Assembly (NCBI GenBank): GCA_964016885.1
Contig: OZ024742.1
Span: 229,710,001 to 229,774,000 of the forward strand
Length of the DNA stretch: 64,000 nucleotides
Direction of reading: 5' to 3'
DNA from: Eledone cirrhosa
Taxonomy: Eukaryota
How positions within the stretch are numbered: the first letter of the stretch is position 1; the number at the start of each line of letters is the position of its first letter. The position numbers and the translations under genes are program-made. The notes below the pieces were generated by a model. That model was not told the origin of the DNA. It searched no databases and worked only from the letters and a program-made list of their open reading frames with translations. Shown piece after piece: positions 1 to 64,000 of this stretch.

Positions 1-2159
1 ATAACTTTTAGCTAATATTCCAGTAGGAATCGTGTTTTTTTCCTCTTTTAACACATCGTAACACACACTGATTTGTAACACATTGACATTTAATGGGTCT
101 TTCTAAAAATAAAAAAATAAAAAAAATGTAATAGCATTCCGATCTAGGCAAATGAGTTTTTGTCATAAAATATTATTATTCCCTGCGATGTTATTAGGAG
201 TTGTCTTACATATTATTTTATATTTATTTTATTTTACATTTACAAAAAAAAAAAAAAAAAATTGATAAAGTCTATTGCTTATACAGCATTACATGTATAA
301 TTTCAGGTAAGCTAGCAGTAGGTATAGCTCGGAAACTACTTTCGGTTTCAGATTAAAGTGATTTATGTTATTGATATATAATCGTGTAAGCCGCTAGATG
401 GTCGGACGGAATACTAATGATATTCGTCCGATTCTTTGGGCTCCGAGTTCAAATCCCATTGTGGAGTCGAACATTTCTTACTTTCTCTTTGACTCCTAAT
501 TTTCTGCAAGAAATCCGCTGTATTCAGACCTAGAGACGAATGAGCTCCATTAGATTTAAATACCCAAGTCGGCCCTTTTAAGACACCACATGTAAAAAAA
601 TCATATAATATTATTGATGCATGCATGGCAGGCAAGTTAAGATGTATAGGTCGCAATCGAGAATTCCTAGGCTAGATACTACTGCATGACTTCTTGTACC
701 AGTGTTTTATACCTTAGTCTTTTGAGTGAAATTGAGCTGATGGAAATTGTGCGGATGATTAAAGGTACACGTAATTGTCGAATACTTAACCACTCGCGCT
801 TTAATTCGTACGTCGGACGTTCAGTAGCTCAAACAGCTGCATATTCATCGCAGAAACCAGGGGAGGATCTATCATAACATAAATGTATATTTTAAGCATT
901 TGAGCGAGTAAAAACCTTTTGTACCTCTAATTCAAAGTTTAGATGTTGTGTTACACTGATTCTGCTTGAGAATTATTTGAAGGTCTCATATGCTTGTTGT
1001 ACTTGTAGAATACTTAAAATTATATACACCTTAATACAAGTTGAATATACATGTAATTCAAAGTTCATCTGTGTCACATATTTTGTCATATTACTACTGC
1101 GTGAGAATTATTTAAGGTTAAGTGCAACGTGTCTGCAGAATAGTAAACCCCTTACACGTTAATTGCTGTTTCGGCCATTTAGTCGATCGAAAGATTAAAA
1201 GATTAACGTCGTAACCGACGGAGGATCTGTCTTAGAATTGTGATAAATATAAGAAAGATGCAACTTAGCCTTGTTCACTTCCGCTTAAGTACAGCATACC
1301 GAAGAATATCAAATGTGTGTCGTTTATAATGATAAACGTTTATGTTAGAGAGATAACCTGTTTTGCAGTGGATGGTGGATTAACAGAATCAGTTGATCCT
1401 CGGACAGAATAGTTTTTTTCAGATCTTTACCTACTAAGCTCAAATATCAACACTGGTCGACATTGAATTTCATTTCCTGAAGACTAGAAAATGAAGGAGT
1501 TCGATTTGCAGCCTAGTAGTTTCGAGTTCAGTGCAACTGTTCGACAATATAGGGAAGGCCGGACTGAAAAATTTACTTGAGAATTTTAATTCCGCGAAAG
1601 CACTATACATATTTCGCTGACGTAGCCCTATTATCAGATTCTGAGTTCAAATCCCGCCGAGGTTAACTTTGCCTTTCATCCTTACGGGGTCGATAAATTA
1701 AAGTACCTGTAATGTACTGGTAATTGCTGGCCTTGTGCCTAAAGTATAAACAATTATCAGATGCATCACTAGCCGATTTCATCAAGTGGTATTTGCGAAA
1801 TTATATAATAGGTATACGTTGAACCCAAACAAAAAATAGAAAATAAAACATTGAAAATAGAAAAGAATGGACCGGTTGGATTCGGTGACAGCCTGCTAAT
1901 TCGTGATATATCAGTGGCAGGCGGTTCCACTCACTAGGCCATCAAAATATGCGGTATCAAAAGACTTAAGTAAATTTTTCAGTCCAGCCTCCTGTTTTTG
2001 TTTTAATGAATAATTAACCATGTTCCTGCACCAGCCAGATGATTCCCCATCTACCATGGATGATTTGCATAACGTTGAGTGCTGTTATTAATTCATTGCA
2101 TCATTGTTTCCCAAAGAGAACTACTACTTGTACAGATTCATAAACAGCTTAACATAAAT

Positions 2160-2202
<43 letters not shown>

Positions 2203-2960
2203 TGTATATATATATAGATAGATATGTGTGTGTAAAAATATACATACATATATATATACGTATATGTATATTGTATATATATAGAGAGATAGGTAGATAT
2301 GTGTGTGGTGTGTGTAAAAATATACATACATATATATACGTACACACACACACACACACACATATATATAGGACTAGCTTTTATGTATATATGTATGCGT
2401 GTGCGTGTGCGTGCGTGTATAATCTTGTCTGTGTTTATGACACGTAACTAACCGATCGACAAAACTGGATCTATAAAATACATGTAAGACTTTAAAAAAA
2501 AAATCAGTGGAATAGATATGTTCAATTACAATGAAGCGATGCTGCTGCATCGCCGCAGTCTAATTGCTGCAAAAATAATAGAGCAGTAACCACATTAGTA
2601 TCTAACTAATAACGTGTGGTTTAATGGTTATGGTGTTTCGCTTGTGATCGTAATGCTGCAATTTCGTTTCTAAGCGGTATACTATGTTCTTCAGTGAAAC
2701 ACTATAACTGACGTTTCTCAGTTCACTTATCTAGCAAAGAAACATATTACTCCAAAAAGTGAGCCTTTTAACTCGCTCTGAGTCAAATTGAATCTCTCTG
2801 GTTATTTACACATCGGTGAAGTGATCCGCCACATCAAATATACGTAGGTCGTTTGAAAAGTTGAAAGGCGGAAAAGTTCATAAGCTGACCAAGATACTCT
2901 CAAGGTTTATTTTTCAACATGTAAAGGAATAATGCAGTTATTAATAAGAATAGTTTAAAT

Positions 2961-3290
2961 CAGGGGTGTGCAACAGGTGGCCTGCGGGCCACAATACGGC
3001 CCGCCAGAACAGTCAGAGTGGCCCGCGATGACCGTTTTTAAATGTTACCTTGTAGGCTTATTTAGAATTTTTTTCGTAACCGTAATACAATTTTATGTTA
3101 GTTGACATATACCAAATACCATGTCCCGCATTAATAAAACTAAATTATATTTTATTTGTCTTTATTGGTTAAAAATGTATTTACAATGTATTTATAACTC
3201 AAGTCACTGGTTTTCATTAGATTACATATTTTTCACGGAGACGGGCCCTAATAGTTGTTCCAATGTTCAAAAGTGGACCGCCAATGGAAT
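2961..3290 (+). mobile_element. hAT/Charlie-like MITE fragment
   Basis: Starts caggggtgtgcaac..ggcctgcgggccac..cggcccgcc, a typical hAT-Charlie terminus; no right TIR seen. Confidence 0.55.
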
Positions 3291-3562
3291 GGTTTAAATT
3301 AATGCAAGCAATATTTCACAACCCTATCATCACTCCTTCATCTTCAGCCTATGAACTTTTCAGCCGGCTCTCGTATTATAAGATAGACTAAATCTGTAAT
3401 TTCTTACAAACAGTGGTGCGATGAATCTTTCGTATATCTACGTTAAGTGTACACTTACCTCTGGAATGTTCAGGCATTTGCACGTAAATCCCACAAGTAT
3501 ATTCTTTCGTTAATCGAACAATTAGCAAACTCATCAGGCTAACACAGGGAGGTCTAACGCAC

Positions 3563-3692
<130 letters not shown>

Positions 3693-4481
3693 GAAAAACC
3701 GGTTGATAGATTTCTGTCAATTTCGACTGTGATTGTTCCAGTGTTTTGCTTGACGGAACAGCGTGATCATAGATACGTGAATTTGTGTGAATAACGTAAT
3801 TTGTGTGAGACACAGCATGTGAGATGGCAGGTCCTTTGCAATACAGGTAAAAATCCATCCGACGGACGAGTTTCCAAATAGTTTCCGTATAAGCAATTTC
3901 ATTCACTAAGGAGGGGTCAACTCGTGGCTGTGAGAAATTGAAATTTTCCATGATAGCATATAATGAAATCTAGCCCGGATCCTAATGAATCCAAAGTGAA
4001 TCTCTGAATCATTAGGCTATAGTGCTTCCACAATACACGCACATACTAACGCAAACACACACAGACGTAGACGACAAATCACACACATACACTCATACAT
4101 TCACAAGCACATACACAGAAATACAAACACCTTCTTTCTTACTATTAATTTCCCAATCATAAAACAGTGATGTAAAACGTTGTAGTTGTTGGATACAGAT
4201 ATTAACTCATCAATCCCATTGTCCTAAGTTATATACACATACATATAAGTATAAATCTACTCAGTGATGAAGTTGTAAAATAAAAATACTTTATCTACAC
4301 TCCTCTCCAGAAATAAAATATACTCAATACAGTATATAAAATCATTGTAAATATTTTCTAATGTATTCAAAGTAATTTCTTTTCTCTGTTAAATAAACAA
4401 TTATGTTCACACACATCACACATACCACACATTCACAAAGACAACATATTTTCTTTCATTAGTGTTTATATATATATATAC

Positions 4482-4526
<45 letters not shown>

Positions 4527-4575
4527 GGCGTATATGTACGTAAAGTATTTATAAACGCTCTATATAACTATAGAT

Positions 4576-4681
<106 letters not shown>

Positions 4682-4712
4682 ACACGGGTGTGTATGATTG
4701 TGTATAGAAGAT

Positions 4713-5069
4713 TTCCAACTTTGTCTGATTTACTCGTTTTATTTACAATCCTTTAAAATTTATAATGGTATTATAATGAAATAGTATGATAGAATATTAA
4801 ATGTTAAGTGTTAATTGAACAAGTACTTAAATGCTTTCGCAATCTTCAGGTTCATAATGTGTGGTGACAGTCAAGTTTGCAATTTTCAACTGTCGAAAAT
4901 TGCAAACTTGACTGTCACCACACATTATGAACCTGAAGATTGCGAAAGCATGAAAGTACTTGTTCAATTAACACTTAGCATTTAATATTCTATCATACTA
5001 TTTCATTATAATACCATTATAAATTTTAAAGGATTGTAAATAAAACGAGTAAATCAGACAAAGTTGGAA
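4713..5069. repeat. Near-perfect palindrome, 175-bp arms, 7-nt loop
   Basis: 4713-4887 is the reverse complement of 4895-5069 with ~3 mismatches. Confidence 0.95.
4928..4966 (+). ncRNA. Minimal type I hammerhead-like motif
   Basis: UGAAC-CUGAAGA-UUGCGAAAGCAU-GAAA-GUAC-UU-GUUCA. Confidence 0.7.
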
Positions 5070-5290
5070 TTCCTCTTATTAATATATATATAACGAAGGA
5101 AATCTGGTAAGGAACCAGATGGACCATAACGCACCAAAGTACTCAATACTTAGGCAGTAGAGTGGGTAATAGGAACGAGTAGGGCCCCGACGGCTGAGCT
5201 CAAGACGTTTCGACGGCTAATTCTGGACTAGTCCACAATTGAATTAGCCGTCGAAACGGCTTCAGCTCAGCCGTCGGGGTCCTACTCGTT

Positions 5291-5351
<61 letters not shown>

Positions 5352-5835
5352 ATTATATATATATACATACATAATATGTATAAATATATATATATAAACA
5401 TATTCAATGATACTAAATAAATGGAAACTATATTTATAAAACCATATTTATTCTATTATATATATTTCAGACAAATGTCTGAATATATTTTCCCTAAATT
5501 AACGTTCAAGTGATCTTCCTTTTCCTTCTTCTTCAATAATTTTAGTTTGATAATTTATATAGCTTCGTTAAGTTAACGATATTCTGAAAACATTCTCAAT
5601 GTTGAAAATTTTTGAATCCACAAATTATTCTAATCTTACAACTTGAAAATAAAATTTTCAACAGCCTTCGTAACTCATATACGCAACTTATTAATATATA
5701 TAGAGGTATTTATATACATATAACCTATCCTAATGTAATAAGATAAAAATACTTACAACCATAATTCTTCATATAATTTTATAACTCATAGCAAAAGTCT
5801 TTTCCTCCAAATTAACGTTATTCTTTTCTTTTTCT

Positions 5836-5867
<32 letters not shown>

Positions 5868-6110
5868 TTTCTTTTTCTTTTTCTTTTTCTTTTTCTCCTT
5901 CTCTCCCTTCCTTATCATAAATATTTAAATTTTCCACAGCGTCTAAAATAACGTTTTTTCAGCTCTTTAATATACATATCATTTGCATACTCATATTAAT
6001 AATTTTAAATATCTGACTGTTCTTCTCTCTTCCCTTCACTTTCCAGGGATAACTTGAACCGTTAAGGTATGTTATCCTTGGTCATGTCAAATATTTATAA
6101 AACATTTTGT

Positions 6111-6170
6111 ATTTTATCTGATGATAGCGTACCAAAATTGTTGGTACCCTTGAAATATATATAATAGAAT
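6111..6170 (+). ncRNA. Type I hammerhead ribozyme (second copy 13298-13356, minus strand)
   Basis: AUUUUAU-CUGAUGA-[GUACCAA/UUGGUAC stem]-GAAA-UAUAUA-UA-AUAGAAU. Confidence 0.75.
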
Positions 6171-6307
6171 AAATATGGTTTTATAAATATAGTTTCCATT
6201 TATTTAATATCTTTGAATACTTACTCCAGAAAAATACTGTCGAGTGCTCTGAATCAGTTGTAAACATATATATTTGTTGAATTTCCAACAAATTAAATAT
6301 CTCTTCT

Positions 6308-6672
<365 letters not shown>

Positions 6673-7250
6673 CAAGTGTAGGTGAAAGTGTCAAATTAAA
6701 AAAAAATCATTTGACACGAGGAAATGTGATAACAAGTCTTATTTATTTTGATCAGGTCTCGTAATGGCTACTTCGAAAAGATTCAATGATTAAGATGCAA
6801 TAAATATTCAAGTTAAAATCAACAACATATATGTATATATAAACACGGAGGCAAAATATACATACACGATTATCAAATACATGAAAACGATAATAACATA
6901 TATATACACAAAAACGACATAATAATCGAAATGTACATAAAATTTAATCAAAATATACCAAATTATTAGTAAACATGAAATAGAAACAAACAAAAAAGAG
7001 AAATAAAAATATAAATATAAAAATATAAAAACAAAAATATGACAGTAAAAATAAAATAAAAATGAAAATCTAAAATCTAAACTACGAACGAATATGAATT
7101 AAAAATCAGGAATATAGATGAAAATAAAAAAATAATTAAAATTAAGAAATTGAAAACATTTTGTTGGAAAATATGTTGTTATTCATGAAAATATTTTCTT
7201 TATCAAATTCTAAAGTGTTGCTACTGTATGAAGATCAACAGGCTGTAAGA

Positions 7251-7317
<67 letters not shown>

Positions 7318-7350
7318 GTATATGTTTATATATATATAAAAACATATATG

Positions 7351-7409
<59 letters not shown>

Positions 7410-7527
7410 ATATGTATATACAGATATATGTCTACTTACATATATAGGTACATATAGATGTGTAAGTCTGCGTATGTGCATGCGTATATATAAGCATATA
7501 TATATATATATGTATATTTATATATGC

Positions 7528-7558
<31 letters not shown>

Positions 7559-7906
7559 GTGAGGGTTTTTTTACAAAATCAAAAATAACCGAGGTGTCCT
7601 ACACGAGTGAAAGTATAAAGAAAAAAAGATTAATCGAAAATGCAACTGGAGACTTATTTAAAAAAAAATAAATATATTTATTTGGTTCCTTTACCGATTC
7701 GCTAATCTCCTGCTTTTCAAGGCCAGCAATTACACAGTACATTACTGGTACTTTATTTTATCGACCCCGTAAGGATGAAAGGCAAAGTTAACCTCGGCGG
7801 GATTTGAACTCAGACTGTAACTCCACAAAACCTCAATGTTGAGTGCTTCTAATCTATTGTAAAACTATATTCATTGATTAATCAATGAACCTTGTTAAAC
7901 CTTTGG

Positions 7907-7950
<44 letters not shown>

Positions 7951-8039
7951 TTGGTTATATATATATACATGAAGTGTAAGTCAGTACGTTAAAATTAACT
8001 TCGTTTATTCATATTCCCTTTTATATATTTCAGTGAAAA

Positions 8040-8500
8040 CCATTATGCTACAACTAGGACCTCATCAGATAGAAGGTGGAAGGCTGCTTGAACAGTTATT
8101 TCATGGGTAGCTGACAAGAGGGAAAAGGCCACAACATAAATCAAAGAAGTGACTTAAAGATGACATAAAAGACACGCTTAAAACTCCGAAGATTGATATG
8201 GAAAACTGAGAACGATTGGCTGAAGGTCGTACATCATGGAGAAAAAACATCAAATATGGATGTGAATTATTTTAGAAAAAGCGATTGGAACATGCTTTTT
8301 TGAAACTTTCAAGCAGTGGCTGCACAAATCCAACAAGATTTGGGGGGCAATGTATGTGGCGAATTTCTTCTAACAAGAGCTAGATTTGTCAACCATCTGA
8401 AATCACACGAGCCAGGGAGAAATCGAGCCTCCTATGAAATGGTTCTACTGCCACACATTCCTTCGTACATTTGCAGTGAGTGTGGCAGAACTGAGTTGTT
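8040..8500 (+). pseudogene. RTE-clade LINE 3' fragment
   Basis: RLLEQLFHG*L..GKRP..K..KD..K..L..W..LA..R..WR..I..G..E followed by C2H2-like remnants (CGEF..NHLKSH, CSEC). Confidence 0.75.
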
Positions 8501-10847
8501 TCTGAAATAAAGAAGTCAACATGGTGACTTCAATTGAAATAATACCCATTACAAATGACAAATTACTTCTATCTTTCGTCCATATGGTTTTGAGAGGCAA
8601 AAATGTCGAAGTTAACATACACTATTCAGGCATATGTGAGCATATCTACATGTGTATGGAGGTGGTGGTGTTGCATTATGCAGCTGATTATATGCTCACA
8701 TATATATATATATGTATTTATTTGTATTTACGCATACACACACAAACACATAGACACACATATATGTACACACCAGTCATGTAACCATACATTAAAAGCT
8801 ATGTGATGTCATAACATAGTAAACATTGATCCGAGAAGTGAACCCATTAACTAATGTAACATTAAACCAGTGAAATATGCGTACTACACTGAGGCTAGCT
8901 GATCCTCATAACGATTCGAGTGGATAATTTCATATACAATAGGATTTCTGTCATACAAAAATTATTAATGATCCAGCTTTCGCAGCCTAACCTAGCACTA
9001 CTTCTATAACGTTGTTGAAAAAAAAGGGTTCCTTGTAATGTTTTATCGTTATTGATATTTAACCGCAGGTCAACCTTTTGTGTGTAGTTCTGTTATCAAA
9101 GGCTTACCGAACATAGTTATATCGTGTTTTTTTATCAGGAAGAATTTGTCTAGTGTACCGAGTTGTCGTTCTCGTTAGAATGTCGGATGAAATACTCGTC
9201 GTACACATCTCCGCTGTCTACATTATGAATTCAAATCCTTCGTTATGAGTTCAACGTTGCTTTTCAACCCTTTGAGGTCAAGAATTAAAGTAGCAGCAAT
9301 TCAGTACTAGAGTCAGTATTTATTTGTATATATTTCTCACTTCCTCTCTCTCAATCTCTTTCTCTCTTTTGTTGTGTTACAAACTGGGGATCAACCAGGT
9401 TTAACAGCCCGGGATTCATTGCCTATCACTAAGGCTCCCCTACATATTTAACAGGTTTTAGGAGCCCATGGTATGGCATGAAAAAATGTATCTAAAAATT
9501 AATCATATGATGTGTCATTTTGTTTTGTTTTAAGAGAGTAGAATTTTATTTGAGGAAGATTTTACTGTGATTTCTAACACGTCAAGCCTCTAGGTAATTG
9601 ATTTGTTGCTACGTTGAAATGGTGTTTTGTTTATTTTGTTCTGTACTCTCGAGATCAAATCTGATCCAGCAGATCTAAGTTGAAAATGCTGAAGCCCTTG
9701 CTTTAACTTTCAATTTACCAAACAAAAGGGCGATGGATTGGCAATATCGGTAGTATGCCGAGCAATAAGCTTTGTGGCATTTAATTAAGACTTTCTACGT
9801 TTTGAGTTCAAATCCTGCCGAGGTCAACATTGATTGTCATTCTTCCGGGATCAGTAAACTAAAGTGACAGTTAAGTACTGCGGTCGATACAATCGATTTC
9901 CCCTTCCACCAAATATCTCTAACGTTGTGCCAATCTTACAAAGAATTATTTTATAAACAGTATGTAAAGGCCAGCGGAGGTGTGTGGCGTTGTTGTTAGG
10001 ATCTTGCGCTCTCTCGATCATAATGTCGTGTGTTTGATTTCCAGACCGGGTTAGTGCGCTGTACCATTTCTCCAGACGACTCCACCGAAAAATTAGTTGC
10101 CATCCTCCTGATTCAAAGCAGTATCTGCCTTTGTCTTTCCGTTTAATAGCATCTTATGTAGTGTATATATTGTATATATATATATACATCAGTTGTGACC
10201 CAACTGCTGCCATGCGTTCTCTTGGACAACATTGGTGACGTGATGTCGGGAGACTGCTATGGGCAGCATCTGGCCTTCCATAAAATACTTATCTCAGGCT
10301 TTCGCTTTGGAAGGTTTCCATATGCAAACCCAGGGTCAGTTTTGAACGAAGAGTACTTACGTATGTATATCTATAACGTTATCCAAACGGTTCGTTTCAT
10401 CGTATTTTAACAGATGTAAGCTGTAATTTACAGGCAACTTACAGTTATTTCTAGCAGATCCAACGACTCGTTATAACTTTATACCTAGATCCATAAAAAT
10501 GACAATTTTATATATAGATGTTATTTCTAATATTTGCGTATTTATTATTCTCTTTCCATCTTTATAGATTGTAATAACCATAGCTAAGTATATAAATGTT
10601 CCCATTTAAAATCAAACTCCTTTTGCTGTGGGTTTCAATCTAATAAAAAATCTTGATTTGTGTATTTATGAGGGATTTCAAGGGCGAAGTTCAGTTAGAA
10701 AACTTTGCTTTCTCTCAATGGCTGTTTGAACTGTAATATGCATTAATGCGAATGTGATCGATTACTTGAACAGGTGAAATATATCACACACAATAGGAGC
10801 GATATGCATATATATCTAGCTACAAATGCACACACACACGCACACAC

Positions 10848-10905
<58 letters not shown>

Positions 10906-10965
10906 ACACATATATATTCATATATATATATAAATATTTATACATCCATCCATACTTATAAATCT

Positions 10966-11035
<70 letters not shown>

Positions 11036-11201
11036 TTCATACACATGCACATGCACACTCTGTCTTTCTCTCTCACACACACAGACACACACATATATAT
11101 ATAGTGTGTGTGTATTTGTGTGTGTGTGTGTGTGTGTTACAAGAAATAAGCACACGCGGGCACAGATACAGAGAGAGAGATAGATAGATAGAGAGAGAGA
11201 T

Positions 11202-11239
<38 letters not shown>

Positions 11240-11665
11240 CGAAAAGAGGAAGCTAACGGAGACCAGTTATCTCTCATATTCTCTTTCCCTTTGGCTTTCC
11301 AGTGCGCTGACTCTCTCCTTTTCTCTCTCCTCCCCCTCTCTCTCTGTGAGGAAGGCGGAAAAAGTCAACATAGAAAGATCTGTAAAGCAACAACAGATAT
11401 CTATTTTCCTCGAAACAATGCCTTGTAATTTACAGATGGTAATGACAGGATTACTTTTCTAACCTACCTTTTACATTGATTACTTTTTTTCCTAATGTAC
11501 ACATACATACATCACGGTCATGCGCTTACACTTAGTTTTCATTGAGTGATACGTGATTTTATCGTTTTCACTATACATACATACATGTATATATACACAC
11601 ATAAAACACCCCTACACATATATACACAGGGAATCACGCACACCCAACCACACACATACAAACAC

Positions 11666-11704
<39 letters not shown>

Positions 11705-12071
11705 CTTATACCCACATTCACACATATTTATATATACTTATATATATATATATATATATATGTATCTACATGTGTATATATATATATATAAATATATGTA
11801 TGTGTGTATATGTATGCACATATAACATGCAGCTCACTGAAATTGCTGTTTACGTTTACTTAAACTCAATAGACAGGCCAATATACACAGATACGTGCAA
11901 GACAATCTGTATATATGCATAACTACTAGATATGCATGCACACATATTTAAACGGGCAAACCTGTACCTCACGTTGGATTTAATGATAATCTTTGGACTG
12001 CTTCCAAATAATAATTAAAGATTATTTTTTCTTCCATTATATTTTTGTCATTTCACTAGTCTAAGATCGCA

Positions 12072-12132
<61 letters not shown>

Positions 12133-12397
12133 TTGATATACATATATATGTAGGCTTCTACATAACCTGGACATTATTTTCCCAATTTGTAGAAAACTTA
12201 TAATGAAACGATCGTTTGGAAAGAGAGATGTATTTTAATTATGTCTCATATAAAATAATACAACTGGCCATCCGCAAAATACATATAGTTAGCACTCCAA
12301 ACGTATAATTGGGATTATACTAAGGTATATCGTAATGTTTGTTGAGTGAGACGGAAGCCGGTCGGAGTATTGCTTAAAACTTTCTCTGTTAATGCAT

Positions 12398-12490
<93 letters not shown>

Positions 12491-12564
12491 ATATATACGT
12501 TATTCCGGGTTGAATCGGAGGTAACCACAGTAAGTAAGGTACTCAAAACATTGCAGAGTATAAA

Positions 12565-12702
12565 AGTTTTAATATAGATGAGATTCTACAGGACTAGAAC
12601 TGTTTCATTCTTTAGAAATCATCAGGAATCTCATGAGATTCCTGATGATTTCTAAAGAATGAAACAGTTCTAGTCCTGTACAATCTCATCTATATTAAAA
12701 CT
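12565..12702. repeat. Spacer-less palindrome, 69-bp arms
   Basis: Centre tca|tga at 12633/12634; one mismatch. Confidence 0.95.
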
Positions 12703-12797
12703 ATATATATATATATATATATATATAAACAAGGTTTAGTAAATAATGAAAAAGTTTCAAAATAAATTTTTAAAAATTGACTTTACCTACTATAGTT

Positions 12798-12881
12798 ACC
12801 TTTACCGATCGGTTTCGAATCCCAAAAATAAAACGGAGACCATACGGCCTTCGTTGCAAAGAAAGATTCTCGTCAGAAGGT
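12798..12881 (-). ncRNA. Type I hammerhead ribozyme, canonical core
   Basis: ACCUU-CUGACGA-GAAUCUU..GGGAUUC-GAAA-CCGAUCGG-UA-AAGGU; stems I-III all pair and stem III is palindromic. Confidence 0.85.
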
Positions 12882-13221
12882 TCTTTTCATTCAAAGAATA
12901 TAAAATTCCTGAATTTAAATCACAAACTAGCGCTATCAAAAACTGTTCCTGGGATGAGAGTGGATGATGTAGAACAGGTTTATCAAGGGCCGTAGCAAAG
13001 ATAGAGGCAAAAGGAGGTAGGTCAAACTAGCCACCGCTATTGCTAGCAGCAGTCGGAATGACCCGGTTTGTTCTCAACGTTAGTGGAGGTAGTAGTAATA
13101 TGAAATACGTCCCTTCACGCACAAGGCGCCAAGGTACGCATGTATTGTCCAACCAAGTGCCAATGTGGTTCAATGGCGGGTTAATAAATTAACGAGCCAG
13201 AACAAATATAAACAAGGTTTA

Positions 13222-13255
<34 letters not shown>

Positions 13256-13297
13256 ATGATATTAATAAATGGAAACTATATTTATAAAACCATATTT

Positions 13298-13356
13298 ATT
13301 CTATTATATATATTTCAAGGGTACCAACACTTTGGTACGCCCTCATCAGATAAAAT
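13298..13356 (-). ncRNA. Type I hammerhead ribozyme, same family as 6111-6170
   Basis: AUUUUAU-CUGAUGA-GGGCGUACCAAAGUGUUGGUACCCUU-GAAA-UAUAUA-UA-AUAGAAU. Confidence 0.78.
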
Positions 13357-13840
13357 ACAAAGTTTGTTTTATAAATGTTGACATATCCAGGAACGCGATC
13401 TTAACAGTTCAAGTTTTTCCTGATAGTTTTTCTTGAATTACCAACAAATTAAATATCCCTTTGCTTATATATATAGAGAGAGAGAGAGTATGTGTGGGTT
13501 AGAGAGTTAGAGAGAAAGAGAGAGAGAGAGAGAAAGAGGGAGAGAGAGAGGGAGAGATGTGAGTACCGTGTTCAATCATGGCTAACCACAGTAAATAAGT
13601 TACTCAATACATTAGTAGAATGTATGCAACAAATTTAATATTGAAATGGCTTCTACAGGACTTGATCTGTTGCATTCGAAGGAAATCATCAGGATATATA
13701 TATATATATATATATATTTATAGAAATTTCGTATTTCTAAAGAAACACGGTATGTTTACAGAAAACATTTAGGAGGCCGTAGCTATACGAACACCGGGGT
13801 TAACGCCCTCTGGTGGTGCCCAGCAGAAGCAAGGAGGACA

Positions 13841-13884
13841 ACCGTCTATGCATTTCAGGCTTGATTGGCCTTGATCAGGACAGT
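13841..13884 (-). ncRNA. Hammerhead with G8C lesion in a probable inverted pseudo-LTR upstream of the Neptune-like element
   Basis: ACUGUC-CUGAUCA-AGGC(CAAUCAA)GCCU-GAAA-UGCA-UA-GACGGU. Confidence 0.7.
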
Positions 13885-14023
13885 CTCTCCAACAGCATGC
13901 AACTGCTGGACTTGAGGACAATCGAGAATATAGAGTTTTCTCATCTGTGTAAATGAGGTGATTAATCTCATTTGCAAATGAAGCTGCATAAGTTGGCTCA
14001 CTTATAATAGAATATCTCTCTCA

Positions 14024-14963
14024 CTTTCTCTCTCGACATCCTCATTAAGATTGATAACAAAAAATAGAAACAGACATATACCACAAGCCCACAGACTCCA
14101 AGCAATATCTTCCTTTCAACTCTTGCACCCTAGACACGTTAACATTAATATTCCCTACAACTTAGCCAAGAGAATCTGTACTATAGTCTCCAATAAAAAC
14201 ACCTGCTACTTACGGCTACAAGAACTAAAGGACACACTCATAGGCAGGGACTACCCTGCATCATTAATTGACAATGGAATCAAACGTGCCTTAAAACTCA
14301 GTACCCAGGACCTTAGACACCCTAAGGTAAATCAACCGAAACTAAAAGCTCTTCAATACATCTCCACACACAACCCCTCAACAATGAGGCCTTTGACACC
14401 ATCCTCCAGAACATCCCTGTGTTAAAAAAGGACCATAGAATGAACCAAATCCTACGAACACACGATATCATAAAGAGCAAAAGACAATCTAAGTCAATGA
14501 AAAACATCCTAACACATGCCAAATTACTGCCAACCACAACAACGAAACCCACAGTAAAAAAAATGCGATAGACCCAACGGTGGCATATGCATCAACCTAA
14601 TAGAGGGTTCGGAATTCTATTTCAAAGAAGGACAACGTTTTATAGTAAAACACAATTTCACATGCGCATCAGAAAATCTAATATTTGTATTTAACTTGCT
14701 CAGGTTGTCGAGAACAATACATAGGCCAGACCAAAAACAGCCTCCGCCAACGCATGACTGCCCATAGATCCCAAATTAAAATACGGGAATACAGGAAAAT
14801 ACCACTGAGTGAACACATTGATACCTGCGCCACCCAAAATCATCCCAACTTCAGAATCTTTCCCCTCTACAAATTTAAAGATAATGCCACCCACACCCGG
14901 CGCATCAACAAGGAATCTCACTTTATTAACAAATACGGACCCCGTCTAAACACTTCTCCCTAA
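14024..14963 (+). pseudogene. Penelope-like element, Neptune-like (RT C-terminus + GIY-YIG endonuclease), frameshifted and 5'-truncated
   Basis: LDILI..TDIYHKPTDSKQYL..HPRH..IPYNLAKRICTIVS; GIY-YIG region FTCASENL..LTCSGCREQYIGQT..LRQRM..H..E..IN..P.LN. Confidence 0.9.
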
Positions 14964-15436
14964 GACGAACCCACAACATACACACGTCAACATACAGACC
15001 TACATCAGCATACATCCTACATACATCTCTATCCACATATAAACACAATGACATACGTAAACACACATGTTCTATGGTGCAACACAAATATACACAAATT
15101 TGCATACCTTTTGATGTCTATAGATATAAACGTGCCGACACACACACATACATATACGCACACATGCATTGCACACTGATGGGCACACACATATTTGTAC
15201 ACAAGTATTTCAATACGGCAAGGCCTAATGGACTCCCCTTGCAGTGTGTACAATCTGGACACTCACACACACCTTGGTCTTATGCCAATACTATATATCA
15301 TTTCACACCTTCTATTATTAATGTTTTTGATGTTCTATGAGAGAATCGTTTTTGCTGAAAATATCGAATAATGTACACCATTTTTACCAGTATCACAAAA
15401 ATACTGGTCCACCCCCACACACACACACACATTCAT

Positions 15437-15477
<41 letters not shown>

Positions 15478-15646
15478 TACACACGCGTACATTAACATAC
15501 AAAGAGACATATACACACACAGACACACACACACTTCTCCGTATAAGACAAGAGCTGAAAAATATCTTTTGACATGTTAAAATATCCCCCACACACGTAC
15601 AGACACATTCCTACTGACCATTCCCTCTACCACGAATTACTCTGCT

Positions 15647-15678
<32 letters not shown>

Positions 15679-16243
15679 ACATACACACACACACACACAT
15701 ACACACACTTGTCTTAATAGGCATCTGAACTGTTGACCTGTCAGCAGGCAGCGTCGCACACACATCCCTGCTGACATTATCACAACAACGAACCTCTTTA
15801 CTACTACTACTACACACAAACACACACACATATTTGTCTTAAAAGACTTATTTTTCAGTGACTTCTCAATCAGCCGAGACAAACCTACATTTGGCGCAAA
15901 ATCAATTCTTAACATTCACATGACCTCTACTGACCAATCAAAATTGTTTTGACCACAAGAATTTTTTCATACATCTTGAGCCACTTTTTTTTACATAAAA
16001 CAGGTAGAATTTCCAAAACTAATCAGATTAGAGCAAACATGACGGGCGCTCTATCTCAAAATTATTTTTGAAAAGCATTAGAAATGCTCAACCGGTAAAA
16101 ACTTAAAACCAAAACTGAATACTAACCAATACTATTACTAATTTTTACTTATTCCTAATTAAATTATTTTTCACTGTGAACAATTTGTCAGCATTTTCTT
16201 TTCCTTTTACCAATATATCATAACTCGTGTGTTACACCTCTAT

Positions 16244-16316
<73 letters not shown>

Positions 16317-17877
16317 ATCAACGCACGGTACAGGTTTGTCATATTTTCCTGAGTTCAGTTTTTTTCGTCGCTTTGGTCACTGCGGCTCGCCTATCGGTCG
16401 CTGTCTTCAATTTGCAAAGCTGTCTAAACGTAATGTTATAACTTATTGAGTGCTTACGGGGTCGATAAAATAAAATACCAGTCACGCACTAGGGTCGATT
16501 AAATCGACCTTCCCCTCCTCCAAAGTCTATGGCCTCGTGCCTAACACATCTCCCTTACCATCCTCCGGGGAAACGCCTTCTCCATTCTCCCCGCCGGGGC
16601 TGTGGGGAGGCCATCAATATGATTACTTAACCCTTTCATTTCCATATTTCTAGGAAACATTATAATATAATGGTCTCTTACAATCAAGAATGACTTGCTA
16701 ATATATACCATTATTTTCTAAAGGATTTAGTTGCAGTTGCAGCACCGATCATAGGGAGACAATACCTGCATACCTCGTCTCTTATTCCACTGCAACAACA
16801 CGGTGGTGACAGTAGGAAGGTTACACCAATGATTTCCCTTAGGTACACTGAAAGGATGAAAGGCAACTTGGAACTCGGTGTTATTTTAAACCAAAACGCA
16901 GAGGGCTGGAACAAATATCCAACTATCTAACGATTCTGCCGAATCGATCACCATTTATTGTCTTCCATTCTACAATTTTGACGAAATAAACAAGACATTA
17001 TTTTTCAATGCCTTCCTTTGTACATTTGCTTTATTCCATACTAGTTGCTTTGCTATCCAATAGAAGCTTTTAAACATACTTTTTATTAATTTATTATTGA
17101 GGATGCTAAATATAATTTTTTAACATCAGTCTTACTCTATATGCTTTCACTATCCTATTTTTTTTCATGTTTTCACTCTGAACTATGTACGGTACAGTTG
17201 TAGTTTATTATCAGAATAGTTATAATACTGAAGTATATTGTATTCGTGATTTTTATCCAGCTTTAAATATTCGACTAATAACATTCTTTGTTAACCGTTT
17301 ATTTAACCAAACAGCGTTGGCTTCTATCTAGTTTATTCATGAACAACTATTTCTATCACTGCCTAATTATCTTTCGGTATCCAGCAATGTAATATTGTTT
17401 GTTTTCCACACGTTTTCCCTATGTTTAGAGTTGCATTAGCATTTAAAATCAATATTATATTAATAACCCCTTCAAAAACATATTTATCCTATTACTCATA
17501 ACTGGTTATCATATTACTGATAAATGTGTTTTCCAAAGAATAACTGAATGTTTAAGACGTTTTCCTCGCAATCTCGCGGTCTGGAGTTCAGTCCCCTTGC
17601 ATGAGATCTTGATTAAGTCCCTTTACCATAGACTCCATTCAACTAAACCTCATGAGTGAAATTAATTTGACAGAAATTTAATGTCAAAAGCGGATGGATA
17701 GCAACATGTACAGCTTTGTCACATATTGTGTTACTCGGTCTATCTGTCGATCACTCGACCACATACACGATACTTTCTGAGGCGGGCGTTGAGTAGTTTG
17801 AACGACGGGGATCCATCATCATCACATCACAAACTACTATAAGTATGTATATGAGATGATGAACTCTTACTAATAAT

Positions 17878-18061
17878 TGTTTCTACTTTTGGCACAAGGC
17901 TAGCAAATACCCAGTACATTACTAGTACTTTATTTTATCGGCGCTATAAGGATGAAAGGCAAAGTTAACCTCGACGGGATTTGAACTCAGACCGTAAAGG
18001 GACGTAACTATGCTGGAAAGCATGGCGTCTGACCCTCTACAGATACTGCCGATTCACCGCC
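17878..18061 (-). mobile_element. Same SINE family, 18-bp TSD
   Basis: TSD tgaactcttactaataat at 17860 and 18065. Confidence 0.88.
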
Positions 18062-18262
18062 ACTTGAACTCTTACTAATAATGCTGAACCGACACCATAT
18101 CTAGTAGATTATGATTGTTAATGATGTAAGCGCTATAATATAAAGAGATGGGGACGGAAGTGTTTGAGGAATATGCATATATTGTCCCATAATTCAAGAA
18201 GGAATCGTACGGGCACTGCATTCACATACGGTGTTTCTAGGGCATTATTAAACCTGGCGGAA

Positions 18263-18428
18263 GGGCGGTGGATTGGCAGTATCAGTAGAGAATCGGATAC
18301 CATGCTTTGCAGCATAGATTTACGGCCCTTTACTGTCGATAAAATAAAGCACCAGTAACGTACTGGTGTCGATTTAATCATCTTTCCTCTCCCCCTCAAA
18401 TTACTGGCCTTGTGCCTATACTAGAAAT
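18263..18428 (+). mobile_element. Same SINE family (internally deleted), 19-bp TSD
   Basis: TSD cattattaaacctggcgga at 18243 and 18429. Confidence 0.8.
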
Positions 18429-19669
18429 CATTATTAAACCTGGCGGAGCCCCATCCTTTCCAGGCCTGAATACAGAGTTCTTATAAAGAAGGATAAAAAG
18501 GGTTGGAGAATGGGATGCAGAAAGAGATATTGATTAAAAATCAACACCAGTACTAGGATGGCACCTTTTTATCGACCTGGAGTGGATGAAAGGCAAAGTT
18601 GACCTCGGCGTGATTTGAACTCAGATAGCAGAGACTCGAATAGAATACGGCAAAGCATTCTATCCGACGTTCTACCGACTCTGCCAATTTGCCACTGAGG
18701 AATATAACTCGGTATTAATTTACACCTGATGGTTAGCGTAAATCTGTAGAATCCTCTCACTCATATACATGACTTATTTGCATTTGTAGATGTTGTTTTA
18801 GCAATTAAATCAGAGCATGCTCATAATGATTAACACAAAGATGCGAGAGCGAATGTGTTATAAACTGTAGCCAGAGTTGTTATTGATTTCTCTACACCTT
18901 ATTCAACACTTCCCGTATTTCGATTCCACTTTGGCGAGACATTTAATTGTTATGACTTGATCTTCGACACCTTCTATATTTCGGTTTCACTTTGGCTAGG
19001 TATTTCAAAGCTGTGTCTCAGTCTCTCATAATGAATATTTCATTATGAATATTTCATCTTGTCATTTAAATTCTCTTCATGCATTAGAAACCATAAATTC
19101 ACAGCATCATCCATTGAAGAATTTGGAAACATATGTTCCTTCATGTATGAAGGGAATAATAGGAACAGAACTTGTTGGGACGAAGACATCGTTTTCCAGT
19201 CACACTAGCGGTCAGTGCAATTTACAGGGCACGTGGAAATGGCATATACAATGATTAATTATGAATTTGTATATGTACAAAGATATTACAGAAATTAACC
19301 CAAGCTGCAAGAAATATATATGTAAACGCACACGTATCTTATTTACGCATTTCGAAATGTACGGATAAATTCGTAAATAAAGCATTTACATGTTTATATA
19401 TATAAATGTTTAATCATGTATTGTTTAAATATGTAATATTTCTGTACATATATAAATCTATAATATACTACAGCTAGTTAGATATGTGCTATTATTAATT
19501 ATATTATTATGGTCCCCATAATGACTATGACTTTGAATCTAGAATGTTTCCCTTTGGGACACAAGCATGAGTATGGTTTGATTGTGGAAGATCAGCAGTC
19601 GCTTATGCATACCAGTGTCCCCTCTCCACGCCATCGGTGTTGTCCAAGGAAAAGGCATTGGCATTGGCA

Positions 19670-19816
19670 CCAGTACTTATTTCTACAGCTGAGTAAACTG
19701 GAGCAAAGTGAAATGAAGTGTCTTGCTCAAAGACACAACACATCACCCTCTCTAAGAATCGAACTAACAAACTCTCAATTGCAAGCCCAACGCTCTAACC
19801 ACTAAGCCATGCACCT
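19670..19816 (-). mobile_element. tRNA-derived SINE with CORE-like domain; older relatives near 2610-2740, 9975-10350, 35540-35830
   Basis: Minus strand: tggcttagtggttag (A box), gttcgattc (B box), tgtgtctttgagcaagacactt. Confidence 0.7.
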
Positions 19817-20565
19817 TTTCCTCATGCATCAGAAACCATAAATTCACAGCAACATCCATATGTGCTATATGATGTCGTATATAGATATGTACTATCTGGC
19901 AAAAAAAAAAAAAATAATAATAATAATAAAAAGTGAATAGCCAATACGAAAAGAAAACCCCAACCAAAAGTCTGTGAATTTACATACGCAACGATGGGTA
20001 TGAGTGGACGCGAAATAGAGTCCTGGAGATTCTAGCTTGGGAAGAGATCACGAAAGAAACACATGGGTGAAAATCATATCTCTCTCACTCTCTGATCGTA
20101 CCACAGACGAGAAATTGTTACCATCAAAAACTATAAATGGCATCAAGGTAAAAATAATAGGGAAAGATATATTGGTAGTGTTTTAAGATTCCGAAGGGTT
20201 TTTTAAAAATATATATATTATTAATCTTCGAGTTGTACGAAGATAGACATCATAATTGATATTGAAAAGAAAAGTATGCATACAAGATGTATCTTAAATA
20301 TTTAAACCAGATCGAGTTAATCTATATCCAAGTTTGAAGACAACGGTTTCTTCCAGAGAAAGATAGAGAGTGAGTGAAACAGAATGAGAAATGCACGCAC
20401 ACGTTTATAGAGAGAGAGAAGGGGAGTGAACTGCAAACTTGACGTCAATATGATTTGAACCCAGTGCACAGAGAGTCAGAAGGAAAACTACGAAGCATTC
20501 TATCCAACGTTTCAACGACGTCTCCAGTTTGTTCTCACTTGCTAGGGACGTTACATGCAGTAATA

Positions 20566-20760
20566 ATTGTTTCTACTTTTGGCACAAGGCCAGGAATTAT
20601 CCCAGTGCTTTACTGGTACTTTATTTTATCGACCCCGTAAGGATGAAAGGCAAAGTTAACCTCGGCTGGATTTGAACTCAGACCATAAAGGGGCATAACT
20701 ACTATATGCTGCAAAGCATGGCATCCGACCCTCTAACGATACTGCCGAATCCATCGCCCT
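20566..20760 (-). mobile_element. Same SINE family, 11-bp TSD
   Basis: TSD atgcagtaata at 20555 and 20763. Confidence 0.85.
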
Positions 20761-20789
20761 AAATGCAGTAATAGTGTCTCTGGATTTCA

Positions 20790-21310
20790 AACAATATTCT
20801 TGCACCCTCTGTCTTGCCACCAGAGAGCAGGCCGGTTCCCCCGACACGCCACTCTCAGACACACATATTAAGAGTAAGCCTGGACGCAACTGGCTTTCCA
20901 TCTCAACTGGAGGCAGCTAGCCTAGACCGCGGAGATGGCAAGCGCCCCGACGGATTCACCCTCTTCCCATTCGAAGGAGGTAGATCCCTCATCTGTGACG
21001 CCACCTCTACTACGACACGTTCTCGCCTCCAACTTAGTCACTTCGACCATAAACCCCGGCATCGCAGCCCGCTTCGCCGAAGAACATAAAATAAACAATT
21101 ACCGGGGATTGTCCAGCCGCCTCCTCTTCGCACCAGTCGCCATCAAGTCCTCAGGCATACTTGGATCCCGTACTGCCGAGCTCCTCCGCAAGATCGGAGC
21201 GTCGGTGGCCCGTTTGTGGAGGGAGCCCCGCGAGGTTGGGTGTCTGTTGCAGCTGGTGTCATGCGCCATCATCGGGGGGAATGCTTTTGCCATCATATGG
21301 CCAGGTGTAG
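20790..21310 (+). pseudogene. CRE-type non-LTR retrotransposon 3' fragment (restriction-like endonuclease)
   Basis: GC-rich island; RH..LE..GDGKRPDG..PF..G..L..DAT and AA..AE..K..Y..FAPVAI.S.G.LG..A.IGGNA; pyrimidine-rich tail follows. Confidence 0.8.
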
Positions 21311-21981
21311 CACCTCTGCGCTCTTGTCCTAGACGCAAAGTCCAATCTCCCTTTCTCATTCCCCCCTCCCATCTCTTCTGCGACACCAGAGCTCCTCCTC
21401 TTCCCGTTCTTTTTCTTCTTTCTTTCGCTCTTTTCTTCTTTCTTCCGCTCCCTATTCTTTCTTTCCTTTTGTTTCCCCCCCTTTTTTTTCTGTAAGTGTT
21501 TTCAATTTTCTAACAATTGTATTACTGTCTTAGTTTCTTCCAACTCAGCTGTTTAAGAGGAACAGATGTATTCAATGTCATCCTGCGAAGTGTAAATCAT
21601 TCGTATAGAATCATTATTATATTGACAATTTCAGAAAGAAATATGTCTAGTCTGAAGTGTATCTTAATTTCACAGTAAAATTGTTTGGAAATATAGAGAA
21701 GACTTTGAAATATTTGACAACTCCAGAGATAACTCAGGAATAACATAATAGCTAGATACAATATTTATGTGAATGCGGACATATTTAATGAAGGGAATAT
21801 TTAAAATACAAGACAAACTTTAGTCGGAAATTAACTATGACGATGAGGTAAAAATGATAAAAAATTAAAAGAATAATAATAAAAAGCAAGAACAGTCATT
21901 AACTTATATTTTTCTGGTTATGCATATACTCAAGGCCTGTATTACCATTGCTGCCAACTAGGCAACATCATCGAATGCACA

Positions 21982-22080
21982 CATCGTAGTGTGCAAACAG
22001 CGTAGTGTGCAAACAGCGTAGTGTGCAGACACCGTAGAGTGCAAACATCGTAGAGTACACATATCATAGAGTGCAGATAT
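21982..22080 (+). repeat. 16-bp minisatellite, ~6 copies
   Basis: Unit cgtagtgtgcaaacag, decaying toward the 3' end. Confidence 0.85.
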
Positions 22081-22549
22081 TGTTCAATCTTAAAGCATCA
22101 CTGTTTTGTACGAACTAGTATAATTAACAGAAATATATAATAAATTATTGTCATTTATTTATATACTGCAAAACATCTTCGCCATGTAGCAGTGTTGTGG
22201 AAATATATTTGGGAGAAAGGAATATACTTTCAAGGCAGCGAACTGTGTAGACGTGTATTATTTTTTGTGTATGTGTGTTTGTGTGTGTGTATGTGGGGGG
22301 GGGGGGGGCAATGATAGACACATCAGCAACACACACAACTACTAATGAGAACAAAGCATTAAAATATTTACAAGCCGTAACCAAAGCATAAGTTTATAGA
22401 AAGACTCTCGTTTTCATCTCATTCTAGATGCGTGAGTGTGCGTCCGTGAAATATATACATATACACCAGGTCCGAACACAAAATAACAAAACTCCCACTG
22501 CCACTGCCTCCGACCCTCCCGTTCTCGCCACCTCTCACTATCATGAGCA

Positions 22550-22862
22550 AATGGGGGCACACGCGCTGGCTCCAGTGGACAGAATAGAGAAGGCATTTCC
22601 CCGGAGGATGGTGAGAGAGACGCCCTGGAAGAGCCATTCCAGCTTCGTGAAGCTAACACATGCGGGTAGCCAACTCTCTGCCGATGGTAGCGAGCACGGA
22701 GGTGGCCCTAGGGCCAAGGACACCAGAAGTCTCCACTGCTACAGGCTCGATCACAAACCTGTCGGAGATATTTGGAGAGTTTACCCTTCTTGGCCTTAAG
22801 TGCAGCAGAGCCTGGGCTAGTGCAGGTTGCTGCTGGAGAATGTGTCGCTACATGTGGCGTAA
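22550..22862 (-). pseudogene. Second CRE-type RLE C-terminal fragment
   Basis: Minus-strand ATCSDTFS, EPVAVETSGVLGPRA, WLFQGVSLTILRGNAFSI, homologous to 20790-21310. Confidence 0.75.
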
Positions 22863-23395
22863 TGGCTATTCATTTTGAAATATTAGCTTTATAATATTTG
22901 CTATGTTCTCTTATAGAGAACAAAAAACGAAAAACAAAAAAAACTGAAGCTTTTTTGTCTTGTTTTAGTCAGTGTTGAGCGTCAGTTAGCCCTCTACAGG
23001 ACAGGAACCAAATCTGATAACACGGAAAAGAATGGAAATGAGACTCTACAAGGAAATGTAAGAAAATAACTTTTAAACTAAAGAGAAACAGGCTAGAGAT
23101 TATCCTTGTGGGGTGGTATCTTCCGAGAAAACATGCAACATGAAGAAAGAATCACTAAAGGAATTACAAAGAGAACCATTAGATATAAGTAGTACAGTAA
23201 ACTCAGACAAACTAATATTTGCAGCCAATCTATCTGAAGAAAAAATAAAAGAAACCAAATTAGCAAGATTTATTCCTTTCCGTTACTAAGAATAAAAAAA
23301 GATCCAACAAATCATTTAAACGAAAGAATTCAGCAAGCTGGTAAGTTTTATAATGTCTCGGTGTATCATAAATGAGAGATTACTAACATTACTTT

Positions 23396-23438
<43 letters not shown>

Positions 23439-24690
23439 CATAGTATTTAGTATAAACATGTATGTTTGATCATTTGATTCGACGTCCAGTTATGTCCACC
23501 ACTCTATAGTTGAGGAGGTGCTTTTAAACAGGCCCTTCATTGGACACGTTGACAAACAGATTCAGTTTTCCTTGATCGTTCATCTACGGATTTCTAACCC
23601 CCCCCCCCACACACACACCTGCATACATACATACAAACATGCATACACACATACATACATACATAGATACATACATACATGGTAGCCACTACTTTATATC
23701 CATGTAGGAGAACGCCTACCGATATGCTGAACAAGTGTGACTTTTCAGTCCAGCCAGCGACTTGAAAACTGTGGTTCAAACACTACACTAGTGACAATTA
23801 TTGACACATAGTGCTGGGCCCATGGTACCATGTGACGACAAGTGCAGAGAGATCTCCAGATATAAAGCAATGCCTGTGCCGTGAAGCTTTTATAGTGAGC
23901 AAAGGCACTGCACAAAGCCAGACCCACTCTCTTAACCAAGATGATATTTACTAAAAAGAAGAACACGTCAACATCATTGGATACCATCAGAGTTGCAGGT
24001 GTTATATCAGAGTTTTCCTTCTCCTAGAATTCTGCCTTGACAAAGGCTAAGGGGTCATCTCTCCCGGTGATTTTGGCTGGCCATTGACATACATACTTGT
24101 ATGTATGTATGTATATTGACCGCATCCAAAAGAGCCAAGATTTCAAATTAATAAAAAAAAAATTTAATTTTTTTATTTCAATACAGCACTTTATTAGACA
24201 AGATTTTAGGGGGAAAAAATCTATCTAAAAGTGATTCAAAGAGATTCTAACATGATTCTAACACTTCATCTTGAAAGAAATGACTTAATACGTACAAACG
24301 CTACATCAACACCGGTCTTACAGCTGTTGCGAAACTACTGTACAAACAATATTTCGATACTGGACGCATTGTATACTGCTAGCTTATACTTCTTTTCTAC
24401 ATTTATTTCCTTCCCTCACTCTCACTCTTTATCCATCTCTAACCACTGGATGTTTCAGCTCGCCTCTCAGTCACATTTACACCCCGAACACATCCCCGTC
24501 TGTACAGCATCCAGCGACAACTCACACCCTAACATGTCTGAGGTTCCTTCTAAGCCCTAACCTGACGTCGAGCATAAATAGAGTGATCCAACTGTAATAA
24601 TTTCTTCCCACTCTTTCATTCTGCACCGTCCTGAGAGTCTGCAGATGCTGTTTTATATATATATATATATATAGATATAGATATATATAT

Positions 24691-25010
24691 AAATATGAGC
24701 GGAACAAGTAAACATTAAACAATCTTTTAAATAAATTAAAATACGATTTAAATATTTACCTCTTCTAGTGCCATGACCGGACGGTTTCGCTTATCAAAAG
24801 ATTGGAAATTCAGAGAATTTCCAATGGAAAGATATAGCTCTTCAGATAGCGTTTCCAAATCTACTAAACATAAGTCCTGGAAATTCTCTGAATTTCCAGT
24901 CTTTTGATAAGCGAAACCGTACGGTCATGGCACTAGAAGAGGTAAATATTTAAATCGTATTTTAATTTATTTAAAAGATTGTTTAATGTTTAATTGTTCC
25001 GCTCATATTT
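24691..25010. repeat. Inverted repeat, 133-bp arms, 54-bp spacer
   Basis: 24691-24823 vs 24878-25010. Confidence 0.95.
24770..24850 (-). ncRNA. Type I hammerhead ribozyme (GUC site)
   Basis: GCUAU-CUGAAGA-GCU..long stem II..AGC-GAAA-CCGUCCGG-UC-AUGGC; a homolog at 49941-50019 shows compensatory changes. Confidence 0.85.
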
Positions 25011-25108
25011 ACAGTTCTGGTATCTCAAATTAGTACCATAGAACAACCACTATTATAGACAACATATATATTTCCGTGGGTACCTAGTACCTACTGGGAT
25101 ATCTATAT

Positions 25109-25188
<80 letters not shown>

Positions 25189-25455
25189 AAAAAATGAAAC
25201 CAAATTTCATTTCTCACTCTTAGTACGGCTGTTACTTAAATATAAGTATGTATACGTACATACATATATGTATACAGGCGCACAATAGTATGTATATATA
25301 TATATACATACATGCACACATATATATATATATGTACGTATGGGTTTACCGAACATTTATTGTAGTGCTCGGTGTGTTTGTAAACAAACATCCCGAATTA
25401 AGCCGTACAGTGTCTAGCAACCATCGTTTCCCTTTTGTTCAACACTGACAAAGGA

Positions 25456-25498
25456 ACGCTGTACTAGTTTCAAGCTTATTAGCTATCGTCAGCAACGT
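25456..25498 (-). ncRNA. Minimal type I hammerhead ribozyme
   Basis: ACGUUG-CUGACGA-UAGCUAAUAAGCUU-GAAA-CUAG-UA-CAGCGU. Confidence 0.85.
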
Positions 25499-26847
25499 AT
25501 ACCTTCCTCCAAGATGATTGAACGTCTGAAATTATATACTTTCCTTATGCATATTAACGGTTGAGCAGCCTAATTTGCATATAGAGTGAGTTAATCGGCC
25601 GGGTGCACCGAAAACGATAAATGGAAAAAATGAAACGAAATTTCATCTCTCACACTTAGTACGGCTGTTACTTAAATATAAGTATGTATACGTACATACA
25701 TATATGTATACAGACGTACAGTAGTATGTATATATATATACATACATGCACACATGTAGGAAGAACGAAAAAAGAAAGAAGAGCTTGTATTTAGGTCAAT
25801 TTAAAAGGAATTAACAATTTGTAGGAATGGTGAAATATGATTCCAGAATTTAAAATTTATTTAGCTATATCATGAGTTATAATATTGTATATATAATCAA
25901 TTAGATTATATGAAGAATTATGGTTGTAAGTAGATTTTATCTTATCACATTACAACAGGTTGTAAGTATATAAATATCTATAAGTATATAAATATATATA
26001 TTGTGTATGTACAAGTATTATATAAATAGAAATAAGTTACAATTATTAGTTTTTTACATTTCTCATATGAGTTACGAAGGATGTTAATTCTGCATTTTAC
26101 ATTAAAAAAATCCGTAGTTCAAGTTGTAAGAGGAGAACAATTTGTAGATTCAAATATTTTGTTCAAATAAAATGTTTTCAGAATATTGTTAATTTAGCGA
26201 AGTTATATAGTTTATTATACATATTATATTATAATAGAATGTTTATGCTTGCACGATTGAAAAGGAAAAGAAAACTCCAATGTTGTTTGATAACCGTTAA
26301 ATTTGATGAATGATTTACTTAGAAAATATATAGAGAAAATTATATATTATTTTGTGTGAGATTAATTTCAATTATATATTATTTTAGTCGAAAGATGTGT
26401 GAAAGTTTGGAGATCAAAGAAGGGGAAAAAAGAAGGGGAAAAAAGTAATGTGCAGTTAGAAGAACTATCGTAAAGAGGATAACTTTCAGAATGTCAATTA
26501 AAGATTATCAATCTACACCTAAAAAAATATATTTAGAGGAGTATCATTAAGAAAATAATATCAAAAGGTAAAAATATTAAAAATATTAAAAATTAAAAAT
26601 TAAAAATTGAGAAGGAAGATCATTTAAAAAAAATTTAAATTTAAATTTTTAAAGAAAATACTCAGTAAATAATAGGATCTTTTTAAAGGTTTATAAGATA
26701 TAGTCAAGTGTAATGAATATCATAAATTAAAAATACTTCTGAAAGTGGAATTTTGGCGATGTCTGCAACTAGAAAATAATTTTTAAGATTATTAGATTAA
26801 AAATTTATATTTGTTGAATTACCAACAAATTGAATATCTCTTTTGCT

Positions 26848-26879
<32 letters not shown>

Positions 26880-28180
26880 CGTGGGCCAGTCAAAAGGTAA
26901 TGTCTACTTTGTCATAGCTAGCTCATTGATTTATAGAATGAGTTGTAATTTGGCACAAAGGTAAAGACACATATCTTCTTGAGATTAAAGAATATTATTT
27001 AGTGTTTCAGATTTGTTTGTATGCGTGACTGAGTTTATTTTAAGATGGCCGCCCCCATGGATATCCGTCAGAAGCAAAGAGAAGTAACTGAATTTCTTGT
27101 TGCTAAATGAGAGACCCCCGTTAACATTCACAAAAGACTAAAATTTATTTATAAAGGTGACTCCGTAGAGCATAGCAATGTGCGTAGATGGGCCCATTTT
27201 CTGAATGAATATGAAGAGGGGGGAACTGCAAGCTTAGCACACAGGCCTAGTGTTGGCCGCCCGTCAATTTTAGTCAACCCTGACAACAATGCAAAAGCAG
27301 AGGCTTTAATCAGAGCTGATAGGCGCATAACCCTTTATAAGTTGGCATTAGAACTCGGAGTAATGTCATGCTAATTCTCATAATATTGTTGACGCTCTTG
27401 GACTTTCAAAATCTCTGCTCTTTGGGTAGCATTAGAACTCACAGTTGAGCACAAGACTGAAAGAGTTAACTGCTGCATTGAACTCGCTGAATTCAGTCAA
27501 ACTGACAACAGGTTCTTTGGAAGGCTTATCAAAGGTGATGAAACTTGGATTCATTATTATGAACCTGAGGGCGGTGAATTGGCAGTATCGGTAGAGGGTC
27601 GGACGCCATGCATTGACGCATAGAGTTACGGCCCTTGCCATTCTGAGTTCAAATCCCGTCGAGGTTAACTTTGCCTTTCATCCTTACGGGGTCGATCAAA
27701 TAAAGTACCAGTAATGCACTGGTTAATTGCTGGCCTTGTACCAAAAAGAAGAAACAATTATTATGAACCTGAGTCAAAAAGCCAATCGGTGGAATAGCGT
27801 TACTCCAAAAACCCAGAGGCTCTAGGTACAATAGTCAACCGGAAAATCATGACGACTGTCGTTTGGGATACTGAAGGAGTGATTCTCATTGATTTCTTGC
27901 CAAGGGGAGAAACAATTAACTCTGAAGCATATATTGAAAGACGTCTTTGGACCCGCGAAAGAAGCATTGAGATGCCACCATTACGGAAATGATGAGGACG
28001 TGAAAACTGCTGTCAAGAATAGGCTTCCTGAACAGCTTGCAGAGTTTACGAAGATGGTGATGATTATCTTGAGAAGTAGGAATGCGATCCTCTGATGGAC
28101 AGCTTTTGATGTATATATTTTGTTTTGTACTTTATTTTTCTCGCAATAAAACAAAAGCATTGCTTATTGACTGGCCTTCG
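26880..28180 (+). mobile_element. Mariner-type DNA transposon fossil interrupted by a SINE
   Basis: TA-flanked imperfect TIRs cgtgggccagtcaaaaggtaatg / cattgcttattgactggccttcg; decayed transposase from 27045 (IHKRL, VRRW, GRP, GDETWIHYYEPESKSQS, GKIMTTVVWD..G.ILIDFL..GETIN). Confidence 0.9.
27570..27756 (+). mobile_element. tRNA-derived SINE with Meta-like central domain and 17-bp TSD
   Basis: A box tggcagtatcgg, B box gagttcaaatcc, body gcctttcatccttacggggtcgat..aagtaccag; TSD attattatgaacctgag at 27553 and 27757. Confidence 0.9.
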
Positions 28181-28896
28181 TATATCTGTATATTTGTGTG
28201 TATATGTGTGTGTCTGTGTATGTATATATAATTGTTTGTCAATGCTCCTGTATAAAATGTCCAATTAACCATGACATTGCCGACCATATCATAAATGAGA
28301 GAGATAGAGAGAGGGAGAGAGAAAAGGGGGAGATAGGGAGTGAGGGAGAGAGAAGGAAGAGATAGAAGAGGTGATGAATAAAGGAAATTGAGTTTTAATT
28401 AGAATGGAATGTTTAGCATTGAAGTTTTTCACAGAGTAATTTTGGGTAGTTAAGGCGGTTGGCGGTTTATCAACAACTTTGTCTAACCCTGGGGTAAATG
28501 TTTATGCATCCAACCAAAATTAGACAAATGATGGTGAATTAAATACTAATTGGCCCCGGAAAGGATGTCTACGATGTCTACGATCATATGTATACAGACA
28601 GAGCGCGACAGATCGATTGATCGATCAGTAGAAAAATAGATAGGTAGATAAATATATAACTGAATAGATAAATAGGTAGATAGACAGACAGATAGATATA
28701 CAGACAGACAGACAGACAGACAGACAGAAAGATGGATAATCACATAGATAGTTAGAAGGATATTTAGATATCCAATTAGATAGATAGATAAAGACATACA
28801 TAATTAGAAGGGTAGTTCGATATCCACTCTGATATTTTGAAAATAAATAGACAGAGAGGAAGATAAATAGATGCATAGATAGATAGATGTGTAAAT

Positions 28897-29019
<123 letters not shown>

Positions 29020-29165
29020 GGAAAAATTTGAACAGGAACAAAACAGAGAGGCAGTACAACGAATGTTTATTAATTTCACGCTCTGGAGAGTGCGGTGTTG
29101 GTGGGGAACGACGTTTCGGGCATAAGCCCTTCCTCGGGTGAGAAGTGTGTGTATATATATATATA

Positions 29166-29213
<48 letters not shown>

Positions 29214-29280
29214 TATATATAGATATAGATAGATAGATATATACATACACACACGCACACATATATATTTTCAAATATAC

Positions 29281-29375
<95 letters not shown>

Positions 29376-31820
29376 TCACGAGTATGACACACACGCAAAC
29401 AAATTTCTAAATAGATTCATATAAACCGTTGTTTAGTCTATTCGATTCGTATGTAAAAGGAAGTTGAGGTGCAGAGTTAATTGAGCTTTGGATATCTGTT
29501 TCAAATATCTGCGCTCTTAGTTTAAAGTATATGTATATTCGTATATAAAGACCGTGCTGACTGTTATTTTCTTACCGAAGACAATTTGTGAATAATGAAA
29601 AAATGGTTAAACTGATGATATTCGTTTATCTCTTAAATAAAGAAATATATCTCTATGTCGTGGTTTATGTATTATACTATGTAGCTTTACATAAATGTAT
29701 GTATAATCATGGCGGCGAATTTGCAGAGTCGTTAGAACGTAAATAAATATTTATTTCTTTTTTTTTTTGTATTCGTTCCGGCTATTTGCTGACTGAGTTC
29801 AAATCCCGCCGAGGACAACTTTGTCTTTCATCATTTTGAGATTACTAAAAAAAAAGTAACAGTCTAGTACTGGGGTCGATTCCTGCTCTATATCTCTTTC
29901 TCACTTCTCTCTATTACTTTCTTTCCTTTTATGGGAGAAATTTGCTGTGTTCAGACCTGGGTAGGAGATTTTTAAATATCCCAAGAAATGCCGTATGTCA
30001 ATATGGCACGACTCATACCATACCATACCATGTATATATATATGGTAATGAGGGATGCGACAGTTTCGTCAACCAAAGTGTAACTTCCTTTGAAAAACTT
30101 CAAAATGTTTTACAATTTCTTTTACAATTCGGCGACAATATTCACTGATGACAATGCCTCAATCCCCTTAATTAACGATGAAATTTAAGTTGAAGGGACG
30201 ACTTATAAAGTTAGTGATAATGAAAATGTGGTTGAGGAAAAAGAGATTGAAGATGACGAATTTGAAATTAATTCGACCAGGTACTCGTAGAGGTTGATTG
30301 TTTTTGTAGGAATCTGTAAGAGAAAGAAGAAAGAGATAAAATGTACAAATGTATACTCCAAAACACTCACATATTTACACACATGCATACAGCCGTCCAC
30401 ATCCATACACACATGCATACATAAGGACATATATGCATTCACATATCCGCAAATAACATACTTACACACATACATCAAAATGCGCATATACACTCAAACA
30501 CACACACACACGCATACACGTATACCTACGTAACTGCATCCACAGAGAGGAACGTAAATAGATGTATACATTTATACATACAAGTATATTCTCACACACA
30601 CACACGCACGCATATGTACTGATATGCATACACATATACACAAATATACATAAATACACACATACATCAAAACGCGCACACACACTCTCACACACACACT
30701 CTCACACACACACACACACGCGCGCGCGTGCATAGACGTATACACGTATACTCAAGCTGACAATCGTAAATGCATCCACACAGAGGAATGTATATACATG
30801 TATACATTCATACATACAACGATATTCGCACACCCACACGCATACACACACACACACGCACACGCACACACGCACGCATGCGCACACACACAGGTATACA
30901 CACACACACGCATGCACAGACACACACACGCACGCGTACACATACACGCACACACAGAAACACGTACATACATATGTCTGATAGTCAAAGTTGACCCTTA
31001 TTACACTATTTTACTATCTTATGTATTTATTACCATAGATTCTTTGGTTACTCTTAGAAATCAGGTGGTATGTAGTATGCAAACGCTATCGATCTCCGAT
31101 TCTCTGTTGCATTTTCTTTCTTGTTATCTCGCAGACATCATACGTGATCATTGAATGCCGATTATTGGCTCTATAGATTCCGGTGGAGACATCAATCAGA
31201 TAAAGATCTCTTTAAGACGGCCTTTAATCTTATTGGCCGACGGGGTTTAATTGGTGACATAGATTATTTAGACTTGTCTCCCCTTTATATCTTACAACTA
31301 TATTAAATGGCGGGGAAAAGTAAATATGCTGACAGATACATACATAAACAGACATACTGACACAGCCGTTCACATACATACGTAAACGGACAAACAGACA
31401 CATCTACACATACATAAACAGACACATACATACATCTACAGATACAATCAGATACACATATAGACAAGCACATTTATATACACACATACATACACACAAA
31501 CACATACAGACACACAAACACATACATGCACGTGCACGCAAGTACACAGGCATGCTTACAGACATGCATACATACAGAAATACACACGTACACACGTGCG
31601 CACACACGCTCACATATGCGTTCATACAGACATGTGTATACACAAATATAAACACATACATTCAAAAACAAATACATACACTAATACACGCACATTCACC
31701 CACGTACACGAACATACACACATTGTCACACGTGTCGACATACATCTATACATACATATACACACATCCACACACGCACACACACACACACAAACACAAA
31801 CACACACACACACACACACA

Positions 31821-31890
<70 letters not shown>

Positions 31891-32060
31891 AATTAATATA
31901 AATTAATATACGATAAACACTAATACAATTATATAAGTGTTTGTATTGCAAATGACCAAGTTAGCTAGATTGAAAAATACTAATTAAAATTAATACAGTT
32001 TGCCTGTCTCGATTTAAAATAATAAATCAATAAAAACAAACCCATATTGGCAATAGCCGT

Positions 32061-32185
32061 GATACCTGGACAAATTTAAATTTCAAAACCCAAATCTGTT
32101 TCGCAGACAAATTTAAATTTCAAAACTCAAATCCGTTTCGCAACAATAAGTGAAAATTCCATTTCTGTGCTCTTCTGCAGGTATC
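32061..32185 (-). ncRNA. Type I hammerhead-like motif with CAGAAGA core and duplicated stem III
   Basis: 8-bp stem I GAUACCUG/CAGGUAUC, core CAGAAGA, GCA/UGC stem II, GAAA, ~14-bp G-U-rich stem III, GUC site; 37-bp duplication at 32069-32142. Confidence 0.72.
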
Positions 32186-32653
32186 CAGAAAATTGGTATG
32201 TTTCACCTCAAAATACTTAGATGGACTGAGAGAAAAAGTGTTGAACGCACATGGTTTCTCAGCGCCTAGCCAGTCCTATACTCGTGCCGCTAGAAATAAC
32301 AGCCGTTTTTATGGGACTAAAATTTAGCTCAACAAAAGGAGCCGTTAATACTATATATAGAGTTATAAACTCAAACAGTCTTTTACAATTAAATAGCTGA
32401 AAGAAAGAGATATTTCTGAGCCGTGAAATACAAATTAATATAAATTAATATACGATAAACACTAATACAATTATATAAGTGTTTGTATTGCAAATGACCA
32501 AGTTAGCTAGATTGAAAAATACTAATTAAAATTAATAGTTTGCCTGTCTCGATCTAAAATAATAAATCAATAAAAACAAACCCATATTGGCAATAGCCGT
32601 GATACGGCTATTTAATTGTAAAAGACTGTTTGAGTTTATAACTCTATATATAG

Positions 32654-32705
<52 letters not shown>

Positions 32706-33124
32706 GTTTTAATCTATTGTAAAACTGTATTCATTGAGTAATCAATGAACCATATTAATCTTTGGTTATACATATATATATTTTTTTTGGGGGGGGGGGG
32801 GGGCGTTTTGGAAGCCTCAACAATGCAGAGGGGTAAATCTCTGGGTAACAGAATCCGGTGGGGAAGAGAGAAATGTAAGGGAATGTAGAATGAGATGTAT
32901 AGTGTGTAGAGGAACGTAGGAAAGAGCGTAAAAAAAAAATAATAACACGAGATAGAGTTACCTTGGGAGAGATTTATTTGTCCCTATATTTCGGATTCGC
33001 ATCCATCGACTGGGGGGTTTTCGGGCGGGGGAAGTTATCTGCCGGAGAGGAACGGAACGTGTTTGTGACTAACAGCGGACAACAGAGGACACGTACCGTT
33101 CCTCTCCGACAGATAACTTTCCCC

Positions 33125-33257
<133 letters not shown>

Positions 33258-34949
33258 TGTGTGTGTGTGTGTTTGTGTGTGTGTATATATATATTTATAC
33301 ACATGTATCATGTTGACACTGCTATAGAGGAAGTTCTATTTAATAGTACTCATCATATGGAGTCGGTTTTGATGGTGACTATGCTGATAGTGATGGTTGT
33401 GATTGTGGCTGTGGTGAGGGTTGGGTTGTGATGGTTGTGGTGGTGATAGTGGTTGTGATGGTGGAGGTAGTGGGAGTGGTTGTATTGTGGTGGTAGTGTT
33501 TGAGGTTTGGGGATTGTAGTAGTGTGGTGCTGGTCGTGATGGCAGTGGTTGTTATAGTTGTGTTACTGTTGTTGATAGTGGCATTACTGTTAGTGGTTTG
33601 ATCGTAATGTTGGTGGTACTGGTGGTCCTGATGTTGGTTGTTATTTTTGCTGTTGTTGATGTTACTGTTTGAGTTGTGGTCTTTGTATCTCCCTGTGTAG
33701 ATCTCTACTTCCATTTTCCCCTATGCATACTAGTGTATAGCGATTCCCCCGTGTGGTCAAAAACAAATGTTGAATAAAGCAACATTAAAAGAGCACACAC
33801 ACTCATTTACATACAGAAACACAAACAACACCAACACACAGATCACTCATAGATATATACAGACACATATATACACGTACTCATGCACACACTTTCGCAC
33901 ACACACAGAAAAAGAACGCCTAGATAAATACATATAGACACACACGCCCAAACAATTAAAATCACACAAACGCATATACAAACACAAACACAAATTCATA
34001 CACCCATACGTATAAACGCTCACATATAAAAACATACCATTACACCGTGTGTCACATGCACACACACACGTATATACACACAAATACAAACACACACCCA
34101 CAAACACACGCACATATACACATGAGCACATACGTATGATGGCATTTAAAATTATGTGAAGGTTCCTCTGTAAGGTAGGTGCAAATGCCATGGGCGCTTC
34201 TTTCAGTTACCCAAGATAAATATATATATACTACGGCATTGTGTAGTTTTCCCTATTTAGCATTGTTAGTGTATGTATGTACGCACATATGTATGTATAT
34301 ATGTATGTATGTCAGGTCGCTCTCCAGTACTACTGGTAGCATGTAATCCAGTACAACCCGTCTCAAGGTCGGGTCGTCGGCGACTAAACTGGCAACACCA
34401 CCAAGCTTACTTGATGAAGAGGGTGATATTCGGACAACCCCCGGGATGAAATACAAGACCCGGTATAGGGCGGAGGAACTCTGAAAAGAAAAAAAAACCT
34501 GCCGCTTCGGCAGCATCAGATGATGATGACTAGTGGTTCTCCTTTTCGGGTAGTGTTTTCGATGCTCAGAGAGTGGGATTGGTTGAGTGCAAGGCCTTTC
34601 CCCACTTAAAAAAACCTTCAAAGCACAGGCATTGCTTGTTCAATATCTGTACAGTTTCGTGTGGCAGGTCGTAGCCTAAAAGTGCACCAAACTCTATAAA
34701 CTGACAAGTATTTTTGCAATAATCTTAGCAGAGTGTGGAGCCATCGTGTATGTATGTATGCATGTATCCCTGCCTGCACACTTGTGTATAAATATATATA
34801 AACACGCACTAATTGCGGAACTAGCTGTTGAAACGGCAAGAGCTCAGTCGTCGAATTCCCGACTCTTTCATATTACCACACTCTACTACAACAAGTATCA
34901 AGTACCCTGGTGAGTAATGGTCTAACAGAATTTTACTGCATACATTTTG

Positions 34950-34988
<39 letters not shown>

Positions 34989-35341
34989 TATAGTTATATA
35001 GTTAAGCGTGTGTGAGTCAAATTTGCATATTAGTGTTGTTTAAATCTCAATATGTAAGAAAATATTAATGTCGGATATTTCTATCAATAAATAAAAGCCC
35101 TTAAACTATACTTACTGCACAGTAGTATCTATAATAAGTATTAGACAGAAGTCCATTCATTTACTCCAATAATTATTTTTATACTTTCGTTTATAGGTTT
35201 GCTTTGAATTTCATTAATGTTTAATAAAAGTGATGGTGGGATGGATATATTTATATTTAATAATTTTGATATGAAAACATTTTCAGACATGTATGTATCA
35301 GCGTGTGTGTGAGTGTGTATGTGTGTATGCATGTATGTATG

Positions 35342-35425
<84 letters not shown>

Positions 35426-36366
35426 TGTATGTATGTATGTATATAAATATGTATATATGTATGCATGCTTGCATGTATGTACGTATATATATATGTACGT
35501 GTGTTTGTATGTATGGAACTATGGATGTCTGTGTATGTATGGCTTGGTGGTTAGAAAATTGTGTTCACTACCGTGAGGTTTTCATTTCGATTCCTGAACT
35601 TAGCGATGTGTTATGTCCTTGAGCAAGACACTTTATTTCATTTCACTTTTGTTCAGTTCACTGTTGCAAAAATAAGCTTCGACATCATTGGAGGACTTCG
35701 CAATTGTCTTGGACGACATCGGCGGTGTGGTGCGCGGAGACTGGTATGCATGGTCAACTGATACTCTTCCACAGGAAACACTTTTACCCTAGCTTGTGCC
35801 TCGGCGAGGAACTTTCCATGTGCAAACCCCTCTCTCACTTCCCCTCATATATATATATGAATAAACGAAATTAATTTAAATACTTCATATTTATAAATAT
35901 ACACTGGAGTACACAGACCCAACTGCGCACTTCGTCGAGTGATCTACCCTACATACTGAAGTGTCGTTGATGAACACATACTAGGTGATTCATATATACA
36001 TACATGCAGTTTCCGTCTACCACATTTCAATAACAAGACACTTTTTGAAAGTACCACCAAAAGTCTGAACTAACAGACTCACGCCGTCCTCTGTGTTGCA
36101 AATTTTATTCAGTAAGTATATATTTCTTAAAGGATTGATTAAGTAATTTATTTTAAACTGGTAAAATAATTGCATAAATGTTAATCAAAGCCCTTATGTA
36201 ATAATTTGCCTTGTAGTCCTTACATAATCGATTTAGTAATTATATATTTTTGACTTGATAAGATTTCAATATTTGAGCTCAACATCAGCATCTGCGACAG
36301 CTGATATCTGAATATCTTAATATCAGATTCACATCATGAGTCATTGAGATATGTAGCCGATGTATA

Positions 36367-37603
<1,237 letters not shown>

Positions 37604-37640
37604 CACATTTCGCAATGCTTCAAGCAAACTTTAACACCCT

Positions 37641-37685
<45 letters not shown>

Positions 37686-38354
37686 GTGTGTTTGTGTGTG
37701 TGGATGTATATACAGATGTATCCATTTATTTATGTGCTATGTATGCATGTACATATGTATATATTACACTAGTGTCGTAAAATGTTCATGTTCTCAGGGA
37801 TGTGGTGACATCAATTATCCTCTATTTCATATGATAAATATATTTCTTACTTCCTTATTATCAGCCTATATATGTATGAGAAGATAAAGGCTTAGCGTGT
37901 CTAACAGGTTCCTTGTTTTTTGTCTGGACACTTCATTATCTATCTTGATATCAATCATTCCTGCGTATCCAGCTGTATTAAAGTACCAGAAATGACTGGA
38001 CTTGTGCCTAAATTAAAATCACAATCAGAGTTTGTTACATCGTCTCAAGTTCAAGGATAAAAAAGAAGCCCTCTTTTTTTCTTTGAACGGTTAAACTTTA
38101 AATTAAAATATAGACACACCTTTCGTTCTAAGAATGTGTCAGAGAAGAAATCAATAACGGTTGTCGCTCTAAGTCAATAGAAAATTATTTTTTATGTGGG
38201 AAACCAATCCCCCATGCATGCAATTTCTTCTCGATATGTCACTGATATGGTCCAAGTGAAATACAAAGGCTAACAAAGCTTGGAACGAGTGACGTTGCAA
38301 ACGAATTCAGAATGCAAAAGCCTTAAGTGATACTGCATTATTTTCAGTACTCTA

Positions 38355-38540
38355 GGCGGTGGATTGGCAGTATTGGTAGAGGGTTGGATGCCATGCTTTG
38401 CAGCATAGAGTTACGCCCCTTTACGGTCTGAGTTAAAATCCCGCCGAGGTTAACTTTGCCTTTCATCCTTAGGAGTCGATAAAATAAAGTACCAGTAATG
38501 CACGGAGATAATTGCTGGCATTGTGCCAAAAGTAGAAACA
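38355..38540 (+). mobile_element. Same SINE family, 18-bp TSD
   Basis: TSD attattttcagtactcta at 38337 and 38541. Confidence 0.9.
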
Positions 38541-39248
38541 ATTATTTTCAGTACTCTAACAATTATGCCAATCCTCCACTTTGACCTCGTACTTTCTATG
38601 ATTCTTCTCGAAATCATAAAAGGAAAAAATTTAATTCAAGTCTGATTTGAACTCAAAACACCGGATCAAGTATCGCGAAGCACTTAATCCGTCGCTTTAA
38701 GAACTCTGTTAATTCGTCGTTCTTTAAATAGAAAACCACAACCATATAGTAAATGGAAACGACTGCCACATCTTTTTTCAGTATAGATGTATTTAAAATG
38801 TTTAGACCCGCAATTTAATTCATCTTGGCATTGGGCTCACTCTTAATGTTTTTTTTCAATCATTATTCAAATATAGGACTTCCGATTTGCTTCATGATTT
38901 AAGGTGTTTAAAGAAATATTGAAACATAACTTTATTAATCCTTAACTCAGTTATTAAATGGTATTCTACTTAGTACTTTCTCTCACATCATACTGTTATT
39001 TGTTGTCAGTCATTTCTCTTCATAATAAAAAAAATAAATAAATAGACACAAGATGATATCTGATACACTAAATTCACTAAAATCTTATGAATCACTACAA
39101 CGAACCAAGACAACAAGTGATATCTCAAAAATAACTTTTCAGACGGAAAAAAAGTTTCATGTATATTATTAATTCCGTTTTATAAGGATTCTCTTTCACT
39201 CAATTTTATAGCATTTGTTAAACGTGTTTTGGTGTTATCAAAAGAATG

Positions 39249-39284
<36 letters not shown>

Positions 39285-42200
39285 TCCGCTAATATGAAAA
39301 AAAACAAGAACAATAAGAATAGAATGAAAAGCAAAGGAATAAAATTATTGGTTTGTGTTATCAAAATAGCCGCTATACTTAGGTAAATTATAGAGTAGAT
39401 GTTAGTATTTAAATGTATGTTTCGAACGTTTTCCCCATAAAAATAACTTCATTAATTCAATGTCTATATTTTCTCTTATTAATTATTTGAGAAAATATCA
39501 CAACCTCATTCATAAACAGCTAATAATATTTAATGTCTATCTATTTAGTTTATATTGCTCTTCTGACTTTCATTTGGCCTACAAAGAGGAAACAGCAATA
39601 AGGCGATGATGAGGATGATAATGGCGGCAGCAGTAACTTCAGAATTATGTGATGATGAAAATATCGACTGCAATTTCAATCTAAAAATATTTTAATTTTC
39701 ATTGTTTTTATTTGTGGTGATTTTTACTGTTCAAGAGAATTATCAACGTTTAAGACGTTGATCTTTCATGTGATAGAACAAACATCGTTTCCGAGCTTGC
39801 GTGTGTGTGTGTTTGCTTATATATGCATTTATGTATATATTAACGACAGAGTTTGGTAGTACTTCTTACTTATATAGTATGTGTGTATTTATTTGCAGAA
39901 AGGTAAACACACATGCAAATTATGTATGTATCTACCTACCTACTTAAATACCTTACCAAACTATATATTCATTTACGTAATATATAATATATGCTATATA
40001 TGTATGTGTATGTACGTATATGTATGTACATTTGTATGTACATGTATATGTATGTATATATGTATGTATGAATCTATGTATGTAAGTCAGGTCCCTCTTC
40101 AGAGCTACTGCTAACATGTAACCCAATGCAATCTGTGCACGATCGTCGATAACACCAGCAACCCCTCAAAGTTTACTTGCTGAGGAGGGTGAATTTGGAC
40201 ACCCTGCGGGATGAAAAACAAAACCCAACAAAGGGTCGAACTCAGGAACATCAACGACCATCCAATAAATCATTTTGTTTTGTGGAGCGAGAGACTCCTA
40301 GTCTTCATTAAGGCATCTCTCTAGGAAAAGATTACTCTTGTATAAAACCTGCGACTTCGTTTGCATCCAATGATGTAGAGCAGTTCTTCTTTTTGAGCAA
40401 AGGCATTCGATGTTCAGAGAGTGGGATTGGCCCCGTGCAAAGCCTTTTCTCACTTAAAAAGACTTCAAGCAAAGTATTGTCACGTCCGCTTCAGTATCAA
40501 GCGATGATATTACACGAATCGAGTTGCAACCACCATCTATGTCTGATGCAAGTATGTACGTATGTATGTTTGTATATGTGAGAGTGTATGGATATGTGTA
40601 TACGTTTACATTTGTATTTTGTTTTTAAATATGTAATTATCCTCAAAGTAATTTGGTAACTGACTTAAATTGGCGAGTGTTAGACAAAGTATTATTCATA
40701 AGAAGCTGTAAGTTGCTCCGTCTTACTTTTGTTGACAGAAATGAAGTAGTAAACACCATGTGAAACTAGACGAGCTGTTCGACGGTATACTTATAAAGGA
40801 AACCTGTTGTAAAAGTATCTATTTACTTAAACTGAATTATGATTTCTTCACTCGCACACCGTATAAGTCATTTACTAAATATATTTTTAAATGCGCCTTA
40901 CGTCCTGACATCTATCCCTAGCAGAGACCATCACATTCTAGGTGTAAACTTAGCGGATTGCTACTGGAGAAAGTGGGGGAGAGAGTGAGTGTGAGAGCGA
41001 GAGGGGGAGAAGGAGGAGGGGGAGGGGCGAGATGAGAAAATGAGCCAGAGAAAGAATCGAAACGATAAAAGAGACAATTGGCCTCGGGGTGCAGACAACG
41101 GGACCGTGTATCTCGAAACATTTTATCCATCGTTGTAACGAATCTGCTACTTCACTGCCTAGATACTATATGATGTCAATCTGTAAAGAATAGGATTTTC
41201 ACTTGAATAGCGCAAGATTGTCGTTTCCTCAATGGTGATATTAAAAAAAATGTAGCAGCTATTTCTATCGGTAGTAGCATTTAGAAACTTCCCATTGACT
41301 CACATGCTTGAGATAATGGTTAGAAATATGAGAATTACGCAGTGTTTTATTTGTTTGGTAGTATGTGTTTGCAATAGCGGCCATATTTAATCGTAATTTG
41401 TTTAACGATTTGTAAAGATGTGCTGAATCATAGAAAATTCAAGAGAATGAAGAACCTGTTAGAAAACTGGAACGCATTAGAGTTACAGTAGAGGATTCTT
41501 TCATTTTCATATAGTTTAGAATTGATAGACGCAACGTTTCAGCAGTTCAAACTCAGACCAATTTATTTTCATCAAAATTGTTTCGTATTAACAAATATTT
41601 CAATTTGCAGATCAATATAGAATATTTGGTTAGATTTATACATTTATATGATGTTATATATTGGAATTTGCCTCTTTCCTTCTGACTATTGTCGCTCCAG
41701 TTTTGGATATAAGATCGGAGTTGATGAGAAGCAAACAAAAAGAAAAGAATAGAAAAGAAAAGCGTAATTAAAGCTGACATCTAAACTTACAGCAAACTAT
41801 TCCATATTATTTTCAAAAAGAAAATTATAACACTTTGCACAAAAATTTGATAATTCATTTTTCCTCTTTTATTTTTCCGTGTTCTCTTCGTCTTCTTCCT
41901 GGTAATTAGAGAACCGATATAGAGTATGTATTTAAATTGATTAATCAAAATTACTTAATCGATATATCTGAGTTAATTTGAAGTTGCTAGAATTAATAGT
42001 CATCAACTTTGATTTTTCTGAAGCGCGAAAATTAGTCATTAATTTACTGTTCTTTTAATCAACACATATCTTGTGTTGGCGGTGTTTCTATATTTTAATC
42101 AAATTTGCGCGAAATCCTGCAATACAAGCTATAAAGAAAAAGCTATTTCCATACATTTTATCGTGATGTTATCGCACTGAGCACGATTCCTTGATTAACT

Positions 42201-42373
42201 GAGTAACGAACCAAATTAAAGATGGAAGCAAACTAGAGATATGTATCGGCTTTCGGCAGAAATTCATATTTTGTCAAATAAACACGATGTACACAGACAA
42301 ACTCACACGCACATACACATATGTATATATATATACATAGACCCACACACGCATATATATGTCTGAGTGAGCG

Positions 42374-42415
<42 letters not shown>

Positions 42416-42588
42416 TAATATGTATAAGTAAATAAATGAATAAGTAAACGAAATAGATGAATAAATAAATAGTGATTAGTTAATTAACGGAATTATTTCC
42501 GTGAAACATAATTTAATGAATAACAACTAGAAAAACATAATTATAAAATAACTTAACGCATTTCAAAGTGTTTAAACTGCAACATTGA

Positions 42589-42589
<1 letters not shown>

Positions 42590-42657
<68 letters not shown>

Positions 42658-42743
42658 CAGTAGTAGTAATAATAGTAGTAGTGGTGGTAGTAGTATAGTA
42701 GTAGCAGCAGCAGCAACAACAGCAGCAGTAGTAGTAGTAGTAA

Positions 42744-42792
<49 letters not shown>

Positions 42793-42795
42793 TGC

Positions 42796-42883
<88 letters not shown>

Positions 42884-42925
42884 CAGTAGTAGTAGTAGTA
42901 GTAGAAGTAGCAGTAGTAGCAGTAG
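42590..42925. repeat. Compound (TAG)n/(CAG)n microsatellite
   Basis: Direct reading. Confidence 0.97.
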
Positions 42926-43619
42926 GGATATTTGCAGTGAATATCGATGTTCGCAGTGAATTTCAGAGTGTTATCTCTTGTATCATGTACACAATGTTCG
43001 AATTCTATTTAATGAGAAATTATCGCATGCTATCGTGTACAAAACGAGAGATTGAGAACTAATAGCAAATTCAAAATAATGTGGATTGTGTTATGCATAA
43101 ATACACGTTTTCACCAATGTTTACTGTCCTTACAACTACTCATATCATGTAACATCTTTGCAATTAACTCATTGAGCATTTCTACCCCCAATGCTAAACA
43201 CCCAGTCGTTTTATATCATTGAAAATGGTGTGAAAATGAATATTGTATTGAAATATTTCTGAGAAATCGGGATTTTGCTGGATAACATCGTAAAAGTTTA
43301 TTTAAAAAATTACATGAACTCCAGGATAGCATTATGCACAAGAATATAACTAGTTCCCATAATTTTAGTGTCAGAAATAGGGCTTATATTGCACACAATG
43401 AACACAGGTTTTACAATGCTCAAAGAAATAGACAAACCATAAACTGGTAATCTGAGGTGGTAATATCTGGAATTCATTTGATTGCATTTGTAAACAATTA
43501 GATGAACTCAGCCTAAACTACTGAATTCTGCACTGAATTCTGCTAAGAATAGCAAACAAATCAACATACGCTACTATCTTTAAAAATAAGAGAATATAGA
43601 TCATATATCAAATTAAAAA

Positions 43620-45117
43620 GCTAATGAAACTTAACCTCACATGGAGGCGTAGGGGCGCCGTGTTGACACAAGCTGTGTATTAAAGGCCGAAAATTCGACA
43701 GACATAATCTGAGGAATTGATGTTAATACCCGAAAACTCCTAAACAACACCGGAAACTTCCACATCAACAGTGGCATCGAACCGCCTCTAGTTGTAACGT
43801 AAGCAGACAACCAGAGGACTTAAATCAGTCCAGACAGCATTTCAGTGTCACATCATGTCTCTCTGACAACATCTACGAACTTTCAAGCTTAGGGCGCATT
43901 TATCGAGCAAGTCTGTCTGCATGAGACAGATGAGATCATGAGAGTTGGGAAGGATTGCTTTGAAATATACTCCCTGCCTTATAATAAAAAAAACTCACAC
44001 CCAGGGAAATTGCTCAGCAATACCGCAGTGAATCGATGGATGATAAGCTGCATGGTTATCAGCAAAAAATATTGTGCATGGATGTGTTGCTAGGTGGCTC
44101 CAGAGTGGGAGTAATATAGATAAACAAAGTAGACTATCTTGGACCAACAACCGCTATAGTGGCTCCCACTTTGAAGGATTCGCTTTTGCAATCCAAGAAC
44201 AGGATACTAATACCAAATACCTGATTCACAAAAGAGATAGCAAATACCTGATTCATGCAAAACACATACGACAACAAATGTATACCCTGCGGGATTACAA
44301 TCGAAGATGTCACTCATGTAATAAGCAGCTGTTCAAAGATGTCATCAAGGTACTATCTAACTATGAGGCATGGTCCAATGTAATCGGCAGAAAATATATC
44401 CCCAGCAATAAACATATTAAAAGTTACAGCAATGTGGAAGATATATCCATACATATTATGAAAGAGTACTGGTGGAAAGTTCCAGTCAAAACCCCAATAA
44501 AATGCAGGCATAACAGACCTGATATTATGATAAGTGACATGAAAAGAAGGCATGCAGAGTAGTAGAAGTTAGCTGCTCAGCAGATGCCAATATAGTATCA
44601 AAGATTGGCGAAAATGAAAATATCTATGTAGAACTAACGAGGAATCTGCAGATACTCCACCCTGATTATACCTTCAGATTTATGCCTGTGATTATTGGGA
44701 CACTGGGATATGTTAGTAATTGCCTCAGTACAAACCTTGAGAAGCTGGGCTTCACAGAAACAGAAAGAACACAAGTTAAGAAATTACAATTGTAATCCAT
44801 CAATGGAACAGTAAAAATATGTAAAACATTCCAAAAATTCTGCATCTGATAACTTCATATACACATGTACAGACACAAAGCATATGCACATGTACACATA
44901 AAACTCAAAACATACACATATACACATACAATAACATCCATACCTACACACACATACATGCATGCAACATGCATACTTATCTATCTAGTTGATCGTGTTT
45001 AAATTCCAATGGAAGAGTCTTGAGTCTATGTAAGAATCCTACTCTCTCGCCTTTGAGAAAAAAATTATATAATTATATAATTATATAATTATATAATTAT
45101 AACCCAGAAAAACATAA
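43620..45117 (+). pseudogene. Decayed, 5'-truncated R4/Dong-like element (C-terminal/RLE region plus 3'UTR)
   Basis: Frameshifted SHFEGFAFAIQEQDTNTKYLIHKR, KEYWW..HNRPDIM, VVEVSC, PVIIGTLGY and GTVKICKTF are colinear with the C-terminus of the intact ORF; the element ends at (TACA)n. Confidence 0.88.
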
Positions 45118-45193
45118 TACATACATACATGCATGCATACGTACATACATACATACATACATACATACATACATACATACATACATACATACA

Positions 45194-48100
45194 AAATGGC
45201 CACCGTTGTGGTCAGTGTCCGATAATCGGACGTGTGTAATTACGGCTTACATGAAGGCAACATACCATATATTGGAAAAAGTTGAGCTACATTACGCGGT
45301 AAGATTACATACAATAATTCTACATAAGTGTTTGAACTGTAAGTGTGTTGTAAAACACCTATTTATATGAACGATACATACACTTATGATATATGAACGA
45401 TACATACACTTTAACATATAAATGCAACGTTGTTATATTACATTTATAAAGAAATATTACATTTATATAAAACACAGCTGTAGAATTAAAAACTAACTGA
45501 AAAGAAATATTACTCAAGCTGTGAATAACTTTAAATTTGATTCTGACAGAACTTTGTCGTAACTTTTAAAGAAGATCATCGACTATTTTGAAAAATAAAT
45601 ACGAAATATTAGTGAATAGACGAACTCATCATGGCAAAAAGTACAAGTCTCCTTCGACCAAATCGCAATTACAACCGTTGTATACAGTGGACCTACGAGC
45701 TTAACAAAGTATTATATGAAGCATACAAACAATCTGAACCCCAAAAGTTCGGTTTTATGCAAAGGCTAAAAACTTTATGGAACTCCAAACACCCAGAATT
45801 AGACTTTTCTCCAAAGCATTTAAATGAACAGGCAAAACGTATCATTAGATGTAAATTGATACATCTAACGGAATCGAGTGATACTACAAATACAGCCCTT
45901 GTAGACAACCACTCCACCTCCACTGACAGACAAAGGGAATGGCCAGCTAAATCTAACAGTGAACAGCTCACCAACAATTTTGCTGAAATTCATCCCACTT
46001 CCACTGAAGAACAGCGAGAAAGGTCAACTGACTCTAGTAGTAATTGTCACCACATCAACAACGAGGCTGAAATTCATGACTCTACTGAACAAACAGAGCA
46101 CCAAAAACTTGTGGGCTCCCTACAAGTGATATGGAATGATATGTTTCAAGAGATACACAGTCTTAATGTGAGTGACAGACCATACAACACTAGAGTCAGT
46201 AAAGAACCCACTAAATTGGAATTGGAAGCGGTGAACGAAATAGCTGGCAATTATCTGAAGGCTATACGATCTAAAGGTGTAGAAACGACATTTGAAACGC
46301 TTAATGTTTTGTTATATGTTTCAGCTGTCACATTGCTAGCATATAACACACATCTAAAACCACGCAATCAAGATACAAACAGAAAGCCTGAACCAGCGTG
46401 GATGCGAAATTTAAAAACCAAAATTTTGTCCCTGAGACGAAGTATCTCACACATCGCAGTCGTTATGAAATGCAACACAGAGAGCAACTTCACACAACAC
46501 CAGGAAGACCTAAAGAAAAAGTTAGAGAGAAGATTTGGAGATACAAAATTTAAAACTTTGAACTCCAAATTACACCAGTTGAAACAACAACTCACAGCTA
46601 CAACAGAAAGACTAAAATATAAGTCAACAGCACATAAACGACAAGTGCTAAATAGATTGTTTGCCAGAGATCCTAAATCAGTTTATCGCAGCTTCGGTGG
46701 CAAAAGCTCAATCTCTGTAAATGACACCCCTTCAAAAGAACAGGTTGAGAGCTACTGGAGATCTGTATGGGAAACGGATGACGGATTCAACAGACAAGCT
46801 AATTGGCTAAAAGAACTGGAACAGGACTACTGCCAACATGTCCAGACAAAACAATATGACATAGATGGGTCAATACTGGAAACAGCTCTACAGAAAATGT
46901 CGAATAGGAAATCGCCAGGCCCAGACCTCATTACAGGATACTGGTTGAAGAATTTCACTTTCTATCGGCAAGATCTCATACGGCTGTTTACAGAAACCAT
47001 TAAGGGCACACAAGAACTGCCCAGATGGTTATCAACTGCCTCTACTCTCCTCATTCCCCAAAATAGCCAAACCACCCTTGCTAAAAATTACCGCCCAATT
47101 GCCTGCCAAAACATCATGTATAAATTATATACTGGGTGCCTTAACCTGTTCTTACAGGATCACTGTGCTACCAACAACATCATAACACCTGAGCAAGCTG
47201 GTGGAAAGAGGGAGGTGTGGGGTTGCATAGATCACCTACTAACTAACAAAATGATTCAGGAAAAAACAACAAAGAATCGCAGAAACATGACTGTCGTGTG
47301 GCTGGACTATCAAAAAGCATTTGATAGTGTACCTCATGGGTGGATTGTTAAGGCTTTACAGTTAGCTAAAGTCCCACAACCATTGGTAGCTGCTGTTGAA
47401 CGCCTGACCAAGAACTGGTACACCAGTTTGATCCTTAGAGGTGAGAAGGAGCAGGTTAAGACTGATAAGATACATTACCAGAAGGGCATCTTTCAGGGTG
47501 ATAGCTTGTCAGTGCTACTCTTCGTTCTCTCACTGAATCCACTATCTTACCTACTCAGGAAACAAGGTCGACAAAGAAGTGGGACCAGAAGTATCTCCCA
47601 TCTTTTCTTTGTTGATGACCTGAAGTTGTATGGGCCAAATATCAATGACATCAAGAAACAATTGGACCTCATTACACAATTTTCAACCGACATCAAAATG
47701 AAATTTGGTGAGTCCAAGTGTGCATATTTGGCAGTAAAACGTGGAAGAGCTGTGCCCTCCTCTAGAAATCTAGAGATGAACGGCCTGACAATACAACCTC
47801 TGCAGTCAGGTGACAACTACAGATATCTTGGACAGGATGAGAATGTCAGATATGATGGACCCATAAATAAGGAGAGAACCAGAACTGAATACCTCAGAAG
47901 AGTAAAGAAAATATGGTCATCAGAACTGTCAGCATACAACAAATACATTGCCCACAATACTTATGCTGTGCCAATTCTAACGCCAACATTTGGCCTACTG
48001 AACTGGTCATTGCAAGAACTAAGTGAGATGGATGTTAGAACTCGAAAACTTCTCAGTGTTACTGGGAACTTTAACATCAATGGTGATGTGGATAGGCTAT

Positions 48101-49220
48101 ACTTCTCACGCAAGGAAGGTGGCCAGGGTCTAAAATCAATATTAACAACATATGAGACCCGGATAGTGACACTGAAGCAACACCTTCAACAGAGGAAAAA
48201 GGTTGGTAACCATTTTGCCCAGGTTTATGACCATGAAAAAAGAAATATCATTAGAATAGCGACTGATCTGGAGGAGAGATATGGAATAAAGCCCGATATA
48301 AATCTCTCACCCAGAGAAATCGGAAGATCCTATTCAATGTTCAAACAAGAAAAAAAAATTGACCAATTTACAGAAAAAGTTGTGCATGGATACTTGAGGC
48401 GTAAAACACAGACCATAGAGGGGATAAACCACTCAAAAAGCCTGGCATGGAGTTCCGACAAGTTTATGACATCACACCTTGAGGGATATCTCTATGCAAT
48501 ACAGGAACAAGAACTCCCTACCAAATATCTGCTGCACAAAAGAGGAGGGCCAGCAGCTGACAATAAATGTAGGCTATGTAAAACAAAGATCGAGGATGTA
48601 AGCCACATTGTTGCCAGCTGCGAAAGAATGTCGTCTCGCTACTACCTCCCCATGAGACACGATGGGATAGCTAGAACCATCTGGAACGCACTTCGGAAAA
48701 CAAAATCAACAACAAACGAGGAAGAATATATTGAGACAGATGGCACTAAGGAATACTGGTGGAACCTGAAAATAAAAACTGCCACCAAATTAAAGCACAA
48801 CCGGCCTGATATTGTAGTTTGGGACCACACATTGAAAACGTGTTCTGTTGTGGAGATCAGCTGCCCACTTGATGTAAACGTTGTCAGAAAAATACAGGAG
48901 AAGGAGGACATCTACGGACCATTGATGAGGAGTTTACAAATCCAGTATCCAAGATACACCTTTAGCTTCATACCCATCATTATTGGTGCTACGGGTTATA
49001 TACCAACCCGCTTGGACCAAAGTATGACTGAACTTGGATTTGCGGACAAAAAGCGCAGCTCCCTAATTCATAGTCTACAAATGGCTGCGATAGCTGGCAC
49101 CTTCAAAATTTGCAAAACATTCTTGCGATTCAAGGGATGACAATTTCTTTTCTTTTACAACCTTGCCACCAGGAAGGTGGCCGGTCAAAAAATATACTCA
49201 AAATTAAGAGAAAGAGAAAA
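45194..49220 (+). mobile_element. Full-length R4/Dong-like element inserted in (TACA)n
   Basis: (TACA)n 45118-45193 abuts a ~440-bp 5'UTR; the ~80-bp A-rich 3'UTR ends at 49220 and is followed by CATACATA. Confidence 0.85.
45631..49140 (+). CDS. Non-LTR retrotransposon protein, R4/Dong-like clade (RT + CCHC zinc knuckle + restriction-like endonuclease)
   Basis: Uninterrupted 1169-aa ORF. RT motifs KSPGPD, NYRPIAC, WLDYQKAFDSVPH, GIFQGDSLS, LFFVDDLKLY, YRYLG; CCHC knuckle CRLCKTKIEDVSHIVASC; RHD; RLE RPDIVVWD..VVEISCP..K. The N-terminal WTYELN..Y..P..G..RL..W..P block without zinc fingers resembles R4/Dong. Confidence 0.95.
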   Translation: MAKSTSLLRPNRNYNRCIQWTYELNKVLYEAYKQSEPQKFGFMQRLKTLWNSKHPELDFSPKHLNEQAKRIIRCKLIHLTESSDTTNTALVDNHSTSTDRQREWPAKSNSEQLTNNFAEIHPTSTEEQRERSTDSSSNCHHINNEAEIHDSTEQTEHQKLVGSLQVIWNDMFQEIHSLNVSDRPYNTRVSKEPTKLELEAVNEIAGNYLKAIRSKGVETTFETLNVLLYVSAVTLLAYNTHLKPRNQDTNRKPEPAWMRNLKTKILSLRRSISHIAVVMKCNTESNFTQHQEDLKKKLERRFGDTKFKTLNSKLHQLKQQLTATTERLKYKSTAHKRQVLNRLFARDPKSVYRSFGGKSSISVNDTPSKEQVESYWRSVWETDDGFNRQANWLKELEQDYCQHVQTKQYDIDGSILETALQKMSNRKSPGPDLITGYWLKNFTFYRQDLIRLFTETIKGTQELPRWLSTASTLLIPQNSQTTLAKNYRPIACQNIMYKLYTGCLNLFLQDHCATNNIITPEQAGGKREVWGCIDHLLTNKMIQEKTTKNRRNMTVVWLDYQKAFDSVPHGWIVKALQLAKVPQPLVAAVERLTKNWYTSLILRGEKEQVKTDKIHYQKGIFQGDSLSVLLFVLSLNPLSYLLRKQGRQRSGTRSISHLFFVDDLKLYGPNINDIKKQLDLITQFSTDIKMKFGESKCAYLAVKRGRAVPSSRNLEMNGLTIQPLQSGDNYRYLGQDENVRYDGPINKERTRTEYLRRVKKIWSSELSAYNKYIAHNTYAVPILTPTFGLLNWSLQELSEMDVRTRKLLSVTGNFNINGDVDRLYFSRKEGGQGLKSILTTYETRIVTLKQHLQQRKKVGNHFAQVYDHEKRNIIRIATDLEERYGIKPDINLSPREIGRSYSMFKQEKKIDQFTEKVVHGYLRRKTQTIEGINHSKSLAWSSDKFMTSHLEGYLYAIQEQELPTKYLLHKRGGPAADNKCRLCKTKIEDVSHIVASCERMSSRYYLPMRHDGIARTIWNALRKTKSTTNEEEYIETDGTKEYWWNLKIKTATKLKHNRPDIVVWDHTLKTCSVVEISCPLDVNVVRKIQEKEDIYGPLMRSLQIQYPRYTFSFIPIIIGATGYIPTRLDQSMTELGFADKKRSSLIHSLQMAAIAGTFKICKTFLRFKG

Positions 49221-49940
49221 CATACATATATGGTGGCTGCCAACTCGTTTTCGAGTACGGCCACTACCTTATATCCATGTAGCAGGACCCCTACCGATGC
49301 GCTGAACAAGTGTGACTTTTTAGTCCAGCCAGCGATTTGAAAACTCTGGTACAAACACTACACTTGTGACAATTATTGAAACATAGTGCTGGGCCAATGG
49401 TACCATGTGACGACAAGTGCAGAGAGATCTCCAGATATAAAGCAATGCCTGTGCCGTGAAGCTTTTATAGTGAGCAAAGGCATTGCAAAAAGCCAGTCCC
49501 ACTCTCTTAACCAAGATGATATTTACCAAAGAGAAGAACAAGTCAACATCATTGGATACCATCAGGGTTGCAGGTGTTATATCAGAGTTTTCCTTCTCCT
49601 AGAATTCTGCCTTGACAAAGGCTAAGAGGGTCATATCTCCCTGTGATTTTGGATGGCCATTGACTCTTAAGAGCTCCTTTGCCCTTTGACAGGTTTTGTC
49701 TTTACTCCTGCAGGATGTCCAAAGTCACCCTCCTCACCAAGAAACCTTGGTGGGGTTGCCAGTTTAGTCGCCAACGACCCGACCATGAGACAGGTTGTAC
49801 ATACATACATACATATACATACATACACACACACACACACATATATATATATAAAATTGAGATAAACGGAACAAGTAAAATTCAAACAATTTCTGTAGAT
49901 AAATTAAAAAATATAATTTAAATATTTACCTATCCATATT

Positions 49941-50019
49941 GCTTTTACCGACGGTTTCGCCTCACAAAATATTGGAAATCCGAGGAACTTCCAATGAAAA
50001 GTTCGGCCCTTCAGAAAGC
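49941..50019 (-). ncRNA. Hammerhead homolog with A9G change
   Basis: GCUUU-CUGAAGG-GCC..GGC-GAAA-CCGUCGG-UA-AAAGC. Confidence 0.7.
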
Positions 50020-50308
50020 CTTTTCCCTTACATAGGACATAAAGTCCCACAGCCGGCAAATATATTGCCTTCAGCCAGTTAGTGCATGATCGAATGGGGC
50101 CGTAAACGTGAGTTAGACGTGAACTGGTAGTTATTAGAAGCGGGAGTAGCATAGACGTGTTGTCAGCCACACTACTAAAAATAGCAGCTAGGTAAACAAC
50201 GGATTTTTTCTCTACACATGGGAGGATTTACATAAAATGAGATTAATAACCCCACAGGTACTAAGTACCCTCGGAGATATATAGGGTGTCTATGATACAG
50301 TTGTTGTT

Positions 50309-50403
<95 letters not shown>

Positions 50404-50793
50404 CATATATATAGATATTTAGTACATACATATACATATATACACTTTATTCAATCTAAATAGTGAGTCATCTACATAGGTATATACATATATACATATA
50501 TACATATATACATATATACATATATACATATATATACATATATGAATTTTTTAGGAAAATAATGTTTGGGAATTACATTATTTTATCTTAGAATATTCAT
50601 TCGATATTTATGTAGGTTTTCCCTTAAATTGCAGCTTGTATAAATAAAACATTTCGCGATTTTATCACGATAGTCATGATAAAGCATGCCATATTTAATT
50701 CTGATATGTTTAGGTAAATTGAAAGCATCTACGTTTTCAAATATCAGAAGCCAGTAATTTCAACATTGTAAACACAACAATTTCATGATCCTC

Positions 50794-50915
<122 letters not shown>

Positions 50916-53272
50916 TGGTAGCAATATTTTCCGGCAGCTCCCCATGCCAGCAATAGTACGAGATGTTAAGATCCGAATCTAGACTGATCGAGGAATCACT
51001 TTTGCGCATAGGTTGTATAGTTTGGCTTCGCATGGTATCAACGGCTAGAAACCAATGGTAAGGTCAACAACTTTAGAGAATACACCAGCTGCGTTTATCG
51101 TGGCACCAACACTAGTATTTTTCCGATTGTATGGTGTGAATTTCTGTGGCATCAGCACTACCACTTTATTGAGTGTGTTGGTGCAATTTATCCTACCAGC
51201 ACTTAGCATTTTGTTATAAAGATGTAAACGGGTTAAAGTTAGTGATGTTTCCGTATATTTTCAAGTTGGAAATATCTGTTGTTCTGAGACCTCGAACAAC
51301 CTATATACGTACTGCGATTGCGATATGAGATATCTATCCGTAACAACGAGACCCGCGAAGTGGACCGACTTTTCCAATACATTCATCTCCCGCGTTCTTC
51401 GGTATAAAGGTAACCTCAAAGCAGGTACAATGCATGTGAGGATAAGTGAATCGAGTTTCTTTTTGAATCACTCAATACAAACAGCAGGCATTATCTCAAA
51501 TTTGGGAGTTTTGATTTATCTGTATCTACGAAGTTTAGTTTCTCTGTGTGTTAATGCATATAGGGGTATCTAAGCCAACACACTAATCGGTATAACATAT
51601 ATATTACAACTATCACGCCAGCAGGTCCTAGAAAGTATGATTTATCAACAATTAAATAATATAAAGAATCGTGTTTTAATTTCTCTTTTTAGATTTGAGT
51701 AAACATGTATATGTTTATGGTGCATTCATGATCCCAGCTGGAAGTTGGCGAAGGTGATGGACTGAAAAATTCATCCCATCACGCCAGGATAATTCTTGTA
51801 TAGGAGCCATCTATATCATGATCGTAGACAGTCGGTAGGTGGTTCGAAGAGCCATCGAAAATGAACTGTCCCAGAGTATGACGACAGAGAGATACTGAAA
51901 GTAAGAGTTTAGTTCGCACAACTCAATCGTAGATGGCTTATAATAACAAAAATATTTATGCATTTCGCATTTCAGAATTTGATCCCTATACACTGTTTGC
52001 CGATTGAAAGAACTGATGCTTTCAGACAAGTATATTCTTTACCATTTATTCATGCTATAAATTATATTGGGAACAAACTTTGTAAAATAAATAATTTTAT
52101 GCGATCAATTGATTACTCAATGCCATGTATATTCAAGAGCATTGTATTGGTGAAGGCATAATATCAAGTTTACTGGAGGTACAGAATATTCAGGAAACAA
52201 ATCCTAGTTATTGTTGCAGGAGTTTTATACCATTAGGTGATTCGGTTTCATGCAGAAAGTACGTTAGGGGATATACAGATTTATTTTTAAAATCATATTT
52301 TAAATATGTTCTGACTGCATATGTTGAAAATCCATTGTATATAGAATTTCCAAGATCTCTCATTCTATAATGGCATAATTCAAACAATGAGAACTTTAAT
52401 AGTATTTCCATATTGACATTCGTGCCCGAGATAATAATGGAACTTCAAAATATTTGCATGTCAACAAATAATTTTCAAAAATAAATTGATAAATACATTT
52501 TACCCAATCAGCAACCCTTAACAGAAAGACAATATAACAAGATTCAATTTACTGTAACTATTATGAAAGCTACGTATCAGACACTGCGGTCAATATACCG
52601 ATCTCATTATAAAATAGAGCCATTGCAATTCTCTTCGACTGAGATCAGGAGGTAACCACATATTGAGGTCCTGCATATCAGAAAAACAACACGAACGAAT
52701 AAAAGAACCGGACACCCTTTTATTGGTTGCTCCGAGAAAACATATATACATACATATATGATGATGATAGCTCAACTCGATTTCGAGTAATGCCAACACT
52801 TGATACTTAAGCATGAGCAACGCGGACGTGGTTTTTTAGTCCTGCTAGGAACTTGCCTATGGCAAGCAATACCACGCATCGCAAAAAGTCACATATCAAG
52901 CGGTGCCTGTGCTTGAAGCTTTTTGCAGTGAGAAAACGCTTTTCACCGGGCCAACCGCACTCTATGAACATCGAATACATTTACCCCAAAAGAGGAACTG
53001 GTCTACATCATTAGATGCAAACAAAGTCGCAGGTTTTATATCAGAGTGACCTTCTCCTAGAGAGATGTTTTAATGAAGACTGGGAGTCTCTCGTTTCACA
53101 GAAAAAAAAAACTTCTTTAGATGGCCGTTGACTTCTCTGAGTCCCTCCGCCCTTTGACGGGTTTTGTTTTTCATCCCGCAGTGTATCCATATTTACCCTT
53201 CTCATCACGAAAACTTGGTCGGTTCACCGGTTTAGTTGCTAACGACCCGACAATGTACAGGTTGTACTGGGT

Positions 53273-53310
<38 letters not shown>

Positions 53311-54057
53311 CATACAGGTCACTGTGTTTATTTCTCTCGTCTACAGGAGTACTCTACCCGATTTATTCAACTATTATTTAGAGTTAAAAATTATTATTAG
53401 AGTTATCTGTATTGTGGCCGCTATAAGGTTAAATGCATACATACCATACATACATGCATATACACATACATATATGTACGCATGCATAAATATATAGATA
53501 AATATATAAACACACACACACACACACACACATATATACATACATACATCCATCCATCTATCCATCCACCCATCTATCCATACATACACACATACACACA
53601 TACACACATACACACATACATAATACACGCACTATATCAAGATTCACAATTAATATGGATTCTTAGTATGAAGGCTTAGATATTCAGATATCAGCTTTCA
53701 TGCTGTATATAAAAAATCTGTGTCGTTTTAAATGGAGTAAATTGTAACATAGTTTCACAAAACCTTTTTAAACAAATAGCTGCTATAACAGGTTTTAATG
53801 GCTGGCTGCCTGTAATCATTTCTGTTATTTATTCCTGCTGTATACAACCTTGTACTCATAAAACCCCTAATCAAAACACTGCTTATTCTTTAGGAAAATA
53901 GCAGCCAGATTTACCACCACTTACATAAAATATTACATTAATAAATGTAATCCGAGTTGTACCTAGAAAGATGGGATGGTCTTGGCTGGGACACCTTTGA
54001 TCATAGCTCTGCGCAATGATTATTTATATGTGACGAAATGGACAGCAGGTATTATAA

Positions 54058-54241
54058 TAATTGTTTCTACTTTTAGCACAAGGCCAGCAATTATGCCAGT
54101 GCATTACTGGTACTTTATTTTATCGACCCCGTAAGGCAAAGTTAACCTCGGCGGAATTCGAACTCAGATCAGAAAAGGACGTAACTCTATGTTGCAAAGC
54201 TTGGCGTCCGACCCTCTACCGACACTGCCTATCCACCGCCC
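54058..54241 (-). mobile_element. Same SINE family; further partial or older copies at ~1640-1760(+), 7720-7815(-), 9730-9900(+), 16455-16525(+), 18545-18695(-), 29710-29880(+)
   Basis: Shared gagttcaaatcccgccgaggttaactttgcctttcatcc core. Confidence 0.85.
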
Positions 54242-54391
54242 TAATACCCACTATTTACACACTTATCGCACTCTACTATATGATAACAAGCGTTATTTAC
54301 TTCTGCGTTCACAGATTGACTTTTTTAGTTTCAGAAGATCCCGTTAAGGGTGAAAGCAGCGATTCTTTGCTTAAACTTTAATCTTATTCTA

Positions 54392-54445
<54 letters not shown>

Positions 54446-54651
54446 AAACCACAGACCCTCCATCTCAACTCTACTTTTGAAAAGCAGAAGAACTGCGAAA
54501 CCGGTAAAGGAACAAAATAAATATATATATATTTAAAAAAATAAGACTCCAGTTGCATTTTCGATTTCAACTTTTTTCCTTATACTTTCACTCGTGTAGG
54601 ACACCTCGGTTATTTTTCATTTTGTAAAAAAAACCTCACTTTCTAATAATA

Positions 54652-54747
<96 letters not shown>

Positions 54748-54748
<1 letters not shown>

Positions 54749-55418
54749 GGTATAACGCACCATATAATATGGAGGTGGCCACACCATTAGCTAAGATCTT
54801 TCTCTCCCTTATTACGAAGCATTTTCCCCCTACACATAAATATAATAACATTTTTAATAGAAAGACTATTAAAATTTCTTACTCTGCGACTCCTAACGCT
54901 GCACATACATCACAGCTTCTAATTTAGCTAAACTACCTAGCCGTAGGAACTCGTGCAACCCTATAGTTAGTACTAACTGTAATTATAGGAATCGGGTTGA
55001 CTGCCCCCTAACCGGGAAATGCCTCTCTAGTAACATTGTCTACAAATGTAAGGTTGAAACACCCACGTCCCGTAGGGCCTACATAGGGTTAACCGCCAAT
55101 AGATTCAAGCAGCGTCTTTACATGCATACCCATTCTTTTCGTTACCCTCTAAGAAGGAATATGACGTCACTTTCAGCTTATATCTGGAGTCTAAAAGACA
55201 ACCACACCCAGTATAAGTTACACTGGGAGATCCTAACTAGGGCTAGATCGTATAACGGAAATAAAAGACCACGTGACCTCTGCGCCGCTGAGGCCCTGGA
55301 AATACTCTACGCCACAGACCACATCTTAAACGAAAAATCTGAGGCAATTCCGGCTTGTAAACATAAATTGCCCAAAACTTTCCTGTATAACAGCCCCACA
55401 TTATACCCTAACGGATAG
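54748..55418 (+). pseudogene. Penelope-like element remnant (linker + GIY-YIG), possibly Naiad-like
   Basis: WYNAPYN..KHFP..IFNRKTIKISYS..PN; CNYRNRVDCPLTGKC; NIVYKC..AYIGLT..FKQR..H..SF; TSLSAYIWSLK..WEIL..DLCAAE. Clade assignment is inference. Confidence 0.88.
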
Positions 55419-56468
55419 TACGATCTATACGCGGATATTTTACGTCTTGATGTGGTAGCTAAGTATATGTTATGTTTATACCATTACTTATTTGTATAGG
55501 TAAGTATATATTACCTGTATGTTTTGTGAAGGTACGTATACTTTCTCGTACGTATATTTGATCGTATATGTTATGGCGTATATATTCTGGTACATATGCT
55601 TTTGGTTATGTGTATACGTGAGTTTGAGTATGTAGGGTGTGTGTATATGTGTACTTCGTGTTTTGGTTGACGTCGTCTCCGAACATATGTGTATTTACAT
55701 GTAGGTATGTGTGTGCGCTTGTCATATACGTATTTATTTATATACGTTTATTTAATTATTTGTATACACGCACACACACACACATATTTATATGTGCGAG
55801 TGTTTGTATACCTATGGCGAGTGTTTTCGCGTATGCATGTACGTCTCCCAACATATGTGTATTTACATGTAGGTATGTGTGTGCGCTTGTTATATACGTA
55901 TTTATTTATTTATATACGTTTATTTAATCATTTAATCACACACACACATATTTATATGTGCCTGTATTTGTATACCTATGGCGAGTGTTTTAGCGTATGC
56001 TTGAGTATGCACGTATATGGATGCGTGGATGTATTTATTTGATTTCAATTGCCTCTGTATTTTATTTACTTTATTCTTAACTCTGAAGCCGAGAATCATT
56101 CGGTTTCTTAGTTAGAATTTTAGTCTACGACTTCAGCTATACCATTTACGTGGTTTTGTCTTTGCGTGCAATTGTGCTCCACGATCAACATATGACGTAT
56201 TATCTTCGTTTTTCCGTTCATTGCCAGAGAACGTCTCTATGAACCACCTAATAGAATATTAGTCTACGACTTCTTTTATACCATAAACGTGGTTTTGTTT
56301 TTGCGTGTAATTGTTTTTCACCGCTCCTATTAATGACGTATTACATTCGTTTATTTCCCGTTCTTTACCAGGGAACGTTTCCACCAACCAAAGTATCGTC
56401 TTCCTGTCTTCCTCCGGTTGCAACGTTTTTTGAAATATTCACTTCTGCGTTCACAGATTGACTTTGTT

Positions 56469-56519
56469 AGTTTCAGAAGATCCCGTTAAGGGTGAAAGCA
56501 GCGAAACTTTGCTTAAACT
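56469..56519 (+). ncRNA. Hammerhead-like motif with CAGAAGA core in a Penelope pseudo-LTR (copy at 54327-54377)
   Basis: AGUUU-CAGAAGA-UCCCGUUAAGGGU-GAAA-GCA..UGC-UU-AAACU inside an ~85-bp direct repeat (54299-54385, 56441-56527). Confidence 0.68.
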
Positions 56520-57163
56520 TTAATCTGTTAGTTTAATAAATATATATATATATATATATTGTCAGGTCACAAGTTGGTGCTACTGGTAACATGTATCCCA
56601 GTACAACCCGTCTCGTGGTCAGGTCGTTGGCGACTAAACTGGCAACCACACCAAGGTTTCTTGGTGAGGAGGGTGACTTTGGACATCCTGCAGGACTAAA
56701 AACAAAACCTGGCAAAGGAGCTCTTAAGAGTCAATGGCCATCCAAAATCAACGGGAGAGATGACCCCTTAGCCTTTGTCAAGGCAGAATTCTAGGAGAAG
56801 GAAAACTCTGATATAACACCTGCAACCCTGGTGGTTACCAATGATGTTGACTTGTTCTTCTTTTTGGTAAATATCATCTTGGTTAAGAGAGTGGGACTGG
56901 CTTTGTGCAGTACCTTTGCTCACTATAAAAGCTTCACGGCACAGGCATTGCTTTATATCTGAAGATCTCTCTGCACTTGTCGTCACATGGTACCATGGGC
57001 CCAGCACTATGTGTCAATAATTGTCACAAGTATAGTGTTTGTACCAGCGTTTTCAAGTCATTGGCTGGACTAAAAAGGTTCACTCGTTCAGCGCATCGGT
57101 AGGGGTTCTCCTACATGGATATAAAGTAGTGGCCGTACTAAAAAACGAGTTGGCAGCCACCAC

Positions 57164-57211
<48 letters not shown>

Positions 57212-57221
57212 TAGCCACCAC

Positions 57222-57299
<78 letters not shown>

Positions 57300-58007
57300 T
57301 AAAAGAGAAAACACAGGTAAGCATTAAGAGAAGGATTTTATCCAGGTATTTACGACCGTTTTATTGGTAAGTGCCACCTTATCGCTATCCTGCAAATAGC
57401 AGCCACTCAATTATAATTGTTGTTCACAGTTCAAATTTTCAAAATTGTAAGTTACTCTTGAAATAATTCTTAATATATAGAGAAAAACATTTATTTGGAA
57501 TTGTATTTACTCGTATAGAGAGAGAGGAATCAGGAGGTGAGGGGACAGACGGAATAGTATAGAGAGAGAGAGGAAGGGGGAAGAGGTAGGAAGTAGAATG
57601 ACAAACTGTTATGGTGGGAGGGGTAGAGGTGGAATGATTCTTTGGTCAGTTTTGATAGCAGACTTCATGTCATGGAGTGTAGTGGGTTAAAGAGAATTAA
57701 ATTGATAATAGTGGGAGGGATGGTTAGAGAGGGAGAGAGAGAAGGGGGGGGGGATACAAAGAGATAAATATATATATATATATATATAAAAAAATAAAGA
57801 TAAAGATAATAATGACAAAAATAAAAGCACGGAAGGGGGTGAGAAAGAAGAAAAGAAAAGATAGCCAAGAAGGGGAGGGAAGGAAGGAAGAAAACGAAGA
57901 AATTGAAGAGGGGGATATATGTATTGGTTTTGTGGGTAATTAAAGGGTTTAGATACAAGAGGGTATAAAGTCTAAGTATATGCAGTTTGTCAGTTGGTAG
58001 TAAGAGG

Positions 58008-59490
58008 TTAAGGGTTCGATTTGTAGTGCGAAAACTTCTCTTTGAGTATATGGTTACAATAAATTAATCTCCCGATTTTATTGTTGAGTAACCTATTCTT
58101 CGAACTTAAGATGTGGAACAGCTCAAGGTCGCATAATCGACAGCTTCTCATACCACTCCGATATGGGGGTGCGTTCGATATTTTTTCCCACTTCAGGGTG
58201 TATTGATGGTTACTTTCCCTCAGTTGCCAGGTCTTGTTTGCAAGGGTAGTTACATAACGGTGCTGGGAATGTTTCATTGCGTAACGGTCTGTATACCAAC
58301 GAGCTTTAAATGTATTCCCGGTCGCTCCGGTGTAATACCATTTCTGGTTGTCTGATTCCACTGTGCATTGGTAAACCAGGTTAGACTGCATACATTCATT
58401 TTGTAATGGACAGGTTTCAGGTAGGTGGCAGTTACATTTCTTGTCATGGGCAACTTTGGCATTATTTGTGGGCTGCGATGCCTGAACAAGTGTGTTACGT
58501 TTTGTTTGCCTATTAGCGGGTGGTTGTGTATTAGATATTATGTTGTGTTCGGTGGTAATTGTATTGCTATTGTTTTAAATTTGTGTTTTGGTGTTGTTAT
58601 GTATCTTTTTAGCGTTAAGCATCTTAATGTGTGCCTCTATATTTGGTGCCGTGGAGTAAGATAGTCTAATAGATTTAGTGTTAAGGATTTAGCTGTATCT
58701 ATGTAAATCTGGAAAGTGCTTATTTATTATTCTAAAGAAAGTAGAGGGTAGGTTAGTACTAATAGAGGTGTTAAATATGGGGTTATACCAAATATATTTC
58801 CTACTGCGTGACTTGTTTGATTTCGATGTTGTATTTCTATTTGCCATATACTTTGCAGTTCTATGCGTAAATGTGTGTATGCGTGTGTTTCTGGAGTTTG
58901 TGTTATGCGTGTTCGTGTGCGCTTCACGGAGGCTTTCATCTATATATTCTACTCTATCTAAGTGGCCTGCCTTGTCTAATGCGGTATTGTAGTATTCTGC
59001 ATGTTCTTCGAAGATTTGTCGGTTAGACGAGAGGCGGAAGATCCTAAGATATATGCTGCGTGGAATGGATTTAATTATTGATAGTGGGTGGTTTGAGTTA
59101 CAGTTGATGTATGCTAAGTTTTCATTAATCTTGTGAAAAGGTCTTATAAGTCCCGTATTTAGGTTAAGCGTCACATCTAGAAAGTTAACTGTTTTAGTGC
59201 TATACTCATACGTTGTGCTAAGGCCTAGTTTTCCGAGAGTCTTTCTAATGTTCTTACGGAGTCTTTCTATGCTCTGGTTATTTAGGTTCTTAACTAGGAG
59301 AAGGGCGTCGTGTCTGTAGATTCCACCGTGAAGTTCGCTAAACTCACTTTGTAAACTATGGGCTATGTAAATACCTACTAAGTCTGTGATTTGAACCGAG
59401 TCGTTAGCCCCATCGTGATGTCAAAATTATTTAATCTAGCCTTACGTTCCCAATAGGCGTTTTCAAATTTTATTATTGTTTTCCTAGCAG
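58008..59490 (-). pseudogene. Penelope-like element (RT + GIY-YIG), possibly Naiad-like, with stops/frameshifts
   Basis: GANDS..DLVG, GIYRHDAL (degenerate YRDD), VNFLDVTLNL, YINCNSNHP, WYNP.FN, CNCHLPETCPLQNEC, LVYQC..YTGAT..FKARW, CRLCDLE. Confidence 0.92.
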
Positions 59491-59531
59491 CTAATATGAT
59501 TTTTGTGTATGTATGTGTATATATGTGTGTA

Positions 59532-59684
<153 letters not shown>

Positions 59685-59716
59685 AGATCAAAAGATGGTT
59701 AAAGGAGTTCCATATA

Positions 59717-59783
59717 TTTTATTATGCGCATTTCAAAAACAAACATCATCAAGCAATAATATTTGTGTTTTCATCAGATAAAA
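59717..59783 (-). ncRNA. Type I hammerhead ribozyme, canonical core
   Basis: UUUUAU-CUGAUGA-AAAC[12-bp hairpin]UUUU-GAAA-UGCGCA-UA-AUAAAA. Confidence 0.8.
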
Positions 59784-59795
59784 CTCACCTCCTAC

Positions 59796-59922
<127 letters not shown>

Positions 59923-60174
59923 TTTATATTCTTTTAATTTCCCCTCATCTTTAACAGCACTCTTCAACTACATCTAACTCTTATTTATCATATCTATATT
60001 TATTAGTATAATTTTATCAATATAAATATACCCATCAATTAAATTAATTTATATTCTTTTCATGGATGTATTTTTATCACTAACACTCTTATCGTAAAAT
60101 TTTAGTCTCCTTAGATATTTGCATTGGCATAACTATTTTATAACAGCAACTGTTCGTATACCTTTTACTGACCT

Positions 60175-60635
60175 GACCTATTTTCACCCCTAAAATAACC
60201 TTCTCATTCTTCACACTCCATTCAAAACTGAAATCTACATTCTTCTACCCCTAAAATAAACTTCAATTACTACTATTTTACCATTTGGCCAATTATTAAC
60301 TTTCTATTGGTTAATTCTAAACCTGTTACCAAACAGACAGACTATATTAAATCTTTGTTAGTTTTATTCAATGAACAAATATAATTATTTCTGAGGTCAG
60401 CATACGACCTATTTTCATCCCTAAAATAATCTTTCATTCATAATATTCTTTTCCATCCAAAACTGTAATCTACCTTCCTCTACCCATAAATTAAGGTTCT
60501 TTTACTACTATATTACTATCTTGACCTACACTATCTTTCTATTGGTCAATTCAAAACCTGTTCCCAAACAGACCTATTGTATTAAATCATTGTTTTTTTC
60601 AATAAACAAATATCATTATTTTTGAAGACAGCATA
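60175..60635 (+). repeat. Diverged ~232-bp tandem duplication
   Basis: gacctattttca..cctaaaataa..aaaactg..ttctattgg..aaacctgtt..caaacagac..cagcata occurs twice. Confidence 0.8.
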
Positions 60636-61558
60636 TATATGTGTAGGTATGTATATTCCCTCTGATAGTTTGTATAAATATTTTACATAGATCTATAGAA
60701 ATTGCATACCAACACAAACACATATATATCCTAGAAACGATCGTAAAATGATGATTTTTTTTTAATATAAGGAACTGTTTCTTTGTTTATTCATTACTTT
60801 ATTAATTTTATCTTGATTCTGTTTTCCGTTAATTTTCACCGAAAATAGTTTTTGAATGCATCTTCTCTTTTCATGATATCCGAATTACATTGAGTTCTTC
60901 ACACGGATTGGACACTACCGTAAATTTTTGGTAGATTTATCTACATATATATATATATTTATCTCTTTATATCCCCCCCCCCCTCTCTCTCCCTCTCTAT
61001 CCATCCCTCCCACTATGATCAATTTAATTCTCTTTCACTCACTACACTCCATGACATGAAGTCTGCTATCAAAACTGACCAAAGAATCCTTCCACCTCTA
61101 CCCCTCCCTCCATAACAGTTTGTCATTCTACTTCCTACCTCTTCCCCCTTCCTCTCTCTCTCTATACTATTCCGTCTGTCCCCTCACCTCCTGATTCCTC
61201 TCTCTCTATACTAGTAAATACAATTCCAAATAAATGTTTTTCTCTATATATTAAGAATTATTTCAAGAGTAACTTACTATTTATAAAAATTTGGACTGTG
61301 AGCAACAATTATAATTGAGTGGCTGCTATTTGCAGTATAGCAATATAAGGTGGCACTTACCAATGAAACGGTCGTAAATACCTGGATAAAATCCTTCTCT
61401 TAATGCTTACCTGTGTTTTCTCTTTTATACTTTATACTTCAAGATTGAACGGAATTCTTACAAACTTGTGGAGTTACCCCTAACCGTACGTTGAAACCAT
61501 CCATGAAACTGGCTTTCTTAACCAAAAACTGGATCACAATAAGCAATTTTTTGCTTCT

Positions 61559-61678
<120 letters not shown>

Positions 61679-61813
61679 GTTGTTATACTTGGGGAGGGTC
61701 ATATTTGTGTAATATTGCCAGAATTAATAACAGAACACACTCACTGTTTGGTTGGTTTTCACTTCTCGCTGTCTTTTATATCGGTAATCTAACTTACTCG
61801 GTCCTCAATGTTG

Positions 61814-61914
<101 letters not shown>

Positions 61915-62346
61915 TGTACGAATATATACATATGTAGTTTTTGTAAATGGGTATATTGATATTATTTTGATGAAAACAATAAATATTAAACTGGTTAGAA
62001 AAGTACAATCAAATAACTATGATGACCGGATAGTTTTAAGTTTCATTCACTTTTATCTATTTTTCTTGGTAATAATTTTACGTATGATATCTATAATATT
62101 TCAAATTTTTATTTTATTCAAAATATTTTGAAAATTCATAAACTATTATTTTTCATTCTTATGGAAATGTTTATAATAAAAACACTAAAGTTTTTCAGCA
62201 ATATATTGCAGCAGATATATTTACAAGTGAATCAGAAATGCACCATAAATAATATAGCAGACACTAAGTGAACAGGAACATAAATATAAAACTATGGAGA
62301 TAACTTTTTACTTATTGGCAAAATAGTTACATACAGACACACAGAA

Positions 62347-62411
<65 letters not shown>

Positions 62412-62485
62412 AATACATACATACATACACAAATACATACGTATTTACATACATACATGCATACATACACACATAGATACATACA

Positions 62486-63775
62486 TGGTGGCTGCCAACT
62501 CGTTTTCGAGTACGGCCACTACTTTATATCCATGTAGGAGAACCCCTACCGATGTGCTGAACGAGTGTGACTTTTTAGTCCAGCCAGCGACTTGAAAACT
62601 CTGGTACAAACACTACACTTGTGACAATTACTGACACATAGTGCTGGGCCCATGGTACCATGTGATGACCTGTGCAGAGAGATCTTCAGATATAAAGCAA
62701 TGCCTGTGCCGTGAAGCTTTTATAGTGAGCAAAGACACTGCACAAAGCCAGTCACTCTCTCTTAACCAAGATGATATTTACCAAAAAGAAGAACAAGTCA
62801 ACATCATTGGATACCATCAGGGTTGCAGGTGTTATATCAGAGTTTTCCTTCTCCTAGATTTCTGCCTTGACAAAGACTAAGGGGTCATTTCTCCCGGTGA
62901 TTTTGGATGGCCATTGACTCTTAAGAGCTCCTTTGCCCTTTGACAGGTTTTGTTTTTACTCTTGCAGGATGTCCAAAGTCACCCTCCTCACCAAGAAACC
63001 TTGGTGGAGTTGCCAGTTTAGTCGCCAACAATTCGACCATGAGACAGGTTGTACTGGGATACATGTTACCAGTAGCACCAACTGGTGACCTGACATACAT
63101 ACATACATACATACATACATACATACATACATACATACATACATACATACATACATACATACATACATACATGGTGGCTGCCAACTCGTTTTCGAGTACG
63201 GCGACTACATTATATCCATGTAGGAGAACTACCGATGCGCTGAACGAGTGTGACTTTTTAGTCCAGCCAGTGACTTGAAAACTCTAGTACAAACACTACA
63301 CCTGTGACAATTATTGACACATAGTACTGGGCCCATGGTACCATGTGACGACAAGCGCAGAGAGATCTCCAGATACAAAGCAATGCCTGTGCCGTGAAGC
63401 TTTTATAGTGAGCAAAGGCACTGCACAAAGCCAGTCCCACTCTCTTAGCCAAGATGATATTTACTAAAAAGAAGAACAAGTCAACATCATTGGATACCAT
63501 CAGGGTTGCAGGTGTTATATCAGAGTTTTCCTTCTCCTAGAATTCTGCCTTGACAAAGGCTAAGGGGTCATCTCTCCCGGGGATTTTGGATGGCCATTGA
63601 CTCTTAAGAGCTCCTTTTCCCTTTCACGGGTTTTGTTTTTAGTCTTGCAGGATGTCCAAAGTCACTCTCCTCACCAAGAAACCTTGGTGGGGTTGCCAGT
63701 TTAGTCGCCAACGACCCGACCATGAGACAGGTTGTACTAGGATACATGTTACCAGTAACACCAACTGGTGACCTG
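62486..63775 (-). mobile_element. Head-to-tail dimer of a ~605-bp non-coding retroposon (62486-63092, 63172-63775) separated and flanked by (TACA)n
   Basis: Near-identical units. Other copies: 23680-24087, 49231-49800, 56563-57162 (opposite strand); diverged 34313-34746, 40088-40535, 52765-53275. Orientation inferred from an RTE-5'UTR-like tctaggagaaggaaaactctga motif and a terminal hairpin plus (ATGT)n tail. Confidence 0.85.
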
Positions 63776-64000
63776 ATATACATACATACATACATACATA
63801 CATACATACATACATACATACATACATACATACATACATACATACATGCATACATACATACATATAAATATATACATACATGCATTCATACATACATAAT
63901 GGGAGCCCCGTAGTTATCGTGTATGGCCATTACACGATATACCATTATTAATAATTATTAATTAATTATAACGTGCAATGGCTGTGCGTGAAGATATTTT

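Follow-up and report, generated by a model that had tools for sequence, protein, structure and literature searches.

A 483-nt hammerhead retrozyme in (TA)n tracts of Eledone cirrhosa with two paired start sites and a probable Penelope-type copying enzyme

The copy in the window and its hammerhead

The window is a stretch of 64,000 nucleotides from Eledone cirrhosa (GCA_964016885.1, contig OZ024742.1, positions 229,710,001 to 229,774,000 of the forward strand), and coordinates without a locus or contig name refer to it. It contains one copy of a 483-nt repeat unit, set between two TA tracts, with the following features.

12702..12727, left target tract, (TA)13; its final ATATA coincides with the site A start of the element
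12723..13205, minus strand, single complete 483-nt retrozyme monomer
12723..12730, plus strand, start site A, the inner one, at unit position 1; on the RNA it lies 80 nt 3' of the predicted cut; the site used by the window copy
12798..12881, minus strand, type I hammerhead (strict descriptor); predicted cut between 12803 and 12802 (GUA, after 12803)
13098..13105, plus strand, start site B (outer, unit position about 376); on the RNA, site A precedes it by 108 nt
13105..13141, minus strand, predicted three-segment hairpin adjoining site B
13206..13224, plus strand, opening 19 nt of a second monomer, a run-over beyond one full turn that is joined to the right tract via TA
13223..13253, right target tract, (TA)15

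The sequence ATATAAACAAGGTTTAGTA occurs exactly at 12723-12741 and again at 13206-13224, which gives a period of 483. The TA runs that the original prediction saw on both sides of the unit are there, (TA)13 at 12702-12727 on the left and (TA)15 at 13223-13253 on the right, and the 19-bp repeat overlaps them, its left-end ATATA and its right-end TA being common to repeat and tracts. The prediction took this repeat as the terminal repeat of a 483-bp unit; its exactness and its period stand, but its terminal status does not, because the same 19 nt recur at internal tandem junctions of other copies and the ends of copies vary. For the same reasons, a target-site duplication was rejected (the 19 nt are element sequence) and so was a mini-LTR (copies end at any unit position). 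The repeat is the start of the second unit of a 483-nt tandem monomer, and the family has no LTR. The window copy measures one turn plus about 14-19 nt and meets the right tract through TA, and it passes through site B, which is the insertion end in many other copies. It is an ordinary dead-end monomer with a single arm, and as it has one hammerhead, it could not by itself release unit-length RNA. The monomer has a GC content of 39% (189 of 483 bases are G or C) and no protein-coding frame, the longest stop-free frame having 74 codons; its RNA is probably the minus strand and its cDNA the plus strand. The sister family F2 has a predicted hairpin similar to the one beside site B but different in sequence, and this modelled structure is a candidate protein-binding element.

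The hammerhead predicted on the minus strand at 12798-12881, with three pairing stems, was recovered at exactly that position by a strict type I descriptor and is backed by covariation. It consists of a 5-bp stem I (ACCUU/AAGGU), the core CUGACGA, a 7-bp stem II, GAAA and a palindromic stem III, CCGAUCGG, that is, the canonical core and three stems of the type I hammerhead expected in a retrozyme. The descriptor matched 8 times in the window, whereas each of 50 block-shuffled versions gave 0-1 matches. Fourteen relatives were aligned, and pairing holds in 93.9% of the cells (100% in stem I, 86% in stem II), both sides change in 9 of 19 pairs, and slid controls pair at most 49%; these 14 motifs were picked with the same descriptor and their rows come from few related families, which makes the shuffle control lenient. 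Stem III is palindromic with three different centres (CCGAUCGG, CCGCGCGG and CCGUACGG). Rfam did not recognise the motif, whether at the gathering threshold or with E values up to 10, so the call rests on the descriptor and the covariation, and the isolated minimum-energy fold of the motif differs from the hammerhead fold (z -1.09). Five further strict type I hammerheads lie elsewhere in the window (4928-4966, 6110-6171, 24770-24850, 25456-25498 and 59716-59784), of which 6110-6171 resembles the family at 13297 and 24770-24850 is related to the family F3 described below.

The family in the genome and its two start sites

The genome (3.0 Gb) holds many near-identical copies of the 483-nt unit in tandem and inverted arrangement, mostly 96-100% identical to each other, and the family is young. 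The copy-number search suggested with the original prediction thus found a repeat spread genome-wide: the first 26 bases of the unit have at least 679 exact matches, a 25-mer from the hammerhead has at least 1153 (close subfamilies included), and TA-anchored starts number at least 260 at unit position 1 and at least 140 at position 376. The unit sequence was also present in contigs of two runs (of four) from one study, the kind of run not being on record. We fetched 130 loci, 72 of which were unique and complete, and 70 remained after the removal of L041 (the same place as L097) and L009 (a duplicate of L008); the old 89% copy L082 was excluded from variant counts. This sample is biased, as the first 30 loci were the best matches and most of the others were selected from contig C1 because they contained the exact word for site A or site B. 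The arrays have a period of 483 and reach 8.8 units, and tandem hammerhead units therefore exist within the family. More than half of the primed arms (57/110) are longer than one unit, the longest having 4270 nt, and the far ends of the 110 arms are scattered over the entire unit. No correlation was found between the ends or the lengths of the two arms of an insertion (mean circular distance 111 against about 121 expected; Spearman -0.10). A relative with a period of 485 forms a two-armed array at C1:149205210-149210771, with at least 10 plus 2 hammerhead units.

A TA run lies within 14 nt of 109 of the 110 primed arm starts, compared with 7.3% of random window positions. The original prediction had proposed a mobile hammerhead unit tied to (TA)n and had named an ordinary TSD of unique sequence, together with copies lying away from TA, as the observation that would speak against it; the arm starts agree with the proposal. 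Arms start at unit position 1 (site A) or at about 376 (site B), both of which open with ATAT and match the TA target, and the two sites are used in a paired manner. Among 71 loci, 40 had A and B, 21 had A only, 9 had B only, one was left unscored, and A+A or B+B did not occur; four of the single-site loci (L062, L078, L085 and L091) can be read by eye as A+B too, one of their ends being variant or very short. A genome listing gave 31 convergent A+B pairs among the 100 A and 53 B starts listed in the shared range, with no A+A pair among the 100 A starts listed and no B+B pair among the 100 B starts listed; if the sites were chosen independently, such all-mixed pairs would arise with a probability of 2e-11. 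These pairs overlap the fetched loci, and the two sets are not independent. F2, a related family with a 488-nt unit and about 75% identity, and F3, another related family of 477 nt, each have two starts about 100-115 nt apart (30 loci each, by eye), and their two-armed loci are mixed pairs in most cases, a few complex ones being unscored.

The Penelope connection and the copied template

A neighbour of the retrozyme copy belongs to a coding family.

14032..16248, plus strand, 5'-truncated and frameshifted Neptune-type Penelope element; long end in (TA)n, GIY-YIG at 14682-14963

Elsewhere in the genome, this family has many open frames of 784 codons with RT and GIY-YIG. The CxxxxCxxC linker preceding the nuclease points to the Neptune clade, an assignment made from the sequence by the description in PMC8557442. 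Its copies, too, terminate in (TA)n, at one of two ends, a short and a long one, that differ by about 30-35 nt; 14 of the 27 fetched loci have two outward ends, short plus long in 13 by script and in the 14th by eye. Since a paired short-plus-long rule is found in a coding Penelope family, a Penelope-type enzyme likely copies the 483-nt retrozyme as well. The retrozyme family has the Penelope layout, in which insertions are tandem and inverted and just one of the ends is tailed, and autonomous Penelope-like elements coexist with it, further Penelope families being present in the flanks; it has no open frame with RT and GIY-YIG of its own and is not itself an autonomous Penelope element. The offset of about 30-35 nt between the ends of the coding family is the known Penelope tail, which published descriptions place at a single end (PMC8557442, PMC3846280) and which was explained in vitro by two internal starts (PMC11167929); in the same in vitro work, Poseidon started at sites non-homologous to the cut DNA and used uncleaved RNA. 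The origin of tandem, inverted and tailed Penelope insertions is treated as an unresolved matter in PMC8557442, and the mobilisation of retrozymes by Penelope enzymes from circles is a published hypothesis (PMC7229834; 10.64898/2026.07.22.740005).

Several observations on these Penelope families stand beside this. The Neptune-type family (L143-L158) is young, with a 1.3-kb microsatellite-rich 3' region, and no strict hammerhead of its own was found in the family as examined; the outer start of F3 is similar to its long end (…UUCUUUUA…). Another GIY-YIG Penelope family, found upstream of L145 and in the flank of L092, has a two-armed insertion and a hammerhead-like motif in its terminal region. 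At L094:2436-3134 (C1 near 5.733 Mb), a site-B arm is fused directly to the 3' 380 nt of a Neptune-type element, which are 96-97% identical to young copies and occupy the position of the second arm. Two RNAs may have given one chimeric insertion here, or the arm may have landed in an older copy; as both ends at the joint are of the outer type, the case counts against the pairing rule if it was one event.

Sites A and B lie only 80 and 188 nt 3' of the cut, so that a cleaved linear monomer would give arms of just that length. The arms cross the cut site 144 times, and 7 ends fall at positions 78-84 against 2.0 expected (5 in a cruder recount with all B starts fixed at 376); so many crossings against so few stops indicate that the template was mostly continuous, and the small excess of ends hints that some templates were cleaved. 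Both arms of an insertion were likely copied from the same template, as they agree at the informative sites in 24 of 27 insertions, whereas pairs taken between different insertions do so in 129 of 688 cases, and 15 rare alleles were found on both arms of an insertion; two transcripts of one source locus could alternatively give such a shared haplotype. As to the passes within an insertion, 155 variants are fixed in all of them (mostly subfamily markers; 21 are rare), 9 are partial, that is, present in some passes only, and 144 occur in a single pass, the last amounting to 0.3% per base. Single-pass changes on the cDNA strand include 28 A>G against 5 T>C (p 0.0013, six such pairs having been tested), a bias that holds in either genomic orientation, and we infer that it is the mark of reverse transcription, with G placed opposite U at each turn. 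L020 has two variants in register across its arms, for which an oligomeric template or later gene conversion is needed, and in L026 the arms are unlike each other at 3 of 19 sites. The 9 partial cases, notably L020, L013 and L026, need oligomeric templates, two molecules or later conversion, which counts against a pure monomer circle. As regards A-to-I editing, no excess of that change was found among the rare insertion-fixed variants (2/21). RNA-strand A-to-G recurs across haplotypes at only two sites, unit 66 (window 12788, in a UAG context; 6 insertions) and unit 128 (window 12850; 5 insertions), a weak hint that these may be editing sites.

We consider it probable, at roughly 70%, that this is an animal non-LTR retrozyme pasted into (TA)n by a Penelope-like RT and endonuclease from continuous, mostly circular RNA. 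Multi-unit loci would be transcribed on the hammerhead strand, and the transcripts would be cut and then ligated into circles; because stem III is palindromic, the cutting is perhaps done by paired hammerheads. A Penelope complex, possibly a dimer, would break the (TA)n tract, one DNA end being primed at site A and the other at site B via 4-5 nt of AUAU/UAUA pairing, and each enzyme would then circle the template and halt at a variable point, after which the two cDNAs would be joined together or a single cDNA would be joined to the far TA end. At the window copy, site A would have been primed, one turn plus about 14-19 nt copied and the end joined via TA, and this copying past one turn would have left the 19-bp repeat. 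More tentatively, and at somewhat less than even odds, we speculate that an RT-endonuclease dimer sits on one RNA circle and performs rolling-circle copying from both break ends, one each from the inner and the outer site. If so, the tail of Penelope elements, their inverted arm and the tandem arrays of retrozymes would be explained in one step, and each insertion would record one RNA molecule, with the errors of the enzyme marked turn by turn.

The same Penelope machinery could instead have worked on an uncleaved linear multimer transcribed from long arrays, with no role for circles. Arrays of at least 9 units could have served as sources, Poseidon worked mainly on unprocessed RNA in vitro (PMC11167929), and the partial variant patterns in L003, L004, L013, L020 and L099 would suit such a template; nevertheless, fixed variants outnumber partial ones by 155 to 9 (most of the 155 being subfamily markers), there is no accumulation of ends at a single transcript start, and the coral, mussel and axolotl relatives accumulate as circles (PMC7229834). 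Repeated copying of linear arrays would also presumably only shorten them, and we regard the linear multimer as an unlikely template. It is much less likely still that the unit is the pseudo-LTR of an undiscovered autonomous Penelope element and that its copies are truncated pieces. The tail and the inverted layout do match Penelope pseudo-LTRs (PMC8557442, PMC3846280), to which many Xenopus retrozymes are homologous (10.64898/2026.07.22.740005), but up to 8.8 of our units stand in direct succession with no spacer between them, and no arm runs into a coding frame of the family's own. The complex copy L092 does adjoin a GIY-YIG piece, but this piece belongs to another family, and no DNA homology of the unit was found to the Penelope loci or pseudo-LTRs compared, which are a subset of the genome's Penelope families; descent from a pseudo-LTR is still compatible with this. 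Growth of the arrays after insertion, by unequal crossing-over as in satellites, has been proposed (10.64898/2026.07.22.740005), and variants common to adjacent units in L003, L004 and L099 fit occasional local duplication; as a general explanation it has very little in its favour, since the A>G mark tracks the strand of the element rather than that of the genome, and the arrays are short, dispersed, two-armed and of non-integer length. That a 483-bp unit bounded by a 19-bp mini-LTR or target-site duplication inserted repeatedly at one hot spot is hardly credible, because, for all the exactness of the repeat and the three strict hammerheads within 800 bp, the 19 nt are element sequence at tandem junctions (the at least 679 exact 26-mers), arm ends are distributed across the whole unit, and neighbouring hammerheads are also common beside other copies.

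Known systems and the neighbouring islands

On the sequence-level features tested, homology to a Penelope pseudo-LTR (a trait of part of the Xenopus families) excepted, the element fits the metazoan non-LTR retrozymes, with which it has in common a type I hammerhead, a non-coding low-GC tandem unit, forms from monomers to multimers, coexistence with Penelope elements and a short palindromic stem III as in dimer-cutting forms (PMC7229834; 10.64898/2026.07.22.740005). Its 483 nt exceed the 170-400 nt given in PMC7229834 and fall within the 51-972 bp of 10.64898/2026.07.22.740005. The accounts of retrozymes consulted do not describe (TA)n targeting, two fixed starts or two-armed inverted insertions; the 483-nt family has all three. 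The words "inverted" and "microsatellite" have 0 occurrences in the main text of PMC7229834, and the literature searched gave no account of retrozymes whose fixed starts are paired. "Hammerhead", "ribozyme" and "retrozyme" are absent from the main text of the Octopus vulgaris repeat annotation (PMC13282606). A plant LTR retrozyme or a TRIM-like mini-LTR element would have fixed terminal direct repeats, a type III hammerhead and a short target-site duplication, unlike the type I hammerhead and variable ends seen here. In L1 twin priming, both DNA ends prime on the element RNA and an inverted insertion results, the second site being variable and the arms non-overlapping; in the 483-nt family, by contrast, neither site varies and the overlap of the arms extends over several units.

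The Neptune and Naiad clades of Penelope share with this family partial tandems, an inverted truncated arm, microsatellite targets, a single-end tail and the lack of a visible target-site duplication (PMC8557442, PMC3846280). The differences are that the 483-nt element has no open frame, that the whole element is the repeat unit, and that its tail has 108 nt compared with the 30-40 nt described for those clades. For Poseidon of Anolis, two internal starts likewise define the tail in vitro, both DNA strands are cut and extended, and a dimer is predicted (PMC11167929). Its first start lies 85-92 nt past the hammerhead cut, compared with 80 nt in our family, and its starts are reported to have neither target homology nor strand preference, whereas ours both carry ATAT, which matches the TA target, and are strictly paired, one to each end. 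The 483-nt family thus offers hundreds of young insertions that follow a strict, countable rule, common to a coding Penelope family in the same genome, and its RNA with two mapped starts could be used directly in the in vitro system of PMC11167929. With a Penelope footprint in a retrozyme, an open mechanistic question becomes directly testable.

Around the 483-nt copy lie the other members of what the original prediction described as a chain of five different hammerhead islands.

12500..12700, two-armed inverted piece of another repeat family; strict type I hammerhead at 12578-12634 (minus strand)
13254..13470, minus strand, another dispersed family (3111 first-look candidates); strict hammerhead at 13297-13357
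13566..13692, minus strand, decayed relative (about 77%) of the 12500-12700 family; hammerhead core broken
13725..14012, minus strand, older dispersed family (2450 first-look candidates); hammerhead at 13840-13885 with one core change (CUGAUCA)

Three strict hammerheads and one with a changed core were confirmed in this chain, but the fifth island is a decayed relative of the first, so that there are four families and not five. The idea of a microsatellite hot spot fared similarly in part: TA tracts are a target common to the families, but the cluster is not clearly exceptional, as islands are frequent genome-wide. Hammerhead islands occur at 0.16-0.25 per kb beside other copies of the family compared with 0.125 per kb in the window, their density is slightly higher near the insertions of 483-nt copies, and 21 of 70 loci have another hammerhead island within 1 kb. 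One hot spot of repeated insertion at 12.5-14 kb is thus weakly supported. All five motifs of the chain (12578-13885) are on the minus strand, and a read-through RNA could possibly be cut into chimeric pieces of about 502 and 216 nt, which would be a route to new families. The 12500-12700 piece reads as a near-perfect palindrome centred near 12633, and weak Rfam microRNA matches there arise from the hairpin. The family at 13725-14012 has seven near-equal matches spaced about 60-120 kb apart at C1:143348332-143796243, which suggests a large segmental tandem duplication.

What the first reader, a model, noticed from the sequence alone, without database searches (positions are those of the whole stretch)
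45118..49230. Apparently intact R4/Dong-like retrotransposon with candidate (TACA)n target specificity
Seen: complete RT-CCHC-RLE ORF, left junction (TACA)n|AAATGG, right junction GAAAA|CATACATA. The decayed relative upstream also ends at (TACA)n. Known: RLE elements are often sequence-specific and Dong targets TAA repeats. Inference: a compact (4 kb), possibly active site-specific element for a tetranucleotide microsatellite, of interest as a TPRT gene-insertion tool.
Basis: partly seen in the sequence, partly recalled or inferred. Interest (0 to 1): 0.75.

Follow-up and report, generated by a model that had tools for sequence, protein, structure and literature searches.

The report
TACA-microsatellite-targeting R4/Dong retrotransposon lineage
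A very young 4-kb jumping gene sits inside TACA repeats, always facing the same way, at nearly all of its sampled copies, and distant relatives from other organisms sit in TACA or TACT repeats, so this branch likely recognises four-letter repeats where its known cousins use TAA.

Summary
Confirmed and extended. Window 45194-49220 is a full-length R4/Dong-type LINE with one 1169-aa ORF (predicted Myb-like domain, RT, CCHC, RLE). The family is very young: 159 exact 3' ends, 99.5% mean identity, 12 of 42 full-length copies with an intact ORF. TACA is a target, not a tail: 66 of 72 5'-truncated copies have (TACA)n upstream, none the reverse strand, against 0.07% background. A control Dong family in the same genome sits in (TAA)n (30 of 30) and never in TACA. 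The decayed upstream neighbour belongs to a second TACA family (22 of 24 ends). New here: of 14 metagenome relatives, 4 lie in (TACA)n and 4 in (TACT)n (37-47% identity where measured), all in a branch separate from TAA-type Dong that also holds Argonauta and Hydractinia proteins. Ten literature searches found TAA for Dong and ACAY only for the unrelated APE-type Waldo; Repbase could not be checked. The scan noted ACAT targeting elsewhere in this genome before (e1-10329220). Limits: this copy has five private substitutions, one in a conserved motif; no empty site, clear TSD or activity was shown; a dispersed microsatellite is a poor safe harbour.

The parts
45194..49220 (+). Full-length R4/Dong-type non-LTR retrotransposon, short-5'UTR subfamily (4027 bp)
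45113..45193 (+). Upstream (TACA)n target array, shared with the 3' end of the older relative
45194..45630 (+). 5' UTR (437 nt; about 630 nt in the older subfamily). Starts with an AAATGGC(G/C) motif resembling a YY1 site (recalled) and holds GGACGTG at 45228-45234, shared with relatives; no known ribozyme found
45631..49140 (+). Single ORF, 1169 aa
45676..45855 (+). Predicted three-helix Myb/SANT-like domain (aa 16-75), no N-terminal zinc finger
   Evidence: best Z 5.8, weak; described for R4/Dong in PMC7998251
47065..47808 (+). Reverse transcriptase core (FVDD at aa 660-663)
48568..48621 (+). CCHC zinc knuckle
48655..49128 (+). Restriction-like endonuclease (RHD, PD...E...K)
49141..49220 (+). 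80-nt 3' UTR with predicted stem-loop, ending GAGAAAGAGAAAA
   Evidence: (z -2.83)
49221..49229 (+). Downstream half of the target (CATACATAT)
43717..45112 (+). Decayed, 5'-truncated copy of a second TACA-targeting Dong family with its own 3' UTR
49230..49800 (-). About 610-bp non-coding repeat family that also sits in TACA/TA arrays, likely transcribed from the minus strand

Best explanation
This is a recently mobile R4/Dong-type LINE whose copies sit in (TACA)n microsatellites in one fixed orientation, and its single protein likely binds the repeat upstream through a predicted Myb-like domain, likely nicks the TGTA strand, and would copy the element RNA into the nick by target-primed reverse transcription. 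Shown: both flanks, fixed polarity, a sharp 3' junction, 5' truncations, young copies, purifying selection on shared substitutions, family-specific choice of repeat, and the same (TACA) or a one-letter-different (TACT) repeat in distant relatives. Inferred: the nick lies at 5'-TATG^TATG-3' on the bottom strand (TAAG^TAAG in the TACT branch); recognition is by protein, mostly upstream; full-length RNA likely comes from an internal promoter rather than ribozyme cleavage; each insertion leaves repeat on both sides, so TACA families pile up next to each other.
For: 5' flank TACA in 66 of 72 truncated and 20 of 22 full-length copies; 3' flank holds two TACA units in 93 of 103; background 0.07% of 16,640 windows although (TA)n is 60 times commoner. 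Orientation 66:0. First downstream unit ACAT in 94 of 103, second in only 75 of 103, so the flank varies like a target. Upstream arrays are longer and purer (median 81 vs 56.5 nt, P 0.004), as expected from upstream binding in R2Bm (PMC10499050, passages). Control family: (TAA)n 30 of 30, TACA 0 of 30; this family TAA 0 of 103. Second family 22 of 24. Contigs of runs X2 and X7 (two organism labels) join the TACA flank to internal positions, with depth rising towards the 3' end. Metagenome relatives: 4 of 14 in TACA, 4 of 14 in TACT. Shared substitutions 40 synonymous to 43 replacement vs 147 to 441 in singletons, P 2e-5. Model matches R2 structures (E 5e-34).
Against: No empty site was seen, so pre-existence of each array is inferred. 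TSD test weak: 10 of 93 vs shuffled mean 4.3, maximum 7. 6 of 72 truncated copies lack a TACA-class 5' flank and 2 of these have no repeat at all. Specificity is loose: TA units are tolerated downstream (8 of 103 flanks class as TA, 22 as none at the strict cut). 6 of 14 metagenome loci show no flanking repeat, L357 and L360 show TACT only at the 5' end, and L361 is truncated after (TAA)n. The Myb fold match is weak (Z 5.8) and helix-3 residues do not sort cleanly by target, since L364 (TACA) resembles the TACT group. The window copy has five private changes.
Confidence: 0.85

Rival explanations
1. The nuclease is unspecific and targeting comes from RNA-DNA pairing: read-through transcripts end in (ACAU)n and can prime only at nicks in matching repeats.
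For: Every source copy is followed by ACAT units, so its RNA could carry them; first downstream unit is the most conserved (94 of 103); such pairing would also fix orientation.
Against: Upstream arrays are longer and purer than downstream ones, and 8 of 92 copies have 16 nt or less of repeat downstream; the second unit already varies; the junction is fixed to within a base or two, and the target is kept across 37-47% protein identity. Pairing may still help priming.
Confidence: 0.1
2. The element inserts at short or AT-rich sites and its RT writes TACA repeats at both ends by slippage or template jumps.
For: 5' junctions are ragged (16 forms in 39 copies) and 3 of 39 show short duplicated 5' ends; upstream arrays are often pure.
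Against: Flanks often carry locus-specific interrupted units on both sides; 28 of 93 copies have the end of another TACA-dwelling repeat within 250 nt upstream and 21 of 103 within 200 nt downstream, which points to arrays that were there first.
Confidence: 0.04
3. Copies insert at random and survive only in microsatellites.
For: The genome is rich in microsatellites.
Against: Copies are about 99.5% alike, leaving little time for sorting; commoner (TA)n, (CA)n and reverse-strand arrays are not used; a sister family picks TAA.
Confidence: 0.01

Closest known systems
Dong (Bombyx mori), DongAg, DongBg, ostracod Dong1/2 (R4/Dong clade, RLE)
   Same: Single ORF with diverged N-terminal Myb, RT, CCHC, RLE; microsatellite target on both sides (PMC7998251, PMC3812793, passages). 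29% identity over the whole length to Bombyx protein P0088 (E 2e-158), which is likely Dong but is not named so.
   Different: Target (TACA)n, or (TACT)n in relatives, instead of (TAA)n; separate deep branch with 100% local support; no HDV-like ribozyme found at the 5' end, whereas silkworm Dong has one (PMC3774820, passages).
Waldo (WaldoAg1/2, WaldoFs1; R1 clade)
   Same: Targets ACAY microsatellites, which include this repeat (PMC3812793, passages).
   Different: APE endonuclease, unrelated clade; the shared target is convergence.
Octopus Dong-R4 families
   Same: Known as abundant and recently active: 5 families, 1129 young insertions in O. vulgaris (PMC13282606, passages); a full-length Dong in O. 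bimaculoides (PMC9115989, passages). Nearest named protein is from Argonauta hians (55-62%).
   Different: The passages read give no target sequence; PMC13282606 has no occurrence of 'target' or 'TACA' in its main text.
R2 (R2Bm, R2Tg)
   Same: Same predicted architecture and TPRT chemistry.
   Different: 28S rDNA target, N-terminal zinc fingers, only the RT aligns by sequence (E 1e-28).

Membership tests
R4/Dong clade | Single ORF with RT, CCHC and C-terminal restriction-like endonuclease, no APE | tested here: met
R4/Dong clade | Diverged N-terminal Myb/SANT domain without zinc fingers | tested here: inconclusive
   Three-helix model at pLDDT about 90; top matches are Myb/SANT/trihelix domains but best Z is 5.8; aligns with the Bombyx and TAA-family N-termini; no Pfam hit
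R4/Dong clade | Closer to Dong than to R2 | tested here: met
   E 2e-158 full length to P0088 and 4e-136 to the TAA family vs 1e-28 to R2
R4/Dong clade | RT phylogeny with named R4, Rex6, HERO, NeSL and CRE references | not testable with these tools
   No named reference sequences were returned; trees are midpoint-rooted FastTree trees without an outgroup
Dong in the strict sense | Insertion into (TAA)n | tested here: not met
   0 of 103 3' flanks with TAA repeats
Dong in the strict sense | HDV-like ribozyme at the 5' junction | tested here: inconclusive
   No Rfam ribozyme and no hit with a home-made descriptor; the descriptor was not checked on a known ribozyme
Target-specific TPRT element | Same sequence on both sides of full-length and 5'-truncated copies, fixed orientation | tested here: met
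Target-specific TPRT element | Specific nicking and priming by the encoded protein | not testable with these tools
   needs biochemistry
Waldo (R1) | APE endonuclease | tested here: not met
   No APE domain; RLE at the C-terminus

The most novel reading that the evidence does not exclude
An old, undescribed sub-clade of R4/Dong elements, present from cnidarians to cephalopods, is specialised for TACW tetranucleotide microsatellites, reads them with one Myb domain and no zinc finger, switched from TACA to TACT in one branch, and is transcribed from an internal promoter instead of being cut out by a ribozyme. The TAA/TACA/TACT series would make the specificity code of RLE retrotransposons testable by domain swaps.
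Probability: 0.45. Interest if true: 0.7.

Novelty: new variant of a known kind. Interest (0 to 1): 0.58.

Why it matters
How RLE retrotransposons change targets is an open question that has been studied almost only on R2. Here two young families with open ORFs in one genome pick different repeats (TACA vs TAA), and relatives differ by one target base (TACA vs TACT), which gives natural pairs for swapping Myb and RLE domains. It also helps explain how repeats nest in this microsatellite-rich genome. As a gene-insertion tool it is compact (1169 aa), but a dispersed microsatellite gives many sites and no single safe harbour, so its value would be as a scaffold for retargeting.

Tried and rejected
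Self-encoded tail: rejected. Microsatellite abundance as the cause: rejected by background and the TAA control. TSD search: inconclusive. Ribozyme search: nothing in Rfam, only repeat-driven miRNA matches below gathering score, nothing by descriptor. Pfam on the N-terminus: nothing; Foldseek on it: no match at E 0.001. ESM Atlas gave no result. Mapping the ATAT form of the 5' junction on the copy tree: star-like, unresolved. Target-linked residues in Myb helix 3: confounded with phylogeny. Expression: no RNA holder listed, which is no evidence either way. An empty-allele test from reads could not be done, so polymorphism is untested. A protein search meant to find further families in the own genome gave loci nearly all of this family (30 of 150 matches fetched). 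The full tree search did not finish, so FastTree was used; P0090 was left out of the second tree as a long branch. Papers not held: Fell et al. 2025, PMC309301, PMC4400214, PMC3312299. PMC3124438, PMC8869645, PMC7650587, PMC5035012, PMC13580325, PMC8967140 and PMC4640811 (passages) list no TACA-targeting RLE element.
Full report
Observation. Window 45194-49220 holds one element of 4027 bp: a 437-nt 5' UTR, an ORF from 45631 to 49140 (1169 aa) and an 80-nt 3' UTR. The protein has an RT (PF00078, E 6.9e-24), a CCHC knuckle and the RHD, RPD, E and K residues of a restriction-like endonuclease, invariant in 17 aligned relatives. The AlphaFold model (pLDDT 87.8) matches R2 structures best (E 5e-34). 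Residues 16-75 form three helices whose top matches are Myb/SANT/trihelix domains at weak Z (5.0-5.8); such a domain is already described for R4/Dong (PMC7998251, passages).

Family. The own genome (3.0 Gb; likely an octopod cephalopod, inferred from the nearest named protein, Argonauta hians) has 159 exact copies of a 39-nt 3' end and 332 of a shorter 3' end followed by CATAYAYA. All 40 scored hits of the last 323 nt were 100% identical. Among 42 full-length copies, 12 keep an ORF of 1160 aa or more, and 22 short-UTR copies are 99.48% alike on average. Substitutions shared by three or more copies are enriched for synonymous changes (40:43 vs 147:441, P 2e-5), so source elements were under selection. 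The window copy has five amino-acid changes absent from 40 or 41 of the 41 others; one puts Q at 832, where all 21 aligned homologues have R or K. The family is recently mobile; this copy may be impaired.

Target or tail. From 136 loci carrying the 39-mer I kept 103 distinct copies (a subset of the 159, weighted to young copies; L146 and L147 look like one duplicated insertion). Nine had no 5' flank in the DNA held and were dropped from 5' counts. Of 72 truncated copies (breaks from element position 530 to 3953), 66 have a 24-nt upstream flank matching (TACA)n at 20 or more positions, 2 are (TA)n and 4 unclassified; of 22 full-length copies, 20 are TACA. Downstream, 73 of 103 pass the strict cut and 93 contain two units. 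In 200 kb from 20 arbitrary places, 0.07% of windows are TACA, 0.23% TGTA and 4.4% TA. No copy faces the other way (66:0). Downstream the first unit is ACAT in 94 of 103 and the second in 75; upstream arrays are longer (median 81 vs 56.5 nt in 92 copies, P 0.004). A TSD test gave 10 of 93 against a shuffled mean of 4.3 and is inconclusive.

Controls. Searching with the Bombyx protein P0088 found another young Dong family in the genome (28-31% identical to ours). Its 3' ends lie in (TAA)n in 30 of 30 loci and in TACA in none; ours lie in TAA in 0 of 103. The decayed upstream neighbour belongs to an older family with a different 3' UTR; 22 of 24 recognisable ends lie in TACA (6 of 30 loci had no recognisable end), and many of its truncations do too. 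Contigs of two public runs with different organism labels join the TACA flank to internal positions and rise in depth towards the 3' end (X2, X7; 4 of 24 listed runs laid); one of them may be the same species.

Beyond this genome. A metagenome scan returned 14 loci. L355, L356 and L364 have (TACA)n at both ends, L365 at the 3' end; L359 has (TACT)n at both ends, L357 and L360 at the 5' end only, L361 at the 3' end with a truncated 5' end after (TAA)n; six show no flanking repeat, mostly on short contigs. The six full-length ones are 37-47% identical to the window protein. The hosts are unknown, and shared contig prefixes suggest few independent sources. All seven long ones fall with the window element in a branch separated from Bombyx P0088 and the TAA family (local support 100); a Hydractinia protein falls there too, though its flanks were not seen. 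Comparing ends (GAGAAAA|CATAC, GAAGAA|CATAC, CGGA|CATAC, AATAC|CTTAC) places the target boundary before C, which implies a bottom-strand nick at TAWG^TAWG; this rests on two TACT ends and is inferred.

Mechanism. By analogy with R2Bm, where the Myb domain binds upstream and the RLE reads the nick site (PMC10499050, passages), the protein likely binds the repeat upstream, nicks the TGTA strand and reverse-transcribes from the 3' UTR; early stops give the truncated copies. Pairing of a read-through (ACAU) tail may help but is unlikely to be the whole story. Silkworm Dong is released by a 5' ribozyme (PMC3774820, passages); none was found here. Instead 6 of 7 heads carry RGAYGTS within 45 nt of the junction, which 0 of 2000 shuffles approached (motif chosen after seeing the data). 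It resembles a downstream promoter element, and the window family starts with a YY1-like AAAATGGCG; both labels are recalled and untested. Insertions cluster: 28 of 93 copies have another TACA-dwelling repeat end just upstream and 21 of 103 just downstream.

Novelty. [quoted passage not shown] Octopus Dong-R4 is known as young and abundant, with no target given in the passages read. Ten searches (most hits seen as listings only) found no TACA- or TACT-targeting RLE element. Repbase, Dfam, subscription papers and the supplements of PMC7998251 and PMC13282606 were not seen and may hold such families. The scan had already noted ACAT targeting on another piece of this genome (e1-10329220); the TACT branch and the outside relatives had no match in its notes. 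Verdict: a real, new target variant of a known kind of element; interest 0.58.

Noticed in passing
window 49230-49800 (-); also 62479-63098, 63165-63781, 56560-57167, 23685-24088: About 610-bp non-coding repeat flanked by TACA/TA arrays. 13 of 25 copies anchored at one end lose the other end, but only 1 of 30 the other way round, so it is likely a minus-strand SINE-like element that uses the same arrays in the opposite orientation; mobilising LINE unknown.
   Followed up: partly
window 40082-40545, 52890-53277, 34307-34637: Diverged relatives (69-78%) of that repeat; the 40082-40545 copy is flanked by the same microsatellite in matching orientation.
   Followed up: no
L357, L359, L360, L361: Relatives in (TACT)n, one base different from TACA.
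   Followed up: partly
L032/L086, L050/L115, L094, L355: Short duplicates of the element's first bases embedded in the upstream repeat, suggesting template jumps at the 5' junction.
   Followed up: no
window 45320-45480 and L032, L053: Two 5' UTR forms, about 434 and 630 nt, differing by a tandem segment; the short form marks the youngest burst.
   Followed up: partly
runs X1-X11: Near-identical sequence is held by runs under eight organism labels at shares of 0.27-0.72; could be related species, mixed samples or horizontal transfer.
   Followed up: no
L297, L298, L301: The TAA-targeting Dong family has a long 5' leader of about 1.2 kb.
   Followed up: no
G000:C2:343588640-343595295 and C2:211983668-211986007: Three 3' ends each at regular spacing (about 3.3 kb and 1.15 kb), suggesting tandem copies.
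   Followed up: no
window 42580-42925: Long (AGT)n/(AGC)n compound microsatellite; window 21964-22077 has a 16/48-bp tandem repeat.
   Followed up: no
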